IMG/VR virus record: IMGVR_UViG_3300049846_000628
Location: 1 to 64,000 of that record
Reading direction: 5' to 3' (one strand)
DNA: 64,000 nt
In this document: positions 1 through 64,000 of the stretch, piece by piece
Layout: each line of letters opens with the position of its first letter
Numbering within the stretch: the first letter of the stretch is position 1
The notes under the pieces: model-generated
The model's database searches: none
Seen by the model: only the letters and a program-made list of their open reading frames with translations
What the model was told of the DNA's origin: nothing
Position numbers and translations under genes: made by a program

Positions 1-135
1 TAAGTTGCTATACCAGCATAAGTAGCATAAGTTGCTACACCTGCCGTGGAAGCATAAGTAGCAATACCAGCATTAGTAGCATAAGTTGCTATACCAGCAT
101 AAGTAGCATAAGTTGCTATACCAGCATTATCAACA
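1..135. repeat. 27-bp tandem repeat x5 (TAAGTTGCTATACCAGCATAAGTAGCA-like), encoding a 9-aa fibre repeat
   Basis: Units start at 1, 28, 55, 82 and 109; units 1 and 4 are identical. Confidence 0.85.
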
Positions 136-1067
136 TAATTAACAGAAACAGTAATTGTAGAAATACCACCAACTGTATTTGAAGCAAAAATATTTGTTCC
201 TACAAAATTAAGTGTAGTGGCTGAAGAACCAACTACAACTCCTTCATCACTAACAGTAATACCTGAGATAATATTGGAAAGTTGAGAACCATCACCATAA
301 TAAGTAATTTCAATACCACCTACAGTTGCTCCTGTTCCTACTGGAGTAACTTTAAAGTTTCCTATAGTAGAAATACCAGAAACATTTAATGTTGTAACAG
401 ATGCTATACCACCAATAACATTTGTAGAAACTCCTGTAGTATCAGCATAAGTCGCAATACCAGCATTATTAGCATACCCAGAAAACGTAGAGAATCCTGC
501 TACATTAGCATAAGTTGCGCTTGTAGCATTACCGCTAAATGATGCAGCAGTAACTACACCAGTAAAATATCCATCACCAACAACGTATAATTTTGAAGTT
601 GGATTTGTGCTCCCAAGTCCAACATTATTATTCAGATTAATTCTGACCGCATCACCACCATTTGCACCAAGACCAAGTTGAACTGTTCCAGCAGCACGAA
701 TGTTAGATACTAAATTAGAATGACTAAAGATTAAGTCACCTTGACCACCACTTACAAATCGAACATCTCCACCACCATTACCACCACCATCAACCTCCAA
801 TTTATAATTTGGACTAATACCAGCAGGACCAAGACCAATCGCAACTCTACCATCAGTCGTAACTACAAATGGTGTTATATCTGGATTTTCACTATCCTCT
901 ACAAGGAAAGCAGGACCAGATCCAGTTTGAGTGATTCTTACAAGTTCTCCAGTAGTGCTCCCAATAAACGTAGCACCACCTATGACTTCAAGTGAGGTAA
1001 GATTTTCACTATATGATGATATACCTACCTTAAGATTTTTCTGTCTGCCGCTGGTATATTTTGCCAT
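1..1067 (-). CDS. Tail fibre/virion structural protein, N-terminal part (runs off the window start)
   Basis: ATG at 1067 (MAKYTSGRQKNLKVGISSYSENLTSLEVIG...), read manually as open; contains a VGLGSTNPTSKLYVVGDGYF fibre motif and 9-aa ATYAGIATY-like repeats; missing from ORF track because truncated. Confidence 0.75.
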   Translation of the reverse strand, partial: MAKYTSGRQKNLKVGISSYSENLTSLEVIGGATFIGSTTGELVRITQTGSGPAFLVEDSENPDITPFVVTTDGRVAIGLGPAGISPNYKLEVDGGGNGGGDVRFVSGGQGDLIFSHSNLVSNIRAAGTVQLGLGANGGDAVRINLNNNVGLGSTNPTSKLYVVGDGYFTGVVTAASFSGNATSATYANVAGFSTFSGYANNAGIATYADTTGVSTNVIGGIASVTTLNVSGISTIGNFKVTPVGTGATVGGIEITYYGDGSQLSNIISGITVSDEGVVVGSSATTLNFVGTNIFASNTVGGISTITVSVNYVDNAGIATYATYAGIATYATNAGIATYASTAGVATYATYAGIAT

Positions 1068-1068
1068 T

Positions 1069-1410
1069 TTAGTTGAGCGTCTCTAAGATACTTCCCAAAA
1101 ACTTAACATCAGTTGAACTACTTGCAGATAAAACAAGCACATCACCAGATTCAAGAACCAATTTTCCAGCAAGAAGATTTGCACTATCATTTGCTGAAAT
1201 CGGGAAGTTTTTTAAAACCTCAGTAGTAACTGCAATTCCAGACGTTGTTCTTTGATGTGAAAAGGAAACTGTTTGTGTTCCGTTTCCAATATTTACTGCC
1301 TGTGCTAAAAGAACAACACCAGTATATCCAACTGGTGCAGTATAAATTCCTACAGCACTTGTATCAGCAACTTTAGTAACGGTTTTAAATACGTTAAGTG
1401 CTAAAGCCAT
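1069..1410 (-). CDS. Virion structural protein (113 aa)
   Basis: Beta-rich ORF between two fibre genes, tightly packed. Confidence 0.6.
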   Translation of the reverse strand: MALALNVFKTVTKVADTSAVGIYTAPVGYTGVVLLAQAVNIGNGTQTVSFSHQRTTSGIAVTTEVLKNFPISANDSANLLAGKLVLESGDVLVLSASSSTDVKFLGSILETLN

Positions 1411-1414
1411 TCTT

Positions 1415-3268
1415 TTATTCTCCTCCTAACGCTAGGATAAATGGTGTCATTGTTGAGAACAAACTCTTCGAATAGAACGTTCCAGAAATTGTTCCGGTTG
1501 TTTGATTAATTACTACACCATCACCAATTCTAAAATTACCAGATTGATCTGTGCTTGTAAAAACAACTAGACCACCATTTCTCATATCAATTTCATTATC
1601 TTGAATTGGAACACCACCTTGAGCGGGAAGAGCAGAATTAATATTAGTTCCGGAACCAATGTATTCAAAAGAATGACCAGATGCTAATACTCTACTTTGC
1701 TTGAAGAATGGAACAGTAAATCCAATACCAACCACATAAGGAACATTATCATTCACTGTAATCGTACAAATTCCAGATGAAACTGGTGTTGAACTTAATA
1801 TTGAATAATATGTTGGAAGTAATTGTAAAGTAGCCGTTGCTATATTTATTCCAACATCAGGTCCAGCAATTGTAACTGTTGGAGGTACTGTATATCCTCT
1901 ACCACTAGATACAACTTCAATTGCTGTTACAGATCCATTTTTAACTTCTGCAACCGCTGTAGCTTGAATGCCCCAGTCAGTTGATGGTGCAGAAATTGTA
2001 ACGACTGGACTCGAATTATATCCACTTCCACCAGAAGTTACTTGAATTTTACCAAGAGTGTAGTAAAGATTATCAAAATAAACAACTTGCCCATCGAAAG
2101 GTCTTACAACATCAATCTTTACAGTTCCACCAGAGACATAAGTATGTGGAAGTGTTGATGGTCCAACATTCACAACAAATTGATTTGCTGCTGGAACTGA
2201 TTGAACTTCAAATACATATCCAAAATTTCCACTTGGATAAGTTACAAGCGTTGGACCTGAAGGGCAACTGAATTGCAGTCCAGCAATTGTAACTCCCATT
2301 CCAACTTGGAAGTTATGATTTGATGAAGTTGTAATTGTAGTTACACCACTTGCACTATCATAAACAGCATTTGAAACATTATAAGTCGGTACGTTTAAAT
2401 TAACAACAAACGTATCAGTATTTGCCGATGCCGTTTCTGTTATAATTCCAGTGTATTTTCTTGGACCAACACCATCAGCAACAAGACCATAATTACCAAA
2501 GGAAGCATTAGAGTTGGTTAAGTCACAAGCACCACCAGATCCACAGAAGACGGCAGTGTCTGGGCAGATTGTGAAGAGTGAAACTAATTGAGCGTATCCT
2601 TCGTTTGTAATCGAAACTCCAATACCACCCTGATTATATTGAGTGTAGGAATCAAGGACCATTGACTTGGTAGGTCCGATTGAATATTTTCCATCAACTT
2701 TCATTCCGACACTATTTGGAATAAAGTTAGTGCAGTTCTGAATATAAGGTGATTGATTATTGTAAACTGGTTTATTTGGATTAAATGCAAAGATAGCACC
2801 TGTGTTTGCCGAACCTACAAAAGACATTTCAGCAATGTAATTTCCATTACCAACATAAAAAAGGTCTCCTTGATTTTGTGGAGTAACGGAGACCTCTCTT
2901 AAACTATCACCAACAATACTAACTTGATTAGGAATTTGAATTGGATTATTTTCTACATAAGATCCAGCACTAACTCTAATAACGGAACCTGCTGTTGAGA
3001 TTGCGACTGCTCCTGCGATGGTTGCTTTGGCGTCTCCGAGTTTGAGTCCTGTGTTTGTATCTTTTCCGTCTTTTGTGACATAAATTACATTGGTTACAGT
3101 TACACCAGCAGCAACACGAACAACTTCCGATCCAATACCTACTCTATTTCTTACAGCATAGAGTTCAGCATCATTTAAGTTTAAAGCTAATTCACCGTAT
3201 TGTAGTGCGCCTGCTGCTGGTACTTTTCCAGGAACAGCAGATCTCTTAATCCTGATCGGAGTAGCCAT
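1415..3268 (-). CDS. Tail fibre/baseplate-associated protein (617 aa)
   Basis: N-terminal IRIKRSAVPGKVP..LQYGELALN fibre motif, beta-helix-like region, GSGY..P.VTI repeats. Confidence 0.7.
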   Translation of the reverse strand: MATPIRIKRSAVPGKVPAAGALQYGELALNLNDAELYAVRNRVGIGSEVVRVAAGVTVTNVIYVTKDGKDTNTGLKLGDAKATIAGAVAISTAGSVIRVSAGSYVENNPIQIPNQVSIVGDSLREVSVTPQNQGDLFYVGNGNYIAEMSFVGSANTGAIFAFNPNKPVYNNQSPYIQNCTNFIPNSVGMKVDGKYSIGPTKSMVLDSYTQYNQGGIGVSITNEGYAQLVSLFTICPDTAVFCGSGGACDLTNSNASFGNYGLVADGVGPRKYTGIITETASANTDTFVVNLNVPTYNVSNAVYDSASGVTTITTSSNHNFQVGMGVTIAGLQFSCPSGPTLVTYPSGNFGYVFEVQSVPAANQFVVNVGPSTLPHTYVSGGTVKIDVVRPFDGQVVYFDNLYYTLGKIQVTSGGSGYNSSPVVTISAPSTDWGIQATAVAEVKNGSVTAIEVVSSGRGYTVPPTVTIAGPDVGINIATATLQLLPTYYSILSSTPVSSGICTITVNDNVPYVVGIGFTVPFFKQSRVLASGHSFEYIGSGTNINSALPAQGGVPIQDNEIDMRNGGLVVFTSTDQSGNFRIGDGVVINQTTGTISGTFYSKSLFSTMTPFILALGGE

Positions 3269-3329
3269 CTATGATATTCGGTATTTACCAGAAGAAGCAG
3301 TATTTACTGCCTTTCATTTATTTATTTAT

Positions 3330-3701
3330 TCAAGATGCGTTATTGCGTCTTGGACGATAATTAAATAAATTCTTTGGTGGATCTGGTTTCATCCATTCTT
3401 CTATCTTATCAAATCTCTCTTCACTATAAAAGTCTTGTTGCACATACCATAGTTTCCAGTGCTCGTGACCCTTTGACTGGTTACAATCATGGCAGCAGCA
3501 TAATACGTTTTTTGTAACGTCTACACCTCCTTTTGACTGTGGAATAATGTGATCAATTGTGAGGTTCTCTTCAGACCCACAATAAGCACATTGATGATTC
3601 CACTGTTCTTTTATATGTTGCCTCCACATTCGTTTCGCCTCCCCAGAACTTGTTGCTTGTAAATGAAACAAGTATTCCTTCGGAGAATGTAGAGGTCCCA
3701 T
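3330..3701 (-). CDS. HNH endonuclease
   Basis: CAYCG...LTIDHIIPQSKGG...NVLCCCHDCN motif. Confidence 0.9.
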   Translation of the reverse strand: MGPLHSPKEYLFHLQATSSGEAKRMWRQHIKEQWNHQCAYCGSEENLTIDHIIPQSKGGVDVTKNVLCCCHDCNQSKGHEHWKLWYVQQDFYSEERFDKIEEWMKPDPPKNLFNYRPRRNNAS

Positions 3702-3724
3702 AAGTTACTGCGACTTATGATTAT

Positions 3725-4039
3725 TTATTTGATGATTACAGGTTCTCCTTGACCTTCTGGAAGTTTAATCTGAGGTAGTTGATTAATTTTATCAACCATC
3801 CATTCTTCCTGATGCTGCTTATAAGGTTCTGTATTGATTGCTATTTCATTTGATGGGAGTGCTTTGGGCATCTCAATATCAATCACTGGACTCATCAGTG
3901 TTTTGTTTTTTACAATTTCACGATTTGGTCCATCCAGATGCATCATCATTCTTGCATCTTCAAAACTACCACAATCACAAATTTTTTTATGAGTTCTTCT
4001 TTCTCTTACTATGAAATTCTCTTCGTTATACTTTTTCAT
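3725..4039 (-). CDS. Hypothetical protein
   Basis: ORF track 3725..4060; probable ATG at 4039 (MKKYNEENF). Confidence 0.6.
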   Translation of the reverse strand: MKKYNEENFIVRERRTHKKICDCGSFEDARMMMHLDGPNREIVKNKTLMSPVIDIEMPKALPSNEIAINTEPYKQHQEEWMVDKINQLPQIKLPEGQGEPVIIK

Positions 4040-4148
4040 CTTTTTGTTTCTTTTGTTCATTATAAGACACTTGGGGTTTTCTGTAAAGTTGTGGCCAAGT
4101 ATCTCTGATAATTTCTGTGAGTTTATATGGTGTTTCTGAAGTGATCAT
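4026..4148 (-). CDS. Small hypothetical protein (40 aa, MITSETPYKLTEIIRDTWPQLY...)
   Basis: Manual translation; ATGA overlap with upstream ORF. Confidence 0.5.
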   Translation of the reverse strand: MITSETPYKLTEIIRDTWPQLYRKPQVSYNEQKKQKDEKV

Positions 4149-4219
4149 AAATCTTGCAATATCGATAATATAAACATAAAGATTCCAAATGCTATGAATG
4201 AGAAGAGCATTAAGAACAT
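4145..4219 (-). CDS. Tiny hydrophobic peptide (24 aa, MFLMLFSFIAFGIFMFILSILQDL)
   Basis: Manual translation; single TM helix; coupled to next ORF. Confidence 0.4.
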   Translation of the reverse strand: MFLMLFSFIAFGIFMFILSILQDL

Positions 4220-4248
4220 AAAAAAAGGAGTTCGGAGAACTCCCTTAT
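4220..4248 (-). terminator. Intrinsic terminator downstream of psbD
   Basis: GGGAGTTC-TCC-GAACTCCT hairpin followed by a T run on the minus strand. Confidence 0.8.
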
Positions 4249-4253
4249 TTATT

Positions 4254-5315
4254 TTAGAGTGCGTTGCCTCGTGGAAGAACCTCCTCTGGGAACACAAAGT
4301 TCTCATGAGGTTGATCTACTGGAGCCATCCACGCTCTAAGACCCTCATTAAGGAGGATATTCTTCGTGTAGAACGTTTCAAACTCCGGATCCTCAGCGGC
4401 ACGGATCTCTTGACTTACAAAGTCGTAAGCACGAAGATTAAGGGCAAGACCAATGATACCAATGCTGGAAGTCCAAAGACCCATAACTGGTACAAAAAGC
4501 ATAAAGAAGTGCAACCAACGCTTGTTACTAAAAGCAATACCGAAGATCTGAGACCAGAATCTGTTAGCAGTAACCATTGAGTAGGTTTCTTCTTCTTGAG
4601 TTGGTTCAAAAGCCTTGAAAGTGTTCGCCTGCTCACTATCCTCATACAGTGTGTTTTCTACGGTTGCTCCGTGAATCGCACAGAGTAGTGCTCCACCCAG
4701 TATACCAGCAACTCCCATCATATGGAAGGGGTTGAGGGTCCAGTTGTGGAAACCTTGTAGGAACAGCAGAAACCTGAAGATAGCAGCAACACCAAATGAA
4801 GGTGCAAAGAACCAACTGGACTGACCCAGTGGATACATCAGGAACACGCTGACGAATACAGCGATGGGTCCAGAGAAAGCAATAGCGTTATAAGGACGAA
4901 TACCAACCAGTCGTGAAATCTCAAACTGGCGAAGCATAAATCCAATCAGGCTGAAAGCCCCGTGGAGCGCCACAAAAGTCCAGAGTCCCCCAAGTTGGCA
5001 CCACCTGACGAAATCCCCCTGAGACTCAGGACCCCAAAGTAGAAGAAGAGAATGACCCATAGAATCTGCGGGGGTTGATACTGCGGCTGTTAGCACATTA
5101 CAACCTTCTAAAAAACTTGAAGCAATACCGTGTGTATACCACGATGTCGTAAATGTAATGCCAGTCAACCAACCACCAAGAGCAAGATAGGCACAAGGTA
5201 TAAAAAGTAATCCAGACCATCCAATAAACACAAACCTATCTCGTTTCAACCAATCATCAACTAGGTCAAATAAACCTCGTCGTTGATTTTGTAAAGAAAT
5301 TGTAGATGAAACCAT
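4254..5315 (-). CDS. psbD: Photosystem II D2 protein
   Basis: DDWLKRDRF..., C-terminal [10 protein letters not shown]; true start ATG 5315 with GGAGG RBS (ORF track starts too early at 5372). Confidence 0.98.
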
Positions 5316-5381
5316 CAAACCTCCGTAATGATTTGTAATATTTATTTTATCACTTCTTAACAAAAGGGGCAATAGAGATTT

Positions 5382-6020
5382 CTACTTACTCTTCTTTTTC
5401 ATAGGAGTATCTGGGTCAAGTCCTCTTTCTATTCTATATTGTCTCCATCTTTCCTTTGCTCTTTCACTACATTTATTTTTACCTTCTTCTGTTTTAGGTC
5501 CTTGGACTTCTGGTTTTTTTCTATTTCCTTCATCCCAAGATTTCTTACAACCTTCACTTAATTTTTTCTTATGTTCTTCTGTTTTTGGAGCATAAGAAGC
5601 ACCAGGAATAAATGTCCCTTCTTGGAACTTTCTTTTTAGAGTTTCACTTCTTTTCTTATTACTTTCTTCTGTTTGAGGAACACCAGTTTTTGTTTTCCTC
5701 ATCTTTTCAACTGCTTCTGGTTTTTTAGGTTTTCCTAAATGAAGCAATCTTAATTTTTCCTTACTTTCTTCACTCATAGGTCCTCTATTTTCTCTTCCCC
5801 TTTCTTGTCCCAACTTCATAAGAAGAGAAATAACTTCTTCTTTACCTATCATACCAGATAGACCCATCCAAGCAATTCTATCCTCCTCCTTTCCATATTG
5901 TTCCCACAATTTTTTATGTGCCTCTGCGTGTTCCTCAATAGTCATTTCAACAAGATTAGAAGGGTCATCAGTTCCTCCCATATGTCTTGGAATAATATGA
6001 TGCTTGTGAGTAAGGGTCAT
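5382..6020 (-). CDS. HNH homing endonuclease with NUMOD3-like repeats
   Basis: HKHHIIPRHMGGTDDPSNLVEMTIEEHAEAH motif; basic MSEESKEKLR/KTEEHKKKLS repeats. Confidence 0.9.
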   Translation of the reverse strand: MTLTHKHHIIPRHMGGTDDPSNLVEMTIEEHAEAHKKLWEQYGKEEDRIAWMGLSGMIGKEEVISLLMKLGQERGRENRGPMSEESKEKLRLLHLGKPKKPEAVEKMRKTKTGVPQTEESNKKRSETLKRKFQEGTFIPGASYAPKTEEHKKKLSEGCKKSWDEGNRKKPEVQGPKTEEGKNKCSERAKERWRQYRIERGLDPDTPMKKKSK

Positions 6021-6127
6021 ATCAAGTATGTTTAACTAATACTATTTATACCAGTAGGTATACTAACAGGTATAAATGTTAAGAAATGCTGATACAAAAA
6101 AGAGACCTTCACAGGTCTCCTCTTTAC

Positions 6128-7521
6128 TCATTTTCTAAAAAGTCGTTCAAGGTTTTCTTTGTTCTTGAAGAGTTCATAGGATTTGATTTGCTCTCCATAA
6201 TACTTACTGATGTGCTTACACAAATCTTCTTCTTGTTTAGTAATATCCATATTATGTTTGTCTTTCAGGATAAGGATAGTTTCAATATCTTTGAGAGAAC
6301 TAAATGGAAGGTCTAAAAATTCTTCATAAGTCATTTTGCCCTCATAGCAGTAATCACAGCATCTCTTACTGTTTTTCCTTTTAGATGGTTCATACGAGAC
6401 CCACCATTCATAAAAACCCAATCACTTTCACCATTCATTTTGAGATTGTGTGCTTGGAACTGATTGAGTAGAAATTCAAGGATTTCTGTGTCTGTTGGTT
6501 GTTCAGTCATAGTTTATTCCTATAAGTGTATGTAATTTCTCCAGTTTCCTTATTCATCAGGTATGCCCAGTCAGTTGGAATTGTATCACAACAATCCCGA
6601 AACTTTTCAGTTGAAGATACTTCCATTACAATAGGAAGATTGTTAGAGTGATGATGAAAGATTGCTACAAGTTTCATTAGGTCACCTGATTTACGAAAGT
6701 TGGAACTTCACCACAAATCTTATTTGCCTCAGTATCATTCACACCATAAGATTTCCTACATTCTATCACAATCTCATAAGATTTCAAGAACATCTCTCTG
6801 TCCTTTTGAGTATTGTAAGTGTTTAGTAGTTCCATGGAAAGGAAATAACCAGTGACGATGAGAAGTGGAATGATGAGAGTAAAGATAAAGAGTTTCATTT
6901 CATTCATAGTAGGACATATCATAACTACCTTCATTATAACCCATTTGAAAGACTTCTTGGGCAAACTTCACAAAGGCATCAAAGTTTCCAGAATACTCCC
7001 AACCATCATTCTCATCCCAATCTTCTTCAAAGTGTTCTTTTACAAGTTTGAGGACTTCTTCATCTAAAATCATTTGAGTGCCTCCAATTCAGTAGCAATA
7101 CTCAAAATTGCCTCACGAATTTCGTCATTACGACCTTCCATTCCTGCGTCGTATTCTTTGTCCCCATAAAAACACCTATAATCGTCGGGGGCAACATTAT
7201 CAGCAAGAACACGAAGGGCAGAGGCAAATCCATCACGAATTCTTCCTCCGTGAGAAAATACTTCATCAGCAGCATCTATGATTGCTTGTGCTTTGGGAGA
7301 AAGGTCAGTCATCAGGCATCCTCCAAACGAATGTACTTTTCAAATAATCCTCTCATATCATAAAAATACGATCGTGCCCTATCAAGAACAGCAGTATCAT
7401 AATCTTCTTGTGTGGGTTCCTCTTCCATTTCCATATCCTTCCAAACTTCCAAGAAATCTTCAACAGACATATGGTATTCCAGAGGAATGTATGCGATTTT
7501 GGGAATGATTGAGTTAGTCAT
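6128..7521 (-). CDS. Run of ~7 small hypothetical early-type genes (cargo between psbD copies): 6128..6334, ~6331..6510, ~6507..6675, 6677..6907, ~6900..7072, 7070..7312, 7312..7521
   Basis: Abutting ORFs with ATGA/TAATG overlaps, from ORF track and manual reading; no recognisable families. Confidence 0.6.
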
Positions 7522-7699
7522 CGGTTTGGTTGCTTATGAGAATATTATACCATCAAAAAAGGCACCTGCGAAGTGCCCTTGTTCCAGTTTAGAAAGTGTC
7601 TTTTATATTTTTACCTATTATCAGTTTGTTCTCTGTATCTCTGTAAATCTCTAAACAATCCATTCACACCAATAAAGATTAGATACAATCCCAAAAAGG

Positions 7700-7807
7700 T
7701 CATACAGAAGTCCTCACGGAATCTAAGAGGTTTTGTTTAAGCCAGTCATCAAGGACATCGAACCAACCTCTCTGTGAAATGGGCGGTGAAAGTGTTGAAG
7801 AAGTCAT
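7700..7807 (-). pseudogene. psbD: Orphan 5' fragment of psbD (24 D2 codons, then 11 unrelated codons and a stop)
   Basis: MTSSTLSPPISQRGWFDVLDDWLK|QNLLDSVRTSV*; GGAGG RBS and own promoter. Confidence 0.9.
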
Positions 7808-7827
7808 AACCTCCAATCGTATTTCTC

Positions 7828-7862
7828 ATATTTATCTTAACATTCCTTAACAAAGAAGTCAA
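7828..7862 (-). promoter_or_regulatory. Original psbD promoter (sigma70-like plus late-like)
   Basis: TTGACT-17-TAAGAT overlapping GATAAATA; GTTAAGGA-AT-GTTAAGAT direct repeat. Confidence 0.7.
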
Positions 7863-7981
7863 CCCCAATAGATGACTCCAAGAGTGAAGAAAAGGAATAT
7901 AAGAATAGTGAATACCATAAGACCTACACCTAACCAGTTTACCCAGTTAGGCATAGGTTCGTGCTGAGGATTATGAGACAT
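7859..7981 (-). CDS. Small membrane protein (40 aa, MSHNPQHEPMPNWVNWLGVGLMVFTILIFLFFTLGVIYWG)
   Basis: Manual translation; start overlaps the end of the GIY-YIG gene. Confidence 0.6.
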   Translation of the reverse strand: MSHNPQHEPMPNWVNWLGVGLMVFTILIFLFFTLGVIYWG

Positions 7982-8645
7982 TGGTTTTGTGTTTTTGTTT
8001 TCTATATTTCCAATTTTGGTTTCCTTTTTTTGCTTCGCTTAATTTTTTTCTAGTTTCTTCTGATGGTGTTTTGCCTTTATGTGCTTCACTCATTTTCTTT
8101 TTGGTTTCATCGGATAATTTTTTACCTTTCATATTCTGATTACCTTTTTGTGCTTCACCAACTTTTTGTTTAGTTTCATCAGAAAGTTTTCTACCAAGAT
8201 TCCAAGTATTTCCCATCATTCTCTGCCTTATTTTATCTTTATGTTCCTCCGTTAATTTCATTCCTTTTCTTTTTTCACTTATTTTTTGTTTTTGTTCTTC
8301 CGTCATTTTTTTACCATAGTTGGGATTTTTTTCACCAACTCTCATTTCACTTAATTTTTTTCGTGTCTCTTCATTTACCAAAACACCAGAAGCACCTTCA
8401 CCACCATTAGTTCTGTTGCGAAGAATACCAGTTCCCAAATCCTTCCTACCAAATACATCAATCATATAGATTTCGTGTTTAAATGCTTCTTCTTCAGTTA
8501 AGTTTTTCTTCAAAAATATTATTCTAGATTTATCTTTTGGTGGTCTTATATCACCATTCATTTTATTATAAATTCTTTTTCCTTTTCCCTTTCCAATATA
8601 ATAAGGAGTTTTATCCTCTCGCAAATAAGCGTAAGTGTAATACAT
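7971..8645 (-). CDS. GIY-YIG homing endonuclease with NUMOD3 repeats
   Basis: YYTYAYLREDKTPYYIGKG..., repeated SDETKKKMSEAHKG. Confidence 0.92.
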   Translation of the reverse strand: MYYTYAYLREDKTPYYIGKGKGKRIYNKMNGDIRPPKDKSRIIFLKKNLTEEEAFKHEIYMIDVFGRKDLGTGILRNRTNGGEGASGVLVNEETRKKLSEMRVGEKNPNYGKKMTEEQKQKISEKRKGMKLTEEHKDKIRQRMMGNTWNLGRKLSDETKQKVGEAQKGNQNMKGKKLSDETKKKMSEAHKGKTPSEETRKKLSEAKKGNQNWKYRKQKHKTNVS

Positions 8646-8758
8646 TTCTACTCTGTTATGGTTCGCAATAATATTTATAATACATTATAGCAGAAAAGGT
8701 GCCCGAAGACACCTTTTCACCTGATAGATGCGAACCACACAGGTATTAGTATTTATAT

Positions 8759-8786
8759 AAAAAAAGGAACCCCGAAGAGTTCCTTA
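8759..8786 (-). terminator. psbA terminator
   Basis: AAGGAAC...GTTCCTT hairpin followed by a T run. Confidence 0.75.
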
Positions 8787-8798
8787 ACTTTATTGAAA

Positions 8799-10139
8799 TT
8801 ATCCTACAGTCGGTGCGGTGAGAGCAACAGGAGTGCTTTCAGCAGCAGCAAGGTCAAGAGGGAAATTGTGCAATTGTGTTATCGTAAAGACTCTTTATTC
8901 TTTACTTCTTACTGTCGCCAGTAAGTTCAGACTATCTCTTCATCCTTATGTTTATTAAGGAGTCGGGCATTCGTGGGTAGATTATTGTTGGGACTCACTA
9001 CCTAGTCGTTAGACCTTTCAGAAAACTTAAACCCTTTCTGACTTGGTACGGGATTGTCTCATAGAGAGTTTCCCCGTTTAACCCGATTTTTCTAATGCCT
9101 ATTACTAGGCAACAACACCAACAATTCTAGCGTTGCGCTCGTGCATTACCTCCATTCCCAGTCCAGCACGGTTGAGAACATCAGCCCAGGTGTTAATAAC
9201 TTTACCCTGACTATCAACGATAGACTGGTTGAAGTTGAAACCATTCAGGTTGAATGCCATCGTAGAAACACCAAGAGCGGTGAACCAGATGCCTACAACG
9301 GGCCAGGCAGCAAGGAAGAAGTGCAGCGAACGGGAGTTATTAAAGGAAGCATATTGAAAAATAAGGCGTCCGAAATAACCATGAGCAGCAACGATGTTAT
9401 AAGTCTCTTCTTCTTGACCGAACTTGTAACCATAGTTCTGTGACTCGTTCTCGGTGGTTTCACGAACCAGTGAGGAAGTAACCAGAGAACCGTGCATAGC
9501 ACTGAACAGAGAACCACCGAACACACCAGCAACTCCAAGCATATGGAAGGGGTGCATCAGGATGTTGTGCTCTGCCTGGAACACAAGCATGTAGTTGAAC
9601 GTACCAGAGATACCCAGAGGCATCGCATCAGAGAAAGAACCTTGACCGAAAGGATAGACAAGGAACACCGCACTCGCAGCGGCAACAGGTGCAGAGTAGG
9701 CAACGCAGATCCAAGGACGCATACCCAGACGGTAGGAAAGTTCCCACTCACGACCCATATAAGCATAGATGCCGATGAGGAAGTGGAAGACTACCAGTTG
9801 GAAAGGTCCACCGTTGTAAAGCCACTCATCTAGGGAAGCAGCTTCCCAGATGGGGTAAAAGTGCAGTCCAATAGCATTGGACGAAGGAATCACAGCACCA
9901 GAGATGATGTTGTTTCCGTACATGAGTGAACCAGCAACGGGTTCACGGATTCCATCGATGTCCACAGGAGGAGCAGCGATGAATGCAACGATAAAGCAGA
10001 TTGTTGCAGCGAGTAGACAAGGCACCATCAATACACCAAACCACCCGACATACAAACGATTATCGGTGCTGGTGATCCAGTTACAAAATTGATCCCAAAT
10101 ATTTGATTGTGATTGTTGACGTGAAAGTGTAGCAGTCAT
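8799..10139 (-). CDS. psbA: Photosystem II D1 protein, spliced: exon 1 10139..9129, exon 2 8870..8799 (360 aa)
   Basis: MTATLSRQQ...HERNA / [23 protein letters not shown]; E130-type (GREWELS). Confidence 0.97.
8871..9128 (-). mobile_element. Group I self-splicing intron (258 nt, no ORF) in psbA
   Basis: Exon ends in U, intron ends in G; P1 AACGCU/GGUGUU with U.G pair; P10 AAUUGU/ACAAUU; P7 GACUA/UAGUC; removal restores HERNA-HNFP. Confidence 0.95.
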
Positions 10140-10270
10140 TTGTTTAAAAAGGGTAAGTAAAAGTTCGGGGGAACGAACAGTTGTAAGTATCTCCCACAGC
10201 ACCCTCCACTGTGGGTATAAGAGACGTATTTTACATGGATAGTCTCGGTAAGGAGTATTAGTCCCTTTTC
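10140..10270 (-). ncRNA. Structured psbA 5' leader (possibly PhotoRC-II-like motif)
   Basis: Hairpins GAGAC...GTCTC and CCCACAG-TGGAGGGTG-CTGTGGG; motif name from recollection only. Confidence 0.5.
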
Positions 10271-10282
10271 TCCATGGTCAAT

Positions 10283-10353
10283 GTTACGAAACATTAAAGA
10301 TCCGTTACATTTGTTTACCTATTTATCATAGCACTTCATGAAGCAGAAGTCAA
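10283..10353 (-). promoter_or_regulatory. psbA promoter with HLR1-like boxes
   Basis: TTGACT(10353-10348)-17-TATGAT(10330-10325); GTTACATT-TG-TTTACCTA at 10304-10321 (+). Confidence 0.65.
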
Positions 10354-10835
10354 GTGGTGTATTGATTAATGCCTCTTATGTTTCCACCTCTTTGCTCACA
10401 CCCTTTCTTTGGTCCTGATTTGAGGTGTAGTTCATAACCAAACTTTGAGCATTCACGAATAGCTCTTTTGACTTGATGTTCTTTTAACCCAAGTAAGTCG
10501 GCAACTTCTTTTCTTGATAGTCCTGACTGACGATATTTAAGAATAGAAAGTTCTTGTTGTGTTGGTTCAGTTTTCTTTGGAGGTTTTCCTCTTTTTTCAG
10601 TTGAGTTTCCTTTACTTTTCTTTGCCCAGTTGATTGCTTGTTTATCGTGAATAATTTTGTGAGTTGCTGGATGATAAACATATAAGTGCTCTGGAATGTT
10701 TCTACCACCTTCACATCTTGGTGGATTATGGTGAACATCTATATTTTCCATTTGCTCATCAGTAAGTCCATAGTGCTGTTGAGCAACTTTACGATAGTTA
10801 TGTTTATCAGTAGAGAGAACAATAGCAGAACACAT
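10350..10835 (-). CDS. HNH homing endonuclease with C-terminal HTH
   Basis: IDVHHNPPRCEGGRNIPEHLYVYHPATHKIIH; probable ATG 10835 with GGAG RBS. Confidence 0.85.
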   Translation of the reverse strand: MCSAIVLSTDKHNYRKVAQQHYGLTDEQMENIDVHHNPPRCEGGRNIPEHLYVYHPATHKIIHDKQAINWAKKSKGNSTEKRGKPPKKTEPTQQELSILKYRQSGLSRKEVADLLGLKEHQVKRAIRECSKFGYELHLKSGPKKGCEQRGGNIRGINQYTT

Positions 10836-10892
10836 AAAAAACTCCAAACCTACTATTATTTAGGTAGGTTTGGAGTTGTAATGAAGTTTATG

Positions 10893-11132
10893 TTAGTGTT
10901 TTGTAACAATAAAAGACTCTCTCCAATTATATAAACTTTCTTCTTTCTTTTCAACTTCTATTTCATCATATATTTCTGGTAACTTATTTTCTTCTTGGAC
11001 AACAAAAACTTCAGAGTCACTTTCTCCTTCAAGGACTCCTGTGTTTTTAAGTTCTTCATCAAGTTTTTTTATCTTTTCATCCAAATCTTTTGAAGGTTTA
11101 GAATACTTGATAGTCTTTTTAAAAATTCCCAT
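10893..11132 (-). CDS. Hypothetical acidic protein, possibly truncated
   Basis: ORF track; late-promoter-like TAAATA upstream. Confidence 0.45.
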   Translation of the reverse strand: MGIFKKTIKYSKPSKDLDEKIKKLDEELKNTGVLEGESDSEVFVVQEENKLPEIYDEIEVEKKEESLYNWRESFIVTKH

Positions 11133-11168
11133 TAAGTATCAACGACTTTTTGCCTTATTAAGTATTTA

Positions 11169-11333
11169 TTATACCCTGTATTCCTCAATTTTGTCCAAGA
11201 CCTTATTCAGGTAATGATGCGCCAACCACTTTGGATCATACCCAGTTTTGTTCATCCATTCCTTATCCAAGTCTCTCTTTATCTTGAGAACTTCCATCTT
11301 GATGATATCCTTAGTCAACTGTCCTCTGGGCAT
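11169..11333 (-). CDS. Small hypothetical protein (54 aa, MPRGQLTKDIIKMEVLK...)
   Basis: Manual translation. Confidence 0.6.
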   Translation of the reverse strand: MPRGQLTKDIIKMEVLKIKRDLDKEWMNKTGYDPKWLAHHYLNKVLDKIEEYRV

Positions 11334-11393
11334 AATACAAAAAAAACTCTGCTCATTATTTAGAGCAGAGTTCTAATACTATTTCTTATTGTT

Positions 11394-11921
11394 TCAAACC
11401 TGTGCAGTTTCCCTCACAGTTGACTTCACATAGTCCAGAACAACTTCTGGAGTAGTCGCTTCGTAAGGGTCGGTGTCTGCATTGTCCCGTTGCCCCGCCT
11501 CAACGAATAGTTTTTCGATGACTCCGTTATCCACGACTGCAGCATAACGCCAAGAACGATCACCGAAACCTAGATTAGACTTGGTGACGAGCATACCCAT
11601 AGAACGTGTGAAATATGCATTACCGTCTGGAATGAGTTTTACCTTCTCAATGTTCTGGTCTTGTGCCCAGGCATTCATTACAAACCCATCATTAACAGAG
11701 ATGCAGTAAATAGCGTCGATGCCACTACCAATAAAGTCGTCGTATTTCTCTTCGAATCCAGGTAGCTGATAGGCACTGCAAGTAGGAGTGAAAGCACCAG
11801 GCAGGCTAAAAATGACAACACGCTTTCCATCAAAAAGTTCTGAAGTAGTACGGGTTACAAATTCACCAGACTCACGAAATACGAATTCAACTTGAGGAAC
11901 TTGATATTGTTCTTTACGCAT
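11394..11921 (-). CDS. Peroxiredoxin (Prx5-like)
   Basis: VVIFSLPGAFTPTCS motif; ATG 11921 with GGAGG RBS. Confidence 0.93.
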   Translation of the reverse strand: MRKEQYQVPQVEFVFRESGEFVTRTTSELFDGKRVVIFSLPGAFTPTCSAYQLPGFEEKYDDFIGSGIDAIYCISVNDGFVMNAWAQDQNIEKVKLIPDGNAYFTRSMGMLVTKSNLGFGDRSWRYAAVVDNGVIEKLFVEAGQRDNADTDPYEATTPEVVLDYVKSTVRETAQV

Positions 11922-11932
11922 TTTAACCTCCA

Positions 11933-12052
11933 TCACCATACACCAGGAATAACTTGTCCGCTAACCAGGTAAGAACCAGCAGCAGCGACGAACCCAATCA
12001 TTGCGAACCAACCATTAATGCGCTCACTGCGCTCGTTAAAAAGATTTTTCAT
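11933..12052 (-). CDS. hli: High-light-inducible protein (39 aa)
   Basis: ERSERINGWFAMIGFVAAAGSY...GQVIPG chlorophyll-binding motif; below ORF-track length cutoff. Confidence 0.93.
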   Translation of the reverse strand: MKNLFNERSERINGWFAMIGFVAAAGSYLVSGQVIPGVW

Positions 12053-12573
12053 TGTTTTTTCTCCTGTAATAATTGTTTAAAGTTGTAAGTAATTTTTTCT
12101 AATTCTTCAAGTGTGGCATCATTCTTTATTTGATTTGCTCTATGAGATATAACCCAAACATTTCCCTTAATATATCCAAGTTTTGGATTAATTCTATCAA
12201 GAGAGGGAGCAAACCCATCACCAGTTCCCATTGGAGAAAGTTTAATGTTTAAAAGAGGACAATACTCTGGAATAGAAATATCTTCTACTGAAATATTGAA
12301 CTCTATATTTCTTTCTCTTGCTCTTTTTTGAGCACACCTTAACATTCTATATTCGGGAACTTTCCAATTTCCACCAGATGTATTTCTAATACATCCGCAA
12401 CTTTTAACTGTCTTGAAATCGGAAGCAATTAAACTATGAAGTTTTCCACAGTCACATTTACATTGCAAAAATCTTCTTTTTCTTCCCGAATTTTCTATTT
12501 TTGTAAATTCAGAAATAACTGTAAGTTTATTAAGTTTTGTTCCTGGTGGATAATCAAGTTTGAGTTTTCCCAT
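12049..12573 (-). CDS. HNH/EndoVII-like homing endonuclease
   Basis: CKCDCG..SCGC; PSLDRINPKLGYIKGNVWVISHRANQIK. Confidence 0.85.
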   Translation of the reverse strand: MGKLKLDYPPGTKLNKLTVISEFTKIENSGRKRRFLQCKCDCGKLHSLIASDFKTVKSCGCIRNTSGGNWKVPEYRMLRCAQKRARERNIEFNISVEDISIPEYCPLLNIKLSPMGTGDGFAPSLDRINPKLGYIKGNVWVISHRANQIKNDATLEELEKITYNFKQLLQEKKQ

Positions 12574-12637
12574 AGAATATTGAAATGCTATAACTATTTA
12601 TACAGAAATAACTTTTCAATAAAAGTTATGCTTGGTT

Positions 12638-12913
12638 TTATGTTTCTCCTTGATAAGGGTGTTTTTGTTTGAGTTCAGGATTTGGTTGTGAAGGAACAAC
12701 TGGATTCCTTGATTTGTTTTTAATTACAATGAAAGCATCGTTTTGATAAGAAACCGTTCCAAAGGGTTTTGCCCATTTTGGATTTGCATTTGGACTGGTA
12801 GCAGTTCCTGTTACTGCTACTCCCCCAATTTCAACAGAAAGTTCATCATTTGCGTCCCATCCAAGTTCTTGGAGGGCAATAGCAAACTGCCCTAACATTC
12901 CAGCAGTGCTCAC
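12638..12913 (-). CDS. Conserved cyanophage hypothetical protein
   Basis: ORF track; GTGA overlap with petF. Confidence 0.65.
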
Positions 12914-13200
12914 AGATTTTCTTCCTGCTCGGTAAGGATCACACAGTCACTGGTGGGGTATGCTACGCAAGTCAGAACCCATCCTTCTGCTTGTTGCTCA
13001 TCGTCAAGGAACGATTGCTCCTCGTTGTCTACAGTGCCGCTGATCAGTTTACCAGCACAAGCGGAACAAGCACCTGCCTTACAGGAAGAAGGAAGGTCAA
13101 CACCTGCTTCTTCAGCAGCTTCAAGAATGTATTGATCGGGAGCACACTGAATAGTGGTTTCAGTGCCGTCAGGGGATTGAAGTGTAACGTTGAATGTCAT
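12910..13200 (-). CDS. petF: Plant-type [2Fe-2S] ferredoxin
   Basis: [13 protein letters not shown]...LTC motif; probable ATG 13200. Confidence 0.96.
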
Positions 13201-13211
13201 TGTGTTAAGAC

Positions 13212-13298
13212 TCAATAAGTTTCAGAGAGTTGATCTACAGCATAACCCAAAATCACGAAAAAAGCAATAGTCGTGATTGTCCAGAGTGCCTCAGTCAT
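13212..13298 (-). CDS. Tiny membrane peptide (28 aa, [28 protein letters not shown])
   Basis: Manual translation; TGATG overlap with hli stop. Confidence 0.5.
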
Positions 13299-13492
13299 CA
13301 GAAGATACCGAAGAAGAAGTTACCAGTGATAGAATAAGAAATAACGCCAGCAACAAAGCCGACCATTGCCCAACGTCCATTAGTACGCTCCTTTACTTGA
13401 TTAGGGGTGAGCATACCATAGTTTTCGTAGTACATAGTAGGCTCCTTGGCAAACATATTCTGCTGCCCAAGTTCGTTTGTCGTTACAGTCAT
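13298..13492 (-). CDS. hli: High-light-inducible protein (long form)
   Basis: MTVTTNELGQQNMFAKEP...KERTNGRWAMVG. Confidence 0.93.
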   Translation of the reverse strand: MTVTTNELGQQNMFAKEPTMYYENYGMLTPNQVKERTNGRWAMVGFVAGVISYSITGNFFFGIF

Positions 13493-13586
13493 TGTAAATT
13501 CGTTAAGAATTGTTACACAATTATATAGCAAAAATAAAGGGGCGTCAAGCCCCTTAAGTAAGTATTAATACTCAATTTGTTAGGAA

Positions 13587-14381
13587 TTACTGACTTTGAG
13601 GCACAGATGATTCGGTTATCCTACCAAGATAGGGATCGTAGTTCATCAGATCATCAATGTTCATCTCATAACCCTGCCTCTCCCAGAACTGAAGCAATCC
13701 ATCGTGACTACTACGATGAAAGACATCAATATGCTCTGGATGAATTGAAGATCCTAATTCAATTCTATAAAGAAAAAGTGGGATTGAAAATGTATTTCCA
13801 GAATTATAAATCAAATCATCAGCAACCGCTCTAGGTCTTACACCCTGATCTAACTTATACTTACCATCACGAACGTGAAATTTTAAAAGTTTTTCAGCGT
13901 GATGACGATTAATCAAATAACAAGCTGTTGAAAAATCATTTACAAATCTCTTATGAAGTTTAACGTGTAGATCTCCAGTACATATAATTGCAATCTGAAC
14001 TACATCCCAATCATAAGGAATTTTAGAAACAAAATCTGCCCAAGTAAAATTCCAAAATCTTACAATTTGAAGATCTACATCATCCTCCATGATGATTGCA
14101 TATGGAGAATCAGATGTATCATACCAATGTTTGATTGCCTTAAGGTGAGATGTGGTGCATCCAATCTCACCAGATGTCATGTTTTCTGGATAACGACCCT
14201 TAATAATATCGCTAAGATCATCAGTTCTACCATCAAACGCAGAGATGCGTTCGTAATTCTCAATCTCCCAATATTTAAACTGATCTTCCATATATTGTTT
14301 TCTTTCCGGTTGCCCATCTAGATTTAAATAATAAATTGGACCAATATTTTTGAGTTTGTAAGCAGATTTATTTTTGTCCAT
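13587..14381 (-). CDS. Glycosyltransferase family 25
   Basis: YYLNLD...RISAFDG...GEIGCTTSH...IIMEDD. Confidence 0.85.
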   Translation of the reverse strand: MDKNKSAYKLKNIGPIYYLNLDGQPERKQYMEDQFKYWEIENYERISAFDGRTDDLSDIIKGRYPENMTSGEIGCTTSHLKAIKHWYDTSDSPYAIIMEDDVDLQIVRFWNFTWADFVSKIPYDWDVVQIAIICTGDLHVKLHKRFVNDFSTACYLINRHHAEKLLKFHVRDGKYKLDQGVRPRAVADDLIYNSGNTFSIPLFLYRIELGSSIHPEHIDVFHRSSHDGLLQFWERQGYEMNIDDLMNYDPYLGRITESSVPQSQ

Positions 14382-15187
14382 TATAGTTTACTCCACCTTT
14401 CTGGAATTAAATCTTCTGTATTTTTATCTTGATTTCCTTCACCAAACCATTTGATAGGTGCAATTACATTATCAGAATTAGATAACCAAGCACCCCACCA
14501 CGAGAATGATGAGTTCGCAATAATATGATGAGAACATAGACTCATTAAACAAAGATCAACATAGTGGTCCTGTGACTCAGAGATCATAAACCGATCGCCA
14601 GAAAATAGTGGTTGCGAATTACACCATTCTGGATCATCCGAGAACACAACTACTGGAAGAGAAGAATCCATCTTAGAAAGAGCATTCTCATAATAATCAA
14701 GATCAAGAGCAGTATGATTTGGATTCTGTAGATAGTCTGTGCGACGAATATGAAGACTGATTGCTTTTCCAATAGATCCCATCATTTCTTTACAAGGATC
14801 TAAAATTTCATCCTTGAAAGAAAAATCTTCACGAATCTCATCTTCAATGTGTTTGAAATATTTTTCAGATTGAAAAAATCCAGCAAGAGTTATTTCATCT
14901 GGACACATATTAAACAGAGTTTGGTCAAAATGAAAATGCTTTTCCTCTGCTACAGGTGCATATCCCCTATCAAGAAGTTTGATATTATGTGGTAGTACAT
15001 ATATCATCTTGAAAGGGTAGAAAAGTTCAATCTTTAAGTCAAATCCATATGGGTCTTTGACTACTTGATTATGATTAGGAATACAAAAATCATATCCACG
15101 ATTTCGGGCAATGCCTCTCAATGAGGCATATTGGAACATTTGATTTCCAAGTCTTCCCAATTTTCCAAGATAATTAAACGCTAACAT
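14381..15187 (-). CDS. GT11 alpha-1,2-fucosyl/colitosyltransferase
   Basis: GRLGNQMFQYA, SLHIRRTDY, IIANSSFSWWGAWL. Confidence 0.9.
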   Translation of the reverse strand: MLAFNYLGKLGRLGNQMFQYASLRGIARNRGYDFCIPNHNQVVKDPYGFDLKIELFYPFKMIYVLPHNIKLLDRGYAPVAEEKHFHFDQTLFNMCPDEITLAGFFQSEKYFKHIEDEIREDFSFKDEILDPCKEMMGSIGKAISLHIRRTDYLQNPNHTALDLDYYENALSKMDSSLPVVVFSDDPEWCNSQPLFSGDRFMISESQDHYVDLCLMSLCSHHIIANSSFSWWGAWLSNSDNVIAPIKWFGEGNQDKNTEDLIPERWSKL

Positions 15188-16001
15188 TCAATTGACTCCT
15201 TCTCTCCTTAACATAGTTTTGATCCTCATAATACCTTATTATAGCATCTTTATCTAACTTTCTAATTGTCTGCCATAGATTATGATTATCCATAAACTTT
15301 GGATTATGATAATGTGAATTAAAGGTGCGAGCGTGATCAAAGTGGTAGACCATATCATTGACTCTACCAACACGATATCCTAAAGCTTGAAGACGATAAT
15401 AATATTCACAGTCTTCTGCACCCCAAGAAATGAAGTTCTCATTCCACATATAAGAGTCAATATAAACTTGACGCTTGATCATTTGACCCCATCCCATCAC
15501 AGATGGTTGCAATTTACAATTAGGTTGCAGAACATTCAAATCAAACTTTGATTGAATAAAAGCATCAAAGAGTGGAATAGGATAGTCAACTGCCCATTGA
15601 TAAACACCACAACCATAAGGATAAACTGCATCAAACTCACCCTGCATAATCATATTATATGCAGTCACATAACTTGATACTGGATAAACAACATCAACAT
15701 CGTAATTATAAACGACTTCAGTTTTTGATGCTAGAAGAAGGTCATTTAGAATACGAGTCTTATAAAAGAATTGATTGTTTGATTGCTCAAAAATATGATA
15801 CAGATTTGTTGGAATATCACCGAAGATCTTTTGAATGACTGGAAGTGCTTTATCTTGAAAGACTGACTGCGTATCATTTTCCTTAATGATAATTGGAGAC
15901 TGTGGAAAATGATGAGTGATGTAGCTGATAGATGTAATCACATTTTTGAGTCGGTCTTCACTCTCAATCCGACAAGGTATCAAGAATGTAAGATTATTCA
16001 T
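15174..16001 (-). CDS. GT2/GT7-like glycosyltransferase
   Basis: YDVD DxD motif; ENFISWGAED. Confidence 0.75.
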   Translation of the reverse strand: MNNLTFLIPCRIESEDRLKNVITSISYITHHFPQSPIIIKENDTQSVFQDKALPVIQKIFGDIPTNLYHIFEQSNNQFFYKTRILNDLLLASKTEVVYNYDVDVVYPVSSYVTAYNMIMQGEFDAVYPYGCGVYQWAVDYPIPLFDAFIQSKFDLNVLQPNCKLQPSVMGWGQMIKRQVYIDSYMWNENFISWGAEDCEYYYRLQALGYRVGRVNDMVYHFDHARTFNSHYHNPKFMDNHNLWQTIRKLDKDAIIRYYEDQNYVKERRSQLNVSV

Positions 16002-16845
16002 ACTGTACCTCAACCCAATTATCAGGCAGCAAGTCACTCATCGTATAGTGGTTGTACATAGATCCAAACCAAGGATTAGGAGCAACAATAGGTTGTGTTG
16101 GATTTTCAATCAACCAAGCACCCCACCAACTCATTGTACTATTAGCAATAATACCACCAGTGCAAAGAGACATCATACACAAATCAAAGTAAGGAATCAA
16201 TGATTGTTGTCTTCCTTGAAGGGTATCACAAGTTTGAGGATATCTCTCAGTATATTCAGAAAGCATAAAGCGATCATCTTGAAATAGATCCTGCTCCTTA
16301 CACCATTCAATATCATCAGAAAAGACTAGCACTGGAGATTCCTTATCAAAATGTGCTAGCGCCTTTTCATAATAAGAAATTGCACAAGCAGGATGTGCTT
16401 CTGGTTTGACTAGATAATCCCCACGACGAACGTGAAGAAAAATTGGATTCTCTAGATCATCCATAATTTCTTTACAAGGATTCAAGATATCATCCTTAAA
16501 AGTGTAATCTTTACGGATAACATCTTTCACATTTGAAAAATATTTTTCTGAAGTGAAGTAATCGTGAAGATTTACATTATCTGGACAATTATCAAAAAAC
16601 TCTTGAATGAAGTGAAACTCCCCTGTAGAAATACTTTGCGCGTTTAGAATTCCAAAGTTACTTTCTTGGACTGTCTCCATCTTAAAGCAATCAAACAGAC
16701 CATAGTTAGAATCACCATAACTGTCTGGACGGGGAATCAACCAATCAAACCCTCTGTTTGCAGCAATACCCCGCAGAGCGGCATATTGAAACATCTGGTT
16801 TCCCAGCCGCCCATTTGACCCTAAACGATTATAACTTATAGTCAT
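15994..16845 (-). CDS. GT11 alpha-1,2-fucosyl/colitosyltransferase (second copy)
   Basis: GRLGNQMFQYA, LHVRRGDY, IIANSTMSWWGAWL. Confidence 0.9.
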   Translation of the reverse strand: MTISYNRLGSNGRLGNQMFQYAALRGIAANRGFDWLIPRPDSYGDSNYGLFDCFKMETVQESNFGILNAQSISTGEFHFIQEFFDNCPDNVNLHDYFTSEKYFSNVKDVIRKDYTFKDDILNPCKEIMDDLENPIFLHVRRGDYLVKPEAHPACAISYYEKALAHFDKESPVLVFSDDIEWCKEQDLFQDDRFMLSEYTERYPQTCDTLQGRQQSLIPYFDLCMMSLCTGGIIANSTMSWWGAWLIENPTQPIVAPNPWFGSMYNHYTMSDLLPDNWVEVQYE

Positions 16846-16846
16846 T

Positions 16847-17464
16847 TCACTTCCTCACATAAAGAGCATCTCCCCAAAGAGTTCCTGCCCAATCAGTCTC
16901 TACTCTTTCCATATTATAATCAACAAGAAACTTATCAAGGTCTTCTACAAAAGCATTTCCTTCATAAAGTTCATCACGATTAATTTCACAATAAACATAA
17001 TCAACGTGCTTCAAAGTTTCGGCACCACCCTTAAGAACTTCAAGTTCATATCCCTGCACATCCATATTAATAAAGTTGAAGTTCTGAGTTTCTTCAGCAA
17101 AACTATCCAGTCTTTTCATTTCAACTTCTTCAAGTCCAGGAAATCCAACACCAGGATGAAGTTGAAGATGCACTTTGGGTTTCAACACAGAGCTGCTAAT
17201 GAGATCATTATCACTCAAATACATCGTAACATTTTTTTCCTCATTACCAAGAGCAACCTGATATGCAGTAATATTTGCATTCACATCAGACATTCTTTGC
17301 TCAAGAATATTAAAGTTTAGACTTACAGGTTCAAACATAATAATGTCTTGAATACCGTTGTCCACATACTCTTCAATTTCTTGTCCGCGATGAGCACCAA
17401 TATGGATGATTCCCTTGATATCCATATTGTATTTTTTCACCATATTGGTAAAACTTAAAATCAT
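16847..17464 (-). CDS. FkbM-family methyltransferase
   Basis: IHIGAHRG, FEP, NMDVQGYELEVLKG. Confidence 0.85.
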   Translation of the reverse strand: MILSFTNMVKKYNMDIKGIIHIGAHRGQEIEEYVDNGIQDIIMFEPVSLNFNILEQRMSDVNANITAYQVALGNEEKNVTMYLSDNDLISSSVLKPKVHLQLHPGVGFPGLEEVEMKRLDSFAEETQNFNFINMDVQGYELEVLKGGAETLKHVDYVYCEINRDELYEGNAFVEDLDKFLVDYNMERVETDWAGTLWGDALYVRK

Positions 17465-18282
17465 AGTTCTTGCAAGTAAGTTTTGTAAATGTAATCTTCG
17501 TTGATTAGAAAATCTTTGACTCTCTCTAAATTTTCTTTTACTGCATCCAGTTTATCATAATAAAGGTCTGGAGTCAATTGAGAGACATCAAAATCATCAG
17601 TAAGCGTAATAATTCCTTTGGGATTAAAAAACTTTCCAATATCAGGAGACCCATAATAAATTGGTATGGTTCCTGTAGAGAAACAATCTTGAATCTTTTC
17701 AGTAAAGTAAGATTCGTAGGAAGCGTTTTCAATAGCAACTGAAAACATATAATCTGCTAGACCTTCTTCCTTGGATTGAATCTCATTAAATCCTCTTCCA
17801 TAAAAATCAACTTTACCCTGAAGTCTTTGAGCCCAGGATAAGCGATATTGATGACCCTCACACATTACCTTATTAGAGCAAATCATAGAGACTAACTTAG
17901 TCTTATCATAAAGTTTTGGGTCAGTAATCCAACTCCCATATAAAGGAGCAAACTTAAATTTAGGATGTAGTTTAAGTAGGTCCTGATGATGAGTAAAAAT
18001 TGCATCATAAACACGGATATAGTGAAGATAATTTCTCTTCACATCCTCAATAACGTCTGGGCAAATATTTGCAGACTCTAGTAACCAAGCATACTTCTTT
18101 TTACTGTAATCATCATCAAAGGCAAGACCAATGTAGCGATCTACATAAAACGTTTCTTCTGCACCAGAGTCAACCCACTCTATAAACTTTGATTCCTGTT
18201 TGTGAATGGAAGATGCTTTGTTTCCATTATCGTAGTTGTTGAACCCACCACCGACTAAATTATATTGTTTTTTCTCAGTCAT
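17461..18282 (-). CDS. GT10-like fucosyltransferase
   Basis: YMFSVAIEN...YFTEKIQDCF..GTIPIYYG. Confidence 0.8.
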   Translation of the reverse strand: MTEKKQYNLVGGGFNNYDNGNKASSIHKQESKFIEWVDSGAEETFYVDRYIGLAFDDDYSKKKYAWLLESANICPDVIEDVKRNYLHYIRVYDAIFTHHQDLLKLHPKFKFAPLYGSWITDPKLYDKTKLVSMICSNKVMCEGHQYRLSWAQRLQGKVDFYGRGFNEIQSKEEGLADYMFSVAIENASYESYFTEKIQDCFSTGTIPIYYGSPDIGKFFNPKGIITLTDDFDVSQLTPDLYYDKLDAVKENLERVKDFLINEDYIYKTYLQEL

Positions 18283-18307
18283 ATATAATATAAAGAATGA
18301 TTTGAAT

Positions 18308-18988
18308 ATGAAAGTAATATCTTTTTCTTTATGGGGAGATAATCCCAAGTATACAATCGGAGCAATTAGAAACTCCGAACTTAAAGAAAAATTTTATCCC
18401 GATTGGGAAATGAGAGTCTATCATAATGACTCTGTACCTAATTATGTATTAGAGCAACTAGAGAGCAATGGTGTTGTTTTAGTCAACACTGGAGTAGATC
18501 AGGGAGTATGCAACGCTATGTGGCGTTTTGCTCCTGCATCAGAAAAAGTAGAGTGTTTTATTTCCAGAGATTGTGATTCACGTTTGTTTGAGCGTGATGT
18601 TGCAGCAGTTGAAGAATGGTTAGAATCTGGAAAATGTTTTCACATTATCAGAGACCATCCTGGAGGTCACGCTTGGGAAATTAGTGCTGGTATGTGGGGT
18701 GCTAGAGGATGTTTTGTTGAGGATATTCAAGAAAAAATAGACCAATATATTCAAACAAGTTCTTGGGTAAATGACCGCGCAGTAGACCAAAGATTTTTAC
18801 AGGAAATTATTTACCCAAGAGCTTTAGATAGTCTATTTCTTCACGATGAATATTTTAATTATGAGGGTATAGGTGTTCCAATTAAGAGAGATCGTAAGTT
18901 AGATGACTTTGCTTTTATTGGAGAACCCTTTGACGAAAATGATAATCAGTTATCTAATCACCGCGATATGATTATTCAAAGATACTGA
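18308..18988 (+). CDS. Glycosyltransferase-like hypothetical protein (opposite strand)
   Basis: MKVISFSLWG..KY, MWRF, FISRDCDSR, HIIRDHP, AGMWG. Confidence 0.75.
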   Translation: MKVISFSLWGDNPKYTIGAIRNSELKEKFYPDWEMRVYHNDSVPNYVLEQLESNGVVLVNTGVDQGVCNAMWRFAPASEKVECFISRDCDSRLFERDVAAVEEWLESGKCFHIIRDHPGGHAWEISAGMWGARGCFVEDIQEKIDQYIQTSSWVNDRAVDQRFLQEIIYPRALDSLFLHDEYFNYEGIGVPIKRDRKLDDFAFIGEPFDENDNQLSNHRDMIIQRY

Positions 18989-19683
18989 AGAGCATCTGGA
19001 AGAATTTTCTGCCGATACAAATCCATATTACGTTGATAAACTTCGTGATCCTTTGGATGAGATGTCGCTACTTTACCAGCTGGAAGAGAACACACTTTAA
19101 CGTGATGTAAGTCTTTTACCTTATAACCAAACTGATAGGCACGATAAGACATATCACCATCAGCACAATAGTATTCATATTCGGGGTTATACATTCCTAT
19201 TTCCCTGAATATTTTTTTACGATACAGACCATAATTCATTACAATTTCCCCACCACTGGCGGCAATGTTACACAAACACCACCCTTCAGTATGATCTCTA
19301 CCTTTCAACCACTCTGGATTTTTTGCATCTTCAAGAGATCCATACTTCCAATTAAAAAGATAGAAGTCGTGATTTGATTGAAGTTCTAGAAATACTTCAT
19401 TCCATTCATTACACAAAACCACATCATCATTCCACTGAGCAATGATTTCGTGAGTTGCATTTTGAATACCCAGATTCATAAAATGGGGATAAGAACTCCT
19501 ACCACCAACCTCAATCAATTTAATTTGTGGATGATTAAGTTGTTTAATATAATCTATAGTCCCATCAGTACTTCCACCATCAACTAAAACAAGCTCTAGT
19601 CTATCATCGGAAAGAACAGTATTAGCAATTAAGTTGGGGAGCATTCCCACACGATTTAATGTTCCAGTTACGATACTAATCAT
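18976..19683 (-). CDS. GT2 glycosyltransferase
   Basis: LVDGGSTDGT, WNDD, YCADGD. Confidence 0.85.
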   Translation of the reverse strand: MISIVTGTLNRVGMLPNLIANTVLSDDRLELVLVDGGSTDGTIDYIKQLNHPQIKLIEVGGRSSYPHFMNLGIQNATHEIIAQWNDDVVLCNEWNEVFLELQSNHDFYLFNWKYGSLEDAKNPEWLKGRDHTEGWCLCNIAASGGEIVMNYGLYRKKIFREIGMYNPEYEYYCADGDMSYRAYQFGYKVKDLHHVKVCSLPAGKVATSHPKDHEVYQRNMDLYRQKILPDALQYL

Positions 19684-20453
19684 TTGTTTAAGTAATCTAC
19701 AAATTGAAAATTATTTACGCCCATTATCAATGTTAATAAACTAACATTTGAAAAACTATACAAGAAGTGATTACATTTTGAAAGTAGGTAAACACTAGAC
19801 AATACTTCTTCATTTACCTGAGAGCGATTTGAGCAATTATGATGTATAGATTGCGATCCACTGCTAATTTGAAGAGAATGGTCATAAACTATTCTACTTC
19901 CATATCTATCCAACAAACAATCAAGATAATATTTGTCGTCTGTCGCTAAAAATATTTTTTCTTTACCTGTATTATCAATTAAATCAAATATTGTTTCAAT
20001 TTTTATTTCAGGTAGTTCTTCTTTTTTATCAGTACCTCTTACTTGTACTCCTAAAGTATCTTTATCAATTCCCAAATTTATTCTTTTTGCTTCAAACTTT
20101 TCCAGATATTCATCTTTAATCTTAAGAATATTACTATAGACTTTATTTTTTATTTTTATATTATCGATGTTTGCCGGAGTATGAGCATTATATTGACCTT
20201 GATAAATTTGATTTGAAAAATATCTTTCTAACCACCAAGACCCAACATTATAAGTCTTATTAGTTTTTGGCGAAATATTATCAAATAAACTTAGCGTTTG
20301 ATCCTCAACTACTTCAATATTAAAATTATCATTTATAACATAATGCTCTAGAGCCATATCAATAATTCCACATACAATAGAACAAAATCCTTTATAAGGA
20401 TAATTGAACCTTGGATCAGTATATGATATATGTCCAGTCTCAGTCAATTCCAA
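19680..20453 (-). CDS. NodZ/GT23-like fucosyltransferase
   Basis: GVQVRGTDK, IFLATDD, LLSKC..FSNVS. Confidence 0.65.
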   Translation of the reverse strand: MELTETGHISYTDPRFNYPYKGFCSIVCGIIDMALEHYVINDNFNIEVVEDQTLSLFDNISPKTNKTYNVGSWWLERYFSNQIYQGQYNAHTPANIDNIKIKNKVYSNILKIKDEYLEKFEAKRINLGIDKDTLGVQVRGTDKKEELPEIKIETIFDLIDNTGKEKIFLATDDKYYLDCLLDRYGSRIVYDHSLQISSGSQSIHHNCSNRSQVNEEVLSSVYLLSKCNHFLYSFSNVSLLTLIMGVNNFQFVDYLNK

Positions 20454-21132
20454 TTACCTCATTGAGACCTTTTGAGTGAATTGACTCTGGATAATTTCTA
20501 ACATAATTATGCCTATAAATTTTTGGTTTACTCATTTTATAAGAATTAACCATATCCAAAAATCCAGTTTGCATCATATGAATCTCTTCGGCATTTTCAA
20601 GTAGTTTAATATAATCAAACATCTTAAATTGATAGTCATTACGAATTACTTTATATTCACTTGTAATCTTACTCATATCAATAGTATATCCTCTTTTGGG
20701 ATCATCTAAAACAAAGATATACTTTTCACCATCAGGATTTAGAGTTTTGCAAACTTCATCTTCCTTTTCAAGATCTCTCTCAAAATAGAACTCATTAAAT
20801 CTAATTTGAAAATCAAGACCGGCAAGATAATAAAATGCTTCATCAAAAGTCATTCTATCCAGACAACTATCCAAATTCTCAAATCCAGGTTTGATTAGGT
20901 TAGTTTTAACAGTACTATTATTGTCAACAAATCTTATAGCATCTTCTTCAACATCAAAATTGAAAATTTCCAAATTACTTAAATCACGATACATATAACT
21001 CACATTATCATAATAATGTGTATAGCAAAAAATTACTATGTTATCGTATTTCTTACAAAAATGGCGGACCATACCATTACAAATGATATGATCACCTAGA
21101 CCCAAGTGATGATGAATATACTTGAGAGACAT
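20440..21132 (-). CDS. Putative glycosyltransferase (GT9-like N-terminus)
   Basis: HHHLGLGDHII motif. Confidence 0.5.
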   Translation of the reverse strand: MSLKYIHHHLGLGDHIICNGMVRHFCKKYDNIVIFCYTHYYDNVSYMYRDLSNLEIFNFDVEEDAIRFVDNNSTVKTNLIKPGFENLDSCLDRMTFDEAFYYLAGLDFQIRFNEFYFERDLEKEDEVCKTLNPDGEKYIFVLDDPKRGYTIDMSKITSEYKVIRNDYQFKMFDYIKLLENAEEIHMMQTGFLDMVNSYKMSKPKIYRHNYVRNYPESIHSKGLNEVIGID

Positions 21133-21133
21133 C

Positions 21134-21478
21134 TCACTCAACTCCCTTATAGAGTTTTACCGAATCCTCACGAAGAGTTCTTCCAGTAGCAATAGCATTA
21201 TCCACAAGAAGATTTACAGCCTGTACAAGACGTGGACGTTTTACTTTGAAGCAGATATCAATCTTGCGTTTCAATTCAGCAATTTCTGCATCAGTCTTTG
21301 CTTCTTGAATTGCATCTTCCAACATCCACATACGAGTATGAAGAATAGAAAGTTTCTCAATCACCTCACCAAGATTATCCGTCTCAATGTATTCAACATC
21401 TGGAATTTCTCTACGTGAAAGAACTTCATCAATAGTTTCTTCAATACACTGGTCAATTAAATCACCAAACTTACTCAT
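21134..21478 (-). CDS. Hypothetical helical protein (DUF4254-like)
   Basis: IEKLSILHTRMW...KIDICF..RPRLVQAVN; family from recollection. Confidence 0.5.
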   Translation of the reverse strand: MSKFGDLIDQCIEETIDEVLSRREIPDVEYIETDNLGEVIEKLSILHTRMWMLEDAIQEAKTDAEIAELKRKIDICFKVKRPRLVQAVNLLVDNAIATGRTLREDSVKLYKGVE

Positions 21479-22647
21479 AACTCTCCTAAAATAGTTTCCA
21501 ACAATTTTATATCTCTATCGGAAACAAACTGATTGTTTCCAATGTAGACTCCATTTTCATGGATAATATCCACATTCAGGTTTTCTGTTTTTCCTACAAT
21601 TGAATAGTCTTTTAAGTAAGGTTGTCTCAAAAGATTTCCACCAACAACAGGTCTATATTCAATTTTATATTTGTTTAATAGTGAAATAAGTTTGAACTTA
21701 ATTTTCTTTGTTTTACAAATAAAGGGGAAACAGAAACAACTGTTACCTTCATTATACACTATCGGGTAAAAATTGTCTTTATTTTTTTGGGAAGACATAA
21801 TTTCTACAAATCTAGAATACGCCCTGTCCCTATTATCAATAAACTTATCTAATCTATTAAGTTGGGATAGACCCAATACTGCACCAAATTCAGTATTTCT
21901 AAAATTATACCCATCACTTACAAACAGAAATGACTTTTCTATTTCTGGATTTTGATTCTGATAATATTTAAATTGATCTGAAACTCTTGCAAGTCCATGA
22001 GATCTTTTCATTTTCATCAGATCATACAATTCCCAACTATTAGTTGAAATCATACCACCCTCTACAGTGGACATATGGTGTCCAAAGTAAAAACTGAATG
22101 TAGCACCAAGACTATTTTTACCTATCTTATTTCCACTCTTATCAAGACATCCATGAGACTCACAAACATCATCAATAAACAAAGCATTTGGTAAAATCTG
22201 TTGGTATTTTTCAATCTCAGCAGGTATACCTAAAAGGTGAGTAACAAATACTAGTTTAATATCTGGATGTATCTGAGAAATAGTTTTAAGATTGTCCAAA
22301 TCAAAACTATAATTCTCAAGATTTACATCACAAAAAATAGGAGTGAGTCCTAGTTGAATAATTGGGTTAATATTAGTAACCCAAGTGCAAGAAGGAAGCA
22401 CTACCTTATCACCTTTTTTTAATCCATATTTTTCAATTATGGAAGAAACTAATAAAAAGTTTGCAGTGCTTCCAGAAGTTACAAATAAAGAATACTTACA
22501 TCCCAACCATTTTGACCACTCCTTTTCAAATCGCTCAACATTTTTACCCTGAGTAAATTTATCAGAAGTTAAAACAAACTTAGCAAGTTGAAATCTATCC
22601 CATAAAGAGATAGAATTTTTCATTAGTGGCCACCTATAGTCGGACAT
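21475..22647 (-). CDS. colD: PLP-dependent GDP-4-keto-6-deoxymannose 3-dehydratase (ColD-like; DegT fold)
   Basis: SFYFGHHMSTVEGG with His in place of the aminotransferase Lys; no E1-type Cys cluster. Confidence 0.75.
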   Translation of the reverse strand: MSDYRWPLMKNSISLWDRFQLAKFVLTSDKFTQGKNVERFEKEWSKWLGCKYSLFVTSGSTANFLLVSSIIEKYGLKKGDKVVLPSCTWVTNINPIIQLGLTPIFCDVNLENYSFDLDNLKTISQIHPDIKLVFVTHLLGIPAEIEKYQQILPNALFIDDVCESHGCLDKSGNKIGKNSLGATFSFYFGHHMSTVEGGMISTNSWELYDLMKMKRSHGLARVSDQFKYYQNQNPEIEKSFLFVSDGYNFRNTEFGAVLGLSQLNRLDKFIDNRDRAYSRFVEIMSSQKNKDNFYPIVYNEGNSCFCFPFICKTKKIKFKLISLLNKYKIEYRPVVGGNLLRQPYLKDYSIVGKTENLNVDIIHENGVYIGNNQFVSDRDIKLLETILGEL

Positions 22648-23578
22648 AATTACTCCTATTTTTCAGAAACCAATCAATAGTAATTTTTAAACCATCTTCA
22701 AGAGGTGTTTTTGATTTCCAACCAAGGGAACTCATTTTTGAAGTATCAAGTGCTCTACGGGGAGTTCCATTTGGTTTAGTTGTATCCCAAATTAATTCAC
22801 CATTATATCCAACAAGTGTTGCAACTATTTCAGAAAGTTCTTTGATACTTACTTCTCTCTCAGGACCAATATTAATGATTTCTGGATCTTCATAATTATT
22901 CATTAGAAAAACAAGTCCATCTGCAAGATCATCAGAAAAAAGAAATTCTCTAGTAGGACTTCCATCACCAAAACAAACAACACTTTCAGTATTAGAATCT
23001 TTTGCACTCACAAACTTATTAATAAAGCTTGGAATTACATGACATTGCTCAAGAATGAAATTATCATTAATACCATAAAGATTATTAGGCATTACAGACA
23101 CTGTTGGAAATCCATACTGTTCTGTATACTTTTTACACATCATATATCCAGCAATTTTTGCTAGAGAATATGAAATGTTAGTTTCTTCAAGAGGTCCAGT
23201 CATCAAGTATTCTTCTTTGATAGGAACTGGAGCGTGTTTTGGATAAATGCAAGCAGATCCTAAAAAGAGTAACTTTTTACACCCATTGCGATAGGCTGCA
23301 TCAATTACATTAGTTTGAATCTGTAAATTTTCACGAATAAAATCTGCAGGGATTGCCTTATTATATCCAATACCACCTACTTTTGCTGCTCCCAGGAAAA
23401 CATATTCAGGTCTCTCTTCAGCAAAAAAATCATCTACATCTTTCTGAATCCGCAAATCTAGTTGTGCCCTAGAGCGAGTTAACAGATTTGTATATCCATT
23501 AGATGATAAGTATCTAGAGATTGCAGATCCGACAAGACCACGATGTCCTGCAATAAAAATTTTAGAATTACTGTCCAT
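22634..23578 (-). CDS. fcl: GDP-L-fucose synthase/ColC-like epimerase-reductase
   Basis: [36 protein letters not shown]. Confidence 0.92.
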
Positions 23579-24569
23579 AAATGCACATATCCTCAACTAA
23601 TTGTTTAAAGGAAGTCTTTGGTGTCCAACCAAGTTTCTCCTTTGCCTTTGTGGCATCACCTAATAAAGTCTCTACTTCAGCAGGTCGGAAATATTTAGGG
23701 TTGACTCTGACGATGGTTCTACCCGTATTTTTATCAATACCAACCTCATCCAATCCTTCACCTTCCCAGACAATACTCATACCAAAGTAAGGTGCTGCCT
23801 CTTCAACAAACTCACGCACCGAATACTGCTCTCCAGTTGCAATTACAAAATCATCTGGAGTTTCTTGCTGCAACATCAACCACATCGCTTCCACAAAGTC
23901 TTTAGCGTGTCCCCAGTCTCGTTTTGCATTCAGATTTCCCAACTCAAGAATCTGTTGCTCTCCTGTAGAAATTCTTGAAAGAGCACGAGTAATCTTGCGA
24001 GTAACAAATGTCTCACCACGACGGGGAGATTCGTGATTGAAAAGAATACCTGTGCAAGCATACATTCCATACGATTCACGATAGTTCTTAGTGATCCAGT
24101 ATCCGTAAATCTTAGCTACACCATAAGGAGAACGGGGATAAAAAGGAGTAGTTTCGCGTTGAGGAACTTCTTGTACAAGACCGTAAAGTTCGCTTGTAGA
24201 TGCTTGGTAGATGCGTACACGATCTTCCATGCCCAGGAGACGCACTGCTTCAAGAACACGGAGAGTTCCCATACCATCGACATCAGCAGTGTATTCAGGC
24301 ATCTCAAAGGATACTTTGACGTGACTCTGAGCACCAAGATTATAAATTTCATCTGGCTGAACTAATTGAATAACTCTAACTATATTAGTCGAGTCTGTTA
24401 AGTCACCGTAATGTAATTTAATATTTTGATACAAATGATCAATACGTCCTGTATTAATTGATGAAGAACGACGAATAATACCGTGAACTTCATATCCTTT
24501 TTCCAAAAGAAACTCGGCAAGATAAGATCCATCCTGCCCAGTAATACCAGTGATTAATGCTTTTTTCAT
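23568..24569 (-). CDS. gmd: GDP-mannose 4,6-dehydratase
   Basis: [30 protein letters not shown]. Confidence 0.97.
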
Positions 24570-24572
24570 AAG

Positions 24573-24914
24573 TTAGATCCTTCCGTATGTGTCTTCAATC
24601 CTAACAATGTCTTCTTCATTGCAGATTTTTCCAAGTTGGACTTCTACAATCATTATACCATCATTTCCGCCAGTAATGCGATGTTTAGACAAAACTGGAA
24701 CAAAAATATAATCTCCAACTTTTAGTTTTTTAATGTCTTCGTTTAATTCTAATGTTCCGTCACCAGATACTACAACCCAATGCTCATCTCTTTGATTATG
24801 ATACTGCAAAGATATCTTTTGATTTGATTGCACATAGAGTCTCTTTACTTTATATCCAGTATCCTCTTTAAGGTTTTCATACCAACCCCAAGGTCTATCA
24901 AATCTTTCAGTCAT
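24573..24914 (-). CDS. Mannose-6-phosphate isomerase, type II cupin domain
   Basis: RPWGWY, ISLQYHNQRDEHWVVVSG, EVQLG..EEDIVR..D.YGR. Confidence 0.9.
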   Translation of the reverse strand: MTERFDRPWGWYENLKEDTGYKVKRLYVQSNQKISLQYHNQRDEHWVVVSGDGTLELNEDIKKLKVGDYIFVPVLSKHRITGGNDGIMIVEVQLGKICNEEDIVRIEDTYGRI

Positions 24915-25735
24915 ACCTCACAATTTGTAAAGTCTATTTGACCATTTCTAGTTGCCCAGATTGGATACTCTCTACCGTAGGTATTCCAAATTTGTGCTTG
25001 TTCTTGTCCAACAGGTACACCAGATATTCCTGCAGCATTCCAGACTGTTTCGTAAGTATCATCCTCGTGAAATGTAAAATCGTGAGTTTCTGCTTTTTTC
25101 TTCAAAAGTAAAGACCAGATAGATTGATCGTGCCTATTTTCTCTGAAGATATCATCATTTGGAAGAGTTGAAGGACTATCATCAAGATACTTTCCACCAT
25201 CTTCTACACATGCATCAATCCATTTTTGAACTAATTCACGAATCATAGATGTATTCTTCAGAAAGAAGATACCAGAGATAACCTGACGGGTCATTAGATA
25301 TTCATCACTATCACCAACAATATGACGATAAGTATCCATTTTAGTCCATTGAATTTCAGGAAGATCTAAAGTAAAGAAAACTCCCTCAGTTTCAAGACAC
25401 TCTTCATAATATTGTTTCAGTTTCTCTAGACCATTTTTATTCAACTCACAACCAGAATCCACATAAAGAAGGACATCATTCTCAGGAATATTTTCCAAAG
25501 CTTTGAGAATAAAGTAGGGTTTACAAGCATAGTATCCATAATATCTTCTGGACATTCCTACGCGAGGATTCATCATTGGTTTCGCATATTGTTCCCAGAA
25601 TAGATTATCCTCTAAATCAGATTCTCCAAACTCTTGAATAGATTCAAAGACTCCAAAATTTTCTGCTTGCTTTTTGATTCTATTCTTACCTATGAAGAAA
25701 TTACTGTCTCCAAAATAGGTCAAATGTAAATTCAT
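24911..25735 (-). CDS. Hypothetical glycosylation-related protein
   Basis: LLYVDSG DxD-like motif, ENRHDQSIWSLL. Confidence 0.55.
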   Translation of the reverse strand: MNLHLTYFGDSNFFIGKNRIKKQAENFGVFESIQEFGESDLEDNLFWEQYAKPMMNPRVGMSRRYYGYYACKPYFILKALENIPENDVLLYVDSGCELNKNGLEKLKQYYEECLETEGVFFTLDLPEIQWTKMDTYRHIVGDSDEYLMTRQVISGIFFLKNTSMIRELVQKWIDACVEDGGKYLDDSPSTLPNDDIFRENRHDQSIWSLLLKKKAETHDFTFHEDDTYETVWNAAGISGVPVGQEQAQIWNTYGREYPIWATRNGQIDFTNCEV

Positions 25736-25802
25736 AAGGTATGATTTGATATCTAGTTATTATACTAAAAAAGGTGGGTTTATGCAACCCACCTTTATGT
25801 GC

Positions 25803-26209
25803 TCAGGCTCGCCACCAATTCTTTTACTGGAAATTGGAAACCAGGCGGGGTAACCCCATCCGCACCACCAATCCTTTAAAGAGAGATTGGAAACTCAATG
25901 GGTCATTGACTCCACCACCTAGTTTACAAACAAACTAGGAAAGGATAGTTGGATTAATTTTGGAACTTCAATAGCACCATAAAAGGCACACAATACAAGA
26001 ATATCCCAAAACTTATACTTGATAGCAAAAGGAATGACGAAAACATTCCCAATACACTTTACAAGCAATCCAGTTTTTGGATCTCCCCATAGAAGGACAA
26101 AGTATCCTGAGAGGAGAAGAATGTTACCGATGTAACGCATTACATCGGTGTTTTTCATTAAGGGGGATTTCATCACCGACCAGGGCTTAGTTTTAAGTCA
26201 TAACCGAGA
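25803..26209 (-). ncRNA. Multi-hairpin structured RNA (manA-motif-like), interrupted by an ORF
   Basis: GACTTAAAACT..CCCTGGTCGG 5' part; three TTTCC-stem-GGTGG units; ends TGGCGAGCCTG before a terminator-like hairpin. Confidence 0.55.
25919..26176 (-). CDS. Small membrane protein (85 aa)
   Basis: Hydrophobic ORF; start and stop lie in the RNA structure elements. Confidence 0.6.
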   Translation of the reverse strand: MMKSPLMKNTDVMRYIGNILLLSGYFVLLWGDPKTGLLVKCIGNVFVIPFAIKYKFWDILVLCAFYGAIEVPKLIQLSFPSLFVN

Positions 26210-26446
26210 CTATTCATCATCTTTCACATAACAAGGAACTCTATCTGGATCTAACCATTTCGCATATTCAATATCTTCCATTGCAGTAGAACATTGTAAA
26301 ACATTATCAAAAAGATAAATGTCATTCCAGCGTTTGGTATAATAATTTTGCTTTTGCAAGCGATAATCAGGTTTACCGTTGATTTCTAGGATACCTGCTT
26401 CAACAAAGCGGTATCCTTCACGTTCCAGAAGAACTTTAGTTTTCAC
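26210..26446 (-). CDS. Conserved cyanophage hypothetical protein
   Basis: ORF track. Confidence 0.7.
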   Translation of the reverse strand: MKTKVLLEREGYRFVEAGILEINGKPDYRLQKQNYYTKRWNDIYLFDNVLQCSTAMEDIEYAKWLDPDRVPCYVKDDE

Positions 26447-26655
26447 GCTTCAACTGCCTCAAGATCTTGAGCGACATACTCCATAAGCATTTCGTAGTCA
26501 TCAAGGGGGTCACCAGAAAATACCACTCCTTCATTTTCGTAGAAGCGACGCACCTTTTTATAAAGTTTCGGACTCTTTACATCAAGATAGATTTCCCCGT
26601 TAGCAGCAAGACGAAGAGTGCTAACATCTTTTTTGAACTTTTGAATCAGAGACAT
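26443..26655 (-). CDS. Conserved cyanophage hypothetical protein
   Basis: Probable start MSLIQKFKKD at 26655. Confidence 0.7.
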   Translation of the reverse strand: MSLIQKFKKDVSTLRLAANGEIYLDVKSPKLYKKVRRFYENEGVVFSGDPLDDYEMLMEYVAQDLEAVEA

Positions 26656-26731
26656 TGTTTTGTTTTGTTGCCTTAGTATTATAAGGGTTGTTGAGTGTTT
26701 AGTCAAGTGTGCCAGTTGAGAAACTGGCAAG

Positions 26732-26807
26732 TCCGGATACTTGGATTTGAACCAAGATTTTTCCACTTCCCAAAAGTGGTGCCATGACCAAGTTAGGCGA
26801 TATCCGG
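26732..26807 (-). tRNA. tRNA-Pro(TGG)
   Basis: Cloverleaf; CCACT-TTTGGGA-AGTGG anticodon arm; GGTTCAAATCC T arm. Confidence 0.9.
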
Positions 26808-27296
26808 GAGTATTAGTTGGTTAGCGTGGACTGCTGAATGACAACAAGCACATAATAGCACACATCCTTTTATTTCGTCAAGTATTCTACTTTGATTCCA
26901 ACAGCGTATATTAGCAAATTTTGGATCTTTTTTTGAAGGGTCTAAATGATGGACATGTAGTGCTGATGAATATTTATCATATCCACAAGAAATACATTTT
27001 CCACCCATAGATTCAATAATAAAATCCCGTTTTTTCTTACCCAATTCAAGAGTATATGTATTATGACATTTACCACATACTCGTTTTTTGTGCCCATAAA
27101 ACTTTTCTGGATTTGTTTCTCCACACATTCCACACTTGTGTGTGGTTTTTGAATTGTTTATAGAAGTATATTTTGATTTTAGATTATATTTTTTACACCA
27201 ATGTCTAATAGATGAAAGAGATTTATTTTCTTGTTTGGAAATATCATTCATGGACATTCCACTTTCAAGCATTTTTTCCAACAATTGTTTATCCAT
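26793..27296 (-). CDS. HNH endonuclease with N-terminal HTH
   Basis: CISCGY...LHVHHLDP...CVLLCACCHSAVH. Confidence 0.88.
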   Translation of the reverse strand: MDKQLLEKMLESGMSMNDISKQENKSLSSIRHWCKKYNLKSKYTSINNSKTTHKCGMCGETNPEKFYGHKKRVCGKCHNTYTLELGKKKRDFIIESMGGKCISCGYDKYSSALHVHHLDPSKKDPKFANIRCWNQSRILDEIKGCVLLCACCHSAVHANQLILPDIA

Positions 27297-27455
27297 AATA
27301 GTTTAGATTAGGTATACTATTATTTATACCAACCTACACTAGTTATTTATTTCGGTGTATAAGCATTATACCCATAATCGGGGCAATCGTCAAGCCTGCT
27401 CCACAAAGTCCCAACCAGATCGGACTTGCTGCAAGTGTCTCTACAATATGGAAAA

Positions 27456-28187
27456 TCATCTTCCTCTCCAGTTTTTATGTTCATAGTAAAAGTATTGGTC
27501 TACTTCATCAAGACCTGATAGAGGGGCACTTATACCCCACTCAGACCACTCTATACAAAACTGCCTGATATCGTGATTATGGACTATATTGTGCCCATAT
27601 ATTCTCACAAAAGAAGACATTGCAAATTGATATCTTTTATTATTGATAGGCATTATTAAGACCCCAATAAATCCATATTGCAATCGTGGAAAAATATATT
27701 AGGCTTCCGATTAAAAGTGTTTTAGTCATCATCTTCATCCTCGTAAGTAGATGGCTCTTCAAATAATTCGTCTATCTTCTGTTGTAAAACTATTCTTTGT
27801 AATTCTTGTAAATCTTCTTCTGTTAAAGATACCATTAGTTTAATGTAATTTTAAGAAAAGGAAGTAGCGGTGGAATAACACCTACAAGTCTTAGAAGTCC
27901 CTCAGCAAATAAAGCAAGAACCACCCAACCGACGCACATACTAATGATAGAAGCATTACGGTTGTGTCGTCGTATTGCTGCATCGATCATCTCCTTAACT
28001 TCACTGCGAGTTACATAATCATCATCATATGGTTCCATCATTTCTCATCTCCAAGAAACTTCGCAAGAGGATCTCTCCTAGTTTTAACAATCTCAACTGC
28101 TCTCTTATAGAACATATTATCAATGTTCCCAGAGGCTTCAAAAGTCTCCTTGATCTTCACCCAATTATCGTAGGTGTGCTGATCCAT
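27456..28187 (-). CDS. Cluster of small hypothetical genes (27456..27683, 27835..28041 and others)
   Basis: ORF track and manual reading. Confidence 0.5.
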
Positions 28188-28300
28188 AGGGTTTAAGTTG
28201 AATACTACTAGTTATGCTAGTGAGTATTTGAAGAAAGTCAAGTTTGTGTTGATACAAAAATATAGATTAAGACAATCTAAATTTTTGTAATTTTTCTAAA

Positions 28301-28387
28301 CGGTAGCGGTTAGATTCGAACTAACGGAGGTGTTACCCTCACTTGTTTTCAAGACAAGCGCAATAAACCGGACTCTGCCACGCTACC
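28301..28387 (-). tRNA. tRNA-Ser(TGA)
   Basis: CTTGT-CTTGAAA-ACAAG; long variable arm. Confidence 0.95.
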
Positions 28388-28455
28388 AGTATTTACGGAA
28401 TGTTAAGGAACTGAAAATATAAATATTTAAAGACCCTTCCGTTATTTATACATCT

Positions 28456-29079
28456 ATGATTGATGTAACTTGTTTAAATTGTAGCACATCTTTTAAGAAA
28501 TTACCATATGAAGTTAAAAGAACAAAAGGTAAAAACTTTTGTTGTATGAATTGCTTTAATGACTATCAAAGAAAAGATAGAATAAATCAAATCAAAGAGT
28601 GTGCTAACTGTGGTAAAAGTTTTCACAAGCGTCCAGCAGAACAAAAGAAAACAAAAAACCATTTTTGTTCTAGAAGTTGTGCTGCGACTTATAATAATAC
28701 CCACAAAACAAATGGAACTAGAGTATCAAAACTCGAAGTATTTTTACAAGAACAGTTAAGTCAAGAATATAATTTTGACTTTCACTTCAATAGAAAAGAT
28801 ACTATTAATTCAGAGTTAGATATTTACATTCCAGAAATTAATTTAGCATTTGAATTGAATGGTATTTTTCATTACGAACCAATTTATGGTGAAGAAAAAT
28901 TAAAGCAAACACAAAATAACGATGAAAGAAAATTTCAAGCGTGTCTGGAAAAAAATATAGAACTTTGTATTATTGATACTTCTTGGATGAAGTATAACAA
29001 AATAGAAAACTTCAAAAAAGTTTTAACTATTATTAAAGATATAATAACCAAAAAGTCCTCAACGGACTTCAAAATCTAA
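28456..29079 (+). CDS. Zn-ribbon plus PD-(D/E)xK (DUF559/Vsr-like) endonuclease
   Basis: Two CxxC...FC repeats; ELDIYIPEINLAFELNGIFHY. Confidence 0.75.
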   Translation: MIDVTCLNCSTSFKKLPYEVKRTKGKNFCCMNCFNDYQRKDRINQIKECANCGKSFHKRPAEQKKTKNHFCSRSCAATYNNTHKTNGTRVSKLEVFLQEQLSQEYNFDFHFNRKDTINSELDIYIPEINLAFELNGIFHYEPIYGEEKLKQTQNNDERKFQACLEKNIELCIIDTSWMKYNKIENFKKVLTIIKDIITKKSSTDFKI

Positions 29080-29316
29080 GCGTCTAACTTTACGTTGGCG
29101 TCTTGCTTCCTGAAAAGCAAGATCTTCATTTGAAAGAACACCAGACTTTGATTTTGTATGATAAGAGTTTAGCATAACAATAGAGGATAAGTCAACTGCT
29201 GAGATCTTATCACCACGAATGGTAGCCATATTAGAGCAACCACAAGTCACAGTTTTACTATGATGCCCCTCTATCTCCCTACCACAGGAGCGGCATCTGA
29301 TTCTTAAGTTTTCCAT
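29059..29316 (-). CDS. Zn-ribbon hypothetical protein
   Basis: CRSC...CGC. Confidence 0.65.
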   Translation of the reverse strand: MENLRIRCRSCGREIEGHHSKTVTCGCSNMATIRGDKISAVDLSSIVMLNSYHTKSKSGVLSNEDLAFQEARRQRKVRRLDFEVR

Positions 29317-29335
29317 TGCATTATAAGTTTAATTT

Positions 29336-29770
29336 TTATTCAGTAAATGAACGTAGCATCCAAACAAACTTGCCGTGAGCCTCATTCAAATCATCAAGAA
29401 GATTAATTGTACCTCTTGACTTTTGATTTTCTGCTTCAGTTGCAGCAGAGTTCAACATAGTAATTACTTTTTTATGATCTTCTAAAAGATCTTTGATCAT
29501 TTCCATTGAGGAAATATTAGTCTTTGCTTCCGAAACCCCAGAAACTTCCAGAACTCTTGAGAGAGAACTAATAGGCTTAACACCTAAAAATCTCATATGT
29601 TCTGATAGCCTATCAATTTCTTCTTGAACTGCAAGATATTGCTCTCCAAACAAATCGTGAATTTGTTTAAAATCTTCACCAACAACATGCCAGTGATAGA
29701 CCCAAGTTTTTTGAAATAATAAAAAGAGAGATGCTTGCGTATCACTCAGAAGTTTATATAGAGTTTCCAT
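29336..29770 (-). CDS. dps: Dps/ferritin-like protein
   Basis: YHWHVVG..F..IH.LF.EQY...IDRLSEHMR. Confidence 0.9.
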   Translation of the reverse strand: METLYKLLSDTQASLFLLFQKTWVYHWHVVGEDFKQIHDLFGEQYLAVQEEIDRLSEHMRFLGVKPISSLSRVLEVSGVSEAKTNISSMEMIKDLLEDHKKVITMLNSAATEAENQKSRGTINLLDDLNEAHGKFVWMLRSFTE

Positions 29771-29799
29771 TATACTTCTTTTTTGAAGTATTTATAAAG

Positions 29800-29871
29800 T
29801 GGGCAATATCGGATTCGAACCAATGACCAACTGCGTGTAAAGCAGCTGCGCTACCGCTGCGCTAATCGCCC
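29800..29871 (-). tRNA. tRNA-Val(TAC)
   Basis: GCTGC-TTTACAC-GCAGT cloverleaf. Confidence 0.95.
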
Positions 29872-30254
29872 AATAAAAGTCAATACTGACTCATTAAATA
29901 TTCTACAGTATTTGCTACATCATTCATAGCATCACGAAGACTTTCTCTTTGACCAGACTCTTGTTTGATAATGGGTCTATGATCGTCAGTAAGAGTCCAA
30001 CGCCATTGATTCATATCCTTACAAAACCAGAGATTAATTTTCATTCTTTGAATATTCCAGTTTAATCCAATTAATTAGGGCATTTAATTCCATCTTTTTT
30101 TCTTCAGTAAAATCAAATTTTTTATTGAAAAGATAAAAATCAAGTGCTTCAAGAGCAACTTCTCTATCGCGTTGGGAAATAAGAGACATAAACCTCCTAA
30201 CTTGCTTCTTATTATAAGGTAAAAGGGGGGTTTCGTCAACCCCCCATATGTATA

Positions 30255-31217
30255 TTAGTTACCGATACGACCAACAGCAATACGTGCTTTGTTGAGAACA
30301 GAACCTGCGAGAGGAACATAACCCAAATCATCAGCAATCATTTGTGCTTTTGTACTCAGTGCATAGTTCAAAGCACCGCGAATATCAGATGTCTTTGCAC
30401 CGTTACCAGTCTTATAAGCAAGAATCCAAGTCAGAGTAGAGATTGGATATGCACCAGCACCAGAAGGATTAGGACTTTCACCAGCAAGATTGCTATCCAG
30501 GGTAATACTGTTCAGAGCAGCAGCACCAGAGGTTGCAGAAGGAAGAACAAACTTACCTGCCTTATTTTGGATTGCTGCTGCCTGGAGTTTGTTTGCTTTT
30601 ACAAATCCAGTATTCACATAACCGATCGCACCAGGAGTGTTACGAATGGTTCCAGAAACACCTTCATTACCTTTAGCACCAATACCAACAGGCCAATTTA
30701 GTGCCTTACCTACACCATAAGTCCAACCACCGAAAGCATCCAGAGAATTAGTGAATGCAAAAGTAGTTCCAGAACCATCAGAACGATGAACAACTTTGAT
30801 TGCACCAGCAGCACAACCAACTTGCTTATAATCTTTGATACGTCCAGCAAAAATATCCACAGTCTGTTTCTGAGTGAGTTTCAGATTACAACCAGGCTTA
30901 TTATAAGCAACAGCAATCGTTCCACCCACCATAGGAATTTGAACGACACCACGCTTTACTTTTGCTGCTTCCGATGCCTTGATAGGTTCATCAGACGCAC
31001 CAAAATCGACGGTCCCAGCGATGAACTGACGAACACCAGCACCAGAACCGACAGATTGGTAATTAACACGATTTCCAGAAAACGCAGCATAGTCTTGGAA
31101 CCATCGTTGATAAATTGGGGCAGGAAATGTAGCACCCGCACCATTCAAAGCAGGTCCAGCAAATGCAGCAGCAGGAGCAGCAACCAGACCAACAGCAATA
31201 AAGTTTTTGAGTTTCAT
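30255..31217 (-). CDS. pstS: Phosphate ABC transporter substrate-binding protein
   Basis: GAGATFPAPIY, YQSVGSGAG, HRSDGSGTT; start MKLKNFI 31217. Confidence 0.96.
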   Translation of the reverse strand: MKLKNFIAVGLVAAPAAAFAGPALNGAGATFPAPIYQRWFQDYAAFSGNRVNYQSVGSGAGVRQFIAGTVDFGASDEPIKASEAAKVKRGVVQIPMVGGTIAVAYNKPGCNLKLTQKQTVDIFAGRIKDYKQVGCAAGAIKVVHRSDGSGTTFAFTNSLDAFGGWTYGVGKALNWPVGIGAKGNEGVSGTIRNTPGAIGYVNTGFVKANKLQAAAIQNKAGKFVLPSATSGAAALNSITLDSNLAGESPNPSGAGAYPISTLTWILAYKTGNGAKTSDIRGALNYALSTKAQMIADDLGYVPLAGSVLNKARIAVGRIGN

Positions 31218-31269
31218 AAAAAGTGAATAACTTCGTGAATAATTGTACTCGAATAAAATATGAAAGTCC

Positions 31270-31286
31270 ACTAAGATTTAGTTAAG
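31270..31286 (-). promoter_or_regulatory. Putative Pho box upstream of pstS
   Basis: CTTAACT and CTTAGTG at 11-bp spacing; second repeat degenerate. Confidence 0.45.
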
Positions 31287-31349
31287 GTTTGGATTTCATA
31301 AAAAAGCACCCCATAAAGAGGTGCTTTCACTCATACTATGAGTTGTTTA

Positions 31350-32864
31350 TCAGAACGTAAACTTGGTCTGAATCACACCACCAAAGTTGGAAGATGTACC
31401 AGCAAATGCCTGGTTGTTAGAGGCATAGAACACTGCAGGAGTTACAGTGATATTATCGGACACCTTATACTTGTAGAATACTTCCCACATCGTTGCATCC
31501 TTATCCAGTCCTTCAGCATTACCAGGTTGACCGATGGCGAAACCAGCGGAATTACCCTTAGCAAACACATCAGACCACTGGAGACCAGCATACCAAGTCT
31601 GAGAATCAGTAGCACCAGCAGGAGTTGCCTGACCTGCTGCATCCAGGCTTACGGTGTTCCAACCATAACCACCACTCACAGAAGGAATAATACCAGACTT
31701 AGAGGGTTGCCAATAAGCACTCAGAGAATATCCATTTGAGGTTTGACCAGCAACAAGAGCACCAGACTTACCACCAACAGCATTGAAGGTACGAACACGG
31801 GTGCCTTCAGTACCATAACGGTAACCGAATGCAATACCATAGTTAGGAGCACGATAACCAATCTGAGCAAGAGTGTTCAGAGCACCAGCTTCATTGAACT
31901 CACCCTTAGTGGAATCAGAACCACTTTGAGCAACATAGTTCACGCCAGCGACGAAACCACCTTTACCTTTTTTGGTAGGTTGTACCCATTGAGCACCAAA
32001 ACCAGAACCAGTTGCCTTGTTATAGACACCAGGAGCACCAGCAAGTTGGAAGAAGTCCAGAATCTCCGACTTATATGCAGTAGGAATCCAAGTCATCTCA
32101 GTGTTACGAACCAGAGCACCAGCAGTCAGAGTCACACCCTTAGCAAGTGCAGGGAACTGATAGTAGAGACGGTCAAGAGTAACTGCGTTTGCAGTGCTCT
32201 CTGCCTTATCCAGTTTGAATAGGGAAGAAGATGAACCGAAAGGTTGACTGGAGAAGTTACCAGAACGCAGACGAGTGCGGAGCAGGTCTTTACCAGTGAA
32301 CGAAGTATCAAGGTTCAGACGGAGATCATAGTTGAATGCAGTGTTACCAACATTCGTGCTAGCAGGATTCTTGGAAGTACCAGGAGTCCAAGCATTATCT
32401 ACGCCACCCAGAACAAAGTTTGCTTCACCACGCAGTTTGGTAGTGGTGGAGAACTGGGTTGCTTCCAGTTGACCAACTTTGGTTTCCAGACTTGCAACCT
32501 TACCTTGAATAACGGTGAGTTCGTCACGGAACTCATTAGCAAGACGCTTGAGTTCATCAGTAACTTCAGTCACACGGTCAAGGCAAGCATTCAGGAGTGC
32601 TGCTGCCTCATAGCGAGTCATTGCCTTACCACCAGCAAAAGTGCCGTTGGGGTAACCAGCAACGCAACCATAACGCTCTACAAGGTTGCTGAGTGCCTGA
32701 TATGCCCAGTCAGTAGGTTGCACATCAGAGAATTGGGTGACGCTTGTAGCCTGTTGTGCAGAATATTGATTGACTGCCGCCATATTAAGGTCTGCAGCAT
32801 TCGCGGCAACAGGAGCAACCATTCCCAGAGCAACAGGTGCGAGCATCAGTTGTTTGAGTTTCAT
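31350..32864 (-). CDS. Cyanobacterial SLH-domain porin (Som/OprB family)
   Basis: Signal peptide; FSDVQPTDWAYQAL SLH; QFSTTTKLRGE; C-terminal KFTF. Confidence 0.93.
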   Translation of the reverse strand: MKLKQLMLAPVALGMVAPVAANAADLNMAAVNQYSAQQATSVTQFSDVQPTDWAYQALSNLVERYGCVAGYPNGTFAGGKAMTRYEAAALLNACLDRVTEVTDELKRLANEFRDELTVIQGKVASLETKVGQLEATQFSTTTKLRGEANFVLGGVDNAWTPGTSKNPASTNVGNTAFNYDLRLNLDTSFTGKDLLRTRLRSGNFSSQPFGSSSSLFKLDKAESTANAVTLDRLYYQFPALAKGVTLTAGALVRNTEMTWIPTAYKSEILDFFQLAGAPGVYNKATGSGFGAQWVQPTKKGKGGFVAGVNYVAQSGSDSTKGEFNEAGALNTLAQIGYRAPNYGIAFGYRYGTEGTRVRTFNAVGGKSGALVAGQTSNGYSLSAYWQPSKSGIIPSVSGGYGWNTVSLDAAGQATPAGATDSQTWYAGLQWSDVFAKGNSAGFAIGQPGNAEGLDKDATMWEVFYKYKVSDNITVTPAVFYASNNQAFAGTSSNFGGVIQTKFTF

Positions 32865-32986
32865 AAAGTTTGTTTTTTTAGTACTAAACGACATACTGAG
32901 TTTCCGTGCAAATAGTTGCGGCACGGTCACATCAGGAGTCTATCTTAACATTTTCTTTGGGATCAGTCAAGCTTTTTGGTCTTTTA

Positions 32987-33058
32987 AGCGGAGTATCGGA
33001 TTCGAACCGACGACATCTAACTTGGAAGGATAGCGTTCTACCACTGAACTAACTCCGC
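32987..33058 (-). tRNA. tRNA-Gly(TCC)
   Basis: CTATC-CTTCCAA-GTTAG cloverleaf. Confidence 0.93.
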
Positions 33059-33134
33059 AAAGTGGGAGATTTCTCTCCCAGCACATTCCTTCACACGGAC
33101 ATATGAAGTATAAGACATAATGAATATTATGTCA

Positions 33135-33206
33135 AGCCCCCGACTGGATTTGAACCAGCGACCAACGGTTTACAAAACCGTTGCTCTACCACTGAGCTAC
33201 AAGGGC
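33135..33206 (-). tRNA. tRNA-Thr(TGT)
   Basis: ACGGT-TTTGTAA-ACCGT cloverleaf. Confidence 0.95.
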
Positions 33207-33296
33207 GAAACAGGGGAGGCCATCCCCCTGGCCTAAGCGAACTTAGGTCTTAGTTGGAAGGAGAGCTCTTGGACGGAACCGCAGGATCACTTCCAA

Positions 33297-33368
33297 CTCC
33301 ACAACCTGGATTCGAACCAGGGACCAAATGATTAACAGTCATCTGCGCTACCGCTGCGCCATTGTGGA
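33297..33368 (-). tRNA. tRNA-Asn(GTT)
   Basis: GATGA-CTGTTAA-TCATT cloverleaf. Confidence 0.95.
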
Positions 33369-33478
33369 ATGATGGAGTAAGTATAATATATCTCATAAGG
33401 ATATAACAGTGACTTACTCTCTATCACTTTTATATATGGATCATCTTTCTAGGATATCTGCCTAGCGATTACTCCAAG

Positions 33479-33551
33479 CAGGCAAGGAGGGACTCGAACC
33501 CCCAATCGACATCTTAGAAGGATGCTGCATTATCCATTATGCTACTTGCCC
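33479..33551 (-). tRNA. tRNA-Arg(TCT)
   Basis: GCATC-CTTCTAA-GATGT cloverleaf. Confidence 0.95.
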
Positions 33552-33691
33552 GTAAGAGACCTCCTGGTTTGTGCATCGTTGATAGGCATAGGAGGGGCAG
33601 GTCTTATGCGGAGTTTGGACCCCCGCTGCCTATGAAAGTATTATAGGATAGAGAGGGGCTTACGTCAAGCCCCTCCAACTATTCTATTGTA

Positions 33692-33952
33692 TCAAACTTC
33701 TACCGTGATCAGTTTGGAAGCATACTCATGAGCATACGAAGTGCGAGCACCGTGATGCCCCCAACCAATCCAACTGTACGCATAGTCCATGTAACGATTG
33801 ATAGATTTACCAGGAGTCTTCATACGACTCTCAATCTCTTTCCATTGGACTTCATTCGTAAGATAACGAAGTTGCGTGTGAAGTTCTGACGGAGAACCAC
33901 CATACTTCTTAGCAAAATCACCCAATCCATAATAACGATTGGCAGATGTCCA
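33692..33952 (-). pseudogene. Orphan 3' fragment of the tail-lysozyme-like gene (86 codons, no start codon)
   Basis: WTSANRYYGLGDFAKK...KLITVEV*; 58/86 aa identical to the C-terminus of 35581..36276 by manual alignment. Confidence 0.9.
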
Positions 33953-33956
33953 TTCT

Positions 33957-34752
33957 AATTTTATTTACCAAGTTCTACTGGTAATTTGATGTCGTTTAGT
34001 TCGTCATAAAGAAGTTTAGCAAAAATAAGATGTGGTTTCTGTCTTGTTTCTATTGCTGAACTTGTAGCAACACTCCACATAATATCAAGTTGTAGTTTAT
34101 CAGGTAGTTTCTTCATCAGGTAGTTCCTTATTCAAATCAACACCATCTAAAACTTTATCTGCCCATTTTAGTGCTTCAATATTCTCAATAATAGATTTGA
34201 TTTGTTTGAGATTATCATAAAGTTGTTTATTGAAATCATAACATTCAGTCAAATGTTCTATGTTGTTGTCCTCAAAGTTAGTTTCCTCACGGATTTCCCA
34301 AGACAAACCATCCATATCTGCTGCGGTTTCTGTGATAAAGTATTCAAGTGTTTCAAGTAAAGTCATCAGTTTTCCCCATAGATACTTCTACTTCCATTTC
34401 ATTCATAATCATTTGAAGTTTTTTGACTATATTGGTTCGTGCTTCCTCTGTGGAAGAACCAGTCCAATAATCACCGTGACTTATGGAGTGTAGCACAGTA
34501 TCGGTGAGAATGTATAAATCTAATGATGTGAGTTTAGTCATCATCAGAACTCCATTTGGTGCTTACATTACTTCTTTCCCAACCTTCATCATAACCCACT
34601 TTGAAGCCTTCTGTGTAGATTAGAGCAGCAAACTTCAAGAGTTGTCGTTCCCAACACTCCCAGTAATCTGATTGTGTCCCATCATCTTTTTCACCCACGA
34701 ATGTATCAAACCCACAGGTTTTAGCAAGTTTTAGGATTTGTTCGTTAGTCAT
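33957..34752 (-). CDS. Run of small hypothetical cargo genes (34100..34366, 34353..34544, 34534..34752 and a short one near 33960-34100)
   Basis: Abutting ORFs downstream of an early promoter module. Confidence 0.6.
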
Positions 34753-34832
34753 CGGTTTGGTTGCTTATGAGAGTATTATAAGACATCAAGAGGCATCTTT
34801 AAAGTGTCTCTGTGCCAGTTCTTCAAGTGTCA

Positions 34833-35483
34833 TCAAACAACTCTACCATACCAAAAACCACTTGGAAGTTCATCAATAGAATTTATATATTTGTTTTCAT
34901 TTCCATTTGTAATCCACTTTTTACCATAACAAGGATTTTTCTCACCAAGTTTTGCCTGAATATGTTTTCTTTTTGTTTCTGGATTTTGATGAGATTTGAT
35001 TGCTGCCTGTCTATGTTTCTCAACTATTTCTGGACGATTATGTGCTAATTTTCCACTTCTACTTTTTTTATTTTTGATTTCTGGTTTATTCAAAGTTCTA
35101 ATCAAGTTTTTTCTTGCTTTCTCTTTAAGTTTTGGATTACTCATAGGATTGTATTCTGTTTTCATCAACTCACTTCTTTTCTTATTTGCTTCTTCACCAG
35201 CACCTTTATTACAATAAAATCCAGTAGAAGTTTGTTTTGCTCTATTAGCAAAGTGTGGATTTTTATCTACTTCATAAAAGTCGTGGAGAGCACATTCTGC
35301 TGCCAGGGCTTTCTCCACACTATCAAAAGTTTCTAATATTATTTTTTGAGTTGGATTGAAAGTTTTATCTTTGAAACTTCCAAAATAACTTACATCTTCT
35401 TCTGGAAGACATTTACATTCTCTTTTTCCAATATATCCCCTTCCATATTCCTCATAGGAATAATACACATAAAAGTGTTTCAT
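34833..35483 (-). CDS. GIY-YIG homing endonuclease
   Basis: FYVYYSYEEYGRGYIGKR...YFGS...ALAAE..LH..ANRA. Confidence 0.9.
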   Translation of the reverse strand: MKHFYVYYSYEEYGRGYIGKRECKCLPEEDVSYFGSFKDKTFNPTQKIILETFDSVEKALAAECALHDFYEVDKNPHFANRAKQTSTGFYCNKGAGEEANKKRSELMKTEYNPMSNPKLKEKARKNLIRTLNKPEIKNKKSRSGKLAHNRPEIVEKHRQAAIKSHQNPETKRKHIQAKLGEKNPCYGKKWITNGNENKYINSIDELPSGFWYGRVV

Positions 35484-35580
35484 ACTACTCTAACTTGCTG
35501 ACATTACTATTTATACAAGAAAGGAGTGCCGAAGCACTCCAATCTCACCTGAAAAGTGTCAGCAAGTCAGGTAAAGTTAT

Positions 35581-36276
35581 TTAGACATCAGCAAGAACCA
35601 ATCGTTTAGCATAGTCATAAGCATATTGTGTTCTTGCTCCATGGTGTCCCCATCCAATCCATTCATAGGCATAATTCATATACCTATCAATAGATTTTCC
35701 AGAAACTCTCATTCTGTTTTCAATACTCTTCCATTGTGGTTCAGTAGTAATATACCGAAGTTGAGTATCAGCAGTAGAAGGATTGCCTCCTATTTTTTTA
35801 GCAAAAGCACCCAGTCCATAATAACGAGAAGCAGAAGTAAATTGTATCAAACCATAACCTCTTCCACAATTATAGTATGAGGTTCTACTACCACCTTCGC
35901 AAATGTTAGGAATAAAAGTTGATTCCTGACGAATATTTCCCATAATGGTAGCAAGGGCGTTTCTGTCTTTAATTCCAATGTCCTGGAAATAATCCAGGGC
36001 AACATTTTCATTTTCATTACACCCTTTACAAATTAACCTTTTTTCTTTTGGCTTTGGTAATGCAACCTCTCGGATTGCTGTCTTCTTTTCATCTACAAGA
36101 TCAAACTCTTTGATAATAGCAAATGGTTTGGTTGTTGGTTCCACTGGTGGTGGAGGACCTTGCATCTTGTAGTTGACGAATGGCAGTGATGCCGTACTGG
36201 TTGTAACCGATGCCAGAAGAGGCAGGGCTACTGTAAAGAAATTTTGCACTAGTTTTAATTGAACTCTACATCCCAA
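35581..36276 (-). CDS. Phage tail-lysozyme-like cell-wall hydrolase
   Basis: ALATIMGNIRQES...GYGLIQFT; N-terminal signal-like segment. Confidence 0.75.
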   Translation of the reverse strand: MGCRVQLKLVQNFFTVALPLLASVTTSTASLPFVNYKMQGPPPPVEPTTKPFAIIKEFDLVDEKKTAIREVALPKPKEKRLICKGCNENENVALDYFQDIGIKDRNALATIMGNIRQESTFIPNICEGGSRTSYYNCGRGYGLIQFTSASRYYGLGAFAKKIGGNPSTADTQLRYITTEPQWKSIENRMRVSGKSIDRYMNYAYEWIGWGHHGARTQYAYDYAKRLVLADV

Positions 36277-36461
36277 TAGAGAAAGCGCACTTCCCCTCTC
36301 TCAAGGGGCAATCTCCTGGGCTCTAATTTCACATCAAAATCTCATGATGTAATCCCTGTAAAGGGATTTTTCATAATAAGTTTTTATTTAGGTTTTGTCA
36401 AGTAGTCCAGTTTGGAAACCGCCTTACTAAATACAAATGTATATTTACCACCACTAGAGCA

Positions 36462-36923
36462 ATGAAAAGATTAGCACTGGTCTTTTCGTTATTTTTTACT
36501 ACACCTGCTTTTGCTGCTGAAATTACAAACAAAATTGTTGACTCCGTACAATTAGGCGTTCAGGGTGCAGCGGTCCAATCAAATAGAGTAGGTGCTTCCT
36601 ACTCAGTCTCAGGAACAAATATCGACGTTACAACTCTTGGTGGAGTTGGCGGCGCAGGTTCCTACAACATCAATACAAACGGTGCGGCATTTAGTTTTGC
36701 CGAAACCTCCATTACTGCAGATACTGTCGTCACCACACAGTCGGCGGCTTCTGGAACAATTGCTTCACCAAATCTCTATAGCGATTCTACCACTCAATTA
36801 GGTGGTTCTGCTGGTTCTCTTGCAGGAACTTTAAGCCCAACTGGTGTTCCTACTGTTACTGCAGGTGGTCCTGGAACCACTGCAACTGCTCAAAGAACGG
36901 TTGAACTGAGCGTATTCAAGTGA
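36462..36923 (+). CDS. Secreted hypothetical protein
   Basis: Signal peptide MKRLALVFSLFFTTPAFA. Confidence 0.7.
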   Translation: MKRLALVFSLFFTTPAFAAEITNKIVDSVQLGVQGAAVQSNRVGASYSVSGTNIDVTTLGGVGGAGSYNINTNGAAFSFAETSITADTVVTTQSAASGTIASPNLYSDSTTQLGGSAGSLAGTLSPTGVPTVTAGGPGTTATAQRTVELSVFK

Positions 36924-37282
36924 AACATATAACTCCCGTTTTGCTGCTAGCAACGGGACTTATATCTCCTTGCATCGCAGCCCCAGTTACGCCCAACTTT
37001 ACGAGTGGGACAATTACTTCGGAAACAAGAACTCGTACCGAAGTAGTTGAGGTTATCAAACAAGTAGAATATTCAACCGGAAATTCTTATACTGTTACTG
37101 GTACAAACATCAATATTCCAGACCGTCCAGGTCCAGGGGCGAACTATAGCATTATCAATCAAGGTGCTCCATTCCAGTTTAGTGAAACTCAATTGACTCC
37201 TGGAATTGCTAAAGAGACATGGATAGACCGAAAAACAACAGAAGAATCTATAACAAATACTATATCGGTCTTTACGCAATAA
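36920..37282 (+). CDS. Secreted hypothetical protein
   Basis: Signal peptide; GTGA overlap. Confidence 0.7.
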   Translation: MKHITPVLLLATGLISPCIAAPVTPNFTSGTITSETRTRTEVVEVIKQVEYSTGNSYTVTGTNINIPDRPGPGANYSIINQGAPFQFSETQLTPGIAKETWIDRKTTEESITNTISVFTQ

Positions 37283-37836
37283 TGTTTGCTGGGTCAGCAA
37301 TGGCTCAGCAAGCACCATCAAACACCAATATAGCAGGACCCTCAGCATCTGCAACTGGTAACGTAACTAACCAGGCTGTTCAGGTGCTTCAGGGTCCTTT
37401 TGCTTTGAATACTTATGGTGCTGGTGTTTCATGTCAAGGTCCAACACTGAACTTACAAACATTTGGATACAACAGTCTTTCCAATAACACAGACCCAACA
37501 TCATATCAACAGAATTCAATCAACGCTGGTCTATCTGCAGGATTCTCCATACCTCTTGATGGTTCACTTCAAGAACTCTGCAAGCAAAGAGTTCGCACAG
37601 AAATTACAAGACAACAGGCAGAAGCAGACAAAGCAAGACTTGATTTTGAACTTGTAAGACTTCTCAAATGTGGAGAAGCAAAAAAAGCAGGTATTGACTT
37701 CCACCCAACTAGTCCTTATGCGAAAGTCTGTGCTGATGTAATTGTCCAACCACCCAAAATTGTTACAATTGACCCAGTGGGTTCAATAAATAATAAGTTA
37801 TCAGCAACACAAAACAATGTCCAAGTCACCAAATAA
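37219..37836 (+). CDS. Secreted hypothetical protein (start uncertain)
   Basis: ORF track; AMA signal-peptide cleavage site. Confidence 0.65.
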   Translation: MDRPKNNRRIYNKYYIGLYAIMFAGSAMAQQAPSNTNIAGPSASATGNVTNQAVQVLQGPFALNTYGAGVSCQGPTLNLQTFGYNSLSNNTDPTSYQQNSINAGLSAGFSIPLDGSLQELCKQRVRTEITRQQAEADKARLDFELVRLLKCGEAKKAGIDFHPTSPYAKVCADVIVQPPKIVTIDPVGSINNKLSATQNNVQVTK

Positions 37837-37976
37837 GGGCAAAAAGGGTTCTGGTGGAGCAGGTTCTGCTAATAATAAGAAACAGAATTCTGGAAACGCT
37901 AACGCCAAGAAGGCGAAAAACGGCGGCAAGAAAAAGTAAGGGTGGTTAAACCAAAAAGTTTTCAACTGGTAACACC

Positions 37977-38488
37977 ATGCCACGAGAATGGAACACTCCA
38001 AAGAGGGAGTGTTGGAATGGTCCAATCCATAACATACTCAAAGCAATAGATAATCATACTCGTCTATGGATGGAAACTGGAGATTCTTGGCATGAAGAAC
38101 AATCTCAAATATTGAGAAAGTATGTAAAAGACTTGAAGATTTGGATTCATAAACAAGAAGGAGTATGGGATGAATGAATTTCCTTGGGGTGTAATTACTA
38201 TACTTGGTTGTGGTCTTATCTTTACATTATATGTAATTTACTACATATTAAGGTTAGCTCATTTGGAGATGAAAGATGAAACATCTAGCACTCATTCTAT
38301 CCACGACAAGTCTTCTGATTAGTGGAGCACTTTGCTATGGTGCCTATGTTACTTATCAAAAAGCACAAAAGATTCTGGACAATCCAGAAGAGTTTGTTGG
38401 TGCTGTTGTAGAAAAGCAAGTTACTAAAGCATTTGAAAAACTTCCTATCCCCAAACTAAATACTCAGAAGTTCAGTTTACCTTTTTAA
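37977..38488 (+). CDS. Small hypothetical genes (37977..38177, ~38170..38279, 38276..38488)
   Basis: ORF track and manual reading. Confidence 0.55.
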
Positions 38489-38925
38489 TGGAAAAAGATC
38501 CTTATATCTACAGAATTAAATCTATTTTAAAAGTTGTGGATGGAGATACAATAGATGCGTCAATAGATTTAGGGTTTGATATAAGTTTAGAAAAAAGAAT
38601 TCGTCTTGCTGGGGTTGATACTCCTGAGTCACGAACTACAGATGCGAAGGAGAAGATACTTGGACTCGAAGTTAAAGAGTGGCTCAAGAAAAAGTTAGAA
38701 GGTCAAACTGATATTATCGTTAAAACAGAACTCCCAGATTCTACCGAAAAGTACGGAAGAATTCTGGGACATTTGTTTATTGGAGATAAAGAAGTATCTG
38801 CAGTTAATAAAAAGAAATCTGTAAATCAGCAGATGATTGATGAAGGATATGCTTGGGAATATGATGGTGGAACCAAGAAGAAAGATTTTGCTTTACTTGA
38901 ATCAAAAAGACAAGCGAGCAGATAA
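38488..38925 (+). CDS. Thermonuclease (SNase-like)
   Basis: VVDGDTID...IRLAGVDTPE...KYGRILG. Confidence 0.85.
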   Translation: MEKDPYIYRIKSILKVVDGDTIDASIDLGFDISLEKRIRLAGVDTPESRTTDAKEKILGLEVKEWLKKKLEGQTDIIVKTELPDSTEKYGRILGHLFIGDKEVSAVNKKKSVNQQMIDEGYAWEYDGGTKKKDFALLESKRQASR

Positions 38926-39789
38926 TTTCTTAGCAATTTTCTTTGGTGGGGCATAGAGAGGTTTGAATCTCTCTTGCCCCTCTTTTGTAAATTTAGTTTT
39001 GATTGGTTCATCAATAATCACTTTATTTTCAATCTCATAAAGAGTATTCTTTTCTATCTGATCACGGATATATTGTTCCACATTATCCGTCTGTGCAACA
39101 AGTCTTGTTCCCTCCGAAGAATACTCAAAAATATCAATGTGCCCTGCTTCCGCCATTACATAATGAAGCACGGGTTTGACTTGTTTGATTTTGATTTTGA
39201 ACTTATTCTTTGCTGCTTCCTTGATAAATGGTTCTGCAGCATTCTTTAGGGCATTGAAGATTGCTGTTGATGCTACGGTAGCAGCAGTTGTGACTACGGC
39301 GACAGCACCAGCCGTAGCAACAATAGAAGGATCAGGTAAATTAATATTGACTCCACCGACAGTAAAAGTTGGGGTAAGTGATGGTTTATCTGCTGGTATT
39401 TCAGCAACTGTATTGGTTGTTGGTGCCGCTTGAGCAACCTGCGGAGTAGGGTCAGGCAATGCTCTAGATTTATCTGGTTCTAGTTGCTCCTGACCCTTCT
39501 GCTGTGCTCTCACGGCAGCATCAAACTGCTCCTGAGTTGGAACATCAATAACAGGGTAATCCAAAGTGGGGTTATGTACTTCTATGATAGGAAGAGAAAG
39601 ACCCCTTATAACAGAAGATCCAGATTGATCAGGCTTCCCTAGACGCTCTACTATAGTCTGGGGAATCTCCCGAATCACAGTTTGGGCAACCTGCGTCTTG
39701 GGCAACTGCAGGGGCGATATCTGCTGGTGGTTCAGGTTCTGGAGTTGGCTCAACTGCAGTGACTGCAGGTTGGGTATCTGGTTTGGCAT
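38902..39789 (-). CDS. Hypothetical protein
   Basis: ORF track. Confidence 0.55.
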   Translation of the reverse strand: MPNQIPNLQSLQLSQLQNLNHQQISPLQLPKTQVAQTVIREIPQTIVERLGKPDQSGSSVIRGLSLPIIEVHNPTLDYPVIDVPTQEQFDAAVRAQQKGQEQLEPDKSRALPDPTPQVAQAAPTTNTVAEIPADKPSLTPTFTVGGVNINLPDPSIVATAGAVAVVTTAATVASTAIFNALKNAAEPFIKEAAKNKFKIKIKQVKPVLHYVMAEAGHIDIFEYSSEGTRLVAQTDNVEQYIRDQIEKNTLYEIENKVIIDEPIKTKFTKEGQERFKPLYAPPKKIAKKLSARLSF

Positions 39790-39991
39790 CGTCCTTTTCA
39801 GCGTCTTTCTTCATAGTGTTGACACCAAATGTTGCTGCTGAAGCAGTGAATACAGTAGCAATAAAAGTCGGGTCCATTTTAGGCAACAGACCCGCATAGC
39901 TAGCAGTAAGTAGTGCAGCACTCCAACTCAAAACAGCAACACGAATAACAGTACCCATACATTTTTCTCTTTTTTGTGCTTTATCGCTCAT
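39629..39991 (-). CDS. Hypothetical membrane protein (2 TM, possible holin)
   Basis: Two hydrophobic segments; lies in the lysis region. Confidence 0.45.
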   Translation of the reverse strand: MSDKAQKREKCMGTVIRVAVLSWSAALLTASYAGLLPKMDPTFIATVFTASAATFGVNTMKKDAEKDDAKPDTQPAVTAVEPTPEPEPPADIAPAVAQDAGCPNCDSGDSPDYSRASREA

Positions 39992-40025
39992 TGTCCGTGA
40001 GTGAAGTTTCTCCACTATTTATGAA

Positions 40026-42311
40026 TTAGAACCTAAACTTGACCTTACCAGAAACAGAATTTGTGGTTACACCATCAAATTTTCCGTGAGTTCCTTCAAC
40101 AAATAAGAACTGGTTGTAATCAAGAGATGCCTTCACCTGATAAGAAGAATCAGTTCTATAGAGACCCTCTACACCAAATCCAATCTTACCACTTCTTTCT
40201 TCAATCTTAAGTCCAATCTCACCAACATTAGTGGTTTGATTGAATGAACCAACCTTTCTAGCAGACTGAATTGAACCCGTTTCAGTATATCCATTTCTAG
40301 ATACATTCTGAATTATGTGTCCAATAAATGGTTTGACTGCCTTTGAAAGATGCCAATATAAACGATTAGAAACCCACCACTCAGAACCAGTAGTCTCTCC
40401 AGAATTATTAAAGACACCCTCTACGGTTCTATTGTAATTGTATCTGCTGTTTGCAATTGCAGCATTTGTATTCAGAGTAAATGTATTACCGTGAAGAGTA
40501 TTGAAGACTCCAATATGTTGTTTATTCTGAGTCGTCTTACTATCAGAACCATTCAGATTTACGTTGACTTGATTATACTGAGCACCAACGGTCCATCCTT
40601 TGGTTAGGTCAAGTTCAAATCCACCACCAAAGATTTTAGTATCAGCATTATATCCACCATCAGCATATGATTGAACAAAACGATTGTTCTCAAATACTCT
40701 AAACTTCTGTTTGGTTCTTGATGGTTCGTGATTCAGAAGAGAATTGATACCATCATTCAGTCCATCAAGAACTTGAAGTTGGTCTACACGACCTTGATAG
40801 TAATCGTAAGAGTCAGATACTGCGACAGATTCAGACAATGAATAAGTATTTGTTGGAGTTCCCTCAGTAACTACTGTGGTTCCATCAGCATAAACAGTCG
40901 TTGTTACTGGTGTAGTTGTTGTAGTAGTAACCATTGGTGTGGTTACTGTTGTGACTGTTTGCTTCGTGATTTTCTGTTTTGAACCACTTACTTTGGAATT
41001 GTAATTATATTCCTTTGTAGTGACTGATGGTAAAGTTTCAGATGCAGCAACTACAGAAGAAACTGCTGGAGCAATCGTAGATGTATAGTTCAGAACAGTT
41101 CCAGTAACTTGTGAAGTAGAAGAACCATTTGATGTAGAAGATGTTACAACTGGAGTTCCATTGGATGTTGTTGTAGAACCATCCGAATATGTGGTGGTTG
41201 TAACTGGAGTTGTGGTTGTAGTTGTTGTAGTAACTGGTGTTGTTGTTACCACAGTATCAGTATAATTTTGGATTGTTCCGTATCCATTTTCATCAAGAGT
41301 GTTTACATCATAAGTTACTTGTGCAGTTACAGAAACATCAGTTGTTGATGTTGTTGTTACAACTTGGTCAGTTGTTGTAGTTCCAGTAACTGTTGGAGTT
41401 GATGGAGTTGGATTTACTGTAGGAGCATTTGGATTGTTAGGAGCAACCGCACCAAATGGTTGTCCGTTAGCCAAAGTGGTTCCTGGTTGACTATCAACTA
41501 AAAGAACTGGTGAAAGTGATGTATCTCCAAGGTTGAATACTGCGAATCCTAATAAGTAATCGCCAGTTGTATCAACTTGATATGTGGATACTTGCCATCC
41601 AGTAGAACCATAAGTTCCTGTTGAATAATCGCCAGTTCCTGGATTGGTAAATCCAAGTAAAGCATAATTCTGGACATAGTTGTTTACAGTAACAACTGGT
41701 GTAGAACCTGTTCCTTGGAATACAAGAGATGTAATAGAACCATCATTAAATGGAACATAATCAGTTCCAATATAGTTCCAAGACATCGTATAGGTTGTTC
41801 CTGCGGTCAAGGATATATTCTTAGTAAACCAAGCAGCATTAGTAGGATTTGGATTTCCGAGACCTGATGCTTGTTGGTCTTGCTGAAGTTTTGTTTTGAT
41901 TGCTTGATTCTCTACAGATGTAAGTCCTAATGCAGATGTTGCGGCATCAAAAGTTACGTTTCCAGTTGGTTGTAATGCAGCACCATAAGTTCCATATGGG
42001 GCAAATGTCCAAGTGGTTGGTGATACCGATGGTTGATAATATGGGTTAGGAGAACCATCAGGCTTAGTTGGACTTCCTACTGCAGGGTGTGATGGGGCAC
42101 TGAATGTTACTGAACCGTTGATAAGAGTAACTCCAGTTCCGTTACCAGTAATGGTTCCATTCGTAAGAGTCCCTGTTTGAGAACCAATGTTCCAACCAGA
42201 TAAAGACCCTCCCTCAAAATCTGTACCAGAAATTGTATCTGCGTATGCTACTGTTGGCACTCCAAAAAGAAGCGCAGACGCTGCAGCAAGCGCCTTTTGC
42301 GTGTAAGACAT
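40026..42311 (-). CDS. Secreted Thr-rich protein with a C-terminal beta-barrel (autotransporter-like)
   Basis: Signal peptide; duplicated TTTTTPVTTT..DG..T..GTP stalk; amphipathic strands ending KFRF. Confidence 0.65.
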   Translation of the reverse strand: MSYTQKALAAASALLFGVPTVAYADTISGTDFEGGSLSGWNIGSQTGTLTNGTITGNGTGVTLINGSVTFSAPSHPAVGSPTKPDGSPNPYYQPSVSPTTWTFAPYGTYGAALQPTGNVTFDAATSALGLTSVENQAIKTKLQQDQQASGLGNPNPTNAAWFTKNISLTAGTTYTMSWNYIGTDYVPFNDGSITSLVFQGTGSTPVVTVNNYVQNYALLGFTNPGTGDYSTGTYGSTGWQVSTYQVDTTGDYLLGFAVFNLGDTSLSPVLLVDSQPGTTLANGQPFGAVAPNNPNAPTVNPTPSTPTVTGTTTTDQVVTTTSTTDVSVTAQVTYDVNTLDENGYGTIQNYTDTVVTTTPVTTTTTTTTPVTTTTYSDGSTTTSNGTPVVTSSTSNGSSTSQVTGTVLNYTSTIAPAVSSVVAASETLPSVTTKEYNYNSKVSGSKQKITKQTVTTVTTPMVTTTTTTPVTTTVYADGTTVVTEGTPTNTYSLSESVAVSDSYDYYQGRVDQLQVLDGLNDGINSLLNHEPSRTKQKFRVFENNRFVQSYADGGYNADTKIFGGGFELDLTKGWTVGAQYNQVNVNLNGSDSKTTQNKQHIGVFNTLHGNTFTLNTNAAIANSRYNYNRTVEGVFNNSGETTGSEWWVSNRLYWHLSKAVKPFIGHIIQNVSRNGYTETGSIQSARKVGSFNQTTNVGEIGLKIEERSGKIGFGVEGLYRTDSSYQVKASLDYNQFLFVEGTHGKFDGVTTNSVSGKVKFRF

Positions 42312-42419
42312 AAAAACAAGGTGAGTTGGTGTGGTAGTAATTTTCTAGAACTACCAAACACAACTCACCTTGGTGTGGGTTTGAGTTGCAGTTTCAACTC
42401 ACTGGTTGAAACTATTTAG

Positions 42420-43085
42420 TCATCCTTTCTTCCAGGCTTCACCTTCTGCCTTTCTTCTACGTGCAAGACCTGCTTCTACATTTGAACCAGGATTGCGATA
42501 GAGATATAAGGCATCGGGAACTAGATCCCACTCCTTATTCTTCAAGCGTTTAGTAATAGTATTAAAGTTATCACCACCGTAAAAACCGGCACCAAGATTA
42601 TAAGCAAAGCTGAGCAGAGCGCCTCTTTTTCCATCTGACATTTCATTCCAATGTGGGATTTTGCGAAGTGCAGGAAGGAACTGATTCTTACATTGACTGA
42701 TCAATAAATCATCTGCTTCCTGTTGAGTGATTGTATCACCAAGTTTAAATGGTGATCCATCTTTCTTTCTGGTTGATCCCCAACCGATTGTAATTGGAAG
42801 TCCACCAGTTAAAGGATCGGGATACGCTTTTAGGTGACATCCTTCAAACTCTTTAATTAACTTGATGCCCATCATAGGAACATCATCGCCACCAACTACA
42901 GGAGCTGCAGCAGCAGGTGCTGGTGCAGCATTACCCTTTTTTCCTCTATAAATCTCCGCCCAATCTACCGTATCATCAAGATACTTGACTGGGAGATTAT
43001 CTTCCAACCATTGAACTGCTTTAACGTGGTTAGGATTCTTCTCGTCATAAAACTTGAAGAAGTTGTGTAGATCAATTCTTGCCAT
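42420..43085 (-). CDS. Endolysin (GH24 lysozyme)
   Basis: IKEFEG..AYPDP...TIGWG..ALLSFAYNLG..GLARRRKAE. Confidence 0.92.
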   Translation of the reverse strand: MARIDLHNFFKFYDEKNPNHVKAVQWLEDNLPVKYLDDTVDWAEIYRGKKGNAAPAPAAAAPVVGGDDVPMMGIKLIKEFEGCHLKAYPDPLTGGLPITIGWGSTRKKDGSPFKLGDTITQQEADDLLISQCKNQFLPALRKIPHWNEMSDGKRGALLSFAYNLGAGFYGGDNFNTITKRLKNKEWDLVPDALYLYRNPGSNVEAGLARRRKAEGEAWKKG

Positions 43086-43183
43086 TTTTGTCTCCGAAAT
43101 AACGTTGATAAAGTTCGTTTGCCTCTAGATGCTTTCCGCTATTTGTAAGATCTCTAATGACCTTAAGCATCTTTCTTTTAAAA

Positions 43184-43855
43184 TTAGTCGAAGATTCTGC
43201 CCCATCCATCGTTGCCTCCTGGGCACCAACGGTGCTTAAGAACTGCTTTGGTGTAGATGGTTTTCTTACCGTTAGTCACAGGACCAGTGTAATTATCATT
43301 CAGAGAACCATATGGATCATTTACATAATATCCTTTACCATCTGGGGTCTTACCGATTACAACACACATATGCCCACCAGTAGGTGCAGAAAGAGAACCC
43401 CTGTGAAGGATACCAATAACGACAGGCTTCCCAGCATCGAGACTTTTATCAATATCAGCAAAAGAAAGATTGTAACTAAAGTGTGACTTAACTCCATAAC
43501 CAGCCAGAACTTTTGTCTGTACGGAGTGATCAGTTGTATCACCAATTGCGAATACTTTCTTAACGTATTCATCATCACCTTTGATGCTTCCTGGCTTGAG
43601 GAACGCAAGGCACATAGCGCACGATGAACTGTTGCAAGTTCTATGTGCATCTCTGTAGTTGTCTACTTGATTAAAGTATGGAACATTGAGAACTGCTGGA
43701 GTTGGTGGTTTAGTTCTGTAAATACCAATCCAGTCAGTTTCTGCATCGTCAAGAAATTGAGCAGGTAGGTTATCTTCTAACCATTGAACTGCTGCTACAT
43801 GATTTGAATTATTTTCGTCGTAAAACTTGAAAAAGTTATGAAGGTCAAGAGTCAT
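43184..43855 (-). CDS. Peptidase C39-like cell-wall protein
   Basis: VPYFNQ...CNSSSCAM...GHMCVVIG..YVNDPYG. Confidence 0.8.
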   Translation of the reverse strand: MTLDLHNFFKFYDENNSNHVAAVQWLEDNLPAQFLDDAETDWIGIYRTKPPTPAVLNVPYFNQVDNYRDAHRTCNSSSCAMCLAFLKPGSIKGDDEYVKKVFAIGDTTDHSVQTKVLAGYGVKSHFSYNLSFADIDKSLDAGKPVVIGILHRGSLSAPTGGHMCVVIGKTPDGKGYYVNDPYGSLNDNYTGPVTNGKKTIYTKAVLKHRWCPGGNDGWGRIFD

Positions 43856-44033
43856 CTTCTTCTCCTATAAACTCTAATGAGAAAATATTATGGTCTAAGA
43901 TATCTGGATTCAACCATTCACTGAACTCAGATTGAATCGCATGGGCATCTTCAATATTTTCTTCACATAGAGTATGAATCCGATCAATCGCCCAATCATG
44001 AGTTTCCTGAAGCGTCTCTTCCAAAGTTACCAT
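43845..44033 (-). CDS. Hypothetical protein
   Basis: ORF track. Confidence 0.6.
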   Translation of the reverse strand: MVTLEETLQETHDWAIDRIHTLCEENIEDAHAIQSEFSEWLNPDILDHNIFSLEFIGEEDDS

Positions 44034-44445
44034 AATCTTTTCGCATATAGCGTCCTAGAATATTGCTATTGTAGTACGCTGGACTTCCATCGTCAAGAGA
44101 CTCTTTCAACACATTATTTAGGAAAAGCTGTCTTGTTTCTTCATAATTACAATCCCCTTTTGTTTTATGAAGACTTATAATTTCTCTATTGAAAAACTCT
44201 TTACCATATTTTTTAATATCCTCCTTCAACTCAGGGCAAGAACCATAATACTTTTTCCAATCTGATTCTTGCTTTACTTTTCTCTTCTTTCCTGGAGGAG
44301 TTCTAAAAGACCAAAAATACTTTCTACCCCAATATTTACGGTCAGTTTTATTACAAGATATAAGATAAACAAAACCAAAATAATCTTGAATATCAGAAGA
44401 CTCAAAAATTTCCCCATTGAATCTCCAAGGGTTTTCATAACTCAT
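43996..44445 (-). CDS. GIY-YIG (Seg-like) nuclease
   Basis: GFVYLI...KYWGRK...YYGS. Confidence 0.8.
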   Translation of the reverse strand: MSYENPWRFNGEIFESSDIQDYFGFVYLISCNKTDRKYWGRKYFWSFRTPPGKKRKVKQESDWKKYYGSCPELKEDIKKYGKEFFNREIISLHKTKGDCNYEETRQLFLNNVLKESLDDGSPAYYNSNILGRYMRKDYGNFGRDASGNS

Positions 44446-44554
44446 ACTATAGAATCTTTATGAGCTATTATTTATCTTCAACGGAGACAAACCTAGTCTA
44501 GCAATAAAAAAGCACCCCTGTCAAGAGGTGCTTTATAAAATTTTAAAAGTAATA

Positions 44555-46801
44555 TCAGCGACCGAAATTTGGACCAGGATTTGCTTGTGATTTGTTCTTA
44601 TTTTCAACGTTCTTTGCACCTTGTCTCATAACTTGATCACGAGTTTGACCGCTTCTTTCTGCTGCTGCTCCGCCACCAGCACCATAGGTTGTTAATTTAC
44701 CACTATCAGTTCTACTTGCTGGTTTAGCAAATGGTGATGTATAAGAAGGAAGTGGTGCAGTTGGTCTGCTAAAAGGACTTGTATTTTGTGCTCTAGATGC
44801 AGCCGAATTGTTCGGGTTTAAAATACCACGGAACCACTCTCCAGGAGACTCAACAATGCCCTGAACAGTTTCAGAAGACATCTCCATCATTACATAAAGT
44901 GCCTCTTCTAAGGTGTCTACGTGCCCCTGAGATAAGAGATACTCAAGAACAAGATCAAAAGCATCATACTGCTCTTTAACACCTAAAACGTTTTTAGTTC
45001 TTTGCGACATTCTAGCAGTAGCAGCGGGAGAATAAGCACCACCAGAAAGTTTAGACTGTGCTTGTGGTTCTGGTGTTGAGGTTGTAGACTGTGGAGCAGC
45101 AGGTCTTAATGCACGAAGTTCATCAGCCTGCTTCGCCATTACACTTTGACCCGTACCCCTTTGAGTTCCAGCGGGAGTTACATTTTTAGCAAGAGTATTA
45201 GCATACTTTTTACGCCAAATATCTAAACCAGTGTCTCTTACCTTCGCCATTTGAGCAGCATCACCGCTCTTTCTAGCAGATGCTGCAGCCTTCATATATT
45301 CCCTTACCGCAGGTGACTCAGGAGCAGGTTGACGTGGAGGAGCAGGAGGGGCTGGTGGTCTTCTTGAACCTGCACCTGTTCCGCTGCCTCCTGCTGACGG
45401 GACTGGGGGTGCAGGTGGTCTTGAACCTACCTGATTTCCTCTTGGACCAGTTCCTGGTTGTGCGGCATAAGGTGGAAGACCTGGCATAGGGGGTCTTGAA
45501 GTAGATTGGTTTGGATACTCAGTAAATTTTCCTTTTCCAGATGTATCATAAACTACATATCCTCTCTTACCACCTTTAGTAATAGGATAACCTCTTCCAG
45601 GCATTACTTTTTGTAAGTTGCCTTGTCTGTTATAAATTTCAATAGGTTCTACTTTTTCTCTTATTGGGGCTGGTGCTCCTCTTCTTGGTCTTGATGGAGA
45701 TGTTGCTGGTGGTTGTGCTCGTAATTCTTTAGCACGTTTTACATCAACATCTTTTTGAATGTTACTACCAATATTTTTTAAAAATTGTCCTGTTTGTTGA
45801 AGTTCTCCTGGTGTGCCAGTATCTTTTATTCCTGGAGTAGCAGCCGCAACTGAAGCAGCAGTTTTAGACAAATCACCTATACCACCAACTGTAGCGCCAC
45901 CAAGTCTTTGAGTTACGCTTGATTGCCCTGATGCTGCTCGTTTAACATCAATAGCACCACCAATTAATCCACCAACTCCAGTAACTGCTGCAACAGTTGG
46001 AGCAACGCCATATTTCAAAAGACCTTTTGTAACACCTTTTACTCTAGGTCCAGGAGTAAGAGCTCGTGTAACTCTACCTACTGTATCCCTAAGACCAATG
46101 CTAGGCCAACCTTGCTGCCTCTGTGGAGTTCCTGATGGTTGTCTGGATGCTGGAGTAGTAGCAGTTGGTTTTGGTGATGGTGATTGTGTAGGTGCTGATG
46201 GTTTTGCTGCTTGTTGTGCTCTCCCCTTTGATGTAAAACTAGAAAGCCAATCTCCAAAACGTGCAAAAGACCCTTTATCTGCACCTGGAGGTGGAGTTAC
46301 CGATGGTCTTGTAGGTCTTCCACTTGAAACTCCGGGAGCATAAAGAGGATTAGAAGATGGTTTGGGAGATGGTGCAGTAGTTCCTAGTTTTACTGGTGCT
46401 GCTTGAATTATTGATGGTTTTGGTGCTCTCGTTGCTGTTTGAGTTGCTGTTTGAACCGCTTGACGACCTTTAAAAAGATTGCCGAGTCCAGATAAAAATC
46501 CTAATCTTTCTTGAAGTAAATTTTCAACTTGCTCTTCTGTTAGTTCTTCTGCTGATTCATTTAATTGAGTAATAAAAGATTCAACTTCATGAAGTTCTGG
46601 TGTAAGGACATTTTCTAGAAATGATTCATATATTTCATCCCAACTATAATCACTAAGATCATACCCCTCATTTACAAGTTCATTAACACTTTCTGCAACA
46701 GTATCTAACACACTGTTTAAAAATAATTCTATTTCATCAGTATAAACAGAATTATAGGCTTCGTATAAATCACGAATTGTTTCTGATGTAAATGAAGACA
46801 T
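44555..46801 (-). CDS. Large low-complexity Pro/Gly-rich protein (probable virion/internal protein)
   Basis: ORF track; late promoter TATAAA upstream. Confidence 0.6.
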   Translation of the reverse strand: MSSFTSETIRDLYEAYNSVYTDEIELFLNSVLDTVAESVNELVNEGYDLSDYSWDEIYESFLENVLTPELHEVESFITQLNESAEELTEEQVENLLQERLGFLSGLGNLFKGRQAVQTATQTATRAPKPSIIQAAPVKLGTTAPSPKPSSNPLYAPGVSSGRPTRPSVTPPPGADKGSFARFGDWLSSFTSKGRAQQAAKPSAPTQSPSPKPTATTPASRQPSGTPQRQQGWPSIGLRDTVGRVTRALTPGPRVKGVTKGLLKYGVAPTVAAVTGVGGLIGGAIDVKRAASGQSSVTQRLGGATVGGIGDLSKTAASVAAATPGIKDTGTPGELQQTGQFLKNIGSNIQKDVDVKRAKELRAQPPATSPSRPRRGAPAPIREKVEPIEIYNRQGNLQKVMPGRGYPITKGGKRGYVVYDTSGKGKFTEYPNQSTSRPPMPGLPPYAAQPGTGPRGNQVGSRPPAPPVPSAGGSGTGAGSRRPPAPPAPPRQPAPESPAVREYMKAAASARKSGDAAQMAKVRDTGLDIWRKKYANTLAKNVTPAGTQRGTGQSVMAKQADELRALRPAAPQSTTSTPEPQAQSKLSGGAYSPAATARMSQRTKNVLGVKEQYDAFDLVLEYLLSQGHVDTLEEALYVMMEMSSETVQGIVESPGEWFRGILNPNNSAASRAQNTSPFSRPTAPLPSYTSPFAKPASRTDSGKLTTYGAGGGAAAERSGQTRDQVMRQGAKNVENKNKSQANPGPNFGR

Positions 46802-46834
46802 TTTTACTATTCTTATATTCCTATACTTTATTTA

Positions 46835-47248
46835 TCAAAAAGATCTACCTAGCATTTGAGTATATGCTTGTGGATTTGCCTTATACGCTTTAGTATGTTG
46901 GGGAATAACTTGCTTATCAAACTTTCTAAATGCTGGATTCTCCATTGCCCAACTTGCTAATCCTAACGCTTGGCTTGGACCTGGTGGTGTGACCCCAGAC
47001 AATACTGCTGTAGTTCTTTCTAATGGTCCAAGACTACGCTTTCCTGCTTTGTCTATATTATAAAGTCTATTTGCTACTCCTAAAACTGGTCCAGCAATAT
47101 TTGCAGCAGTTCTGGTAACTGGATTATTAATAATCGGACTTCTACCTAAAGCACTAAGTCCACGCTGCAATGGATTTTGAGCAGTAGCAGTCGCTGCAAC
47201 TTCAGTTAATTGATAAGCATCTTCACAAAATTGCTGAAAGGTTTTCAT
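46835..47248 (-). CDS. Hypothetical late protein
   Basis: MKTFQQF..E N-terminus; TATAAATA upstream. Confidence 0.6.
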   Translation of the reverse strand: MKTFQQFCEDAYQLTEVAATATAQNPLQRGLSALGRSPIINNPVTRTAANIAGPVLGVANRLYNIDKAGKRSLGPLERTTAVLSGVTPPGPSQALGLASWAMENPAFRKFDKQVIPQHTKAYKANPQAYTQMLGRSF

Positions 47249-47284
47249 TTATTTTCGTTTTTAGATATTTATAAAAAAAGAGGG

Positions 47285-47440
47285 TCAGAGACCCTCAGTA
47301 TCTTTCAACCATTCTTTGCAGTAATCGTAATCACCAAACATAAACTCATCACACTCTGCTGCTTCTTTATAAGCATTCAGAATTTCCTGTTCACACCATT
47401 CATCATAGTTTGAATCCTGAGAAAGTATTTTTGGTAACAT
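47285..47440 (-). CDS. Small acidic protein (51 aa, MLPKILSQDSNYDEWCEQE...)
   Basis: Manual translation; its first codons overlap the duplicated nrdB tail. Confidence 0.65.
   Translation of the reverse strand: MLPKILSQDSNYDEWCEQEILNAYKEAAECDEFMFGDYDYCKEWLKDTEGL
47403..47440 (-). pseudogene. nrdB: Orphan copy of the last 12 codons of nrdB (VTKNTFSGFKL*)
   Basis: 33/38 nt identical to 48503..48540. Confidence 0.8.
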
Positions 47441-47892
47441 TAGATTATATTACACCCTGGTTCTAATAATTTATATCTCTTTCCATCATAAGCAACTCCA
47501 GAGTAATAATTTGCAGTATTCAAAACGGAGAATATATTGTATTCTCTTCCATCACCAAATGGCGTTATATCTATCAAGTTTCCATAAGTATTCTTCCAAA
47601 TACTATGATATATTGCACACCCGTAAGTTTCATCATCAACATCTGTGATTAGGTAATAACCACTTAGTTTTTCTCCACCATAAGTGCTTACATAATGATT
47701 TACATTATTGTGACAGTTTGCATCGGAACATAATGGTTTAGATACTACGGGAACTTTTAGCAGAGTACTTGAAAATTTACAATACTCTTGAAGTTTTATT
47801 ACACAATCATCTTCTGGTAGTGATATTCTAAACTTTCTCAATACTCCATCCATTTTTTCTTGGCCCTCTTCTATCGTACTTAATTGCGGCAC
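47440..47892 (-). CDS. Hypothetical protein (150 aa)
   Basis: ORF track. Confidence 0.65.
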   Translation of the reverse strand: MPQLSTIEEGQEKMDGVLRKFRISLPEDDCVIKLQEYCKFSSTLLKVPVVSKPLCSDANCHNNVNHYVSTYGGEKLSGYYLITDVDDETYGCAIYHSIWKNTYGNLIDITPFGDGREYNIFSVLNTANYYSGVAYDGKRYKLLEPGCNII

Positions 47893-48442
47893 TCATAGTA
47901 GCATATGAAATATTTTGAGACTTACAAAACTCTTTTAATGCTCCAATAATAATATACTCTTTATTTTCTGGAGAAACAATTCTCCAAGTTTTAGAGTTTG
48001 GATTATCTTTACCAAATTTTGGTGCTTTATTTTGACTTATTTTATTTCTTGTTTCTTGTGATAATTTAACACCATATCTTGGATTGTTCTTACCAGCAAC
48101 CTTTTCACTTATTCTTTTCTTTGCTTCTTCACTATGTTTTCTTCCGCTAAATCCCTTCGTTCTCTGTCCTCCAGGTTTTCCTTCTCCACCAAGATTTTGA
48201 TTTAACAGAACTCCACCATCACACTCTCTTTTCCAAAGTGCTATATGCTTTATCTCAAGTTCTATTGCTTCTTCTTTGGATAGTCCAGATTTTACAATCC
48301 ACCTTCTTTCTCTTGGAGGCAAAATTTCAGCACCATTTTTTCGGGAATGACTGGAATTAATTCTTCTTGGTCTTCCATAACCAACATAAAAGGGAGAACT
48401 AAAGTCCTCCCTTAAGTAATAATACAGAATATAGTTATTCAT
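47828..48442 (-). CDS. GIY-YIG homing endonuclease with NUMOD3
   Basis: YILYYYLRED..PFYVGYG.PRR; RKHSEEAKKRISE. Confidence 0.9.
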   Translation of the reverse strand: MNNYILYYYLREDFSSPFYVGYGRPRRINSSHSRKNGAEILPPRERRWIVKSGLSKEEAIELEIKHIALWKRECDGGVLLNQNLGGEGKPGGQRTKGFSGRKHSEEAKKRISEKVAGKNNPRYGVKLSQETRNKISQNKAPKFGKDNPNSKTWRIVSPENKEYIIIGALKEFCKSQNISYATMSAAIKYDRRGPRKNGWSIEKV

Positions 48443-48502
48443 TTTAAGACTGAACTTACCTATTACTATTTATATAATACACTATTTCAGTCTTAAAGTC
48501 AA

Positions 48503-49687
48503 TCATAATTGGAATCCAGAAAAAGTATCTTTGGTAACATCTTGCTTAATACCACCAACAATATATGACTGTACCTGCGTTTGCTGTGGTGCCACTTGAA
48601 GTCCCTTAGAACTGATCCAATGTTCGGTCCAGGGAAGTGGATTATTCTTCGCAGGAATATCATAAAGTGGTTTCAGTCCAATTGCCTTCATTCTACGATT
48701 TGCAATCCATTCAACATACTGTTGCAACAATTTGTCGTTCAGACCAATCATCGAACCATCCTTGAACAGATACTCTGCCCAAAGTTTTTCCTGATTTACA
48801 GCATTCTCAAAAGTCTTGTAGACCCACTGTTCTTCTTCTTTAGCAATACGTGCCATCTCAGGATCATCACCCTCTTTCCACTTATTCATAATGTTCTGAG
48901 TGATAACCAGATGCTGGTTCTCATCACGGGCAATTAGTGAGATGATTTTTGCACTTCCTTCCATAAGCTTGAGTTCGCCAAATGCAAAACTACAAGCGAA
49001 GCTGACGTAAAAGCGAATACCTTCAAGAATATTAACGTTTGCAACTGCTCTAAAGAGTTTGCGTTTGAGTTCATACCTTGCTTCTTGTGCGTAGGGTACT
49101 TGTTCTAATGCGTGAACCCACTCATTTGAATTATCATACTGATGAGCACTATTGATAAAGTCGTTGTATGCCTGAGTTACACTCACAGCACGTTCCATAA
49201 TACGATCATCTTTCAGAATAGTATCAAAAATTTCAGATGGGTCTGAATAAACATTTTTGATAATATAGGTGTATGAACGGGAATGGATCATCTCCATAAA
49301 CTCCCATACCTTCATACAAGCTTCCAGTTCGGGAAGGGAACAGTAAGGCGCGAACGCCATACCAGGACCACGACCCTGAACTGAGTCCAGCATCACCTGA
49401 TACTTGAGATTGCTGGTAAAGATGTGTTTTTGCTCTGGGCGTAGCATATGATAATCGCTACGATCTTTTTGAAGAGATACCTCTTCGGGTCTCCAGAAAT
49501 AACCCAATTGCTGTGTTGTTAATTTGTCGAAAATTGGATACTTGTAAGAATCGTATCTCTGTATTCCTAGTGGTTGCCCAAAAAACATTGGTTGCTTTTT
49601 GGTATCTACTTCATTGGAGTTAAAAACGGTCATAGACTCGACCACTTTTTTATCCTCCAAACCTGTTTTAAATCTTACAAGACTCAC
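48503..49687 (-). CDS. nrdB: Ribonucleotide reductase class Ia beta subunit
   Basis: FWRPEE, EMIHSRSY, ILEGIRFY, RDENQH. Confidence 0.97.
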   Translation of the reverse strand: MSLVRFKTGLEDKKVVESMTVFNSNEVDTKKQPMFFGQPLGIQRYDSYKYPIFDKLTTQQLGYFWRPEEVSLQKDRSDYHMLRPEQKHIFTSNLKYQVMLDSVQGRGPGMAFAPYCSLPELEACMKVWEFMEMIHSRSYTYIIKNVYSDPSEIFDTILKDDRIMERAVSVTQAYNDFINSAHQYDNSNEWVHALEQVPYAQEARYELKRKLFRAVANVNILEGIRFYVSFACSFAFGELKLMEGSAKIISLIARDENQHLVITQNIMNKWKEGDDPEMARIAKEEEQWVYKTFENAVNQEKLWAEYLFKDGSMIGLNDKLLQQYVEWIANRRMKAIGLKPLYDIPAKNNPLPWTEHWISSKGLQVAPQQTQVQSYIVGGIKQDVTKDTFSGFQL

Positions 49688-51965
49688 AATCTTCCTCCTC
49701 TGATTCTAGAATTTCGGACATTAAACTTTCAAGCGACTGTTTGGTTTCTTCAACTTCATCAGTCTTAGCATCATAAGTGTTTTGATAGTAGCTGGTTTTC
49801 CAGCCGTACTTATATGTAGTCAAAAGGTCTTGCGCCATTACTGAAGTAGGAACTTCATTATCGGGATAATGCTCTGGATTATAGGACCAGTTTCCAGAAA
49901 TCGCTTGATCAAAGAACTTCTGCATAACAGCGACAATATTAATGTAACCGCGATTGCTAGGCATATCCCAAAGCAACGTATAGTTGTTCTTAAGAGTTTG
50001 ATACTGGGGAACAATTTGCTTAAGTGGACCCTTCTTTGACTTCTTAATGGACAGATATCCGCGTGGTGGTTCGATTCCATTAGTTGCATTTGACACAACG
50101 GAACTGCTCTCCGATGGCATCTGTGCGGACAGTGTTGAGTTTCTAACCCCATACTGCTTAACCTGTACTCTAAGACCTTCCCAATCATATTTCAATTCAT
50201 TTGGAACGATTTCATCCACATCCTTTTTGTATGTATCAATCGGAAGAATCCCTTGACCATACTTGGTGCGATGAGAGTATTCACAAGCACCCTTTTCTTT
50301 AGCAAGGTTAACCGTTGCCTGAATGAGATAGTATTGGAATGCCTCAGTCAGATCATGTACTAGTTTCCAAGCACCAGGATCGTCATAATGCTCCCCGTTC
50401 TTAGCAAGATAGTGAGCAAGACCAATATAACCAATACCAAGAGAACGACGCGCTCTGGTGGCGATTTCCGCCGCTTTGACGGGGTATCCTTGGAAGTCAA
50501 TCAGTTCGTCCAGAGAACGCACTGAAAGGTCACAGAGAGCGTCTAGATCATCAAGAGACTTAAGTTTACCAACATTGATAGCACTCAAGATACAGAGGGC
50601 AATTTCACCCTCAGTATCATCAATATGTTGAATAGGTTTAGTAGGAAGAGTAATCTCTTGGCATAGATTACTCATCTCAACCTTATCAACAAAAGAAGAG
50701 TGAGAGTTGCAGTGATCGATGTTCATAATGTACAAACGACCAGTTTCTGCTCGCTCTTTTAGAAGGTCCAAAAAGAGTTCTTGAGCTCCGATAGTTTTTC
50801 TTGGAATAGACTCATCTCGTTCGTAACTAACATATAAGTCGTCAAATCCATCAGTGCCAAAAGCATCATACAGACCAGGAACGGAGTGAGGAGAGAAGAG
50901 GGAAATTTCTTCGTTGCGGATGAATCGTTCATAGAACAGTTTGCTGATTTGGATACTGTAGTCTAACTTACGAACACGGTTATCTTCGGTTCCTTTGTTA
51001 TTCTTTAATACTAGGATGTCTTCGATTTCTTGGTGCCAGATTGGAAAGTGGACCGTCGCGCTTCCTCCTCGTATACCATTTTGCGTACAGCAACGGACAG
51101 TGCTTTCAAACTTTTTGAGAAACGGTACAACGCCAGTGTGCTGGACTTCCCCACCTCTAATTTTACTGTTGATACCACGGATTCGACCTGCGTTGATACC
51201 GATTCCCGCCCTTTGTGCAACGTATCTACCAATAGCCATATCAGAGCTAAAGATAGAATCGAGGGTGTCATCAACATCAACAAGAACACAACTAGCATAT
51301 TGTCTAAGTGGCGTTCGCACTCCTGCCATGATGGGAGTTGGAATGTTGATTTTGTGCTTGGAGATTGCGTCATAGTACCTCTTAACGTAATCTAGACGGG
51401 TTTCTTTAGGATACTTGGAAAAGATTGTTGCAGCAATCAAAAGGTACATAAACTGTGGCGTTTCATAAAGTGCCCCAGTGCTTCTGTCCTGCACGAGGTA
51501 CTTATCAACGACCTGACGTAGACCTGCATAAGTAAACAGATAGTCACGGCTATGATCAATGAACGACTGAAGTTTATCAAACTCTTCATCAGTATAAAGA
51601 TCAAGAATTTCTGAGTCATAAACACCTCTACCAACACAAAGCTCTACGTGTTGCTTTACTGTTGGGCATTCGTGCATACGACCAAACAACTGCTTACGGA
51701 GAGCAAACAGAAGTAGGCGGGCTGCAACAAATTGATAGTTTGGGTGCTCTAAATCAATCAGGTCAGAAGCAGAACGAATCAGGATCTCCTGAATCTCTGC
51801 AGTTGTAATACCATCATAAAATTGAATACCAGACTGCATCTCTACCTGAGATGTAGATACATTAGCAAGATCTTTACAGGCTTCTTCCACCATAATGTGG
51901 AGTTTATTTAAATCAAGGGGTTCGGTTTTACCATTTCTTTTAACGACTTTCGTTCCGTTGCTCAT
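49668..51965 (-). CDS. nrdA: Ribonucleotide reductase class Ia alpha subunit
   Basis: ATP cone; SNLCQEI; KTSYYQ; C-terminal CESCKI. Confidence 0.98.
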   Translation of the reverse strand: MSNGTKVVKRNGKTEPLDLNKLHIMVEEACKDLANVSTSQVEMQSGIQFYDGITTAEIQEILIRSASDLIDLEHPNYQFVAARLLLFALRKQLFGRMHECPTVKQHVELCVGRGVYDSEILDLYTDEEFDKLQSFIDHSRDYLFTYAGLRQVVDKYLVQDRSTGALYETPQFMYLLIAATIFSKYPKETRLDYVKRYYDAISKHKINIPTPIMAGVRTPLRQYASCVLVDVDDTLDSIFSSDMAIGRYVAQRAGIGINAGRIRGINSKIRGGEVQHTGVVPFLKKFESTVRCCTQNGIRGGSATVHFPIWHQEIEDILVLKNNKGTEDNRVRKLDYSIQISKLFYERFIRNEEISLFSPHSVPGLYDAFGTDGFDDLYVSYERDESIPRKTIGAQELFLDLLKERAETGRLYIMNIDHCNSHSSFVDKVEMSNLCQEITLPTKPIQHIDDTEGEIALCILSAINVGKLKSLDDLDALCDLSVRSLDELIDFQGYPVKAAEIATRARRSLGIGYIGLAHYLAKNGEHYDDPGAWKLVHDLTEAFQYYLIQATVNLAKEKGACEYSHRTKYGQGILPIDTYKKDVDEIVPNELKYDWEGLRVQVKQYGVRNSTLSAQMPSESSSVVSNATNGIEPPRGYLSIKKSKKGPLKQIVPQYQTLKNNYTLLWDMPSNRGYINIVAVMQKFFDQAISGNWSYNPEHYPDNEVPTSVMAQDLLTTYKYGWKTSYYQNTYDAKTDEVEETKQSLESLMSEILESEEEDCESCKI

Positions 51966-52933
51966 ATTTTCTTCCAGTTGTTAAACTTAATTTTTGCTTC
52001 TAAACCTGAGTAGGTATTTGATTCTAACATATTCATAACATTAAGTCCAGCGAGCACCATATCATTGATATCTTTTTGCTCAATGGATGTTGGCCAGATA
52101 ATCACCTTGTCTCCTCTGTTGATGATTTTTGATATTCGGTTGACGATTTCTCGATTACGTGGTTCGTTATCAAAAACGTAAATATAATCGCACCAACCAA
52201 ACGACCCAATATCAAGGTCGGACCCACACATAGCAACAGAATTTTGTATAAACGTGGAATCGAAGGGTCCTTCAACGATGTAAATGGGTTTCGAAGAATC
52301 AACTTTGTCCATCCCATAGATTTTTGGTGCATCATCAGAAAGCATCACAGTAATATATTTAACAGGGTTAGGACCTAGTGCTCTTCCCTGAAAACCAATC
52401 AAGTTACTTTCAGTATCGTACATTGGTATAATAATGCGACTCTCATCCCTACCAATAGTGTCGAACGTAACTTTTTGAGTGTTTGCCCACTCTTTAAATT
52501 TGTGAGCAAAATAAAACTTTTCAGGATCAAGTCGTCTTTTTTCTAGATATTCTCTAGCGATTTGTACTTCTGATGCTTTAGGTAAATCCAGTTTCTTCTT
52601 AAAGACTGGTTTGGTGAATTCAAACTTAGGTTCTTCTGTAACGAAGTTCTTTCCAGTATGCCCTTCCTTAAACTTCTCCATCGTGTATTGTTTGTACAAT
52701 ACTGCATCTAATTCTTTGAGAAAGTTGTTGAAGGACATACTTGCACCACAATTATGGCACTTAAAGTTGGTATTGTTCTTCACGGGGTAAATATATCCCC
52801 TAGCCCTGTTCTTATTGCGCTGTGAGTCTCCACAGATAGGACAGCGGAAGTTGTAGAGATCCGCTTTAACCCTCTTAAATTTTTGCAGGCGTGATGAAAC
52901 TAATCCAATATACTTGGAATCAACCAAATCCAT
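51962..52933 (-). CDS. DNA primase (T4 gp61-like)
   Basis: RCPICGDS..CHNCG; IVEGPFDS. Confidence 0.95.
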   Translation of the reverse strand: MDLVDSKYIGLVSSRLQKFKRVKADLYNFRCPICGDSQRNKNRARGYIYPVKNNTNFKCHNCGASMSFNNFLKELDAVLYKQYTMEKFKEGHTGKNFVTEEPKFEFTKPVFKKKLDLPKASEVQIAREYLEKRRLDPEKFYFAHKFKEWANTQKVTFDTIGRDESRIIIPMYDTESNLIGFQGRALGPNPVKYITVMLSDDAPKIYGMDKVDSSKPIYIVEGPFDSTFIQNSVAMCGSDLDIGSFGWCDYIYVFDNEPRNREIVNRISKIINRGDKVIIWPTSIEQKDINDMVLAGLNVMNMLESNTYSGLEAKIKFNNWKKI

Positions 52934-52945
52934 TATGAAGGAGCA

Positions 52946-53302
52946 TTACTTCGTGCGTTCTAGTGTAGCAGGAGTTGAAATGAAAGTCAATAACCTTGGG
53001 ACAAATGCATTAATAGTCCCAATCACAACAACAGCTACGGCAAGAACCCCACCAACTTGCCATCTAAACTTATAAAGACCATCTAATTTAGTTTCTATAT
53101 CATCCACTTTTTTACAAAGTTCAGTATCATCTTTATTACACTGCTCTATACGTTCCTCGTGAACTGCTAACATTCGGCAAATATTTTGATTCGTCTCACT
53201 CAAAGTTTGTATTGCAGTATCAACCTTATCAATAATTTGTTCGTGTGCTTTGAATCTTTCTTGAAGCACAGCTAGTTCTACTTTAGAATCGTTGCCGAAC
53301 AT
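52946..53302 (-). CDS. Coiled-coil membrane-anchored hypothetical protein
   Basis: Probable start MFGNDSK. Confidence 0.6.
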   Translation of the reverse strand: MFGNDSKVELAVLQERFKAHEQIIDKVDTAIQTLSETNQNICRMLAVHEERIEQCNKDDTELCKKVDDIETKLDGLYKFRWQVGGVLAVAVVVIGTINAFVPRLLTFISTPATLERTK

Positions 53303-53306
53303 TTTC

Positions 53307-53519
53307 CTATTGCGGTGGTTTTCTTCTTTGCATCCAACGTTTGCGAGAACCTGCACCAAGATATGCGTTTTTCTTCTTCTTAGGAAACACTGGGGGTGTT
53401 TCTGTATTTGGATTAAAACCAAGACCAGCGGCATTTGCTGCGTTAGTGGGTCCAGAAACCATAGCAGCATCTTCTTTTAGATCACGGATGATTTGAATTA
53501 ATCTATCTAACTTATCCAT
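53307..53519 (-). CDS. Hypothetical protein
   Basis: Probable start MDKLDR. Confidence 0.55.
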   Translation of the reverse strand: MDKLDRLIQIIRDLKEDAAMVSGPTNAANAAGLGFNPNTETPPVFPKKKKNAYLGAGSRKRWMQRRKPPQ

Positions 53520-53890
53520 TAAATTGCTTGCAATTGTGAAAGACATTCAAGATCTTCTGGAATGTCGTGAATCTGAGTTCTTGGATATTCTGGAAAACGA
53601 TTCAAAAATAAAAGAAAACTTTTAATTGCTGGCCAAAGATCTTTGTCCAAATTATAAAATAATAAAGGGACGGCAGCATCATTAAAAACATTAAAAAGAA
53701 TTGTTAAATGATTTAGAATAAGGTGAGTTTTGATCTCACCCGTATTCTTATATCTTTTTAACAATCTTTTAACATAACGAATTCTTTTTAAGTCAGATTC
53801 GAAATCCTCCATAGTCACTGCCTGGGGATTATCATAGAATTTTATAGCAAATAACAAATAGTTATTTTCATTCAATTCATCAAATCTCAT
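53519..53890 (-). CDS. Conserved T4-like hypothetical protein
   Basis: FAIKFYDNP...KRIRY..RL...LILNH. Confidence 0.75.
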   Translation of the reverse strand: MRFDELNENNYLLFAIKFYDNPQAVTMEDFESDLKRIRYVKRLLKRYKNTGEIKTHLILNHLTILFNVFNDAAVPLLFYNLDKDLWPAIKSFLLFLNRFPEYPRTQIHDIPEDLECLSQLQAI

Positions 53891-53899
53891 ACCATATTA

Positions 53900-54454
53900 T
53901 CAGCTATCTGGGAATCTTGAGTCATCGTTTGCATCTGATGTTGTTGAAATTCCACCAGCAACTAATACCTCACTCTTGACTCTAAAGTTTCCATGAGTAT
54001 CAACATATGTAGTTACGCCAACCCAACCAGAGTGTGCAACTGCATATGCTGCATTTTTACCACCGACAGTTCTACCAGCAGCAACAGCAACCTCAAGTTG
54101 ATCTACACCAAATACAGATGAAAATCTATTTGCTTTTACATCTGGAGCAAAATATTGACCATCTTCAAGAGTGAATTTTGGTTTCTGAGTTACTGTGTAA
54201 GCAGCACCAACAATTCCACCATTGAGAGGAATTAAGAACTGAGTTGATCCAATTGAAAGTAAAGTTGCCGAAGTTATTCCAGTAACTACTGCTTGACCAT
54301 AAGTAGCACCAACACCAATTACAAGAATATCGCCTGTTGAAATTCCCGCAGTTACGAAAGTCGTTCCGCTTCCGGTTACTGTTTCGGTAGCAAGATTGAT
54401 TGTTATAGTTCCAGTTAGATTGCTTAAAGAATCTTTATTGCCCCAAAGAGCCAT
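53900..54454 (-). CDS. Probable virion structural protein
   Basis: MALWG start; late promoter upstream. Confidence 0.55.
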   Translation of the reverse strand: MALWGNKDSLSNLTGTITINLATETVTGSGTTFVTAGISTGDILVIGVGATYGQAVVTGITSATLLSIGSTQFLIPLNGGIVGAAYTVTQKPKFTLEDGQYFAPDVKANRFSSVFGVDQLEVAVAAGRTVGGKNAAYAVAHSGWVGVTTYVDTHGNFRVKSEVLVAGGISTTSDANDDSRFPDS

Positions 54455-54542
54455 GTTTTCTTACCTATAATTCTTTTATACTGATATTTATAAAAAAAGG
54501 AGACCTTTACTTTCGGTCTCCTATCTTCTGATTTTTTAGAAA

Positions 54543-56303
54543 TCAGTCAAACCTAGAACTTTGATTCTCTTCAGATCTACGAGCAGCAGCGCGACGCAGT
54601 GCTACTCTTTGTGCTGGTGATTGTGGAGCACCATACTGACCAGCAACTGGTGGTTTTTTACCAGGGACTTTTTTACGTTGTCCAGCAGGTTTTCCAGTTT
54701 GCTGACGCATAGCATCTTTTACAATCTCAACAGCTCTATTTCTTGGTGCTCTTGGAGTTCCTGCTTCCTTTTCTTCCCTTCTTCTTTCATCAATGACTTC
54801 ACCTTCTGGTTCATAAGACTGATTTACAACTTGCTGAGTTCTAGCGGCAACTTGTTTTTGTAAAGGAGTTTGTGGTCTGCGCTTATCGATAATCTGTTTA
54901 TTTTGATTTGATCCAGCACCAAGAGATTGACCAGCTTGACGAATAGCACCCTTAACTGCAAATCCTACAGGATCGGCCAAGTTTCTTTGAAAGTTTCTGG
55001 CACCTTGTTCTGCAGATGTTTTTGGATTTGCACCTATAGCACCAGCAAGTCTTGATAATCCAACACCAATACCCATCCCCTCATCAACGGTTTCTTCAGA
55101 AGCAACCATTACAATAGGGTTTTTAACACCCATTGCTCTCAACTTATTCTTAGCAAGATTGATTTTAGTTGGAAGTTCTCTAGCATCCCCGATTGAACCC
55201 TCACCCTTCTTAAGTTTTGGTTCATTATCACATCCACAATCTGCTTCCTCTTTATGAACTGGAAGACCTTTATGCTTGGTTTTAGCAAATTTCTTTGCCT
55301 CTTTCTTGCTCATTCCCGCTGCTGCTTTTGCAACTTCAGGAGATGCTGCTGGTTTACCTTGCTTTGCAGCATAAACCATTCCCATAAAGCGTTGCTGCGC
55401 TTGACTTACTGCCTTTTCAACAATAAATGGTCCTTCCATTTCGTGATGTGCGACCATTGTAGAAGATATTCTAGCACTTCCTGGTGCTTGAGGGGAAATA
55501 ACGACCTTGTTCTTACCCTTCATCACATCAATCTTTTTATCATTCGCATCAGGATTAGATGATTCACCTTCGTGAATAAAATCCTCACTTACACCTTTTC
55601 TTTTTGAAATTGCAGCACCACGAACTTTTCTACGATTCAGAAGATAAGAATCAGTCTTATCCTTATCTCCATTATTATCGATATCGCCATCTTCTTTACC
55701 AACAGGATCTAAACCTTTACCTGCTTTTGCTCTTGCAGTTTGCTCGCCCTTTTTCTTTTCACCCTCATAAGGTTCACCATATCCAGTCATTTCAACAGAT
55801 TCAATATTTGGATTTGCACGAAGATCATTAATTTTTTGACGATCGGCATATCTTACATATGAACGACCATCTTTTCCAGTAACTCTTACCTTATACTTTC
55901 TATGCTCAGCAGTATCTAACTTCTCCATATAAGTTAGACGAATTGGTTCTTCTTCTTTCTCAACACCCTCCACAAAAACCTTATAGAGTGCAGATGCAAT
56001 ACTATTGGAAGCAAGTTCTTCAATCTGATAGTCTTCTTTCATTTGACCACCCTTACCAAAGAGTTTTTGCTTTACCAGAGTCTTTTCTTGCTGACTCATA
56101 CTACTATTCGCCATATATTGGGAATACGCTTGCTGAAGAGGAAGTTCTTCTCTTCTAGCACGATAGCGAATATCATAAATCGCTTGCTTTACTCTTTTCT
56201 CAGGCGACTTTCCACCCTCTTCCTTTTTATCCTTACCACCACCAACGGCGGCAGCAGGAGCATGTTTTCTTGCTGGAAGCTCTTCAGCAATATGTTTTTT
56301 CAT
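54543..56303 (-). CDS. Large basic hypothetical (probable virion) protein
   Basis: ORF track. Confidence 0.6.
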   Translation of the reverse strand: MKKHIAEELPARKHAPAAAVGGGKDKKEEGGKSPEKRVKQAIYDIRYRARREELPLQQAYSQYMANSSMSQQEKTLVKQKLFGKGGQMKEDYQIEELASNSIASALYKVFVEGVEKEEEPIRLTYMEKLDTAEHRKYKVRVTGKDGRSYVRYADRQKINDLRANPNIESVEMTGYGEPYEGEKKKGEQTARAKAGKGLDPVGKEDGDIDNNGDKDKTDSYLLNRRKVRGAAISKRKGVSEDFIHEGESSNPDANDKKIDVMKGKNKVVISPQAPGSARISSTMVAHHEMEGPFIVEKAVSQAQQRFMGMVYAAKQGKPAASPEVAKAAAGMSKKEAKKFAKTKHKGLPVHKEEADCGCDNEPKLKKGEGSIGDARELPTKINLAKNKLRAMGVKNPIVMVASEETVDEGMGIGVGLSRLAGAIGANPKTSAEQGARNFQRNLADPVGFAVKGAIRQAGQSLGAGSNQNKQIIDKRRPQTPLQKQVAARTQQVVNQSYEPEGEVIDERRREEKEAGTPRAPRNRAVEIVKDAMRQQTGKPAGQRKKVPGKKPPVAGQYGAPQSPAQRVALRRAAARRSEENQSSRFD

Positions 56304-56314
56304 GAGAAAATTTA

Positions 56315-57619
56315 CTACTTACGCTTTTTTCTATACTTATTTATGAAATCAATTCCGTATGCTACACCACCAGGTTGTAAATTCTCTTTACCAGTTCCAA
56401 CAGCACCTGGAGTTTGCTTAGCAGCATACTTAAAATATCCTGTTGTTCCAATCAAAGTATTTGGTTTTCCAGGTTCACGATACATTCTGCTCATTTTTGT
56501 CTCAGTATATTCTCTCAAATCTTTAATCCAAGACTTGAACATCATACCAGACTCGCTTACACAAATCAGATAGTTAGTTCCTCTACGAATGATACGACCA
56601 ACCATACCAGTGTTGAGATTTTCTACTACCTCACCAATTCTAAAAATAGATTCTTGCAAGTAATTTTCACGAAGATTTTTAAAGTCAAACTTAGGTGCAA
56701 TCTCCCAAATATCCCATCCTTCTTTTACGCTCATCGCACCACGAAGAATATTGAATAATTCTTTTGCTTCTGCTGGTTTTACTTCAGGAGGAAGACCTGA
56801 TCTAAAAGTTTTAAAATCATTTTCAGCGGCAGCAAGTCTCATCCTTGATGCAGACATTCCTTCTACACCTTGAGCATCAGGATCTCTGTCTCCAGCAGAT
56901 ACAACTTCAATATTATCAAAATTATAAAGTTGACCATTATATTGGTTGGAAAGTTTTTCAAATTCTTTAACTCTATCACCACCACCAACAATTCTCACAC
57001 CAGCATAACCATTATTATGAGCCATCTTCAATACATCAAAGATAGTCTTTGTGTTTGCATCATTAACGATATTCCCAGCGTGATTGGGATAAAACTTTTG
57101 CATATAATTAATCTTAGTATCAGGATCAAGAGGATTCTTCTTCTTATCCTGACTACGTGATGGGAAGATTAAATATTGCCCATCTTTATCTTGTGATGCT
57201 GCTGCAGCCGCTACATCCATCAACTGCTGATGCCCAATCGTTGGTGGATTAAAACGACCAAAAGCAACTGTAAGAGTTCCTTTCGTTTTAGGAACTGGTA
57301 AATACTGAGCAGGTGGTTGTTCCTCTGCTGCTGCCTGTTGTTCAGGGGCAGGTGCTTGTTGTTGAACTTCTGGTTGTTGAACTAATGCTGGATCAGTATA
57401 TCCTGGAGAAGCAATTGTCTTTTCCTTCTCAGTTTGTGCTGGATCTTTTCCTCCAACTCTTTGGCGCTTATTATAAAACTTAAGTTTCCCACCTTCAGTT
57501 TTCGCTACAAACTCTCCCTGACGGTCATACCAACCGCCGTGACCATCACCAACAAGACCAAGACGCTGTGCTTGCTGAGAGGCAGATGCTTCTGCTATAA
57601 ATTGGAAAAAACTTTTCAT
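56315..57619 (-). CDS. Cytidyltransferase-like protein
   Basis: FGRFNPPTIGH; MSASRMR. Confidence 0.88.
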   Translation of the reverse strand: MKSFFQFIAEASASQQAQRLGLVGDGHGGWYDRQGEFVAKTEGGKLKFYNKRQRVGGKDPAQTEKEKTIASPGYTDPALVQQPEVQQQAPAPEQQAAAEEQPPAQYLPVPKTKGTLTVAFGRFNPPTIGHQQLMDVAAAAASQDKDGQYLIFPSRSQDKKKNPLDPDTKINYMQKFYPNHAGNIVNDANTKTIFDVLKMAHNNGYAGVRIVGGGDRVKEFEKLSNQYNGQLYNFDNIEVVSAGDRDPDAQGVEGMSASRMRLAAAENDFKTFRSGLPPEVKPAEAKELFNILRGAMSVKEGWDIWEIAPKFDFKNLRENYLQESIFRIGEVVENLNTGMVGRIIRRGTNYLICVSESGMMFKSWIKDLREYTETKMSRMYREPGKPNTLIGTTGYFKYAAKQTPGAVGTGKENLQPGGVAYGIDFINKYRKKRK

Positions 57620-57668
57620 TATTTACTTAATATTGTGTAACCAATTACTCCTTGTAATTATATTTATC

Positions 57669-58592
57669 CTACACAAATCTTGCTACTGTTCGTCCCCCAA
57701 GTGGATTTATAGTTATTCTAGCACCTTTTATGCCGTGATCACTTCTATCTCCCTTATAAACAGCCAATAATATTGGTTCGTACCCACCAGTTATCCTTTC
57801 ACCGTTGTTCATTTTGTGACCAGAAGATGTAAGTTCATAATATGTTCCTCTCTTTATAATATTCAATGTTCCCTGCATTGTTACATCTACATTATTTTCA
57901 CCAACAGGTCCACCATAATCTTTACCATAGACTGCTAGTTTTTTCAACATTTCATCTTGAATTTTTCTACCAACTGTCGTTGCTGGTGGAATTCCATTTG
58001 GAAACATTTCACGCAATGTGTTTATGAACGCTTGAGTTTCTGGGTGATTATAAATCGTGGGTTCAACTCTCAATGAAGTTCCTGCCCATTGTTGAAACCC
58101 TCTTGGTCCAGATCCTGCCTTATGAGATACGTGCCCAACATATCCATTCTGACCTAAGAAATGAAAATCACACTTTGGAGTTCCTGGAGTGCTTTCACAA
58201 AGTCCAGCCTGATATGTATTTTTTCCAACCTTTAAGGGTATAAAATCACTACCAGAAGAATCCATTATCTTCTTTAACTGCGTATTTAATCTTGCAATTT
58301 CAGCATCTTCTTGTGCCGTTGTTGCCTGTGTTCTACCAGAAAATTCAGAATCTTTGTATAGTTCTGTAAGTCTTATATTCTGACCATTTTCAGTAAGCAG
58401 AACAATAGATTGACCCTGCTTAAATTTATTAAAACTAGTAATATTGGTCAACTCTTTAAGAATTGATTTACTTAACTTTATACCCTTTCCATTTCCATTA
58501 TCTAATTTAAATTCTTTACCGTTACGGATTCTAGACAGAAAAATATTAAAATTATTTCTTTTCCCAAGTTCTGCTACTGATAAAGAAGCCAT
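57669..58592 (-). CDS. Hypothetical protein, possibly restriction-like PD-(D/E)xK nuclease
   Basis: PKCDF...VSHK..GFQQW motif. Confidence 0.45.
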   Translation of the reverse strand: MASLSVAELGKRNNFNIFLSRIRNGKEFKLDNGNGKGIKLSKSILKELTNITSFNKFKQGQSIVLLTENGQNIRLTELYKDSEFSGRTQATTAQEDAEIARLNTQLKKIMDSSGSDFIPLKVGKNTYQAGLCESTPGTPKCDFHFLGQNGYVGHVSHKAGSGPRGFQQWAGTSLRVEPTIYNHPETQAFINTLREMFPNGIPPATTVGRKIQDEMLKKLAVYGKDYGGPVGENNVDVTMQGTLNIIKRGTYYELTSSGHKMNNGERITGGYEPILLAVYKGDRSDHGIKGARITINPLGGRTVARFV

Positions 58593-58608
58593 TTTTATTT
58601 TTATTTAG

Positions 58609-58681
58609 TACCCGTGAGAAGATTCGAACTTCCACTGTATGGATTCTAAGTCCACCCTCTCTACCGTTGGAGTACACGGGC
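58609..58681 (-). tRNA. tRNA-Leu(TAG), short variable arm
   Basis: GTGGA-CTTAGAA-TCCAT; 73 nt. Confidence 0.85.
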
Positions 58682-58685
58682 AAAG

Positions 58686-58758
58686 TGGAGAATAGGAGAC
58701 TCGAACTCCTGACACCCGCCTTGCAAAGGCGATGCTCTACCAACTGAGCTAATTCCCC
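58686..58758 (-). tRNA. tRNA-Ala(TGC)
   Basis: G3.U70 pair; TCGCC-TTTGCAA-GGCGG. Confidence 0.95.
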
Positions 58759-58773
58759 AAGAAAAGAATTATA

Positions 58774-59178
58774 TCACCTAATGGGCATCAGGTCAAATAA
58801 TTCTGGATGAATTGATCCATATTTTCTCATAATTTCACCCGCCTTAGCATTCGCCTGATTTTCAGTAGGACTACCTGCTTTAGGACTTCTATCTACACCC
58901 TTCTCCATATGTTGTTTATAATGAACAAATTCGTGAGCAAGGGTTCTAAAAATGTCCATTGGATGACGATTAACAATGCTCAAATGAATTACATTTTCTT
59001 TTGAGATTACACCAAATGCTGCAATACTTTTAGCAAAGTCAACATCATCCATAAGAATGATTGGAATATCATAAGTAAGTTGAAGTTCCCGCTTAAGGAA
59101 GATCAAGAACCTTTTGAGCATTACTTCAAATTGAACTCTTGTAGTTGGTCTTCCTTTTCTTTTACCAATCAAAGACAT
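58774..59178 (-). CDS. HExxH metallopeptidase-like protein
   Basis: RTLAHEFVH...ENQANA. Confidence 0.6.
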   Translation of the reverse strand: MSLIGKRKGRPTTRVQFEVMLKRFLIFLKRELQLTYDIPIILMDDVDFAKSIAAFGVISKENVIHLSIVNRHPMDIFRTLAHEFVHYKQHMEKGVDRSPKAGSPTENQANAKAGEIMRKYGSIHPELFDLMPIR

Positions 59179-59193
59179 TTTTTAAAATATTTA

Positions 59194-59379
59194 TTATACA
59201 CCAAGAACGGCACCAAGATTATCATCAATATCTTGAATAACAGCACGAATATCAGTAATGCGAGGAGGTATACTCACTTCATCGTAAGTATATCCCCTTT
59301 GTGCTTCAAAAAGAATTTGACGAACTGCAGCAGCACTGCGGGCATTCATTTTAAGAGTTACTTGTTTTTCTTTAGTCAT
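59194..59379 (-). CDS. Hypothetical protein
   Basis: ORF track. Confidence 0.6.
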   Translation of the reverse strand: MTKEKQVTLKMNARSAAAVRQILFEAQRGYTYDEVSIPPRITDIRAVIQDIDDNLGAVLGV

Positions 59380-59792
59380 CGGTCATCAGCAGCACGGTTT
59401 TCAGAGAAGTAAACATCAAAGGCACCTTCAGGATAACGCTTGAGAAGTTTTTGCACATTACGGGCAACGACATCATCAAGAGTAACGTCCAGAGCCATAC
59501 AGGCTTGTGCAACATACCACATAATATCACCCAGTTCGATAATCAGGTGCTCACGATTATCTTCATTGTAAGGTTTGCCTTGGAACACCATCTTTTTGAC
59601 GATTTCCATAAACTCACCACCTTCGGCATTGATACCAACAGCAGCAGTCAGGAGTCGCTCAATGTTTGCACCTTTCTCATCAAGGGCAACCAGGCGATCA
59701 GACAGAGCAAGGAAGTCTTTGGATGCATCAGAAGTTACGGCATCCACAAACTCAGCATACTTATCAAAATCTACGTGTTTAGCAGTTTCCAT
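59376..59792 (-). CDS. mazG: MazG-like pyrophosphohydrolase
   Basis: EGGEFMEIVKK...ELGDIMWY. Confidence 0.9.
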   Translation of the reverse strand: METAKHVDFDKYAEFVDAVTSDASKDFLALSDRLVALDEKGANIERLLTAAVGINAEGGEFMEIVKKMVFQGKPYNEDNREHLIIELGDIMWYVAQACMALDVTLDDVVARNVQKLLKRYPEGAFDVYFSENRAADDR

Positions 59793-61171
59793 TAAAATTT
59801 AAATCCTTCGAACGACTTTTTAGGTTTTTTGTCTTCATAATCATTATACTCGTCATCTTGTCCAGAGTCAAGTATATCTTTTTGTGCAGACTGTTCACAA
59901 TCATACAGTCTCATTTTAGCACGGTCAATACCCACAATAAAACGCTTGTAAATCGTGGGATCATTATAGCGGTTCTTTAGTTGCTTCACCATAATCTGTC
60001 CCAACCCCTCAAGCTCTTCAGTGCTAATAAGGGCAAACATAAGATCAGCAGTAGCAGGGAGACCAAAGGATTCAGAAGTATCAGTAAGTTCAACATCGCT
60101 ATTGCCGTAACCTGAACGAGTGGTCTGAGTAGCGGAGACAATTGGGACATTAAACTCCACGGCGAGTCCTCTAAGTTCCTCCGCAATTGCTTTAATATAT
60201 GAATATGAATTGACAGAAAGGTTTGACTTATACCTGCTGGAAGCACATATATTAAGGTAATCAATGAAAATAATATCAGGTCTAAATGACTTCTTAAGTG
60301 AAAGTTCATTGAGAAGTGCCTTGAAATGTCCACTATGTGCTGATGCAGTAGGATACTCCTTAATTATAAGTGTGCCTTGAGTTTTTTTAGCAAGACTTGT
60401 AACCTTATTCTCAAACATCTGGCGAGGAAGATCTACCAATTGCTGAATGGGTACATTCAGAAGGTTTGCGTCAATTCTTTCAGCAATTCGCTCTTCCGCC
60501 ATTTCAAGCGTAATGTACAGAACGTTCCGTCCCTGGAGCAAGACGGAGCTAGCCACATGGCACATGAATAGAGACTTCCCGACACCCGTACCAGCAAGAG
60601 CGATGTTAAGAGTTTTGTTAGGGATCCCACCTTTCGTAATTTTATTAAAATACTCAAGATCAAATTCAATCTTGTCTTCTTGCCTGTGGTAAAACTCATA
60701 TCGTTCTTCATAGTTTTGTAAGTAGTCGTGTCCAATATTGTTATCAAAAGATACCGCTAGGGCATCAGAAAGAATGCTAGGAATCGCATCACGATTTTTC
60801 TTCTCACTATTTCCATCGGCAATATGGATAGATTCCATAAGAGCCAGGTAGATAGCACGATCCCTACACCACTTTTCAGTGGTATCAAGCAACCACTGTT
60901 TATCTACAGGAGAATCATTCAAAGAAGCACTGATAGATCTAATCTCTTTAATTTGATCTTCAGTTAGATCTGTACGATTCTCTACTTCAATGCTGAGTGC
61001 TTCAATTGTGATTGCCGAACCATATTTAACAATGAACTGTACAATCTCCTCAAAAATGATCTTTTCCGTCTTTTGCTCAAAATAATCTGGTTGAATGAAA
61101 GGTATGACCTTGCGCGAGTAGTCTTCATTGTAAATTAGATTCCTGAGAATAGTGGTTTCAATTCTTTCCAT
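59792..61171 (-). CDS. Replicative helicase (T4 gp41-like)
   Basis: AGTGVGKS; IFIDYL; SESFGLPATAD. Confidence 0.96.
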   Translation of the reverse strand: MERIETTILRNLIYNEDYSRKVIPFIQPDYFEQKTEKIIFEEIVQFIVKYGSAITIEALSIEVENRTDLTEDQIKEIRSISASLNDSPVDKQWLLDTTEKWCRDRAIYLALMESIHIADGNSEKKNRDAIPSILSDALAVSFDNNIGHDYLQNYEERYEFYHRQEDKIEFDLEYFNKITKGGIPNKTLNIALAGTGVGKSLFMCHVASSVLLQGRNVLYITLEMAEERIAERIDANLLNVPIQQLVDLPRQMFENKVTSLAKKTQGTLIIKEYPTASAHSGHFKALLNELSLKKSFRPDIIFIDYLNICASSRYKSNLSVNSYSYIKAIAEELRGLAVEFNVPIVSATQTTRSGYGNSDVELTDTSESFGLPATADLMFALISTEELEGLGQIMVKQLKNRYNDPTIYKRFIVGIDRAKMRLYDCEQSAQKDILDSGQDDEYNDYEDKKPKKSFEGFKF

Positions 61172-61728
61172 TACTTATAATGCAGGTAGGCACTCATAAT
61201 ATATTTTGGAGAACTTATAGGAGGCTCTCCATAATGCGGATACATCCAAAGAGGAGGGAACATTATAAGAGTTCCCTTCTTCGGTTTAATGATTAAATCT
61301 TTAAAGACAGTGTTTCCTCCAGAATCAACATCATTCAAATACCACATAAAGGATAAAAACCTTCTAGCAGAAGAGTAATCAACAACATCTACGTGCGTAT
61401 CAAAACGATCTTCACCACCAGGATTATACTTCTTTATGCGAAATTGTTCAAGGGCGTGTTCTTGAGGAAAAACTCTAGGGTCAATAAATTCATAATACTT
61501 ATCACGATATTCAAATATCTTACCGATAATGTGATTATGAACTTTGCTAACTTCTGAAGTTAATTCTCTATTTTCTGTTAAATTAAATTGAGTGAAATTT
61601 GGCTTTCCTTCATTATCATAACGTTCGTGTTTATCAGAAACTTGGTCAAACAAAGAAATTAAAAAGTCACAAATTTCTGGTTCCAATGAATTCTCATAAA
61701 CACGAATGAGATCATTTAATTCATCCAT
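61171..61728 (-). CDS. 2OG-Fe(II) oxygenase
   Basis: HVD..YLND..GG.T..FPP.W.YPH..KY. Confidence 0.88.
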   Translation of the reverse strand: MDELNDLIRVYENSLEPEICDFLISLFDQVSDKHERYDNEGKPNFTQFNLTENRELTSEVSKVHNHIIGKIFEYRDKYYEFIDPRVFPQEHALEQFRIKKYNPGGEDRFDTHVDVVDYSSARRFLSFMWYLNDVDSGGNTVFKDLIIKPKKGTLIMFPPLWMYPHYGEPPISSPKYIMSAYLHYK

Positions 61729-62722
61729 AAGAAAACTGTTCTTTTGCCGAAGCATCAAGTTGTTGCATTACTTCTTCAGTAAAATACTGATCGGGATTTT
61801 TTAAGATCTCTTTTGCGTAAAGTTTTTTACCATTGATCTCATAACGCCCCGCAACATTTTTCCAGAGTCCGCCGAGTTCCCCGAGTTCCAAAAGACCATA
61901 ATACCGATCAAGACCGCGCTCATCATAAAATAGACGGACTTCAACTTGTTGATTCTCCTTACTCAAACGCGACTTAGCAGTCTTTGCCTTAATAATGTTT
62001 CCGACAACTTCCTTTCCATCTTTTTCTTTTGACTTACTAAGATATATGATAGTAGAAGCGGCGTACTTAAGACCGCTACCACCACCCATCTCCTTTGTAG
62101 GAACATAAGCACCGATAACATCATAAGTATGGTTGGTAACAATCATAGGAATGTTTGCCTGCCCCAACTTCAAAGTGAGCATACGGAAAGCACCTTTCAC
62201 AAGTTGCGATTTAGTCATATCACGAACTTGCTTGTCGTTGAGTGCGTCAGTAATTTCTTTCTCAGTTGAAAGCATACCCAAAGAATCCAACACAAACATA
62301 CAAGGTTTGCGTTCACCTTCAGGTTTCTTAAGGTAAATATCCACCGCTTTGAGTGCCTTACCACGGAACTCTTCTACGGTGACAACATTAACCACGACAA
62401 GACGAGATGTGTCGATGCCGCGTGACTCCAAGAGTGATTTGGTAATAGCGGCTTCAGTATCAAAGTAGAGACAATACCCATCGGGGTTATTATCAAGAAA
62501 ATTCTTAACCACGGCGAGAGAGAAAAAAGTTTTTCCAGTAGAAGACTCTCCAGCAATAGCAGTAATCTTATTCCCAGATACGCCGCCAAATATGCTACCT
62601 GAAACCAGTGCATTAAAAATGTATGAACCCGTATCAACATAAGTCTCAGTCTCATCAATATCAGATGCTAGTTTGGTGTACTCTCCACCAACTTCTTTTA
62701 CAATTTCTTTAAGAAAATCCAT
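61721..62722 (-). CDS. uvsX: RecA-like recombinase
   Basis: AGESSTGKT; VLDSLG; MGGGSGLKYAAS. Confidence 0.95.
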   Translation of the reverse strand: MDFLKEIVKEVGGEYTKLASDIDETETYVDTGSYIFNALVSGSIFGGVSGNKITAIAGESSTGKTFFSLAVVKNFLDNNPDGYCLYFDTEAAITKSLLESRGIDTSRLVVVNVVTVEEFRGKALKAVDIYLKKPEGERKPCMFVLDSLGMLSTEKEITDALNDKQVRDMTKSQLVKGAFRMLTLKLGQANIPMIVTNHTYDVIGAYVPTKEMGGGSGLKYAASTIIYLSKSKEKDGKEVVGNIIKAKTAKSRLSKENQQVEVRLFYDERGLDRYYGLLELGELGGLWKNVAGRYEINGKKLYAKEILKNPDQYFTEEVMQQLDASAKEQFSYG

Positions 62723-64000
62723 TAGGCAAAAAATAAATCAAGGTTTACAGTTTTTTCTACGTTCCATCCAATTGAATCAAGAATTGATTTCAATGGATCC
62801 ACAAAACTCTTTTCAAATTGTAGTTCATAGTCAATGTATTTGTCAAGACCAAGTTCTTTTGGAAAATCTTGGATGAAAGAAATTACATTCTCCTGAATTA
62901 TATTTGGTTTTTTCAAGAAAATGAACTTGACTTTCTCGCCATTATTAATAAGTGAATATTTATTAGTCAGTTTTTTCTCCTTTATATAATGATTAAAGAG
63001 AAGTGCTCCACGAATATGAATGGGAGTTTTGGGGGCATAAATTGTTGATGATGCTTGATACTTCCTAACATCAGAAGCAGTTCTTGGAAAAGCAATTTGT
63101 TCTGGAGGAAGTGCTTTAAATTCTTTACGACATTTTTCAATAAAGTCAATTACATCTTCTTCAGTTCCACTCATCATAAGTTTTAACCCATCCTTAATCA
63201 TTTGGCGACAAGGAGCTGGGGTTGATGATTTGACTGCCTCAATACCCATCATCTTCAGTTTGGGTTCTTCATACCGAACACCTTCACTATCCCACACGTT
63301 CAGAATGTAACGCTTTTTAGCAGTCCAGATTCCACGCTCAGCAATATTCTCACGCTTCATCTGCATCTTCTGATCGTATGCATTCACATACTCAGCCAGT
63401 TCTTGGTAGCAACTCTCAATATACTTCTCAAGTTCCACCTGACAGATCTTATCAAGGAACGAAACAACGCCTTCAGTAGTTTTCTCTCTTCCTTCGTATA
63501 CACGGTCAACCAAAGGACCCATATTGAGGTAGATAGAATCAGTATCTGAAGCAATAACATAATCAACTCCATCAGTTTTGAGAATCTTGTTTAGATAGGC
63601 ATTCATCTTGTTCTCAATCCAACGAATAGAAACCTGACCAGACAAGGTGATTGCCTCAGCATTTGCTAGTTTGTAATAACGGAAATACTGATTGCCGATA
63701 GCACCATAAGCAGAGTTAAGTTGAATCTTCCTCGCCATTTGGATGTTGTTGCACCGAGCAATCTCTTTTTCCAATTCCTTTGTCTTTTTCTTTTCATACT
63801 CTTGCTTTGCTACAAGCATTTTCTTTTTGTAGATGGTGCGATCTTCATAAATTTTTTGCATTAGTTCTGGAAGGAATCCACGAACATCCTTTCGGAACAT
63901 TGCACCATTCGCACAAACTGCCTTATCCTTATACAGTTCAAATGTAATTTCTTGATTAAGAATCTTATCAACAGTTACATTTGGATGCCTTTCCTCCAGA
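62722..64000 (-). CDS. Family B DNA polymerase (T4 gp43-like), C-terminal part; start lies beyond the window
   Basis: KIQLNSAYG; SDTDS; frame open to the window end. Confidence 0.97.
   Translation of the reverse strand, partial: LEERHPNVTVDKILNQEITFELYKDKAVCANGAMFRKDVRGFLPELMQKIYEDRTIYKKKMLVAKQEYEKKKTKELEKEIARCNNIQMARKIQLNSAYGAIGNQYFRYYKLANAEAITLSGQVSIRWIENKMNAYLNKILKTDGVDYVIASDTDSIYLNMGPLVDRVYEGREKTTEGVVSFLDKICQVELEKYIESCYQELAEYVNAYDQKMQMKRENIAERGIWTAKKRYILNVWDSEGVRYEEPKLKMMGIEAVKSSTPAPCRQMIKDGLKLMMSGTEEDVIDFIEKCRKEFKALPPEQIAFPRTASDVRKYQASSTIYAPKTPIHIRGALLFNHYIKEKKLTNKYSLINNGEKVKFIFLKKPNIIQENVISFIQDFPKELGLDKYIDYELQFEKSFVDPLKSILDSIGWNVEKTVNLDLFFA

What the first reader, a model, noticed from the sequence alone, without database searches (positions are those of the whole stretch)
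4254..7862. psbD split by a 2.4-kb HNH+cargo cassette that supplies its own promoter and a recoded psbD 5' end
Seen: a canonical psbD start (MTSSTLSPPISQRGWFDVLDDWLK, 7807-7736) with intact promoter and RBS breaks off after codon 24. It is followed by an early-promoter module, ~7 small ORFs and an HNH gene, then a new promoter/RBS and a full psbD whose first ~85 codons are AT-rich and divergent (14/24 aa identical to the orphan). Known: free-standing T4 homing endonucleases spread by co-converting neighbouring sequence, and cleavage-resistant alleles exist. Inference: this is a mobile element that inserts inside an essential-function gene and repairs it by carrying a resistant replacement end, without splicing, while ferrying cargo genes.
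Basis: partly seen in the sequence, partly recalled or inferred. Interest (0 to 1): 0.9.

Follow-up and report, generated by a model that had tools for sequence, protein, structure and literature searches.

The report
HNH homing cassette displacing psbD start
A selfish nuclease gene sitting just upstream of a cyanophage photosystem gene (psbD) travels with its own, probably nuclease-proof, copy of the gene's first ~77 codons, and in this phage lineage the original promoter and first 22-28 codons are stranded 2.4 kb upstream, mirroring at the 5' end an arrangement so far described in fungal mitochondria.

Summary
A psbD promoter, RBS and first 24 codons (7862-7736) are cut off from an intact psbD (5315-4254) by eight small ORFs and an HNH gene (6020-5382). 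The intact gene's first ~77 codons are AT-rich and abnormally divergent.

Comparison with about 100 related metagenomic loci shows the following:
- **HNH family position.** This HNH(+NUMOD3) gene family sits directly upstream of psbD in many uncultured cyanomyoviruses.
- **Mobile unit.** The hairpin, HNH, psbD promoter and psbD codons 1-77 move together. They are 0/1066 nt different from a genome whose flanks differ by 8-22%.
- **Origin of the two 5' ends.** The stranded 5' end is 92-93% identical to intact HNH-less alleles. The replacement 5' end clusters only with HNH-linked alleles.
- **Age of the junction.** The same junction occurs in five diverged lineages, always with a conserved 30-aa ORF, but with different cargo.
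- **Orphan-less context.** The same HNH module also occurs with no orphan.

The best reading is a free-standing homing endonuclease with a co-converted resistant target end. A one-sided repair once displaced the native 5' end. The closest precedents are T4 intronless homing and fungal mitochondrial endonuclease ORFs that carry duplicated gene termini. This is a new variant of a known kind. Nuclease activity is untested.

The parts
7834..7862 (-). native psbD promoter-like site (TTGACT-17-TAAGAT) now driving the orphan and orf30
   Evidence: The motif TTGTTAAGGAATGTTAAGATAAATA is identical to the one upstream of intact psbD in L047 and L062.
7700..7807 (-). orphan psbD 5' end: 24 PsbD codons (7807-7736, FDVLDDW type), then 11 unrelated codons and a stop
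7717..7741 (-). junction zone between psbD sequence and cassette. The cassette side (TTAGATTCCGTGAGGA...) is shared by all orphan-bearing lineages. The psbD side ends at codon 22, 24 or 28.
   Evidence: alignment A3; pattern scan
7611..7703 (-). orf30, a 30-aa hydrophobic peptide with GAGGA 9 nt upstream. Its start overlaps the orphan stop (ATGA). It is 93-100% conserved in all orphan-bearing lineages.
   Evidence: absent from isolate phages
7544..7580 (-). terminator hairpin plus T-run, overlapping an early-type promoter (TTCGCA-17-TATAAT)
6128..7521 (-). seven small cargo ORFs (69, 80, 57, 95, 56, 59 and 97 aa) of unknown function. Homologues lie in small-ORF arrays elsewhere in other cyanophages. 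Content differs between lineages.
6043..6119 (-). left end of the HNH module: GAGACC..GGTCTC-T-run hairpin (6119-6102) and TATAAATA late-promoter-like box (6050-6043)
   Evidence: The L195/L196 identity tract starts inside this hairpin.
5382..6020 (-). HNH homing endonuclease gene (212 aa) with an N-terminal HNH motif and C-terminal NUMOD3-like repeats
5316..5372 (-). psbD promoter/RBS of the HNH-linked allele (TTGCCC-17-TAAAAT; GGAGG), homologous to 7808-7862
5086..6151 (-). identity island with 0 mismatches in 1066 nt against L001/L002. It covers the hairpin, HNH, promoter and psbD codons 1-77.
4254..5315 (-). intact mosaic psbD (353 aa). Codons 1-77 are the HNH-linked, AT-rich, FDLVDDW type. 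The remainder is an ordinary cyanophage allele nearest to L062/L074.

Best explanation
The HNH ORF is a free-standing homing endonuclease gene of a family that lives immediately upstream of psbD in T4-like cyanophages.

Inferred mechanism. In a mixed infection the enzyme cuts HNH-less psbD alleles in the conserved stretch around codons 17-28. The break is repaired from the HNH-bearing genome. Repair copies the HNH module together with the donor's psbD promoter and first ~60-80 codons. Those codons carry synonymous codon-family switches (Leu CTT to TTG/TTA, Arg CGC to AGR) and the FDVL-to-FDL[LV] change at the presumed site, so the new copy is immune. This is classical 'intronless homing' with co-conversion.

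Origin of the orphan (inferred). In an ancestor of this lineage, the right side of one such repair was resolved by homology inside psbD. The left side was joined illegitimately, at a few bases of microhomology, to DNA upstream of orf30 in the donor. The recipient's own promoter, RBS and first 22-28 codons were therefore left as an orphan. That orphan now transcribes orf30 and whatever small ORFs have since accumulated between two hairpin/promoter modules.

Later history. The orphan junction was made once and inherited. HNH modules have since been swapped in and out by further homing. Their left ends resolve in a common terminator hairpin.
For: Shown:
- HNH catalytic motif and homing-endonuclease family hits; NUMOD3 in homologues.
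- Homologues (38-100% aa) lie directly upstream of psbD in at least 12 independent loci.
- Window vs L001: 0/1066 mismatches over hairpin to psbD codon 77. The left flank is 92.5% identical and the rest of psbD 72-95%.
- L195 vs L196: 1/933 mismatches over the same module, with unrelated left flanks.
- The 5' tree (nt 1-231) groups the window with HNH-linked alleles (SH-aLRT 99-100). The 3' tree places it next to HNH-less L062/L074.
- All HNH-linked alleles have FDL[LV]DDW, against 4 of 54 HNH-less alleles (Fisher p=2.5e-5 on de-duplicated alleles, not phylogenetically independent).
- The shared codon-family switches at nt 67-69 and 79-81 flank the orphan breakpoint at nt 66-84.
- The orphan is 92-93% identical to intact HNH-less alleles.
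- One cassette-side junction is shared by five lineages whose HNH proteins are only 65-100% identical.
- Every orphan-bearing locus found has the HNH.

Inferred: cleavage, the target position, immunity, and the one-sided repair.
Against: - No biochemical data exist. The window's own HNH scores only just above the Pfam threshold, and its NUMOD3 repeats are degenerate.
- Four HNH-less loci (L028, L041/42, L061, L089) also carry FDLL-type AT-rich 5' ends. This could be HEG loss, but it shows the allele type is not strictly tied to the gene.
- L007's orphan keeps sensitive-type sequence through codon 28, so the target must extend further or lie elsewhere.
- The native context of orf30, meaning the putative donor left flank, was not found. 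The illegitimate join is therefore reconstructed, not observed.
- A single origin cannot be separated from repeated re-insertion, because both predict one junction.
Confidence: 0.55

Rival explanations
1. The whole block (orf30, cargo, HNH, promoter, recoded 5' end) is a discrete element that repeatedly inserts inside naive psbD genes. The orphan is regenerated each time, because the donor's orphan serves as the left homology arm abutting the cut site.
For: - Window vs L001: the element interior is nearly identical. There are 6 mismatches in 834 nt from orphan codon 6 to orf57, and 0/1066 for the HNH module. Outside, divergence rises sharply: 19 mismatches in 57 nt of orf40, psbA 85%, the rest of psbD about 83%.
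- Orphan alleles differ between lineages in the way intact local alleles do: SPPISQ, SQPIQQ, SQPISQ.
- The junction shifts between codons 22, 24 and 28, as expected from heteroduplex trimming.
- Fungal mORFs work this way (PMC3630166).
Against: - Cargo is different in each lineage, and only orf30 is constant.
- In the other pairs (window vs L007, L192, L194) only the HNH module, or nothing, is an identity island.
- The HNH module also moves alone into orphan-less contexts.
- Ordinary flank recombination explains the orphan allele diversity equally well.
Confidence: 0.25
2. The HNH gene played no part in making the orphan. An ordinary illegitimate recombination, or promoter/stem-loop-mediated module shuffling typical of T4-type hyperplastic regions, dropped a small-ORF block into psbD. 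The HNH module arrived separately.
For: - The cargo ORFs belong to small-ORF arrays found elsewhere in related genomes.
- Hairpin/promoter modules bound the cargo.
- HNH modules are demonstrably exchanged independently of the orphan.
Against: - Such an insertion would have destroyed psbD unless a replacement 5' end arrived in the same event.
- The replacement end is exactly the HNH-linked tract.
- The breakpoint (nt 66-84) lies within the region that carries the HNH-associated codon switches.
- All orphan loci carry the HNH, against roughly 10% of psbD loci overall.
Confidence: 0.12
3. A tandem duplication of the psbD 5' region occurred within one genome, followed by divergence of the copies and later insertions between them.
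For: Both copies include the same ~60 nt of promoter/RBS and are collinear.
Against: - The copies are only about 71% identical. Each is much closer to alleles in other genomes: the orphan is 92-93% identical to HNH-less loci, and the functional 5' end is 97-100% identical to other HNH-linked loci.
- The 5' and 3' trees are incongruent.
Confidence: 0.03
4. The structure is an assembly chimera, or an intron or translational-bypass arrangement in which the orphan is still exon 1 of psbD.
For: The data are metagenomic. Some sister contigs end at a branch point in the cargo (L003/L004 at L001 position 5543).
Against: - The orphan-to-psbD structure was assembled independently in contigs from at least six different metagenomes, with 75-100% identity among them.
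- L106 spans the L001 branch point.
- The downstream psbD has its own start, RBS and complete N-terminus.
- Rfam finds no intron in 3000-11000 except the one in psbA.
Confidence: 0.03

Closest known systems
Intronless homing by free-standing T4 endonucleases (SegF/gene 56, SegG/gene 32, SegE, MobE; Belle 2002 and Liu 2003 as cited in PMC3037559 and PMC10448857)
   Same: - A free-standing nuclease gene lies between genes.
- It cuts the nuclease-less allele of a neighbouring conserved gene at some distance from its own insertion point.
- It spreads with co-conversion of flanking polymorphisms that make the carrier immune.
- It shows patchy distribution among close relatives.
   Different: - The target is an auxiliary photosynthesis gene (psbD).
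- In this lineage the event left a displaced promoter plus 5' fragment and kilobases of other ORFs between the fragment and the repaired gene.
- Activity here is inferred only.
Fungal mitochondrial mobile endonuclease ORFs with duplicated gene termini (Allomyces macrogynus atp6; Glomus atp6, atp9, cox2, nad3; PMC3630166)
   Same: - An endonuclease ORF is inserted in a conserved gene.
- It carries a foreign, divergent copy of the gene's end that restores the reading frame without splicing.
- The native end survives next to it and is much more similar to relatives' alleles (there 91-98% vs 64-81%; here 92-93% vs 67-71%).
   Different: - The arrangement is a mirror image. The 5' end with its promoter is replaced, not the 3' end.
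- The nuclease is a separately transcribed HNH, not an in-frame LAGLIDADG/GIY-YIG.
- Extra ORFs sit inside the element.
- The host is a virus, not an organelle.
- The same nuclease module also exists in a purely intergenic form.
F-CphI and the psbA intron of cyanophage S-PM2 (Zeng et al. 2009, cited in PMC3037559; annotation)
   Same: Both involve the psbA-psbD region of cyanomyoviruses and a free-standing nuclease next to a photosystem gene that it targets.
   Different: - F-CphI is an EndoVII-type enzyme aimed at the psbA intron insertion site.
- The present gene is HNH+NUMOD3, lies next to psbD, and is associated with recoding rather than an intron.
Genes split by nuclease-gene cassettes without splicing (Aeh1 nrdA/mobE; split gp43 of T4-related phages; from my own knowledge, not checked here)
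   Same: A nuclease cassette lies inside a conserved phage gene, and function is retained without RNA or protein splicing.
   Different: In those cases the two gene pieces both remain functional and assemble as subunits. Here one piece is redundant, because a complete replacement gene is supplied.
HEG islands / nuclease genes at recombination boundaries (Barth, Dunham and Seed 2023, PMC10448857)
   Same: High-identity tracts are bounded by or centred on nuclease genes next to conserved genes, and HEG domains are shuffled (compare L194).
   Different: The tract here is about 1 kb with one nuclease, and it includes a recoded target segment. Partial target duplication is not described there.

Membership tests
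HNH free-standing homing endonuclease | HNH (beta-beta-alpha-metal) catalytic motif | tested here: met
   Pfam PF01844 scores 22.4 bits against a cutoff of 21.4. H, N and H positions are invariant in the alignment of four homologues. PHROG 655 'homing endonuclease', E=4e-19.
HNH free-standing homing endonuclease | modular DNA-binding region (NUMOD-type repeats) | tested here: inconclusive
   NUMOD3 is significant in homologues L040 and L029 (E=1e-16). It is not detected in the window's protein, although the repeats align.
HNH free-standing homing endonuclease | sporadic presence at one conserved locus among close relatives | tested here: met
   The gene is present directly upstream of psbD in about 8 of 80 nearest psbD loci plus 9 metagenomic loci, and absent in the rest.
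HNH free-standing homing endonuclease | co-conversion tract / identity island including flanking target sequence | tested here: met
   0/1066 mismatches, 1/933, and incongruent 5' and 3' trees.
HNH free-standing homing endonuclease | site-specific cleavage of the nuclease-less allele and resistance of the carrier allele | not testable with these tools
   Only indirect evidence is available: the FDVL vs FDL[LV] change and the Leu/Arg codon-family switches at nt 51-81.
Endonuclease ORF with duplicated gene terminus (fungal mORF type) | nuclease ORF lies between a carried copy and the native copy of one end of the target gene | tested here: met
   The order is orphan, then HNH, then the replacement 5' end. 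It is mirrored to the 5' end.
Endonuclease ORF with duplicated gene terminus (fungal mORF type) | native remnant is closer to relatives' alleles than the carried copy, and the carried copy is foreign | tested here: met
   The orphan is 92-93% identical to HNH-less alleles. The carried 5' end is 67-68% identical to them.
Endonuclease ORF with duplicated gene terminus (fungal mORF type) | the whole unit, including the duplicate, is what inserts into empty alleles | tested here: inconclusive
   An identity island covers the whole element in one pair. However, the nuclease module also moves alone, and the cargo varies.
Group I/II intron or intein in psbD | self-splicing RNA or protein element that restores one continuous gene product | tested here: not met
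   There is no Rfam intron between 4254 and 7862. The downstream psbD is complete with its own start.
T4-type promoter/stem-loop mobile regulatory cassettes | short hairpin-plus-promoter modules at the borders of exchanged ORF blocks | tested here: inconclusive
   Hairpin and promoter lie at 7580-7544, and hairpin and TATAAATA at 6119-6043. The L195/L196 left junction lies in a hairpin common after psbA. Exchange through them is inferred.

The most novel reading that the evidence does not exclude
The orphan is not a scar but a working part. It serves as the left homology arm that abuts the cut site. In a mixed infection, the whole block (orf30, any cargo, HNH, promoter, nuclease-proof 5' end) would then be copied into the middle of a naive psbD, and the junction would be regenerated each time. 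That would make this the first splicing-free, gene-internal, cargo-carrying homing element described in a virus. The displaced psbD promoter would be co-opted to express the conserved 30-aa membrane peptide.
Probability: 0.3. Interest if true: 0.75.

Novelty: new variant of a known kind. Interest (0 to 1): 0.6.

Why it matters
Mosaic psbA/psbD genes in cyanophages have usually been put down to general recombination between phages and hosts. Here a specific selfish nuclease appears to drive the mosaicism at the psbD 5' end. It recodes about 230 nt and changes more than a dozen residues of the D2 N-terminus and first helix.

The locus also shows how a homing event that lacks homology on one side can do three things at once:
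- duplicate part of its target;
- strand a strong photosystem promoter;
- open a landing pad where small ORFs accumulate.

This is a concrete route from nuclease activity to new phage gene content.

The finding extends the 'carried replacement terminus' solution, known from fungal mitochondria, to viruses and to the 5' end of a gene. It also offers a candidate new specificity (HNH+NUMOD3, with a target in a highly conserved psbD sequence) that can be tested with simple cleavage assays.

Tried and rejected
- **Isolate phages.** No isolate phage in the 50,697-record collection carries the cassette, orf30 or the orphan. Only fragments match: orf69-orf80 is 86% identical to S-SRM01 at another locus, and the HNH N-terminus is 81% identical to S-SKS1.
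- **Native context of orf30.** Exact-pattern scans for the junction and for orf30 in IMG/VR returned only the same phage group, so the native donor context of orf30 was not found.
- **Annotation of small ORFs.** Pfam and PHROGs gave nothing for the small ORFs.
- **RNA structure.** Folding of the orf30 region showed no structure beyond the terminator hairpin (z=0.14).
- **HNH structure relatives.** A PDB sequence search for the HNH gave only marginal HNH-motif hits.
- **L002 as donor.** I first treated L002 (HNH-psbD at the end of a long small-ORF array, with no psbA within 16 kb) as a possible donor configuration or a chimera. It stays unresolved, but it matters less now, because L193 and L196 independently show orphan-less contexts.
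- **Breakpoint.** I first placed the breakpoint at codon 28 from L007 and took the window's CAAAACCTC as decay. L192 and L194 showed that this string is the common cassette-side sequence, so the junction is best described as codon 22-28.
- **Rejected models.** Tandem duplication, intron or bypass, and assembly artefact were considered and rejected (see rivals).
Full report
**What is in the window**

All relevant genes are on the minus strand. From upstream to downstream they are:
- psbA (10202-8808), interrupted by a group I intron;
- a GIY-YIG/NUMOD3 nuclease gene (8645-7971);
- a 40-aa membrane ORF (7981-7859);
- a psbD promoter-like site, RBS and ATG (7862-7807), followed by 24 codons of PsbD. 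The reading frame then leaves psbD and stops at 7700;
- a 30-aa ORF (orf30, 7703-7611) whose ATG overlaps that stop;
- a terminator hairpin fused to a promoter (7580-7544);
- seven further small ORFs (7521-6128) with no family hits;
- a second hairpin (6119-6102) and a TATAAATA box;
- a 212-aa HNH ORF (6020-5382);
- a second psbD promoter/RBS and a complete 353-aa psbD (5315-4254).

The window is part of IMG/VR contig 3300049846_000628.

**The two psbD starts are homologous but have different origins**

The duplicated segment is about 60 nt of promoter/RBS plus 22-28 codons. The two copies are about 71% identical.

The orphan copy is 86.7% identical to the psbD start of isolate S-PM2. It is 92-93% identical to the starts of intact, HNH-less psbD genes in loci L047, L062/L074 and L065/67/73.

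The functional gene's nt 1-231 are only 67-68% identical to 67 HNH-less alleles, which are 81% identical to one another. From nt 231 onward the gene is average, at 84-86%.

Separate trees give the same answer:
- On nt 1-231 the window groups with HNH-linked alleles (SH-aLRT 99-100).
- On nt 301-1059 its nearest relatives are HNH-less L062/L074, the same loci that best match the orphan.

The orphan is therefore the displaced native 5' end of the gene whose 3' two-thirds are still in use.

**The HNH gene and the replacement 5' end travel together**

Against L001/L002 (the same HNH protein), the window has no mismatch in 1066 nt (window 6151-5086). This stretch covers the hairpin, TATAAATA, HNH, promoter and psbD codons 1-77. 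To its left identity is 92.5%. To its right it is 72-95% per 60-nt bin.

Against L007 the high-identity tract ends earlier.

L195 and L196 share the same module with 1 mismatch in 933 nt. Their left flanks are unrelated: an orf30-containing spacer in one, and the psbA terminator in the other. Their identity begins inside a GAGACC..GGTCTC-T-run hairpin, a terminator type that many loci carry after psbA. The short hairpin therefore probably serves as the left recombination site.

HNH homologues (38-100% aa) sit directly upstream of psbD in L029, L035, L039/40, L192-L197 and others.

**A sequence signature at the presumed target**

Every HNH-linked allele encodes FDL[LV]DDW where almost all others encode FDVLDDW (5/5 vs 4/54 de-duplicated alleles; Fisher p=2.5e-5, with a non-independence caveat).

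All of them also share two-base synonymous switches, Leu CTT to TTG/TTA at nt 67-69 and Arg CGC to AGR at nt 79-81. These positions are well conserved among HNH-less alleles.

The orphan breakpoint (nt 66-84) lies inside this stretch. I infer that the enzyme recognises or cuts around codons 17-30, and that these changes protect the carrier. None of this has been tested biochemically.

**The orphan junction is old and tied to orf30, not to the cargo**

The metagenome scan found the same arrangement, orphan then orf30 then HNH then psbD, in L192 (HNH 81% aa), L194 (65%), L190 and L189. In L195 the contig starts inside orf30.

The cassette-side junction sequence is the same in all of them. The psbD side ends at codon 22 (L192, L194), codon 24 (window, L189) or codon 28 (L007).

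orf30 is 93-100% conserved, more than the HNH gene. What lies between orf30 and the HNH differs:
- a 125-aa ORF in L192;
- a 148-aa ORF in L194, which elsewhere is an ordinary psbA-psbD spacer gene;
- one ORF in L007;
- seven ORFs in the window.

The window's cargo ORFs have homologues in small-ORF arrays at other genome positions in related phages.

For each of three HNH clades there is also an orphan-less counterpart: L002/L191, L193 and L196. All orphan-bearing loci found carry the HNH.

**Most likely mechanism**

Shown:
- a psbD-associated HNH gene family;
- a mobile unit that includes the target's 5' end;
- a displaced native 5' end with one shared junction.

Inferred:
- The enzyme cuts naive psbD.
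- Repair from the carrier copies the HNH plus a resistant 5' end.
- Once, the left side of such a repair was sealed without homology upstream of orf30 in a donor, which stranded the recipient's promoter and first codons.
- The orphan promoter now expresses orf30 and downstream ORFs.
- The two hairpin/promoter modules make the interval a landing pad for small ORFs.

It remains open whether the entire block now re-homes into naive psbD with the orphan as its left arm. One genome pair shows an identity island spanning the whole element with sharply diverged flanks. The other pairs do not.

**Comparison with known systems**

The behaviour matches T4 intronless homing (SegF, SegG, as cited in PMC3037559 and PMC10448857).

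The architecture matches, in mirror image, the fungal mitochondrial endonuclease ORFs that carry a foreign C-terminus and leave the native one behind (PMC3630166, which cites the Allomyces atp6 case).

F-CphI/psbA is the known neighbour in the same genomic region.

I found no paper in the held library that describes a psbD-directed nuclease or a displaced psbD start. The finding is a new variant of a known kind.

**Limits**

- All evidence is comparative and metagenomic.
- The nuclease's activity, target and the immunity of the recoded allele are untested.
- The donor context of orf30 is unknown.
- The L002 contig may be rearranged or chimeric.

Noticed in passing
window 8808-10202 (minus); intron about 9126-8871: psbA is interrupted after ...HERNA by a group I intron (Rfam RF00028, 64.8 bits, 9138-8908). 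Exon 2 (HNFPLDL...) starts at 8870. The site is the same as in S-PM2, but the intron sequence is not similar by blastn. The wider Rfam scan at E<=0.1 had missed it.
   Followed up: yes
window 9048-9080: 33 nt inside the psbA intron are 100% identical to unannotated DNA of phiKZ-like Pseudomonas phages (SL2, phi9_PA9; 12 records). This is probably a shared group I intron core element.
   Followed up: partly
window 7971-8645 (minus): A GIY-YIG + NUMOD3 free-standing nuclease gene occupies the slot after psbA where S-PM2 has the EndoVII-type F-CphI. Relatives have F-CphI-like ORFs (L192 6664-7092, L193, L028, L089) or a LAGLIDADG-like ORF (L194 6591-6986) there. Three nuclease families therefore rotate through one site.
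   Followed up: partly
window 10179-10286 (minus): PhotoRC-II RNA motif (RF01717, 52.8 bits) lies upstream of psbA, as is known for cyanophage photosystem genes.
   Followed up: no
window 3330-3701 (minus): A second, unrelated 123-aa HNH-type ORF lies about 550 nt downstream of psbD. It is conserved (47-94% aa) at that position in many related loci.
   Followed up: no
window 7611-7703; L192 7390-7482; L194 7307-7399: orf30, a 30-aa hydrophobic peptide, is better conserved than the nuclease next to it. It is present only in orphan-bearing contigs and absent from all isolate phages. Its function is unknown.
   Followed up: partly
L194 8001-8585 vs window 5382-6020: The HNH genes are themselves mosaic. 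The L194 nuclease domain is only about 66% nt identical to the window's, while the C-terminal DNA-binding half is nearly the same. This suggests domain shuffling among nuclease genes.
   Followed up: partly
L002/L109/L191 (contig 3300024513_000016): An HNH-psbD module 100% identical to L001's sits at the end of a >16-kb array of small ORFs, with no psbA nearby. L003 and L004 contigs end exactly at the point where L001 and L002 diverge. This is either a real rearranged genome or an assembly join through shared small ORFs.
   Followed up: partly
window 7079-7521: orf69-orf80 are 86% nt identical to two hypothetical genes of Synechococcus phage S-SRM01, at an unrelated genome position (57583-58028) and with four copies or places in that record.
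   Followed up: no

What the first reader, a model, noticed from the sequence alone, without database searches (positions are those of the whole stretch)
7514..7600. The psbD and lysozyme cassettes share an identical 28-bp promoter/RBS/start module
Seen: TTAGTCATCGGTTTGGTTGCTTATGAGA occurs at ~7515-7542 and ~34747-34774. Each is followed on the + strand by ATTATA (-10 TATAAT on minus), a GGCAC..GTGCC-type hairpin over the -35 region and a CCAGTT-N4-AAGTGTC box. The cargo ORFs at ~6900-7072 and 34534-34752 also look related (xxEExLKL...LxKFA..GYxEG). Inference: a repeated early-gene module provides homology for shuffling cargo into endonuclease cassettes.
Basis: seen in the sequence. Interest (0 to 1): 0.62.

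Follow-up and report, generated by a model that had tools for sequence, protein, structure and literature searches.

The report
Portable terminator-promoter cassette of cyanophages
The repeated 28 bases are the promoter-leader end of a roughly 95-base terminator/early-promoter spacer that this freshwater cyanophage and its relatives reuse in front of many unrelated small genes, and at whose edges gene blocks have been swapped, much like the 'PeSL' cassettes known from T4-type coliphages.

Summary
The repeat is real. It is a 29-base exact match (7513-7541 and 34744-34772) and occurs only twice in the 211-kb genome.

It is not private to the psbD and lysozyme islands. It is the best-conserved end of an intergenic cassette that reads, on the minus strand: stop codon, a 21-nt conserved box, a GC hairpin lying over a weak -35, TATAAT, a leader of about 22 nt, then ATG. 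There are 9 clear copies in this genome, 17 in Synechococcus phage S-SRM01, one in the S-PM2 ORFanage, and 226 distinct copies in fetched viral contigs.

The exact 23-nt leader sits in front of 13 unrelated first ORFs. Nine of the 29 shared bases are the ORFs' own start; both ORFs begin MTN even where no cassette precedes them.

Loss of homology between relatives piles up at the two edges of the cassette. One copy in this genome is a chimera of two S-SRM01 copies that lie 4.75 kb apart.

Both window copies head small-ORF operons inside islands beside homing endonuclease genes. Each island is flanked by a partial duplicate of the gene it sits in (psbD 5' end, tail-lysozyme 3' end).

Best reading: a cyanophage counterpart of PeSL regulatory cassettes, with a new conserved box and a marked association with GIY-YIG genes. 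No transcription start, termination or recombination intermediate was observed directly.

The parts
7513..7541 (-). Copy 1 of the 29-nt exact repeat: 20 nt of 5' leader plus ATGACTAAC, the start of ORF69
34744..34772 (-). Copy 2 of the 29-nt exact repeat: 20 nt of 5' leader plus ATGACTAAC, the start of ORF72
7522..7604 (-). Cassette 1, the whole intergenic spacer. Box 7600-7580; hairpin plus U-run 7579-7555 with a -35-like TTCGCA at 7572-7567; TG-extended TATAAT at 7549-7544; leader 7543-7522; ATG 7521-7519
34753..34832 (-). Cassette 2, starting one base after the GIY-YIG stop codon. Box 34831-34811; degenerate hairpin 34810-34781 with a -35-like TTTAAA at 34803-34798; TATAAT 34780-34775; leader 34774-34753; ATG 34752-34750
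6331..7521 (-). Cargo operon 1: ORF69 (7312-7521), ORF80 (7070-7312), ORF57 (6900-7073, ORF72 family), a small membrane-like ORF, ORF56 (6507-6677) and ORF59 (6331-6510). None matches Pfam or PHROGs. ORF69 and ORF80 are 88% and 74% identical in protein to neighbouring genes of one S-SRM01 operon
5382..6020 (-). HNH endonuclease gene at the 3' end of cargo operon 1, abutting the upstream region of psbD
4254..5315 (-). Full psbD (D2). Its real start is the ATG at 5315; its own upstream region runs to about 5380
7736..7862 (-). Partial duplicate of psbD: about 55 nt of upstream region plus the first 24 codons, ending at DDWLK. It is 93-95% identical to the psbD of marine Synechococcus phages. It marks the upstream edge of island 1
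7971..8645 (-). GIY-YIG/NUMOD3 homing endonuclease gene, preceded by a hairpin and a T4-type late-promoter motif TATAAATA at 8679-8672
34833..35483 (-). Second, distantly related GIY-YIG-type endonuclease gene. Its stop codon abuts box 2. It has its own hairpin (35540-35523) and TATAAATA (35515-35508)
33961..34752 (-). Cargo operon 2: ORF72 (34534-34752), ORF63 (34353-34544), ORF88 (34100-34366) and ORF51 (33961-34116). ORF72 and ORF63 are 92% and 73% identical in protein to genes of the same S-SRM01 operon that holds the ORF69 and ORF80 homologues
35581..36276 (-). Full tail lysozyme gene (Phage_lysozyme2). It is only 73% identical in DNA to the S-SRM01 gene
33680..33954 (-). Duplicate of the lysozyme 3' end (77-aa ORF at 33692-33925). 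It is 65% identical in protein to the full gene's end but 87% identical in DNA to the 3' end of the S-SRM01 lysozyme gene, so it is probably the original end. It marks the downstream edge of island 2
33625..33669 (-). Box-less relative of the cassette (GC hairpin, TATAAT, similar initial transcribed bases) in front of the tRNA cluster

Best explanation
The 28-mer is the 3' part of a roughly 95-nt intergenic regulatory cassette of a freshwater T4-like cyanophage lineage.

Anatomy. Read on the minus strand, the cassette starts 0-4 nt after the stop codon of the gene before it. It consists of:
1. a 21-nt box, consensus GACACTTGAAGAACTGGCACA;
2. a GC-rich hairpin whose sequence varies but whose pairing is kept, usually followed by a T-rich run;
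3. a weak -35-like hexamer inside that hairpin;
4. an almost invariant TATAAT, 39-41 nt after the box core;
5. a conserved initial transcribed stretch and a leader without a Shine-Dalgarno sequence;
6. the ATG, 21-25 nt after the -10.

Inferred function. The hairpin ends the upstream transcript. The -10 lets the host primary-sigma RNA polymerase start a short early operon of small ORFs. Each block is therefore transcriptionally self-contained.

Inferred recombination role. The same cassette stands in direct orientation at many junctions and in many related phages. It can therefore serve as a stretch of portable homology at which the phage's recombination machinery deletes, inserts or swaps blocks, as shown experimentally for PeSLs of T4-type coliphages. 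Crossovers are seen here in the box and between the -10 and the ATG.

The two window copies. They are two members with the commonest leader variant. Each heads a differently truncated version of one operon type; its S-SRM01 counterpart is a single operon in the hyperplastic region. Both lie in islands next to homing endonuclease genes. The islands were probably placed by endonuclease-driven repair, which left a duplicate psbD 5' end and a duplicate lysozyme 3' end.

Shown: the anatomy, copy numbers, conservation, chimeric junctions and island structure. Inferred: promoter and terminator activity, early timing, and recombination at the cassette as the mechanism.
For: Family and anatomy:
- nhmmer finds 9 strong and about 5 weaker copies in the genome, all on the sense strand, and 17 in S-SRM01.
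- There are 226 distinct copies in 118 sequences.
- Box-to-(-10) spacing is 39-41 nt in 188 of 215 copies. The -10 is TATAAT in 179 of 215. The hairpin segment has a median folding energy of -13.4 kcal/mol with z -2.7.
- The scan tool calls promoter-like sites at both window copies.

Portability:
- The exact 23-nt leader occurs at 43 places, in front of 13 unrelated ORF clusters and behind 18 hairpin variants.
- Homology between the window and contigs L147, L169 and L141 stops within a few bases of the leader ATG (34744-34746), with different cargo beyond.
- L082 and S-SRM01 carry an extra 57-aa ORF between the leader and ORF69.

Crossover:
- The cassette at genome position 135188 has the upstream flank of the S-SRM01 copy at 76.0 kb and the downstream part of the copy at 80.76 kb. 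The switch lies inside the box.

Breakpoint pile-up:
- Of about 1,800 true ends of homology among loci, 101 fall within 30 nt of the box edge and 75 within the 20 nt of leader and ATG. The background is about 3-4 per 10 nt.
- Contigs of another metagenome break exactly at 7600.

Islands:
- psbD without the 2.49-kb insert occurs in other populations, shown by joints 5317>7808 and 5326>7820.
- The psbD and lysozyme partial duplicates are confirmed.
- The cargo homologues lie together in one S-SRM01 operon, whose syntenic place in this genome is empty.

Precedent:
- PeSLs are defined as running from the stop codon to the ATG, with measured promoter and terminator activity and crossovers mapped between -10 and ATG (PMC2839356; PMC4122927).
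Against: - No transcription start or 3' end was observed. Only assembled contigs, not raw reads, were available.
- The -35 is weak, typically 3-4 of 6, little better than a misplaced control.
- The site 2 hairpin is degenerate, and the simple scan called neither hairpin a terminator.
- Breakpoints at the cassette's edges are expected for any conserved spacer between mosaic genes, whatever the mechanism. The next, cassette-less gene junction is also enriched, about 87 against 247.
- No strict four-gamete incompatibility was found between hairpin variants and ORF clusters.
- Some leader-ORF fusions can be explained by simple deletions of promoter-proximal genes.
- The function of the 21-nt box is unknown.
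Confidence: 0.7

Rival explanations
1. This is only a conserved early promoter and leader. The identity of the two copies reflects purifying selection on a strong -10, start site and leader, plus the fact that both first ORFs natively begin ATGACTAAC. On this reading the cassette plays no part in recombination, and mosaic boundaries fall there only because it fills gene junctions.
For: - The -10 and the bases after it are nearly invariant, and the spacing is fixed.
- The S-SRM01 homologues of ORF69 and ORF72 start ATGACTAAC without a cassette in front.
- Junctions without a cassette are also enriched for breakpoints.
- No four-gamete violation was found.
Against: - The chimeric cassette at genome position 135188 has its switch point inside the box, and the 4.75 kb between the two parental copies is missing.
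- An identical leader stands before 13 unrelated ORFs, while other cassettes carry quite different leaders, so the leader is not universally constrained.
- There are about 2.8 times more breakpoints at the cassette than at the next junction.
Confidence: 0.22
2. The cassette, above all its 21-nt box, is the landing site of the GIY-YIG homing endonuclease family. The enzymes would bind the conserved box and cut nearby, so the endonuclease genes, and whatever travels with them, spread to many cassette-bearing junctions. This does not exclude the best explanation.
For: - 15 of 42 endonuclease-like ORFs end directly at a box and none starts directly after a cassette. The background is 136 of 2,738 (Fisher p 1.5e-9).
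- An allele pair with and without the gene (L144 and L077) places the insert (hairpin, TATAAATA late promoter, GIY-YIG) between the upstream gene's end and the box.
- Multiple paralogous GIY-YIG copies occur per genome.
- Contigs from run X4 join position 7600 to a GIY-YIG N-terminal region.
Against: - Most cassettes have no endonuclease gene next to them.
- The box stays intact beside the endonuclease gene, so immunity of the carrier would need another cause.
- The fetched loci were chosen because they contain cassettes.
- No cleavage data exist.
- The end of an operon is a harmless place for any selfish gene to sit.
Confidence: 0.2
3. The cassette is itself a small selfish mobile element, like a MITE, that copies itself into intergenic regions.
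For: There are many dispersed copies with conserved ends.
Against: - It always lies in one orientation relative to the genes and always fills the whole spacer from stop codon to ATG.
- No terminal inverted repeats or target-site duplications were seen.
- It is absent from 185,579 prokaryote genomes apart from chance-level hits.
Confidence: 0.03
4. The repeat is a chance match or an assembly artefact of a metagenome-derived genome.
For: The genome seems to come from a metagenome.
Against: - None of 100 shuffles gave even one match.
- Independent contigs from other samples carry both junctions: L040 and L140 for site 1; L160, L147, L169 and L141 for site 2.
- S-SRM01 and S-PM2 isolates carry the same cassette.
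Confidence: 0.01

Closest known systems
PeSLs (promoter-early stem-loops) of T4-type phages RB49/phi1, T4/PST and KVP40/nt-1 (Arbiol et al. 2010, PMC2839356; Comeau et al. 2014, PMC4122927)
   Same: - A composite terminator hairpin plus host-type early promoter fills the spacer from stop codon to ATG.
- Many direct copies are concentrated among small ORFs of hyperplastic regions.
- They lie next to indels and replacements between relatives.
- Crossovers fall between the -10 and the ATG.
   Different: - The host and lineage differ: a freshwater cyanomyovirus of the Kyanoviridae.
- A strongly conserved 21-nt box, not AT-rich, stands where PeSLs have an AT-rich stretch.
- The hairpin lies over a weak -35 instead of upstream of a good one.
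- There is no Shine-Dalgarno sequence.
- GIY-YIG genes show a striking adjacency.
- Mini-circles and promoter or terminator activity were not tested here.
- The only paper in the searched library that mentions both PeSLs and cyanophages judged PeSLs too sparse in S-PM2 to matter (PMC4503421).
Endonuclease-flanked mobile gene cassettes of marine T4-like cyanophages (Sullivan et al. 2010, PMC3037559)
   Same: Blocks of accessory genes beside endonuclease genes occur at varying genome positions, including near psbA, with tRNA genes nearby.
   Different: Those cassettes carry metabolic genes (zwf, gnd, petE, PTOX). That paper describes no shared promoter/leader spacer and no target-gene duplications.
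Free-standing homing endonucleases of T4-type phages (T4 Seg and Mob; cyanophage F-CphI next to psbA, Zeng et al. 2009, cited in PMC3037559)
   Same: - GIY-YIG and HNH genes lie between or next to conserved genes.
- The two window GIY-YIG genes, like the L144 copy, have their own late-promoter motif.
- Presence varies between close relatives.
- Flanking sequence is co-converted, which fits the duplicated psbD and lysozyme ends.
   Different: Here the endonuclease gene travels with, or next to, a promoter-led operon of unrelated small ORFs, and repeatedly abuts one repeated regulatory sequence rather than one unique target gene.
Integron gene cassettes and attC sites (comparison from general knowledge, not tested)
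   Same: Short conserved structured repeats delimit exchangeable single-gene or few-gene units.
   Different: No integrase, no attI and no promoter-less cassettes are present. Here each unit brings its own promoter, and exchange is probably by general homologous recombination.

Membership tests
PeSL regulatory cassettes | A sigma-70-like early promoter (-35, about 17 nt, -10) inside the spacer | tested here: met
   TATAAT is present in 179 of 215 copies. Both window copies score 10 of 12 with a 17-nt spacer. The -35 is weak across the family.
PeSL regulatory cassettes | A stem-loop acting as terminator just upstream of the promoter | tested here: inconclusive
   A stable hairpin is present in most copies (median -13.4 kcal/mol, z -2.7). 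It overlaps the -35 rather than preceding it. Site 2's hairpin is degenerate, and the scan tool called no terminator. Termination was not measured.
PeSL regulatory cassettes | [quoted passage not shown] | tested here: met
   A stop codon lies within 0-4 nt of the box in most copies. The start codon lies 21-25 nt after the -10.
PeSL regulatory cassettes | A Shine-Dalgarno sequence at the 3' end | tested here: not met
   The commonest leader has no GGAG-like run; only some variants carry AGGA or GGAG. From general knowledge, this is usual for cyanobacterial genes.
PeSL regulatory cassettes | An AT-rich region upstream of the -35 | tested here: not met
   That position is occupied by the conserved 21-nt box, which is not AT-rich.
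PeSL regulatory cassettes | Many copies, clustered in hyperplastic regions of small non-essential ORFs | tested here: met
   There are 9 copies here (six at 135-157 kb, two at 73-76 kb... with the two window copies lying outside those regions) and 17 in S-SRM01, 15 of them at 44-87 kb.
PeSL regulatory cassettes | Associated with insertions, deletions and replacements between close relatives, with crossovers inside the element | tested here: met
   A chimeric copy, homology ends at the box edge and at the ATG, and one leader before 13 ORF families.
PeSL regulatory cassettes | Formation of excised mini-circles between neighbouring copies | not testable with these tools
   Only assembled contigs of public runs were available, with no raw reads of an infection.
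Free-standing homing endonuclease insertion | An endonuclease gene present or absent between otherwise homologous flanks in close relatives | tested here: met
   L144 against L077. The site 1 GIY-YIG region is replaced in L040 and L140. psbD without the island occurs in other populations.
Free-standing homing endonuclease insertion | The enzyme cuts the empty allele near its insertion site | not testable with these tools
   This needs a cleavage assay.

The most novel reading that the evidence does not exclude
The 21-nt box, conserved across hundreds of copies and absent from cellular genomes, could be a dedicated recognition element rather than passive homology. It would be bound either by the GIY-YIG endonuclease family (multi-site homing into a repeated regulatory sequence) or by a phage-encoded recombination or transcription factor. 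The cassette would then be the core of an active, site-directed gene-cassette exchange system in cyanophages, able to carry early genes into islands next to photosynthesis and virion genes.
Probability: 0.15. Interest if true: 0.8.

Novelty: new variant of a known kind. Interest (0 to 1): 0.5.

Why it matters
- Cyanophage hyperplastic regions hold most of the unknown genes that tune infection of major primary producers, and how these genes move is poorly understood.
- A widespread, easily recognised cassette gives three things: a ready marker for early transcription units, a concrete mechanism for modular exchange between phages, and a handle for annotation. For example, it suggests a corrected start for S-PM2p035.
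- One copy in the S-PM2 ORFanage fits an earlier suggestion that that region was exchanged with freshwater phages.
- The cassette extends the PeSL idea to a lineage where it had been dismissed.
- The box and its link to GIY-YIG genes are testable leads on how selfish endonucleases and regulatory repeats cooperate.

Tried and rejected
- Rfam holds no family for the cassette; only weak chance hits were found.
- RNAalifold on 172 aligned hairpin segments gave no consensus structure, because the stems lie in different registers. Per-sequence folding against shuffles was used instead.
- The exact box 21-mer is absent from 185,579 prokaryote genomes. A 17-base degenerate form gave 73 hits in scattered taxa. 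My estimate of the chance expectation is about 69. The box is therefore not a host regulon motif. The few hits on short contigs of cyanobacterial MAGs were not examined; I take them for mis-binned phage DNA.
- Public runs holding the region are all stored as contigs, so starts, ends, strand and rare junctions could not be read. An RNA-library contig that spans the cassette proves nothing about read-through.
- Pfam and PHROGs give nothing for nine of the ten small ORFs tested; ORF40 matches a PHROG of unknown function.
- Literature searches found no description of this box or of PeSLs in cyanophages beyond the negative remark on S-PM2. The S-SRM01 paper does not mention promoters.
- A four-gamete test between hairpin variants and first-ORF clusters found no strict incompatibility.
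- MITE-like mobility and an assembly artefact were considered and rejected; see the rival explanations.

Full report
**1. The observation.**
- The 28-mer occurs exactly twice in the window, at 7514-7541 and 34745-34772, against none in 100 shuffles. It occurs nowhere else in the 211,201-bp genome of which the window is the first 64 kb.
- Genes here run on the minus strand. On that strand the repeat reads as 20 nt of leader followed by ATGACTAAC. The exact run is 29 nt, and 36 of 39 positions agree from TATAAT to six bases past the ATG.
- Upstream, the two copies are still alignable without gaps but agree less: 17 of 25 positions over the box and 17 of 31 over the hairpin.
Its 'RBS' is not evident.

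**2. What the genome is.**
- It is a T4-like cyanomyovirus. It carries psbA, psbD, a tail lysozyme gene, tRNA genes and GIY-YIG and HNH endonuclease genes.
- Its nearest isolate in the phage collection is Synechococcus phage S-SRM01. The two are collinear at about 65-85% DNA identity outside the hyperplastic regions.
- Runs that hold the sequence are freshwater metagenomes.

**3. The repeat belongs to a family.**
- A profile made from the two copies finds a third clear copy at genome position 153396 and about ten weaker ones, all on the sense strand.
- After iteration there are 9 strong copies here and 17 in S-SRM01.
- IMG/VR contigs hold more than 120 stretches with the box pattern and 39 with the exact 23-nt leader. 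In all, 226 distinct copies were collected from 118 sequences.
- S-PM2 carries one complete copy inside its 'ORFanage'. Phages B3 and B23 carry one each.

**4. Anatomy of the cassette.**
- A stop codon lies 0-4 nt before the box in most copies, so the cassette is the whole spacer.
- The box consensus is GACACTTGAAGAACTGGCACA.
- A hairpin follows. Its sequence differs between copies, but it folds stably: median -13.4 kcal/mol, z -2.7 against shuffles, and 75% of copies have z below -1.5.
- The hexamer 16-18 nt upstream of the -10 lies inside the hairpin and is weak, typically 3-4 of 6.
- The -10 is TATAAT in 179 of 215 copies, with a TG extension in 43.
- The distance from box core to -10 is 39-41 nt in 188 of 215 copies. 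The start codon follows the -10 by 21-25 nt in most.
- At site 1 the hairpin is a 10-bp stem followed by U6. At site 2 it has decayed.
- The box is not a host motif. The exact 21-mer is absent from 185,579 prokaryote genomes, and a degenerate form hits only at roughly chance level (73 hits against my estimate of about 69).
- Rfam has nothing for the cassette.

**5. Portability.**
- The exact leader occurs at 43 places. It stands in front of 13 unrelated first-ORF clusters and behind 18 hairpin variants.
- The ORF69 family is found behind five hairpin variants. One hairpin variant is found before six ORF families.
- Close relatives of site 2 (L147, L169, L141) match the window through the lysozyme gene, the GIY-YIG gene and the cassette, down to within a few bases of the leader ATG (34744-34746). 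Beyond it they carry other cargo.
- Relatives of site 1 differ in another way. L082 and S-SRM01 have a 57-aa ORF between the leader and ORF69. The window, L040 and L140 have the leader fused directly to ORF69.
- In S-SRM01 the homologues of ORF69 and ORF72 both begin ATGACTAAC although no cassette precedes them. So 9 of the 29 identical bases belong to the genes, and the join lies at the ATG.

**6. Crossover inside a cassette.**
- The copy at genome position 135188 shares its upstream gene and the first part of the box with the S-SRM01 copy at 76.0 kb.
- It shares the rest of the cassette and the downstream gene with the S-SRM01 copy at 80.76 kb.
- The 4.75 kb between those two direct copies is missing here. 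This is what recombination between two cassettes would produce.

**7. Breakpoint statistics.**
- Among all fetched loci, I counted ends of homology that are not continued collinearly within 200 nt.
- They pile up at the 5' edge of the box (101 in 30 nt) and at the leader and ATG (75 in 20 nt). The background is 3-4 per 10 nt.
- The whole cassette collects about 247 such ends, against about 87 at the next gene junction.
- This shows that cassettes are preferred mosaic boundaries. A conserved spacer would, however, show sharp edges whatever the mechanism.

**8. The two islands.**
- *Island 1.* On the sense strand the order is: psbA, GIY-YIG gene, ORF40, a psbD duplicate, cassette 1, six or seven small ORFs, HNH gene, full psbD.
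  - The duplicate comprises the psbD upstream region plus the first 24 codons (7862-7736). It is 93-95% identical to the psbD of marine phages.
  - Contigs of other populations join 7808 or 7820 directly to 5317 or 5326. That is psbD without the 2.49-kb island.
  - S-SRM01 has no psbD.
- *Island 2.* The order is: full lysozyme gene, GIY-YIG gene, cassette 2, four small ORFs, a duplicate lysozyme 3' end, tRNA genes.
  - The duplicate is closer to the S-SRM01 gene (87%) than the full gene is (73%). It is therefore probably the original end, and the present end arrived with the island.
- *Cargo.* ORF69, ORF80, ORF72 and ORF63 have their closest homologues in one cassette-led operon of S-SRM01 at 57.3-59.6 kb. 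The syntenic place in this genome lacks them.
  - ORF57 and ORF72 belong to one 47-member family, with a third copy at genome position 135349-135543.

**9. Endonuclease link.**
- Of 42 endonuclease-like ORFs in the collected DNA, 15 end directly at a box and none starts directly after a cassette. The background is 136 of 2,738 (p 1.5e-9).
- L144 and L077 form a pair with and without the endonuclease gene. The insert is a hairpin, a TATAAATA late-promoter motif and the GIY-YIG gene, placed between the upstream gene's end and the box.
- Both window GIY-YIG genes have the same hairpin-plus-TATAAATA head.
- Contigs from run X4 break at 7600, the box edge, and continue in a GIY-YIG N-terminal region.

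**10. Comparison with what is known.**
- PeSLs of T4-type coliphages and vibriophages are defined as the spacer from stop codon to ATG. They have a terminator stem-loop and a strong early promoter, are clustered in hyperplastic regions and lie next to indels. Their crossovers were mapped between the -10 and the ATG, and they form mini-circles (PMC2839356; PMC4122927).
- The present cassette shares the logic and the crossover zone. It differs in four ways: the conserved box where PeSLs have an AT-rich stretch, the hairpin over a weak -35, the lack of a Shine-Dalgarno sequence, and the endonuclease adjacency.
- For cyanophages, the one paper in the searched library that mentions PeSLs found them too sparse in S-PM2 (PMC4503421).
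- Endonuclease-flanked mobile cassettes near psbA were proposed for marine cyanophages, without such a spacer (PMC3037559).

**11. Verdict.**
The element is a member of a widespread PeSL-like cassette family, not a private feature of two islands.
- The islands themselves look like endonuclease-associated insertions that carry cassette-led early operons.
- Promoter and terminator activity, early timing and the recombination mechanism are inferred, not observed.

Noticed in passing
L246:601-684 (S-PM2, AJ630128 9854-9937): The marine phage S-PM2 holds one complete copy of this freshwater-type cassette in its 'ORFanage'. It is followed by an ORF starting MTRKEFYEKYGD that also occurs behind the same leader in an IMG/VR contig (L167). 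The annotated start of S-PM2p035 (9900) lies inside the cassette and is probably too far upstream.
   Followed up: partly
L001:294-1052 (S-SRM01 62515-63273): The S-SRM01 gene annotated 'translation initiation factor 2' matches the window's GIY-YIG/NUMOD3 endonuclease gene in DNA (about 74%). It is one of at least six paralogous copies in that genome, so the annotation is probably wrong.
   Followed up: partly
window 31350-32930 (-): The phage encodes a 526-aa protein with an SLH domain and an OprB-type porin domain, that is, a cyanobacterial outer-membrane porin homologue, directly after the tRNA cluster. It is conserved in S-SRM01 at 78% DNA identity.
   Followed up: partly
window 25801-25898 (-), 10179-10286 (-), 33559-33595 (-): Rfam matches above the gathering score: wcaG RNA, PhotoRC-II RNA just upstream of psbA, and abiF RNA between the box-less promoter at 33625-33669 and the first tRNA gene.
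   Followed up: no
window 9105-10202 (-): psbA is uninterrupted here. The alignment to S-SRM01 is broken by gaps of about 210 nt and 912 nt in S-SRM01, in line with the intron and endonuclease reported for that phage.
   Followed up: no
window 7611-7703 (-) and 7859-7981 (-): Two very small hydrophobic ORFs lie around the psbD duplicate. The 40-aa ORF matches phrog_7358 over its full length. The 30-aa ORF has no match and lies between the psbD duplicate and cassette 1.
   Followed up: partly
G000:C1 about 197,000-206,400 and 208,200-209,800 (outside the window): Many regularly spaced short repeats, and a long internally repetitive region that also matches a repetitive region of S-SRM01 at 219-221 kb. 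They were seen only as BLAST side-hits.
   Followed up: no
window 36462-37282 (+): Two plus-strand ORFs with signal-peptide-like N-termini lie opposite the general gene direction. One carries DUF6322.
   Followed up: no

What the first reader, a model, noticed from the sequence alone, without database searches (positions are those of the whole stretch)
8799..9128. ORF-less group I intron at the Mn-cluster codons of psbA, paired with a downstream GIY-YIG
Seen: a 258-nt intron between HERNA and HNFP (standard Ala336/His337), with a free-standing GIY-YIG 150 bp downstream and an HNH upstream. Known: in S-PM2 an ORF-less psbA intron is mobilised by the free-standing F-CphI (collaborative homing), which is not a GIY-YIG enzyme. 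Inference: an independent collaborative-homing partnership using a different nuclease family.
Basis: partly seen in the sequence, partly recalled or inferred. Interest (0 to 1): 0.6.

Follow-up and report, generated by a model that had tools for sequence, protein, structure and literature searches.

The report
Mobile psbA intron beside GIY-YIG nuclease
A cyanophage photosynthesis gene (psbA) really is split by a small self-splicing intron with a selfish GIY-YIG DNA-cutting enzyme gene next door, and metagenomes show this is one variant of a common arrangement in which different nuclease families sit behind intron-bearing psbA.

Summary
psbA lies on the minus strand: exon 1 at 10139-9129, a 258-nt group I intron at 9128-8871 (Rfam 64.8 bits against a gathering score of 50), and exon 2 at 8870-8799. 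The junction is HERNA|HNFP. A 224-aa GIY-YIG/NUMOD3 gene (8645-7971) starts 153 nt after the stop codon.

This is not the S-PM2 intron. It sits 6 nt downstream of that site and is about 54% identical to it. No cultured phage record searched holds it, but 23 IMG/VR contigs do, at 87-99.6% identity inside much more diverged exons, so it looks recently mobile.

In all 22 contigs with downstream sequence, a nuclease-like gene follows psbA directly: 14 of a T5orf172-like family and 8 F-CphI-like. Only this phage has the GIY-YIG there. Nuclease genes are rare behind intronless psbA (7 of 100).

The partnership reading is only partly supported. The closest GIY-YIG orthologue (94%) sits behind an intronless psbA and another (86%) behind the S-PM2-type intron, so this intron is not needed to protect the phage's own gene. 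The likeliest mechanism is trans-homing by co-conversion. Cleavage specificity is untested.

The parts
9129..10139 (-). psbA exon 1: 337 codons, MTATL...MHERNA, last base T
   Evidence: ORF list and sequence. 80-88% nt identity to psbA of many Synechococcus myoviruses.
8871..9128 (-). ORF-less group I intron, 258 nt ('type B', inserted between the Ala336 and His337 codons). An insertion at the P7.1/P7.2 position suggests subgroup IA.
   Evidence: Rfam RF00028, 64.8 bits, E 4e-16. P1 with U.G, P10 and a terminal G read from the sequence. 12 of 60 predicted pairs show compensatory changes across 14 homologues. 23 IMG/VR contigs carry it at the same site.
8799..8870 (-). psbA exon 2: [23 protein letters not shown] plus stop codon
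   Evidence: Sequence. Intronless phage psbA genes align across the junction with exactly 258 nt missing.
8764..8785 (-). psbA intrinsic terminator hairpin followed by a T run. It marks the left edge of the nuclease slot.
   Evidence: Terminator scan. The hairpin is also present in S-PM2 and L028. Homology to contigs carrying other nucleases ends here, at about 8757-8812.
8672..8679 (-). TATAAATA, the T4-type late-promoter motif, 27 nt before the GIY-YIG start codon. A second copy lies at 8750-8757.
   Evidence: Pattern search: 12 matches in the window against 4.8 expected. Matches also precede the nuclease ORFs that start at 6020 and 12573.
7971..8645 (-). Free-standing GIY-YIG/NUMOD3 (Seg/I-TevI-like) homing endonuclease gene, 224 aa
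   Evidence: NUMOD3 x4, E 1.2e-27. TIGR01453 group I intron endonuclease, E 4.9e-10, below its cut-off. PHROG 314 homing endonuclease, E 5.8e-22. Y3, Y5, Y15, Y16, G18, R24, H57, E58 and N77 are invariant in 28 homologues. dN/dS 0.24 and 0.12.
7859..7981 (-). Conserved 40-aa hydrophobic ORF that marks the right edge of the nuclease slot. It overlaps the 3' end of the GIY-YIG ORF.
   Evidence: Homologues follow F-CphI-type or other slot genes in L008, L012, L013, L019, L020, L027 and L028.
10350..10847 (-). HNH-like ORF (motif HH..N..H) with a C-terminal HTH, upstream of psbA
   Evidence: Sequence. Pfam HTH_23, E 1.9e-5, with no Pfam HNH hit. A 95.7% orthologue lies upstream of an intronless psbA in L323.
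10179..10286 (-). PhotoRC-II RNA motif in the psbA 5' leader
   Evidence: Rfam RF01717, 52.8 bits against a gathering score of 39.

Best explanation
The window holds a cyanomyovirus psbA gene interrupted by a functional, ORF-less group I intron. The intron belongs to a widespread environmental lineage ('type B', between the Ala336 and His337 codons). That lineage is distinct from the S-PM2 intron ('type A', 6 nt upstream, between Arg334 and Asn335). The RNA must splice itself out to restore the codons for the Mn-cluster ligands.

The intron spreads at the DNA level. When two phages co-infect, a double-strand break near this stretch of an intronless psbA is repaired from the intron-bearing copy.

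Immediately 3' of psbA is a one-gene slot that holds a free-standing nuclease gene in almost every intron-bearing relative. Here the slot holds a Seg/I-TevI-like GIY-YIG/NUMOD3 enzyme with its own late-promoter-like motif. My reading is that this enzyme is an active homing endonuclease. It would cut psbA-3'/intergenic DNA of phages that lack it. Because the intron lies only 226 nt from the gene, the intron would be carried along in the same repair tract. This is trans or collaborative homing in the loose, co-conversion sense.

Shown: the intron's anatomy, its conservation, the slot equivalence and the population-level association. Inferred: splicing, nuclease activity, the cleavage site and co-conversion. 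The strict version, in which the intron is what protects this phage's own psbA from its own nuclease, is not required by the data.
For: - Intron. Rfam 64.8 bits. P1, P10 and terminal G. Compensatory changes in P2, P6, P7.1, P9 and P9.1. All 24 type-B loci have GCT at the 5' splice site, against 72% of intronless psbA.
- Mobility. The intron is 96-99.6% identical in loci whose exon 2 is only 55-82% identical and whose exon 1 is 73-92% identical.
- Slot. The GIY-YIG lies between the psbA terminator and the 40-aa ORF, exactly where F-CphI homologues (Pfam Endonuclease_7, E 5.6e-22) or the 197-aa protein lie in the other 22 type-B loci.
- Association. Nuclease-like ORFs fill the slot in 22/22 type-B and 74/80 type-A loci, against 7/100 intronless loci (Fisher test, inflated by duplicate contigs).
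- GIY-YIG recurrence. Two separate clades sit behind intron-bearing psbA at three staggered sites.
- Enzyme state. Catalytic residues are invariant and dN/dS is 0.12-0.24. A late-promoter-like motif lies 27 nt upstream.
- Junction. The window matches intron donors at exon-2 positions +3 and +6. From about +24 through the GIY-YIG gene it matches L028 (94%, with an identical 3'UTR). A recombination junction therefore lies within about 24 nt of the insertion site.
Against: - L028/L029 carry the 94% orthologue 153 nt behind an intronless psbA whose insertion-site sequence is unremarkable.
- L323 shows the same for the second GIY-YIG clade.
- The window's intron is closest (99.2-99.6%) to copies paired with the 197-aa protein, so it may have arrived through that nuclease.
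- No cleavage site can be derived from sequence.
- Pfam's GIY-YIG model does not hit, and the AlphaFold model was too poor to use (pLDDT 56).
- Metatranscriptome contigs gave no unambiguous spliced junction.
Confidence: 0.5

Rival explanations
1. Strict collaborative homing. The GIY-YIG recognises the roughly 10-30 bp around the HERNAHNFP codons of intronless psbA. The intron interrupts that site and so gives the phage immunity, just as F-CphI and the S-PM2 intron work together.
For: Three intron lineages insert within 9 bp of each other (types A, B and C). GIY-YIG genes of two clades are found behind all three. There is a strong intron-nuclease association. A recombination junction lies within about 24 nt of the insertion site. 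I-TevI-type enzymes are known to bind at intron insertion sites (established knowledge).
Against: Orthologues at 94% (L028/L029), and the clade-2 orthologue in L323, sit next to intronless psbA genes. L028's insertion-site sequence (CATAAC) is the second most common among intronless alleles.
Confidence: 0.25
2. No functional link. The psbA-psbD region is a general hotspot for homing endonuclease genes. The GIY-YIG does ordinary intronless homing against some other nearby target. The intron was acquired separately, through the nuclease of a co-infecting phage (197-aa type or F-CphI type) cutting an L028-like genome.
For: Four nuclease-like ORFs lie within about 7 kb. The intron is 99.6% identical to copies in 197-aa-type contigs, while the GIY-YIG cassette is 94% identical to that of intronless L028. 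Most relatives of this GIY-YIG family (<=60% identity) lie elsewhere in phage genomes. A psbD 5' stub shows other rearrangements nearby.
Against: GIY-YIG genes in this exact slot were found in 11 of 115 pattern-derived intron-bearing loci and in 0 of 100 intronless ones. At 226 nt from the gene, the intron would be co-converted by almost any break the enzyme makes nearby.
Confidence: 0.25
3. The intron is kept mainly as a regulator of D1 synthesis, as light-dependent splicing is reported to be for S-PM2d. The neighbouring nuclease is incidental.
For: Light-responsive splicing of the S-PM2d psbA intron is reported in PMC5931967. Unspliced RNA here would give a truncated D1.
Against: A regulatory role does not explain near-identical introns in diverged exons. 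It also does not explain the nuclease association. Most cyanophage psbA genes do without an intron.
Confidence: 0.1

Closest known systems
S-PM2 psbA intron with free-standing F-CphI (collaborative homing; Zeng et al. 2009 as cited in PMC6083498 and PMC3984707)
   Same: [quoted passage not shown] A free-standing nuclease gene lies directly after the psbA terminator, followed by psbD. Both introns carry the insertion at the P7.1/P7.2 position.
   Different: The insertion site is 6 nt downstream (Ala336|His337 rather than Arg334|Asn335). The intron is 258 nt rather than 212 nt and only about 54% identical over aligned bases. The nuclease is GIY-YIG/NUMOD3, not Endo VII-type. Cleavage and immunity have been shown for F-CphI and are untested here.
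Phage T4 mobE promoting trans homing of the nrdB intron with defunct I-TevIII (PMC2790892)
   Same: A free-standing nuclease gene next to an intron-bearing gene can mobilise an intron that has no working nuclease of its own, through co-conversion.
   Different: mobE is an HNH enzyme and the T4 intron still carries a decayed nuclease ORF. Here the intron has no ORF at all and the neighbour is a GIY-YIG.
T4 Seg proteins (SegF, SegG): free-standing GIY-YIG enzymes doing intronless homing (cited in PMC6083498)
   Same: A free-standing GIY-YIG catalytic domain with repeated DNA-binding modules, sitting between conserved genes of a T4-like phage. Phage records annotate relatives as Seg-like.
   Different: The Seg targets are mapped. 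None is described as paired with an ORF-less intron in its target gene.
I-TevI (intron-encoded GIY-YIG of the T4 td intron)
   Same: An N-terminal GIY-YIG domain plus NUMOD3-type DNA-binding repeats. The profile of this family weakly matches the I-TevI DNA-binding domain 1I3J (E 0.037) and TIGR01453.
   Different: I-TevI is encoded inside its intron. This gene is outside the intron and outside psbA.
Cyanophage psbA introns that contain a nuclease ORF (S-CBWM1, and S-SRM01 ORF320, as described in PMC8557907)
   Same: Group I introns in cyanophage psbA that are associated with endonucleases.
   Different: There the ORF is inside the intron. I did not compare their insertion sites.

Membership tests
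Group I intron (Rfam RF00028) | Covariance-model score at or above the curated gathering score | tested here: met
   64.8 bits against 50, E 4.1e-16, full-length model match 1-253.
Group I intron (Rfam RF00028) | U at the end of the 5' exon forming U.G in P1 with an internal guide sequence; terminal G; P10 with the 3' exon | tested here: met
   Exon AACGCU pairs with intron GGUGUU. The last intron base (8871) is G. Intron AAUUGU pairs with exon-2 ACAAUU. GCT is found in 24/24 loci.
Group I intron (Rfam RF00028) | Conserved core helices maintained by compensatory changes | tested here: met
   12 of 60 predicted pairs have changes on both sides that keep the pair, in P2, P6, P7.1, P9 and P9.1, across 14 sequences. 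Few pairs are broken.
Group I intron (Rfam RF00028) | Removal restores an intact host reading frame | tested here: met
   Joining 9129 to 8870 gives ...MHERNA|HNFPLDLA... Intronless phage psbA genes align with exactly 258 nt missing.
Group I intron (Rfam RF00028) | Self-splicing shown at the RNA level | tested here: inconclusive
   Only assembled contigs of RNA runs were available. The joints that skip the intron carry exon variants of intronless alleles. Two RNA runs have contigs that end exactly at 8871.
GIY-YIG homing endonuclease (I-TevI/Seg type) | GIY...YIG motif pair with catalytic Arg, Glu and Asn | tested here: met
   YTY (3-5) and YYIG (15-18). R24, E58 and N77 are invariant in 28 homologues. 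Their assignment to the I-TevI residues R27, E75 and N90 is by position and from memory.
GIY-YIG homing endonuclease (I-TevI/Seg type) | Significant match to a curated GIY-YIG family model | tested here: inconclusive
   No Pfam PF01541 hit, and LEM-3 GIY-YIG at E 0.11. TIGR01453 at E 4.9e-10 but 39.8 bits, below the 56 cut-off. PDB GIY-YIG chain 9u75 at E 0.02. PHROG 314 homing endonuclease at E 5.8e-22.
GIY-YIG homing endonuclease (I-TevI/Seg type) | Modular DNA-binding region (NUMOD3 repeats) | tested here: met
   Pfam NUMOD3, 4 stretches, E 1.2e-27.
GIY-YIG homing endonuclease (I-TevI/Seg type) | GIY-YIG alpha/beta fold | tested here: inconclusive
   The AlphaFold2 model has mean pLDDT 56. 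The order of secondary-structure elements is compatible, but the model is too weak for a fold search.
GIY-YIG homing endonuclease (I-TevI/Seg type) | Site-specific DNA cleavage | not testable with these tools
   Needs an enzyme assay.
Collaborative homing pair (as for the S-PM2 intron and F-CphI) | ORF-less intron in a conserved gene with a free-standing nuclease gene adjacent | tested here: met
   The intron is 9128-8871 and the GIY-YIG starts at 8645, 153 nt after the stop codon.
Collaborative homing pair (as for the S-PM2 intron and F-CphI) | Intron and nuclease co-occur across genomes | tested here: inconclusive
   At population level the answer is yes: 96/102 against 7/100. For this GIY-YIG clade the picture is mixed: type-B intron in the window, type-A intron in L030, no intron in L028/L029.
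Collaborative homing pair (as for the S-PM2 intron and F-CphI) | [quoted passage not shown] | not testable with these tools
The intronless psbA beside the 94% orthologue argues that the intron is not needed for immunity.

The most novel reading that the evidence does not exclude
The nine base pairs of psbA that encode Arg334-Asn338, inside the Mn-cluster ligand segment, are a convergent landing pad. Three group I intron lineages insert there at staggered positions: CGT|, GCT| and CAT|. A single downstream slot is filled interchangeably by at least four nuclease families: Endo VII-type F-CphI, two clades of GIY-YIG/NUMOD3, a previously undescribed 197-aa T5orf172-like protein, and HNH_5. On this reading collaborative homing is modular. 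Introns and nucleases would be shuffled freely because all of them aim at the same short conserved target.
Probability: 0.45. Interest if true: 0.7.

Novelty: new variant of a known kind. Interest (0 to 1): 0.55.

Why it matters
Collaborative homing is the proposed route by which nuclease-free introns and free-standing nucleases first meet before they fuse into classic mobile introns. It rests on two or three studied cases.

This locus and its metagenomic relatives would show the same psbA target served by several intron lineages and several unrelated nuclease families, and they offer natural controls: the same nuclease with and without an intron, and the same intron with three different nucleases. 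That makes two questions directly testable. Is the intron the immunity element? How often do partners swap?

It also matters for annotation. Intron-split psbA genes and their neighbouring nucleases are easily mis-called in viral metagenomes. Relatives of this GIY-YIG are annotated as 'translation initiation factor 2' in several phage records.

Tried and rejected
- The whole-window Rfam scan with gathering thresholds missed the intron. The local scan found it.
- blastn of the intron against 50,697 phage records found no cyanophage copy. It found only partial core similarity to Clostridium and Streptococcus phage introns, and a 33-nt exact match in phiKZ-like Pseudomonas phages.
- The Pfam GIY-YIG model gave no hit. 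PDB sequence and profile searches gave only weak hits.
- The AlphaFold2 model of the GIY-YIG had pLDDT 56, so I ran no fold search.
- Reads: 1,801 letters were laid on four runs, and only contigs were available. The joints that skip the intron are intronless alleles (a GCA or CATAAC variant, one of them also in the DNA-like run X19), so they do not show splicing.
- Comparing exon 1 with candidate parental lineages gave no clear donor. The identity profile against L028 shows no sharp step at the insertion site.
- The GIY-YIG tree is poorly resolved apart from two clades.
- Millard 2004, Millard 2010 and Zeng 2009 are not in the library. I therefore could not check whether type-B or type-C sites, or GIY-YIG neighbours, were already noted in their metagenome survey.
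- psbA was searched exon by exon, by reference. The joined (spliced) D1 was not sent to any search tool, and that step is left out. The only joined comparison was a local pairwise alignment inside a script.
- Complex prediction was not used because no protein-protein claim is made.
Full report
**1. The observation**

The window is part of a 211-kb uncultivated virus record from IMG/VR. Its features mark it as a T4-like cyanomyovirus: psbA, psbD, a PhotoRC-II leader, a wcaG RNA and a tRNA cluster.

psbA lies on the minus strand.
- Exon 1 runs from the ATG at 10139 to 9129. It ends ...CAC GAG CGC AAC GCT (HERNA).
- The next 258 nt (9128-8871) end in G.
- Exon 2 (8870-8799) reads [23 protein letters not shown] and then stop.

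In the standard D1 numbering (from my own knowledge of photosystem II) this junction is Ala336|His337. It lies inside the segment that supplies His332, Glu333, His337, Asp342 and Ala344 to the Mn4CaO5 cluster.

A local Rfam scan calls a full-length group I intron at 64.8 bits, against a gathering score of 50, with E 4e-16. The whole-window scan with fast filters had missed it.

The splice-site pairings can be read off the sequence.
- P1: the exon bases AACGCU pair with the intron bases GGUGUU, with U.G at the cut.
- P10: the intron bases AAUUGU pair with the first bases of exon 2, ACAAUU.

Read without splicing, the frame stops after 8 codons. The D1 C-terminus therefore depends on splicing.

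A 224-aa ORF (8645-7971) starts 153 nt after the stop codon. An HNH-like ORF with an HTH domain (10847-10350) lies upstream.

**2. This is not the S-PM2 intron**

In S-PM2 (NC_006820) the 212-nt intron sits between CGT (Arg334) and AAT (Asn335), which is 6 nt upstream of the site used here. F-CphI follows psbA there.

The two introns share the catalytic core and an insertion at the P7.1/P7.2 position. From that I infer subgroup IA for both. They are only about 54% identical over aligned bases.

I call the S-PM2 site type A and the window's site type B.

No record among 50,697 phage genomes holds the type-B intron. Every cyanophage psbA that matched both exons lacks exactly 258 nt.

**3. The intron is common in metagenomes and looks recently mobile**

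A pattern scan of IMG/VR looked for an insertion of 236-266 nt at exactly this codon junction. It returned 23 contigs, with introns of 258 nt or a 251-nt variant, 87-99.6% identical to the window's.

- Across 14 of them, 12 of 60 predicted base pairs show compensatory changes, in P2, P6, P7.1, P9 and P9.1. Few pairs are broken. The RNA fold is therefore under selection.
- All 24 copies follow GCT, against 72% GCT among intronless genes. That fits the need for a U at the 5' splice site.
- The intron is 96-99.6% identical in contigs whose exon 2 is only 55-82% identical and whose exon 1 is 73-92% identical. This is what horizontal spread by homing predicts.

**4. What lies behind intron-bearing psbA**

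In every one of the 22 type-B contigs with downstream sequence, a nuclease-like ORF begins 60-100 nt after the psbA stop codon.

- Eight carry an F-CphI homologue: 38-46% identical to S-PM2 F-CphI, Pfam Endonuclease_7 at E 5.6e-22.
- Fourteen carry a conserved 192-213-aa protein, here called the 197-aa protein after the L009 copy. It has no Pfam, PHROG, NCBIfam or PDB match.
  - Its C-terminal half carries a GIY-YIG-like pattern (YLYFIE..YKIGRS..KYR..GGSEHF), and it has a NUMOD3-like GKNNPAFGK.
  - The protein atlas places it among clusters labelled 'GIY-YIG nuclease family', with DUF723/T5orf172/MUG113, at score 0.93. This is a lead, not a proof.
- Only the window has a GIY-YIG/NUMOD3 gene there.

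The slot is bounded on one side by the psbA terminator hairpin (8764-8785). On the other side is a conserved 40-aa hydrophobic ORF (7859-7981) that precedes psbD. The GIY-YIG therefore sits exactly where F-CphI sits elsewhere.

**5. The association is general**

| psbA state | Loci examined | What fills the slot |
|---|---|---|
| Type-A intron | 80 parsed | 64 F-CphI-type, 6 GIY-YIG/NUMOD3, 2 relatives of the 197-aa protein, 2 HNH_5 (Pfam E 6e-12), 6 nothing recognised |
| Type-B intron | 22 with downstream sequence | 14 of the 197-aa family, 8 F-CphI-type |
| Type-C intron | 13 | 5 GIY-YIG, 1 F-CphI-type, 6 other candidate DNA-binding or nuclease proteins, 1 unrelated ORF |
| Intronless sample | 100 of 120 with at least 700 nt downstream | 5 F-CphI-like, 2 HNH_5, no GIY-YIG |

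Following up the second GIY-YIG clade revealed the third insertion site, type C. It lies after the His337 codon (CAT|) and the introns there are 228-240 nt.

A Fisher test gives very small p values. However, contigs from related samples are not independent. The intronless sample also mixes phage types. The size of the effect matters more than the p value.

**6. The GIY-YIG itself**

- Pfam finds four NUMOD3 repeats (E 1.2e-27) but no GIY-YIG domain.
- TIGR01453 ('group I intron endonuclease') matches at E 4.9e-10, below its cut-off.
- PHROG 314 ('homing endonuclease') matches at E 5.8e-22.
- Phage records annotate relatives as Seg-like or GIY-YIG.
- In an alignment of 28 homologues, Y3, Y5, Y15, Y16, G18, R24, H57, E58 and N77 are invariant. 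That is the GIY...YIG pair plus the Arg, Glu and Asn of the active site.
- dN/dS is 0.24 against the 94% orthologue and 0.12 against the 86% orthologue.
- TATAAATA, the T4 late-promoter motif, lies 27 nt before the start codon. It also precedes two other nuclease ORFs in the window.

The gene therefore looks intact, selected and separately transcribed. The structure model was too poor to use.

**7. Why the partnership reading needs trimming**

The nearest orthologues all sit in the same slot, but behind different psbA states.
- L028/L029 (94% aa): an intronless psbA.
- L030 (86%): the type-A intron.
- The window: the type-B intron.

L028's insertion-site sequence is ordinary for intronless genes.

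The second GIY-YIG clade is well separated in the tree (100/100 support). It shows the same spread: type A, type C and an intronless psbA in L323.

So these enzymes do not need any particular intron, or any intron at all, next to them.

Conversely, the window's intron is closest to copies paired with the 197-aa protein.

The window matches intron-bearing contigs at exon-2 positions +3 and +6 (CACAAT). From about +24 to the end of the GIY-YIG gene it matches L028, at 94% with an identical 3'UTR. There are two possible histories. An L028-like phage may have gained the intron with a very short co-conversion tract. Or a GIY-YIG cassette may have converted an intron-bearing phage from a break just inside exon 2. 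Both imply a break within a few tens of bases of the insertion site. The data do not say whose nuclease made it.

**8. Mechanism I commit to**

The intron is a working ribozyme and a mobile element. The GIY-YIG is an active free-standing homing endonuclease. Like T4 Seg enzymes, it would cut DNA of co-infecting phages that lack it, somewhere in the psbA 3' end or the slot. Because the intron lies 226 nt away, it would usually be copied in the same repair event. This is trans-homing, as with T4 mobE and the nrdB intron (PMC2790892).

| Reading | My estimate |
|---|---|
| Trans-homing by co-conversion (above) | about 0.5 |
| Strict model: the site is split by the intron, which gives immunity | about 0.25 |
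| No functional link | about 0.25 |

A regulatory role for splicing (PMC5931967) could coexist with any of these.

**9. RNA evidence**

Metatranscriptomes from freshwater, estuarine and aquatic samples hold parts of the stretch, but only as assembled contigs.
- The joints that skip the intron carry GCA or CATAAC exon variants. One of them also occurs in the DNA-like run. They are therefore intronless alleles, not spliced RNA.
- Two RNA runs from different studies have contigs that end exactly at the intron's last base. This is a weak hint of excised intron RNA.

**10. Novelty and limits**

ORF-less psbA introns with a free-standing nuclease are known (S-PM2). They are said to be widespread in metagenomes (PMC5931967, citing Millard 2010, which I could not read).

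As far as I could check, these points are new:
- the type-B and type-C insertion sites;
- the GIY-YIG/NUMOD3 and 197-aa partners;
- the interchangeability of nucleases in one slot.

I rate this a new variant of a known kind. All claims about function are inferences from sequence.

psbA was searched exon by exon, by reference.

Noticed in passing
L005, L007, L009, L011, L014, L015, L017, L018, L020, L021, L023, L025, L026, L027 (for example L009:7969-8559): A conserved 192-213-aa protein always sits directly after type-B intron-bearing psbA. It has no Pfam, PHROG, NCBIfam or PDB hit. It carries a GIY-YIG/T5orf172-like motif (YLYFIE..YKIGRS..KYR..GGSEHF) and a NUMOD3-like GKNNPAFGK. Atlas neighbours are DUF723/T5orf172 'GIY-YIG nuclease family' clusters. 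It is a candidate undescribed homing endonuclease family.
   Followed up: partly
L319:2100-2339 and L390-L402: A third psbA intron insertion site, after the His337 codon (HERNAH|NFP). It is 3 nt from the window's site and 9 nt from S-PM2's. The introns are 228-240 nt, found in 13 IMG/VR contigs. In the one copy I read (L319) the core is S-PM2-like but the ends differ.
   Followed up: partly
L006, L008, L010-L013, L016, L017, L019, L021-L023 (positions equivalent to window ~9243, ~9492, ~9816, ~9906, ~9958): Related contigs have further insertions inside psbA exon 1. One of about 220 nt is equivalent to window ~9243. Insertions of about 810-900 nt with HNH-like ORFs are equivalent to ~9492 and ~9816. 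Some environmental cyanophage psbA genes would therefore carry two or three introns. These were inferred only from alignment breaks and tblastn hits.
   Followed up: no
window 7736-7807 (-) and 5374-7735: A 24-codon psbD 5' stub (MTSSTLSPPISQRGWFDVLDDWLK, then diverging to a stop) lies after the 40-aa ORF. It is closer to other phages' psbD than to this phage's own psbD (4257-5315). Between the stub and the real psbD is a ~2.4-kb insert of small ORFs ending in an HNH/NUMOD-like gene (5382-6020). This looks like the scar of a nuclease-associated replacement.
   Followed up: partly
window 6043-6050, 8672-8679, 8750-8757, 12595-12602 (all -): The T4 late-promoter motif TATAAATA lies 22-27 nt before the start codons of three nuclease-like ORFs (5382-6020, 7971-8645, 12049-12573). 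There are 12 copies in the window against 4.8 expected by chance.
   Followed up: partly
window 12049-12573 (-): A 174-aa ORF with no Pfam hit matches PHROG 3322 'endonuclease' (E 3e-30) and Endo VII/HNH PHROGs. Homologues (38-40%) lie just after psbD in L005, L009, L024 and L028. With it, there are four nuclease-like genes within about 7 kb of psbA/psbD.
   Followed up: no
window 9048-9080 (intron nt 49-81): A 33-nt exact match to unannotated stretches of 12 phiKZ-like Pseudomonas jumbo-phage genomes. It is probably the P4-P5 core of group I introns there.
   Followed up: no
window 8871 (RNA runs X2, X3): Metatranscriptome contigs from two different studies end exactly at the last base of the intron. 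This is compatible with excised intron RNA, but contigs cannot prove RNA ends.
   Followed up: no
window ~48032-48433 (-): A second GIY-YIG-like coding stretch, 39% identical over 137 aa to the psbA-adjacent one, lies elsewhere in the window.
   Followed up: no
phage records MW015081, MN695334/5, PV340852: Relatives of this GIY-YIG/NUMOD3 protein are annotated as 'translation initiation factor 2' in several Synechococcus phage genomes. This is probably a mis-annotation caused by the lysine-rich repeats.
   Followed up: no
window 33559-33595 (-) and 25801-25898 (-): There is an Rfam abiF RNA match (44.2 bits against a gathering score of 37) next to the tRNA cluster, and a strong wcaG RNA match (96 bits).
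   Followed up: no
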